A stretch of DNA of 13,528 nucleotides from Candidatus Jordarchaeia archaeon (GTDB lineage: Archaea > Asgardarchaeota > Jordiarchaeia > Jordiarchaeales > Jordiarchaeaceae). The DNA lies in contig JAHQXB010000144.1 of NCBI GenBank assembly GCA_029856435.1, positions 1 to 13,528 of the forward strand, read 5' to 3'. The position numbers and the translations under genes are program-made. Numbering within the stretch: position 1 is the first letter of the stretch; every line of letters begins with the position of its first letter. The notes beneath the pieces were generated by a model that had not been told where the DNA came from, ran no database searches, and saw only the letters and a program-made list of their open reading frames with translations. Shown here piece by piece: positions 1-13,528 of this stretch.

Positions 1-520
1 AGGGCTAAGGCAATTTTAAATTCATTATATTTTTGTTTATCTAACAAGACTTTTTATTCTATGATTTAAAAAACCGCCTTCCACCACTTTTGCAAAACAG
101 TAGAAGAAAAAACGAATCATTTAAAAAATTCCAAATCAGTAGTTTATGTACATTGTCCTACCTATTCTATAAAATTTTGAGACGCTTAAAATAAGGGATT
201 ATTCAAACGCGACATAAGATTCTCTTCTAACTATTACTTCACCGAACCGCACCAGTATTTTAGAGTTACTTAGTTTTATCTCAAATGAGAACTTGTTAAA
301 AAATTGTTGTTTCAGGGGTTCTGGTTGGCTTTTCCACCAGATGTAAACGGGTGACTCTGGGAATTCCAAGGCAGAAATATGCTATAAAGGAAGGCTTTGC
401 ACCACACACCCCACCAACCCTTGAAGACACCGCAACCAAACCGCGAAAAAGACCTTTTTAGCAAGTTCCTCAAATGAAAGCAATTTATGAATTACCTAAA
501 GGGGGTAAATATAAATTTAA

Positions 521-535
521 CGAAAGATTTATAAA
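521..535 (+). promoter_or_regulatory. BRE + TATA box, probable tfb promoter
   Basis: CGAAAG (521-526) followed by TTTATAAA (528-535), about 90 nt upstream of the tfb ATG; matches archaeal BRE-TATA spacing. Confidence 0.6.
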
Positions 536-623
536 TAACTAATATCATTCCAGCTCCAGATAAGCGGCAATATACGAAAAGCAATACTCAGAAGTTTTAT
601 ACAAATTTCCGGAGAAAGGTGTC

Positions 624-1580
624 ATGGGTGGTCACTTCATGGTTGAAGAAGCCGACAGTGAAGAGAAGGCGAAAACACCCTATAGGTGCTCGGAATGCGG
701 AGCCGCAGATATAATCCGTGATGTAACCCGAGGAGAATTAATCTGTAGCCGTTGTGGCCTTGTAATCGATGAGCATATGATTGATCAAGGTCCAGAATGG
801 AGGGCTTTTACCTCGGAAGAACGCTCAAGGCGCAGTCGTGTGGGATCCCCTACCTCATACACCGTCCACGATAAGGGATTAAGCACCATGATTGATTGGC
901 GAAACTGCGACGCCTACGGTAAAAAGTTAACTCCCCGGCGTAGAGCACAAATTTATCGCTTAAGAAAGTGGCAAATTCGAACCCGAGTCCACAGCTCTAT
1001 GGATAGAAACTTGGCTTATGCCATGTCGGAACTCGACAGACTTTCCAGCCAGCTGGGAATCCCCCATGGAGTAAAAGAATCCTCAGCAGTTATTTATCGA
1101 AAAGCCATCGAAAAAAGTCTCATAAGAGGACGCTCCATAGAAGCCATGGTAGCGGCATCCGTTTACGGAGCCTGCCGCATGCGCAAGGTTCCTCGAACCC
1201 TAGATGAAATCGCTAAACAGTCCAGAGTCGGACGTAAAGAATTGGGAAGATGCTACCGTCTAGTTCTCAGAGAACTCGACATCGAAATACCTATCGCCAA
1301 CCCTATAGACTTCGTACCCCGATTCGGCAACGAATTGCACCTCTCAGGCAAGGCTCAAAGAATGGCAGCTCAAATCATCGAAAAAGCAAAAGAAATGGGA
1401 ATAACTGCCGGCAAAGACCCAACTGGACTCGCAGCAGCCTCAATGTACATCGCAGCTATAATGATAGGGGAACGCCGAACACAAAGAGAAATAGCTGAAG
1501 TTGCGCATGTCACCGAAGTCACCGTGAGAAACAGATACAAGGAGTTAATCAAAAAGCTAAAGCTAGAAGTTGAAATCTAA
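624..1580 (+). CDS. tfb: Transcription initiation factor IIB (TFB)
   Basis: Zn ribbon CSECG...CSRCG, B-reader GPEWRAF, two cyclin repeats ([48 protein letters not shown]). SD-like AAGGTG before ATG 624; ATG 639 is an alternative start. Confidence 0.98.
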
Positions 1581-1627
1581 TATAAAAATAAAAAAGGCAG
1601 CGTTATTTAAAAACTTCCATATCTCCC

Positions 1628-1660
1628 TTCTTTTCTTTTCCCATCTTTTTTCCCTTTTAT
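1628..1660 (+). terminator. Oligo-T tract terminator candidate downstream of tfb
   Basis: Several T4-T6 runs in a pyrimidine-rich stretch 50-80 nt after the tfb stop. Confidence 0.45.
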
Positions 1661-1810
1661 TCTCTGTGAGTATACAATTTCCTTCTGCGCCATCCACTTT
1701 AACCATAAAAAACCAATTATGTCCTAGAAAACAGAACATCTATAACCATCATATGGGTTCTGCCTCCACTACTTTTTCGTTTATAACTCGTGATTTTTAC
1801 GAGGTTTAAA

Positions 1811-1918
1811 GGTGATGCAGATTTATTCGGCTCCATCTCCCTAATAAGGCTCCAAATCGTGAAAGAAGCCCTATAAACACCCCTTTTTTGAGGCGAAACC
1901 GAACGATTCTACATCACC
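1811..1918 (+). mobile_element. 108-bp MITE, copy 1
   Basis: Imperfect 20-bp terminal inverted repeats (GGTGATGCAGATTTATTCGG / CCGAACGATTCTACATCACC, 16/20). Identical to the reverse complement of 12760-12867. Flanked by a 9-bp near-duplication AGGTTTAAA (1802-1810) / AAGTTTAAA (1919-1927). Confidence 0.9.
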
Positions 1919-2013
1919 AAGTTTAAAAGACACTAACTTTAAATAAGTATATTGTGTTTTTTAAACGTGGCAAAAACATTTCTAAATATGCAAAAAAGTT
2001 GGAATGGTGGGTA

Positions 2014-2325
2014 ATGGCACAACAAATATGTCCAATATGTGGTTTACCTAAAGACCTCTGTGTCTGTCAAGAAATAGCAAAAGAAGAACAGAGAATAAAA
2101 GTTAGAATAGAAAAAAGGAAGTTCGGGCGTGAGGTAACCATTGTTGAGGGCATCAATAGCAAAGATGTTGATTTGGGCAAGTTGGCCACAAAGTTAAAGA
2201 GTGCTCTGGCGTGTGGTGGTACCTCTAAAGATGATCGCATCGAACTTCAGGGCGACCACAGGTATCGTACTAAGGATCTTTTGGTGGAGTGGGGTTATCC
2301 TGAGAAGAATATCGACGTTTCTTAG
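2014..2325 (+). CDS. sui1: Translation initiation factor SUI1 / aIF1 homolog
   Basis: ICPICGLPKDLCVCQEIAKEEQRI, GREVTIVEG, LKSALACGGT, IELQGDHR. Start moved from the track's 1954 to ATG 2014, which follows an SD-like GGTGGGT. Confidence 0.96.
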   Translation: MAQQICPICGLPKDLCVCQEIAKEEQRIKVRIEKRKFGREVTIVEGINSKDVDLGKLATKLKSALACGGTSKDDRIELQGDHRYRTKDLLVEWGYPEKNIDVS

Positions 2326-2354
2326 CTTCATTCATTTTCTTTCGGCGTGTAGAA

Positions 2355-2576
2355 ATGTTTCAGAGAATTAGAGACTTGCTCAGAAACCTTACTAGACGCT
2401 CCTTCAATAAAAGAGGTATCCTAGTTTGCCCGAGGTGTGGAAGCAAGAAAGTTAGGCAGTGGAATTCTATATCCGGTTTCATCACACCTCCCTACTATTT
2501 CTGTCGGAATTGTCATTACTCCGGATACTTCATTGTCGAAGTAGACAAAGAAGAGGAAAGCGAGGAAAGTTTTTAG
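2355..2576 (+). CDS. Small Zn-ribbon protein of unknown function
   Basis: CPRCGS...CRNCHY two-knuckle Zn ribbon and an acidic C-terminal tail; ATG start 29 nt after the sui1 stop on the same strand. Confidence 0.75.
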   Translation: MFQRIRDLLRNLTRRSFNKRGILVCPRCGSKKVRQWNSISGFITPPYYFCRNCHYSGYFIVEVDKEEESEESF

Positions 2577-2663
2577 AATCAAAATTAGATGTAACACTTC
2601 GGATATAGTTTTTGGATTTATTTAGGCTTTCAGAAAGTTCTGTTTCAACTCTGTAGTACAAGC

Positions 2664-2679
2664 GGGAAATATTTATTAA
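2664..2679 (+). promoter_or_regulatory. BRE/TATA candidate for rpoP
   Basis: GGGAAATA followed by TTTATTAA (2672-2679), about 30-50 nt upstream of the rpoP start codons. Confidence 0.45.
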
Positions 2680-2729
2680 ACTCTAATTGATAGTCCAAAT
2701 CGGCAAACACTATGAGAAGGGATAATAGA

Positions 2730-2873
2730 ATGGTGTACGTGTGCGGCAAATGTAATAGAGAAGTTACTGTGGAGGGTTTAGATCTTCTTGGTGGCATTAA
2801 GTGTCCCCAGTGTGGTTATAGAGTGCTGTACAAAGCTCGGCCGCCGGTTATCAAACGTGTAAAGGCTAGATAA
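2730..2873 (+). CDS. rpoP: DNA-directed RNA polymerase subunit P (Rpo12 / RPB12 homolog), absent from the ORF track
   Basis: Manual translation MVYVCGKCNREVTVEGLDLLGGIKCPQCGYRVLYKARPPVIKRVKAR* (47 aa): YxCxxC...IKCPxCGYRVLYKxRP is the Rpo12 signature. In-frame alternative ATG at 2712. Confidence 0.95.
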   Translation: MVYVCGKCNREVTVEGLDLLGGIKCPQCGYRVLYKARPPVIKRVKAR

Positions 2874-2988
2874 TTTTTAGGATTTTGTGTCTTTTTGGTA
2901 TCTTGGGGAAAGTTATTTTAGGAAATTTAGAATTAAGTTCTAAAATCTAGGTAATTAGAGGTATTTGTTGTCGTGAGTGTTGGTTGTC

Positions 2989-4551
2989 ATGTCAGGTGAG
3001 AGTAAGTCTAAAAAAAGCGTTGCTGAACAGAGATCCGAGAAGAGCTTGTTCGATAGAATTTGGACCTTGGCTTATCATAGAGGTTTTGTTTTTCCCAGCG
3101 CAGAGATTTATGGTGGTATTGCAGGCATCTATGATTTAGGTCCCCTGGGCGCTAAGATGAAGAATAATTTGATACAGGCCTGGCGGGAATTTTTTGTCTT
3201 AAAAGAGGTTAATCCACCAGTATATGAGTTAGACGGTTCCACAATTCTTCCCTATGAGGCTTTAAAGGCCTCTGGACATCTCGATAGCTTTACAGATCCT
3301 ACAGTTAATTGTTTAAAGTGTAAGAAAGTTATGCGTGCAGATCATTTGATTGAGGACAGTTTGGGTTTATATGTGGAGGGAATGACTCCGGAGCAACTTA
3401 CGAGGATAATAAGAGAAAATAGATTGGTTTGTCCTGAGTGTAAAGGTGATTTAAGTGATGTTTCTGTTTTTAATTTAATGTTGGGAGTAAAGGTTGGTCC
3501 GGCGGGTGGGCAGACCGCTTTTTTGAGACCAGAAACTGCTCAAGATATATTCATGGATTTTAAGCGGGTTCAGCAGTCGATGAGGGCGAAGCTTCCTTTT
3601 GGAATTGCTCAAATTGGTAAGTCTTACCGAAATGAGATTTCCCCAAGGCAAGGTTTGATTAGGATTCGTGAGTTTACACAGATGGAGATTGAAATGTTTA
3701 TCCATCCCAAGGAGATCGGGAACCATCCCAGTTTTTATATGGTGAAAGATACTAAAATAAGAATTTTAACGAGGGAACAACAGAAAAGGGGGGAGAAGGA
3801 GCCATTGGAGATGACAGCATCAGAGTTCCTAGAAAGGAATATTCTTCCCAATCCCTATATGGCATATTATCTTGCAAAGGAGACGATTTTTTATCAGAGT
3901 TTGGGTATCCCCTACGAAAAGTTTCATTTCAGACACATGATGCCCGAAGAAACACCCTTCTATTCCGGTGGCAATTTTGATCTGGAGGTTGAGCTGAGCA
4001 TTGGAAGAAAGGAAATCGTCGGTAACGCATATAGAACCAACTACGATTTATCTAACCACATGAAGAAGAGCGGTAAGGATTTGTCCATAAGCATTGACGG
4101 AGAAAAAATTATTCCCGAGGTTGTGGAGCCTTCATTCGGTGTGGAGAGGGCTATTTACTGCATCTTGGAACACTGCTTTCGAGAAGACGATGGAAGGGGG
4201 TGGACATGGTTCCAATTCCCCCCAAAAATCGCTCCAGTAAAGGCTTTGGTACTACCCCTTGTTCGAAAAGAGCCCTTGACGGACATTGCTTTTAAGACTT
4301 ATGAAACCCTTAAGAAAAACGGATTAGAAGTAGAGTATGATGACCGCGGATCTGTAGGTAAAAGATACGCTAGAGGCGATGAAATTGGCATTCCTTACTG
4401 TGTAACTATAGATTATGACACAGTTAAAGCTAATACAGTTACCATAAGGGACAGAGATTCCAGAAAACAGACTGTTGTGAAAAGGGATGATTTAGTTGAA
4501 ATTCTCTTCAAACTGATTTGCGGAAACATAGAATTTAATACTTTATTATAG
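2989..4551 (+). CDS. glyS: Glycine--tRNA ligase, archaeal/eukaryotic alpha2 type
   Basis: SAEIYGG, DLGPLGAKMKNN, LRPETAQ, GKSYRNEISPRQG, REFTQMEIE, VVEPSFGVER; C-terminal anticodon-binding domain (GKRYARGDEIGIPYCVTID); CxxC/CPxC insertion. ATG 2989 preferred over the track's GTG 2977. Confidence 0.97.
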   Translation: MSGESKSKKSVAEQRSEKSLFDRIWTLAYHRGFVFPSAEIYGGIAGIYDLGPLGAKMKNNLIQAWREFFVLKEVNPPVYELDGSTILPYEALKASGHLDSFTDPTVNCLKCKKVMRADHLIEDSLGLYVEGMTPEQLTRIIRENRLVCPECKGDLSDVSVFNLMLGVKVGPAGGQTAFLRPETAQDIFMDFKRVQQSMRAKLPFGIAQIGKSYRNEISPRQGLIRIREFTQMEIEMFIHPKEIGNHPSFYMVKDTKIRILTREQQKRGEKEPLEMTASEFLERNILPNPYMAYYLAKETIFYQSLGIPYEKFHFRHMMPEETPFYSGGNFDLEVELSIGRKEIVGNAYRTNYDLSNHMKKSGKDLSISIDGEKIIPEVVEPSFGVERAIYCILEHCFREDDGRGWTWFQFPPKIAPVKALVLPLVRKEPLTDIAFKTYETLKKNGLEVEYDDRGSVGKRYARGDEIGIPYCVTIDYDTVKANTVTIRDRDSRKQTVVKRDDLVEILFKLICGNIEFNTLL

Positions 4552-4558
4552 AATCTCT

Positions 4559-5887
4559 TTAAAGAGGGTAGATTTCTCCATTTATGGGGGAGTAGGCGGA
4601 AATTTTTTTGAGTTCTTCTATTCGGTCAGCGAACTCTATAGTTTTCCACTCTTCTCCGTGCACACAGTATACTCTTTCAAGTCCCTTAATTTTGGATATG
4701 AATCTGAAAAGTCCAGACTGATCTGCGTGAGCGCTGAATTCAAAAGTCTTAACTTCTGAGAACACTTTGAATGGCTCTTCGTCCGGAGAGAGCTTTATTT
4801 CCCTTTCTCCATCTTGGAGCCTCCGCCCCCTTGTACCAGGAACCTGATAACCTGTTAGACAAATGAGATTTTTGGAGTCCTCCGCTATCTGCTTCAGATA
4901 ACCAACTATTGGACCACCCTCAAGCATTCCTGAAGTGCTTATAATGATGCAAGGTTCATCCAAGTTAACGTTTTTCTTTTGGTATACCTCAACAAAAATA
5001 TCCGACTCTAGAGGACTTTGACGAGTGTATCTTATTTGCCTTTTAATCTGTGAACGCAGATAGTACCAGTACAACCGGTAAATCTCATTTATCTTTTTAA
5101 TCATTCCATCAATATATATAGGCACCCGCGAGAGAACACCACTCCTTACGAAGGCTTCCAGAGACAACATCACCTCTTGAGCCCTCCCCACTGAAAATAC
5201 AGGTATCAACACCCTCCCACCACGATCAAGGGCCTTGTTTATAGCCTCCTTGAATTCTCGCTCAACCCTCTGAAAACTGGGGTGGCGATCATTATGGGCA
5301 GCGTAAGTTGATTCAATTATTAATGTATCAACCTTGCCTACAGAGGTTTCCGCCATATCTTGAGTTCGAGTATTCCGGGTAGATAGATCCCCAGTATATA
5401 GAATAACGCGATCATTAATTTTTAAGCGAACCATCGCTGCCCCTAATATATGACCTGACGAAAGAAGCATAGCCTTAATCCCCCCACGTAGATTCATTTC
5501 CACATTATAGTTAACATCATATGCGTGGCTTCGGACAGCCATAACGTCTTGGGAGGTGTAGGGTAACTCCATACCCCCCTCTTTCTGCAATTTTAAAAAA
5601 TCTATATGCAAAAGTTCACCCAAATCTTGAGTTGGCGGTGTAGCAATTTCTTGACATCCATACCTCGAAATTATTGCAGGGAGATAGCCTGAGTGGTCCA
5701 GATGAGCATGAGTAATGAAAACAGTTTTTGGAGGAATAGTTGGCTCTAAAGGGTACTCTTCCTCACTGACTTTGCCCAAATTAATTCCTGTATCCATAAG
5801 AATACACTCATCTCCTTTTCTAATGGAGACGCATGACCGCCCGACTTCCCTAGCTCCTCCAAGAAAAGATAATTCAATCCTTGCCAA
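4559..5887 (-). CDS. Metallo-beta-lactamase beta-CASP ribonuclease, CPSF type without N-terminal KH domains (aCPSF2/aCPSF1b-like)
   Basis: GGAREVGRSC, THAHLDHSG, SGHILGAA, YTGD, IESTY, SGMLEGGP, GYQVPGTRGR, FSAHAD. TTG start with SD GGTGA. Confidence 0.92.
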   Translation of the reverse strand: MARIELSFLGGAREVGRSCVSIRKGDECILMDTGINLGKVSEEEYPLEPTIPPKTVFITHAHLDHSGYLPAIISRYGCQEIATPPTQDLGELLHIDFLKLQKEGGMELPYTSQDVMAVRSHAYDVNYNVEMNLRGGIKAMLLSSGHILGAAMVRLKINDRVILYTGDLSTRNTRTQDMAETSVGKVDTLIIESTYAAHNDRHPSFQRVEREFKEAINKALDRGGRVLIPVFSVGRAQEVMLSLEAFVRSGVLSRVPIYIDGMIKKINEIYRLYWYYLRSQIKRQIRYTRQSPLESDIFVEVYQKKNVNLDEPCIIISTSGMLEGGPIVGYLKQIAEDSKNLICLTGYQVPGTRGRRLQDGEREIKLSPDEEPFKVFSEVKTFEFSAHADQSGLFRFISKIKGLERVYCVHGEEWKTIEFADRIEELKKISAYSPINGEIYPL

Positions 5888-5971
5888 TAATCTATCACCA
5901 GTTAAACCTTAGAATGCCGAACATCTACTCCCTTCAACTTATAATCCTAGCTTTCATGATCTGCTTTTCGG

Positions 5972-6928
5972 TTATCTTGTGATTACTTCACATCCGTCTT
6001 TGAGAACGATTAGGGTATGTTCAGCTTGAGACACCAAACTGCCTTTCTTGTCTGACAACACATTATAGGCGCGAAGTACACCCTTTTCTGTCAACTCCCT
6101 TATGGCAAATTTGAGACCAGCCTTAGAAGTCTTCTTTGCTAACCATCTCTCAGCAAATGGTAGAGTTTTGAAATCTTTTTGAATTAGACCTAAAACTTGA
6201 CGTGAGCCCTTAAATCTTAAAGGCACTCTAATGGGCATCAAACTATAGATATATGCATAAGGCGCCTCAGTTACACTTCCAGAACCTGTAGAGGCAAAAG
6301 TCTCAAGAGCATACACCTCGCCCTCCTCTATCTTAGTACCATGAGGAACAGATATATTTGGGATAATCTTTGAGCTATGAAGAAAATACTGATCAAGTAA
6401 ATGACCAGAAAGATCCTTTATAGGCCTAAAACCGTATCCTTTAATCGTTTCTTCAATCTTCTCTCCTATAAGCTTTGTTTCTACCCCTGGTTTAATCAAT
6501 TCTATAGCAACTTCAAGAGCCCTTTCTGAAGCCTCAATTAACTTATTATGCTCAGGATTAAAACTTACAGTGAACGCTGTATCCGCAATGTATCCATCTA
6601 CATGTGCTCCGAAATCGATTTTTACCACATCTCTCTCACTTATAACCGTTTTATCATCTGGAGGGGATGTGTAATGCGCCGCAACGTTATTTATAGAAAC
6701 ATTGCAGGGAAATGACAAACCCACACCCCTACTTAATAGTTCGCTTTCAATCCTTTCACAGATGTCAATAACAGGGGTACCAGGCTGTACAATTTTCCTT
6801 GCAATTTCACGCACTTCCTTCGCAGTTTTTCCAGCCTTCCGGTATTTTTCAAATTTTTCTTCCTCTTCTTGTTGCTGTTTTTGCTCCTGTTTCTCTGAAG
6901 AATGATTTTTTACATTCTTAGCGCTCAA
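5972..6928 (-). CDS. map: Methionine aminopeptidase type II
   Basis: FPCNVSINNVAAHY, KIDFGAHVDGYIAD, LSGH, YALETF, type II helical insertion with LPFAERW, QAEHT. TTG start with SD AGGAGG. Confidence 0.97.
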   Translation of the reverse strand: MSAKNVKNHSSEKQEQKQQQEEEEKFEKYRKAGKTAKEVREIARKIVQPGTPVIDICERIESELLSRGVGLSFPCNVSINNVAAHYTSPPDDKTVISERDVVKIDFGAHVDGYIADTAFTVSFNPEHNKLIEASERALEVAIELIKPGVETKLIGEKIEETIKGYGFRPIKDLSGHLLDQYFLHSSKIIPNISVPHGTKIEEGEVYALETFASTGSGSVTEAPYAYIYSLMPIRVPLRFKGSRQVLGLIQKDFKTLPFAERWLAKKTSKAGLKFAIRELTEKGVLRAYNVLSDKKGSLVSQAEHTLIVLKDGCEVITR

Positions 6929-7188
6929 AACTTTTCCTCCTGATACTTAGTCTATAATTAACAGAAATTATTAAATCATTCCCTTTTAATTCAACAAGCC
7001 GTATAAATATAAGAACAAAAGGTTAATGAGCGACAAATGCAGTATAATTATAAAATAAATTTTTACATCTACCATATGAGCTTTATCAAACATAGGAGAC
7101 CGAAAAACTGCAATATAGGTTAAATTTATAGCCAATTCAGGGACAAAAATTATTATTGTCCAATAATTAAGTTCTGTAGTGATCAAGA

Positions 7189-7563
7189 TTGTCAAAAATT
7201 GAGGAGATCATGAGTTTAATCAGAGACATGGAAGCAAACACACCCGGAATAGAAGCTAGTGCTGTGGTCAGTATACAGGGATTACCTATAGCCTCCGCGA
7301 TGCCGACGGAAGTGGATGAAAGTGTTGTAGCAGCTATGACTGCCGCTATGCTTAGTGTAGGTGAACGTGCCGCACAAGAACTGGCACGTGGTAACCTACA
7401 GCAAATAACGCTGCAAGGAGATTATGGATACATAATTATCAAGGGGGCGGGTATGAGCGCCATAATCACAGTTCTTGCTAAAAGCGACGCCAATCTCGGA
7501 TTAATAATGATGGTTCTTAAAAAAATTTCAAACAGAATAAGCGAACTATTATCAGAAGAGTAG
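7189..7563 (+). CDS. Roadblock/LC7 (MglB-like) domain protein
   Basis: IEASAVVSIQGLPIAS, VAAMTAAMLSVGERAAQEL.RG.LQQITLQGDYGYII, ANLGLI pattern. TTG start at 7189; ATG 7210 is an alternative. Confidence 0.92.
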   Translation: MSKIEEIMSLIRDMEANTPGIEASAVVSIQGLPIASAMPTEVDESVVAAMTAAMLSVGERAAQELARGNLQQITLQGDYGYIIIKGAGMSAIITVLAKSDANLGLIMMVLKKISNRISELLSEE

Positions 7564-7779
7564 AGCAAAACACTTGAATCCATCTCGCATATTCTGCGAG
7601 GGTTTAGAAAAATGCTATTTAGCGTTTTAGGTTATGTTGTTGCATTTTTTAGCGGCTCCTACAAGATGTTCTCTGAAAGAGAGGCGGTTGACAAGGGCAC
7701 CTCAAGCCCGAGGAGAAGGTGCTAGAATTGATTTTTCACTGGAATAAATTCTTTTTTAAGAAAATTAGGTAGAAATTAG

Positions 7780-7840
7780 AGGCTCAGACCGCCCGAATCG
7801 TTCTTCATCCACAAGTCAGACGGACTCATCTTCATCGCCT
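7780..7840 (-). ncRNA. Box C/D 2'-O-methylation guide sRNA (61 nt)
   Basis: Minus strand reads AGGC-G-ATGAAGA (C, 7835-7829)-TGAGTCCGT-CTGA (D', 7819-7816)-CTTGTGG-ATGAAGA (C', 7808-7802)-ACGATTCGGGCGGT-CTGA (D, 7787-7784)-GCCT. It has all four boxes, a 4-bp terminal stem, typical archaeal length and an upstream TATA box. Confidence 0.88.
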
Positions 7841-7863
7841 ATTATATATTAGCTCCTTTGAGG

Positions 7864-7876
7864 CTATAAATTCTAC
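7864..7876 (-). promoter_or_regulatory. BRE/TATA of the box C/D sRNA
   Basis: Minus strand GTAGAA-TTTATAG; the TATA occupies -30 to -24 relative to the sRNA 5' end at 7840. Confidence 0.65.
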
Positions 7877-7987
7877 GCTTTCAAAAAGAAACCGAAGTAG
7901 TTTCATTCAATTTCACCCAGAAAGGAAGACCGTGGCCCCTTTTCTAATTTAGAACAAAAGGTAACAGGCAGAGTTCGGCGAATCCGC

Positions 7988-8575
7988 TTACCTTGAAAGA
8001 TAGGATTCGACGCATCTCACTATTTCTTTATGAACAACTTCAATGGGTCGATTTGTGTTCATAATTGGGTAATCTTTATCTTTTGCCCTTTCCAAGTAGA
8101 TTCTACGCACTTTTTTTAAAAATTCGACCCTTTCAAACGTGTCTCTCATACCCTTTTTTCTATCTAAAGCTACCTCTGGATCCACATCCAGATAAATTGT
8201 TAAATCTGGTTCAACAATAAATTTGTTAATCTCTTCTATCCAACATGTATCCAGCCCCTCGGCCGTTTGATAAACAATTGAAGATTCAATATAGCGATCC
8301 GAAATAACAATCACGCCCCGCTCAAGGAGAGGTTTAATAACTTTCTCAGTGTGTTCCACCCGATCCGCTGCAAAAAGAAGCGCATGAACCGCCGGTGAAC
8401 CCCAACCATGGAAAAGGTAATCCCGAATAGTCTTACCGATTGGACCTTCAGATGGTTCTTGAGTTACGATAACCTCATAATTTTTACTCTTAAGATAATC
8501 CGCCAATTTATTGGAGTGGGTGGTGGTTCCGGAGCCATCAATGCCTTCTAAAACAATGAATCTTCCCTTTTTCAC
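7988..8575 (-). CDS. tmk: Thymidylate kinase (dTMP kinase family)
   Basis: FIVLEGIDGSGTTT, TQEPS, LLFAADR.EH, VISDRYIESSIVYQ, PDLTIYLDVDPE. GTG start with SD GAGG. The P-loop Lys position is Thr. Confidence 0.9.
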   Translation of the reverse strand: MKKGRFIVLEGIDGSGTTTHSNKLADYLKSKNYEVIVTQEPSEGPIGKTIRDYLFHGWGSPAVHALLFAADRVEHTEKVIKPLLERGVIVISDRYIESSIVYQTAEGLDTCWIEEINKFIVEPDLTIYLDVDPEVALDRKKGMRDTFERVEFLKKVRRIYLERAKDKDYPIMNTNRPIEVVHKEIVRCVESYLSR

Positions 8576-8684
8576 AAGACCGCCTCTTAGGATTACAAAA
8601 CATTAAAATTTCTAAACCATACCATACAAATTAACTTTATTAAACAATCGGAAAACCAAATCCATGTAAAGTGGATGATATGAA

Positions 8685-9467
8685 TTGGCAATACAAGAAG
8701 ACAAGTTCAATATAACTCTAAAAGTAATACATCCCATTGATAAAAACGCCCTAACTAAACCGCTATGCATCCAGGGAATGCCGGGAATAGCCAACGCCGG
8801 AAAAGGCGCCCTAGATTACATATCAAAACAACTCGGTGCAAAAAAGGTAATGGAAATTTTTTTCTCAGATTTCCCTTCACATGTAAAGATAACCCCAGAT
8901 GGATGCCTTGACGCCTCTAAAATCGAATTATTCCATTGTAGAGATAAGTCACTAAAAAGGGACATAATACTATTGACATCAGATAGTCAGCCAACATCAA
9001 ACATAGGCATGAACGTTCTATCAAAATACATCGCCAACACTCTGAAAGACTTGGGCGTAACGATGATTATTTCCTTAGCTGCCAGACCCATAACCTCCAT
9101 AAAAAGAAGCCCAAAAGTGTATGTCACAGCCACCTCACAAAAATTAGTGGAATCATTCAGCCAATTGGAAAATGTTAATGTTCTTACGGAGGGGATTATT
9201 ATAGGTATGAATGGTATAGTTCCCGTCCTATCTAACAGCATTCACAACATAGATGGGGTAATCCTACTCTCCGAGTCTTGCAAAATGCTAAATCACGACA
9301 TTGCAGCATCCTACGCCCTCATAAAAGTTTTAAAGGCAAACCCCGGCTTGGACATTGATTTATCCGCCCTGGAAAGGGAAGCAAAACTCCAGTGGGAAAC
9401 CACCGGAAAAATTACAGATAAGAAGATGAAACATAGAGATGAGAAAAAGCCCGAATACATAAGCTAA
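8685..9467 (+). CDS. PAC2 family (proteasome assembly chaperone, PbaA/PbaB-like) protein
   Basis: IQGMPGIANAGK, IFFSDFPSHV, LLTSDSQP, IISLAA, IIGMNG, G..LLSES, DLS.LE..A and a C-terminal PEYIS tail. TTG start. Confidence 0.85.
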   Translation: MAIQEDKFNITLKVIHPIDKNALTKPLCIQGMPGIANAGKGALDYISKQLGAKKVMEIFFSDFPSHVKITPDGCLDASKIELFHCRDKSLKRDIILLTSDSQPTSNIGMNVLSKYIANTLKDLGVTMIISLAARPITSIKRSPKVYVTATSQKLVESFSQLENVNVLTEGIIIGMNGIVPVLSNSIHNIDGVILLSESCKMLNHDIAASYALIKVLKANPGLDIDLSALEREAKLQWETTGKITDKKMKHRDEKKPEYIS

Positions 9468-9518
9468 AAACACCATTTACAGCTTAACAAAAATAAAAAG
9501 GGGGGAAAGTACTTAGGT

Positions 9519-10946
9519 CTAGTGTACTTCTTTTAATGACACCAGCAGTACGACAGCTAATGCAGCGCTAAGAACCAAGAATAATGTAGGTCCAAAAAAT
9601 GTGCCAGGCAACTGAATCAAAGGTGGGGCGGTGAAGAAGTAGAAGTAAAGAGGAAACTCCAAAATATAAGCCCAGTAGCTTGGAAGAATCGACAAATAGT
9701 AGAACAACTCAGCAAGAAGATAAGAGCTGGAGCTAGCCTGGAGCATACCAAATATTAAGGGCCAGATGACACTACCTGTGTGACCCAGAGTCAAAATAAT
9801 GCCTAGAGCCAAGCCTGTTATCATCGGCCCGATAGACTTAATCTCAACTATAGATTCAAAGACAAGAGGCTGAACGGAAATCAGGAAGAAGCCGAAGAGC
9901 GCCGCTGCAACAAGCAAAATCTCGCCATGTGTCGTTCCCATTATGTAAAGCATAGGAGTACAGATCAATACCGCAATGAAAAGGAAGAGCTTTCTGCGAC
10001 CAATCTTGTCCGACAATCTAGTTATGACAATAGTACCAATAATACCGAATAAAAGAACAAGTCCCGAAGCCAGACCACCGAAGGATTGCTCCATATTAAC
10101 AAACACAAAAAACAGCTCCGGATTATATAGAGCAACATACAACTCGGCAAATTTCTGGAACAAAGGCACATTAGACCAAGCAGCCCTTTCAACATAGTCG
10201 ACAATACTAAGGTACACTCCAAAACCTACTGCAAAAGCTATGCCTAGCAGCCAGAAGTCCCTTGAACTTGCAATCCTTGATAGCCCTTCTCTTAAGGGTA
10301 CCTGTTTTGTTTCCTCAACTGGTTCAGGAGGAGTGGGCGGTTTATCTCTGGCAATCAGGAAGAATACAACCGTTATAATCACCGTAACAACTGCATATAG
10401 TAACATAGTGTTCTGTAAGCTAGACCGGGCATTATACGCACCGAAAAACGCTATGAGGAGAGGTGTAAGAATGAGCCCGGTCATATTTCCACCATTGCTC
10501 GCTATTAAACCTAAGCCCTGAGCAAACGCACCCTCCCTTCTGGGGAACCAAGTAACTGCTAGTTTTGCGAGGCTAACATACATTAACGCAAAAGCCACTC
10601 CCAAGAAAAACTGGAAAATGAGAAGCCAAGTTACATCCGGCGAAAATATTCTAAGCACAGCAACAGCAGTCATAATTATTGCTCCAAGACCAGTAGCGAA
10701 TTTCCAACCTTTTCTATCGACTAAAACGCCCATAGGAAAAGACGCAAAAATCTCCGTGGCAAGAGGCCCTATAACCAGAAGGGTAATAGTCATGTCACTA
10801 ACACCGCTGAGAAAATACGCTTGCCTAACAGTCGAAGAGATCGCACCAAAGCAAATCCAAAGCGGTCCTCCGATGAAAAAAACTAGCATATACGCCAACA
10901 GTGATACCCAGCGATACCGGTATACCTGGTATTTCTCTTTAGTCAT
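9519..10946 (-). CDS. Major facilitator superfamily transporter
   Basis: About 12 hydrophobic segments, motif A twice (GVLVDRKGWK, LSDKIGRRK), N-terminal YQVYRYRW. ATG 10946 preferred over the track's 10964. Confidence 0.92.
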   Translation of the reverse strand: MTKEKYQVYRYRWVSLLAYMLVFFIGGPLWICFGAISSTVRQAYFLSGVSDMTITLLVIGPLATEIFASFPMGVLVDRKGWKFATGLGAIIMTAVAVLRIFSPDVTWLLIFQFFLGVAFALMYVSLAKLAVTWFPRREGAFAQGLGLIASNGGNMTGLILTPLLIAFFGAYNARSSLQNTMLLYAVVTVIITVVFFLIARDKPPTPPEPVEETKQVPLREGLSRIASSRDFWLLGIAFAVGFGVYLSIVDYVERAAWSNVPLFQKFAELYVALYNPELFFVFVNMEQSFGGLASGLVLLFGIIGTIVITRLSDKIGRRKLFLFIAVLICTPMLYIMGTTHGEILLVAAALFGFFLISVQPLVFESIVEIKSIGPMITGLALGIILTLGHTGSVIWPLIFGMLQASSSSYLLAELFYYLSILPSYWAYILEFPLYFYFFTAPPLIQLPGTFFGPTLFLVLSAALAVVLLVSLKEVH

Positions 10947-11525
10947 TTTCATCCCTCTTTTCAAGTTTTATTCTCTTTTTTGAGTTTTTCTCCTTTATTT
11001 TATTTTCTGTTACCAAAATAGCACAGTTTAACTGAGTGTCACCTTTTGGGTGCACATTTGAGTCGCGTCCGGCGTCCCCATATTGAAGCTCATTTTAAGT
11101 TATTCTGTGGGGCAAAAAAGCCGAAAAGGGCACACCAAGGGATGATGAAAGCCGAAAAACAAACAACACGCAGCAGGAGACACCAAATTAATTGCGCCCC
11201 ATCATTTAACGCAATTATGTAAAAAATTGAGGACAGAAGGAGGACTGAGGAACGTAATCCAGATGGTCAAAAATAGACATACCCAGACCTAGAGCCCAAT
11301 AGTGTTAGAAAAATTGGGTTGAGGGAGCGGAGTAGGCTTATCTGAAGGCATATTTGCGCACTTCTAACTCGTTTTTCTCGCCAAAAACAGCCACAGAGCA
11401 CATAGTTTTCCCTCAGTAACAACGGCTAAAAACATCTTTCGAACAGTATTGACTTAGAGCCCCACCACATCATCCACACCCCTCACAGGTTCACCGGAAT
11501 CCTTCCACCCCGCCCACTATTAAGA

Positions 11526-11727
11526 GCAACCGTTCTGACCCAGCGTTAACCTTGCGTAGCTTTGGGTTTTCCTCCCTCAGTTTCACGGCGAGGCTTTCGC
11601 CCAAGGAACGGTTGAAGCAGGCACATCTCCACTGCCTTCGGTGGGAGGATGCCCCCAATTGTGACCCTGCCCTCTTTGGGCCTTTTCGAACTCCCCGCAT
11701 TCCGGGCTGGGCTGGAATCGGCTGCAC
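11526..11727 (-). ncRNA. GC-rich structured RNA candidate (~200 nt), TnpB omega-RNA-like orphan
   Basis: GC-rich island with many helices on the minus strand: CAACCGTTC/GAACGGTTG (11614-11606 with 11535-11527), GGGC-GAAA-GCCT GNRA hairpin, CCTTG/CAAGG, GCAGG/CCTGC, ATTCC/GGAAT. The G.U pairs and GNRA loop favour the minus strand; a TATA box lies upstream. The identity as an omega-RNA is inferred only. Confidence 0.55.
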
Positions 11728-11745
11728 GACATATATGTGTGGTTG

Positions 11746-11753
11746 TTTTTAAG
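11746..11753 (-). promoter_or_regulatory. TATA box candidate for the structured RNA
   Basis: CTTAAAAA on the minus strand, placing a start near 11723-11728, where the GC-rich structured block begins. Confidence 0.5.
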
Positions 11754-11899
11754 GGAGTGATGGGTTTAATGGTTTTTCTTTTAACGTTAACTGTTGGAAA
11801 TCTCAAGTTAACAAACTTTCTAAATAGAAGCAGTTTTAACATCTCATATACAAGTTTTGACTATTTTGTGTCCACTTATTTTAAAACTGTTACAAACGG

Positions 11900-12115
11900 C
11901 TGCTGTGACGGTATGAATCTTTTTTGGGCCTGGTGGGTAGGGGAGGATGTGCATCGGCTGGCCCGCAAAATACATGGCCCGTATGGGTCGATGCTGTGAC
12001 TGGGATTGTACCCTTTGAGTGGCTAAGGCGCTCCACCCCTTGAGCGTATGGATGTGTGCCGCGTGGAGCCGACGCATAAGCAGGAGGTTTCCCTCTATGC
12101 TACGTATGGGAATAG
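11900..12115 (+). ncRNA. Structured non-coding left end of an IS110-family element (bridge RNA/seekRNA-like)
   Basis: GC-rich leader directly upstream of an IS110 DEDD stub, with stems GCATCGGC/GTCGATGC (11951-58 with 11987-94), GCTCCAC/GTGGAGC (12030-36 with 12063-69), and GCATA/TATGC (12074-78 with 12096-100) enclosing GAGG-TTTC-CCTC. Boundaries are approximate. Confidence 0.5.
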
Positions 12116-12208
12116 ATGAACTGTATTATAGGTATTGATGTTCACAAAAAATATTGCTGTGTATGCATGAAGGATATGGAAGGAAATATAAAAAAGGTGA
12201 ATTCTTAA
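12116..12208 (+). pseudogene. IS110-family transposase, N-terminal 30-aa remnant
   Basis: Manual translation MNCIIGIDVHKKYCCVCMKDMEGNIKKVNS*. IGIDVHK is the first catalytic-Asp motif of the DEDD RuvC-like domain; the rest of the gene is absent. Confidence 0.8.
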
Positions 12209-12276
12209 TCCTAAAAAAGTTACGGGGCCAGAACCCCGATCAGCACCAAAGGGAACAGGAAGGCGAAAGCAGTCCT

Positions 12277-12397
12277 TTAGAGCACAGGTAACCTATCAAA
12301 TTGTACACCAGCCTCAATGTCCCACTTCTGAATAGTTCGTGGATGAAGACCCGGAAGTAAAGATGCTTCTTTAAAGTGTGTACAGCTTTTCAGGCAT
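12277..12397 (-). pseudogene. tnpA: IS607-family TnpA (serine recombinase) N-terminal HTH remnant, frameshifted and truncated
   Basis: MPEKLYTL, then after skipping one extra T, KEASLLPGLHPRTIQKWD, matching the MerR-like HTH pattern (LYTxKEAxxxLGxHPxTIQxWD) of IS607 TnpA. Similarity stops at ~12319; in-frame stop at 12277. Confidence 0.7.
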
Positions 12398-12448
12398 ACA
12401 TAAATAATACACTAACGCCTATATAAGCCTGTATATTTTGGAACTGTT
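12398..12448 (-). mobile_element. Probable IS607 left end with tnpA promoter
   Basis: Minus strand AACAGTTCCAAAATATACAGG-CTTATATA (TATA, 12427-12420), 23-30 nt before the tnpA ATG, implying a leaderless transcript. The end position is inferred. Confidence 0.4.
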
Positions 12449-12759
12449 GATTACGGCGGATGCGGAAACAAGAAAATTACGCCGTTTGTGCTTTGTTGCA
12501 TAATTTTACTTTTTATAATATATTTATATAACATTTTAAAAATTTTTCAAATTAACAATGTAAAATTGCAAAAAATTCGTTAAAATGTTAAGAAAATTGA
12601 AAAAAAATAAAACTTTTTCAACAGAGTCCAAATAGGGGTGCTGCCCACATGTGGTGTAGGGGTCTTAATTGAACACATGGTTAAATAACGCCTTTTTTTG
12701 GGAGAAGAAGGCTTCTAAATCATTTTTGGCAAGTTATCAGATGAGGGGGAACTATATTA

Positions 12760-12867
12760 GGTGATGTAGAATCGTTCGGTTTCGCCTCAAAAAAGGGGTG
12801 TTTATAGGGCTTCTTTCACGATTTGGAGCCTTATTAGGGAGATGGAGCCGAATAAATCTGCATCACC
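12760..12867 (-). mobile_element. 108-bp MITE, copy 2 (inverted relative to copy 1)
   Basis: Exact reverse complement of 1811-1918, flanked by a perfect 10-bp target-site duplication AACTATATTA (12750-12759 and 12868-12877). Confidence 0.93.
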
Positions 12868-13059
12868 AACTATATTATGCGGAAAAACATTTAGCTGAAA
12901 TTTTATTGACCTGTACACATGTGGGGTGAAACTTTGCCGCACTTCTGGTTTCCTTCTATTATTTTTTCTTTGTGGACCCACTTTTCTTTTCGTGGATGCG
13001 ATTCTTTAAAAATTTTAGGACAAAAAAGAGGGGAAATGGTTGGTTGCAGCGCCAGAAAC

Positions 13060-13527
13060 TTAAACTCTTTTCATCCTCTTAAACTTCTTTTTCCTCTTTT
13101 TCTCCGATGAGGTGACGCTTTTTTCTGGCTTTTGTTCTTCGACTTCTTTCCCCTCTGACTCCGATTCTCCTCCGCCAACCCCTTCTTCAAAGTCTACTTC
13201 CTTGCCTTCCTCAGCTCCTGTTTCTTGCGTCTCCGAACCTTTGGCTTCTTTAGGCTCCGTTTCAGCTCCCGCATCCCCCATTCTCTTCTCCTCAGCTTCC
13301 TCGCCCTCACCCTCTTCCTCTACATCACTCCAAGTTTCTTCCGCTCCTTTGGTCTCCTCTTCCTCGGCTTCTGGCTGCTCCGCCTTTTTCTTTAACTCAA
13401 CTTGAGGTTTTTGCATTTCCTCAAATTTTTCGATGGTCTGCATTATCATTTCGCTTATTTCGCCGGATACGCCTACGGATTCCAGCAGTCGCTCCCTATC
13501 TGCGGGTTTTGCGGTTTTAAGCTCCTT
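13060..13527 (-). CDS. 3' part of a protein with an acidic low-complexity tail and basic C-terminus (5' end outside the window)
   Basis: The frame of track ORF 13060..13449 stays open to the window edge (KELKTAKPADRERLLESVGVSGEISEMIM...). It is Glu-rich for ~90 aa and ends EKKRKKKFKRMKRV*. Confidence 0.8.
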   Translation of the reverse strand, partial: KELKTAKPADRERLLESVGVSGEISEMIMQTIEKFEEMQKPQVELKKKAEQPEAEEEETKGAEETWSDVEEEGEGEEAEEKRMGDAGAETEPKEAKGSETQETGAEEGKEVDFEEGVGGGESESEGKEVEEQKPEKSVTSSEKKRKKKFKRMKRV

Positions 13528-13528
13528 C

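Follow-up and report, generated by a model that had tools for sequence, protein, structure and literature searches.

A probable gene-less IS607-family derivative with an omega-RNA-type scaffold in a Jordarchaeia archaeon

Described systems and how the locus compares with them

Stand-alone, mobilized omega-RNAs that work in trans have already been described (Altae-Tran et al., as summarized in PMC10691335), and gene-less PATE-like elements "often encode" omega-RNAs (Meers et al., PMC10055086). For IS607 elements, the published rules are an absence of inverted repeats and of target duplication, a GG core dinucleotide, a TGGG target/TAM and a scaffold that ends in ..UCGG, with 40 bp of left end and 60 bp of right end being enough for excision (10.1101/2023.11.20.567912). 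The omega-RNA of ISDra2 has a scaffold of ~116 nt with a pseudoknot between positions -5..-3 and -103..-105 (PMC10097598). A study of mobile elements in Atabeyarchaeia and Freyarchaeia, in which MITEs are not mentioned, identified none that were integrated into the complete Freyarchaeia genome it covers (PMC11529989); in contrast, several genomes of the host genus considered here contain dozens of short repeats.

We analyzed a stretch of 13,528 nt from a Candidatus Jordarchaeia archaeon (positions 1-13,528 of contig JAHQXB010000144.1, assembly GCA_029856435.1), referred to below as the window. Positions 11530-11841, read on the minus strand, very probably represent one copy of a non-autonomous IS607-family derivative that carries no genes and arose by internal deletion. 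The parts of this copy and its immediate flanks are as follows.

11842-11846, minus strand: 5' flank pentamer at the target/TAM position; TGAGA here, TGGGG in the family consensus
11792-11841, minus strand: left end (LE); intact IS607-type elements have a homologous LE (alignment A8)
11807-11819, minus strand: BRE/TATA-like box inside the LE, 23 nt upstream of the tnpA ATG in intact relatives
11728-11791, minus strand: AT-rich spacer with repeated GTTAAC-like motifs, including non-conserved TATA-like letters (alignment A1)
11635-11727, minus strand: decayed remnant of tnpB C-terminal coding sequence, from DNA alignment with a same-genus copy (L025) and an intact tnpB (L039)
11530-11634, minus strand: omega-RNA-type scaffold up to the right-end boundary, from the match to covariance model R1 and from covariation
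11618-11622 with 11599-11603, minus strand: predicted scaffold helix 1
11606-11611 with 11530-11535, minus strand: scaffold pseudoknot candidate
11588-11593 with 11571-11576, minus strand: predicted scaffold helix 2, with one mismatch
11537-11568, minus strand: predicted scaffold terminal hairpin, with two mismatches
11510-11529, minus strand: putative guide, the unique 3' flank directly past the right end; flanks diverge past the terminal octamer

The repeat to which this copy belongs, which we named family A, shares with stand-alone omega-RNA loci and PATE-like elements the plan of a mobile, protein-less unit that keeps its transposon ends and a guide-RNA scaffold, in which the guide would be the DNA flanking the right end and both TnpB and the transposase would be needed in trans. 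Unlike those elements, it appears to descend from an IS607 serine-recombinase parent rather than a Y1/IS605 one, its host is an Asgard archaeon, and its copies are old, with ~87% mutual identity. The published stand-alone cases co-occur with effector-bearing loci, whereas no compatible effector was found in the assembly that carries family A.

Closer similarities exist with the IStron/IS607 elements of C. botulinum (10.1101/2023.11.20.567912). Both are without inverted repeats and target duplication and have GG at both junctions; both have a G-rich 5' target/TAM (TGGG there, TGGGG in family A) and a scaffold that ends in ..CGG; and in both the omega-RNA region overlaps the tnpB 3' end and the right end. 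Unlike the C. botulinum IStron, family A carries neither genes nor a group I intron, and its right side spans ~200 bp, whereas 60 bp suffice for excision in C. botulinum. The scaffold is also like the ISDra2 omega-RNA (PMC10097598) in its length class (~100-116 nt) and in that guide-proximal bases would pair ~80-100 nt upstream with stems between. There is no detectable sequence similarity between the two, ISDra2 is an IS200/IS605 element with a TTGAT TAM, and the family A pseudoknot is deduced from invariant complementarity alone. Like classical MITEs, family A is short, non-coding and multicopy, and it would likewise have come from an insertion sequence by internal deletion, but MITEs are defined by terminal inverted repeats and target-site duplication, and family A has neither. 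It is not a MITE in the strict sense, nor is it a PATE as defined by Y1 elements. With family A, the known phenomenon of stand-alone omega-RNAs gains an archaeal (Asgard) example of IS607 lineage, and nothing changes in the known working of TnpB systems. Together with its relatives, it also offers a defined TnpB/omega-RNA/TAM set from which a compact editor might be tried: TnpB relatives of 396 aa, a scaffold model of 92 positions and a TAM of the TGGGG type.

Extent, boundaries and insertion sites of family A

The original prediction, made from the letters of the window without database searches, had described the block as a single orphan locus. Instead, a 312-bp repeat has one of its copies at window 11530-11841 (minus strand): a BLAST search of the genome (G000) with the flagged block returned 47 matches at 77-92% identity, and the copy has its own left end at 11841. 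About 45 copies are present in this genome, 24 of them full length (300-327 bp), and the ends of all 24 are sharp in the alignment. Neither terminal inverted repeats nor a target duplication beyond the common GG was found in the 24 copies or at an empty site (see below). GG occurs at both junctions, the element itself terminating in GG, and the 5' flank pentamer is TGGGG-like, with counts of T13, G20, G19, G17 and G16 among 21 copies. The 3' end is the octamer CAGAACGG, with divergence setting in right after it in every copy and T enriched at the first two flank positions. The block end given originally was thus right as to the octamer, which lies at window 11530, while the next two T letters belong to the flank; the guide start that had been placed near 11527 is three bases off, the boundary being 11530/11529. 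Window 11461-11529 is unique flank and lies outside family A. As had been predicted, the block on the minus strand is GC-rich, with a GC fraction of 0.51-0.58 in the flagged block versus ~0.40 in the surrounding intergenic stretch.

We also examined the spacing of the two ends and the coding content of the copies. Paired left and right ends (LE/RE) of family A enclose 299-327 bp; insertions of other short repeats lengthen this to as much as 647 bp. A search of the G000 assembly for a pair more than 647 bp apart, as an autonomous parent would have, found none, and the orphan left ends are truncated or interrupted copies. No gene lies inside any family A copy in G000, all of them being at most 647 bp long; without its own tnpA, family A is therefore non-autonomous. 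Across 21 aligned copies there is no common reading frame. The copies differ by indels of 1, 2 and 4 nt, and which frame stays open longest varies from copy to copy, in line with the earlier statement that the block has no credible ORF.

For one family A copy (C123:5857-6170), the orthologous site is empty in the sister species G003 and G004. There, the flanks of the copy adjoin each other at 89-93% identity, with ~310 bp absent. Read by eye, the empty site ends in GGGGG or AAGG and passes at once into the right flank, and the filled site has GG at both junctions. The empty site thus bears out the right-end boundary seen in the copies. Family A is a discrete, multicopy insertion, precise at GG after a TGGGG-like motif. 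Among species genomes, exact-pattern matches occurred almost only in Jordarchaeia/Freyarchaeota metagenome-assembled genomes (MAGs), with one Sulfolobales MAG and one Methanomethylicota MAG in addition.

A separate observation concerns the sequence of the empty site in G004 (L168:1490-1510), where a G-run followed by TATGTAAAAC resembles the flank/LE junction of family A, a G-run followed by TGTTAAAAC. In this one case, the resemblance fits a recombinase that chooses sites mimicking its own end.

Scaffold structure and relation to intact IS607 elements

Comparative modeling shows that the right part of the copy (~105 nt) has the form of an omega-RNA-type scaffold, with a predicted structure that covaries across relatives. 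Covariance model R1 (92 positions) was built only from tnpB-linked right ends (alignment A5), and it matched the window at 11530-11634 with 50.6 bits and an E-value of 4e-12, covering model positions 1-92 of 92. In the whole of G000, R1 matched 39 places, among which the window copy ranked seventh. The common layout consists of helix 1 with the loop CCGUUC, helix 2 and a variable terminal hairpin, and the helix 1 loop is complementary to the last six scaffold bases, GAACGG. This layout agrees with the published ISDra2 omega-RNA and with the published IS607 rules.

When a five-helix model including the pseudoknot was applied to 21 sequences, 88.9% of cells were paired, compared with 33-52% when the partners were slid, and both sides changed in ten pairs. 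In the model-based alignment A7 (96 distinct sequences), 96.4% of cells were paired versus at most 79% with partners slid, and both sides changed in 8 of 10 pairs; in reading these percentages, the structure is one derived from the same sequences that were later counted, and A7 is an alignment fitted to R1. The covariation score for the 96 sequences was 0.436 against 0.146 in shuffles, with none of 500 shuffles reaching the observed value. Two helices covary across the 96 sequences, and helix 1 of family A has C-G where most intact elements have G-C, i.e., a compensated version. The pseudoknot candidate (11606-11611 with 11530-11535) was paired in 99% of cells with invariant bases, so that here complementarity alone speaks for pairing. 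Covariation among homologs, which the original prediction had proposed as a check, was present across relatives (n = 96) and absent within family A by itself, for which RNAalifold gave almost no covariation and -15 kcal/mol.

The original prediction had further proposed a structured RNA of ~200 nt. The last ~105 nt of it stand as a covariation-backed scaffold; the length of ~200 nt does not, and the folding of the 293-nt stretch was no better than that of shuffles (z -0.46). Rfam gave no gathering-level match in the window, the best E-values under permissive settings being 1.3 or worse and from unrelated families. Elsewhere in the window, at 5917-6000 (minus strand), between the genes for a beta-CASP nuclease and an M24 peptidase, R1 had a weak full-length match (15 bits, E 0.02), which is probably due to chance or a very old relic.

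We then compared family A with elements that still carry genes. Two same-genus genomes have elements with the first ~40 nt and the last ~100 nt of family A and a different interior. In a same-genus copy from G003 (L025), a few initial tnpA codons precede an open TnpB C-terminus that contains the second CxxC and the RuvC-III DRD and ends in the same tail. The intact arrangement, tnpA then tnpB, was found in a genome of another family in the same order (L039), recovered a second time as a 'Candidatus Jordarchaeum sp.' contig (L083). Their tnpA encodes a serine recombinase with a Pfam Resolvase domain, their TnpB is 396 aa long with a Pfam Cas12f1-like TNB domain, and the tnpA of family A's relatives combines Resolvase and MerR domains. 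At the DNA level, the last ~200 nt of tnpB in L039 and L083 align with family A to the final base, and their left end aligns with its first ~50 nt, including the GGGG flank and the BRE/TATA-like box. The GGGG flank is thus also found 5' of the left end in intact relatives. In addition to family A and the Jordarchaeum IS607 element, the LE alignment (A8) includes seven elements from metagenomes.

When metagenomes were scanned with the 396-aa TnpB as query, 80 loci at 56-75% protein identity were returned, plus one identical. Their tnpB-linked right ends comprise 67 distinct sequences, every one of which terminates in the octamer of family A, with divergence beyond it. Because both ends are homologous to those of intact tnpA+tnpB elements, family A would therefore be an internal-deletion derivative of an IS607-family element, and at the level of sequence homology its descent from a tnpB 3' end plus transposon right end, with loss of tnpB, is well supported. 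The deletion would have taken out tnpA and most of tnpB. What remained would be the LE, which includes the former promoter region of tnpA, then ~95 nt of degenerate codons from the tnpB C-terminus, and finally ~105 nt that hold the scaffold and right end. In the window copy, the tnpB remnant (11635-11727) keeps the first CxxC zinc-finger motif and traces of RuvC-III, while the second CxxC is deleted.

These alignments bear on several points raised originally. The decayed TnpB-like readings that had been recognized in the block reflect real homology, as seen from the open frame of L025 and from the DNA alignment to the last base with the 396-aa TnpB genes of L039 and L083. Similarity to tnpB 3' ends, which had been put forward as decisive, was not significant within G000, where the family A sequence was compared by BLASTN and TBLASTX with the 3' ends of 16 tnpB matches, and became apparent in the relatives L025, L039 and L083. 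The idea of a stand-alone omega-RNA kept after tnpB loss holds as to its origin from a tnpB 3' end and right end, and gives way to a mobile multicopy derivative as to the single retained locus. Parentage from a Y1 transposase (IS200/IS605, PATE) was considered and rejected, the relatives carrying a serine recombinase.

Two further features of the relatives were noted in passing. In L083, an in-frame TAA lies between the HTH and the catalytic domain of tnpA (4870-4880, minus strand), the element being otherwise intact. Among the metagenomic IS607 relatives, a ~12-nt motif just inside the left end is inverted in one subgroup (L100, L101, L105, L109, L113, L119, L123 and L137) relative to another (L087, L088, L103 and L104); it may be a TnpA binding motif.

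Present function, alternative readings and surroundings

Following the published IS607/TnpB mechanism, a serine recombinase TnpA acting in trans would move the element via a circular intermediate. A transcript from the LE promoter would run through the scaffold into the flank and yield an omega-RNA whose guide is the adjoining 16-20 nt of flank; once the element had excised, a compatible TnpB, also acting in trans, would cleave the vacated site (TAM plus flank), and recombination would restore the copy. The inherited LE box (11807-11819) is the only promoter-like element with cross-family support, and transcription from it is predicted to start near 11779. The TATA box originally placed at ~11732-11752 has letters that are not conserved among family A copies.

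We next considered whether the window copy is likely to take part in such a cycle today. The mean mutual identity of family A copies is 86.6%, i.e., they differ by ~13%, with one pair at 98.5%. Divergence from the family consensus, mostly transitions, is 6.9% for the left end, compared with 8.1% for the middle and 9.5% for the scaffold. The scaffold is therefore no better conserved than the rest and gives no sign of purifying selection, and individual copies seem to be drifting neutrally. TAM flanks are degraded in many copies, the window copy among them, where TGAGA replaces TGGGG at the TAM position. Its predicted helices also contain three mismatches, one of them in helix 2 and the other two in the terminal hairpin. 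In the G000 assembly, which is 97.8% complete, no TnpB exceeded 36% identity to the parent type.

As for the guide, the 20-mer of the window copy had only a self-match in the genome and no match in viral contigs, so the search for a target that had been suggested originally returned none. When the guides of all copies were compared with G000, the only matches were to the guides themselves or to other repeats that enclose them; guides that are unique flanks are what the homing model expects. Taken together, we consider the window copy most likely to be a fossil that no longer works. That it still yields a TnpB-loaded guide RNA appears unlikely, and its present-day function is doubtful.

The alternative that fares best is that the cassettes are still in use, with a TnpB from elsewhere loading family A transcripts in trans and the ~40 loci serving as a dispersed guide set, either for cassette homing or in some host-level role. 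Stand-alone omega-RNAs do work in trans in other systems (PMC10691335), and the candidate source of TnpB would be a recently active second IS607 type in the same genome. Its right ends, found by R1, lie at five contig ends of G000.

C26:1-123, C30:1-122, C33:1-122, C161:1-123 and C174:21858-21979: right ends of the second IS607 type

These right ends (~120 nt, ending in ..CACAACGG, followed by T and then unique flank) are 100% identical at all five contig ends, and this lineage therefore seems to have been active recently. They score 39 bits with R1, have the same helix 1, pseudoknot and helix 2 layout, and are 88% identical to right ends on C177 and C41. On C177 (11288-13100, locus L019), an IS607 element has an intact serine-recombinase tnpA with Resolvase and MerR HTH domains. 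The five identical copies with their shared layout, the intact tnpA on C177 and the family A pair at 98.5% identity would all suit cassettes that are still in use. On the other side, the interior of the second type, including its tnpB, is absent from the assembly, and the sole assembled copy of that gene, beside the intact tnpA of L019, is broken by several frameshifts. The second-type TnpB is also only ~30% identical to the parent type of family A, and its scaffold ends differently. Furthermore, the family A scaffolds show no extra conservation, and the TAM flanks are degraded in many copies, that of the window among them. We regard continued use as quite improbable.

A narrower proposal, to which we give a still smaller chance, is that the ~40 cassettes are alive by hijacking the TnpB (and TnpA) of this different, currently active IS607 lineage. 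Were it true, they would form a dispersed natural guide library for one distantly related effector. One family of RNA-guided transposons would then be parasitizing another, and such an arrangement could be a step on the way to multi-guide systems.

The remaining two readings deny the locus a mobile or TnpB-related nature, and both fare far worse than a gene-less IS607-family derivative. If the block were the pseudogene remnant of one IS607 copy that decayed in place, neither a mobile unit nor an RNA gene, the decayed tnpB codons in its interior and the other element fragments that fill the surrounding 1.6 kb would be easily understood, but 24 full copies at unrelated sites share its deletion junctions and its two sharp ends, and a precise empty site exists in sister species, which leaves this reading scarcely credible. 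A new structured archaeal ncRNA class unrelated to TnpB, the fallback of the original prediction, accords with the lack of an Rfam match and can nevertheless be dismissed with near certainty, since the block is homologous to tnpB 3' ends at the DNA level and is matched over its full length by the tnpB-only model R1.

The IS607 tnpA stub that had been reported upstream on the same strand is indeed present but belongs to a different element.

12290-12458, minus strand: separate IS607 relic, consisting of a left end and an N-terminal MerR-type HTH tnpA stub (stub ~12290-12400)

The stub is 42% identical by BLASTP (E 7e-5) to the intact IS607 TnpA of C177. The relic begins with start codons like those of the Jordarchaeum element, followed by a stop and a frameshift, and has 93% DNA matches on C49, C87 and C28. 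We considered whether this stub (12290-12400) and the right end at 11530 might bound a single nested element, and rejected that reading, since family A already possesses a complete left end at 11841.

Both elements lie in a cluster of element fragments that occupies window 11021-12870. Within it, a frameshifted IS110-type transposase fragment with an N-terminal IGIDV-type motif (12101-12317, plus strand) has 93% identity to C81:257-475. At least four other families of short repeats surround family A, with members at 11021-11198, 11296-11451, 12490-12600 and 12760-12867, with ~25, ~9 and dozens of copies in G000, the last two having dozens more in G003/G004. Synteny with G001 and G004 ends at window ~11020, where the repeat cluster starts. 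The stretch before it (624-10964) carries housekeeping genes, namely those for TFIIB, a class II aminoacyl-tRNA synthetase, a beta-CASP RNase, an M24 peptidase, a thymidylate kinase, a PAC2-family protein and an MFS transporter.
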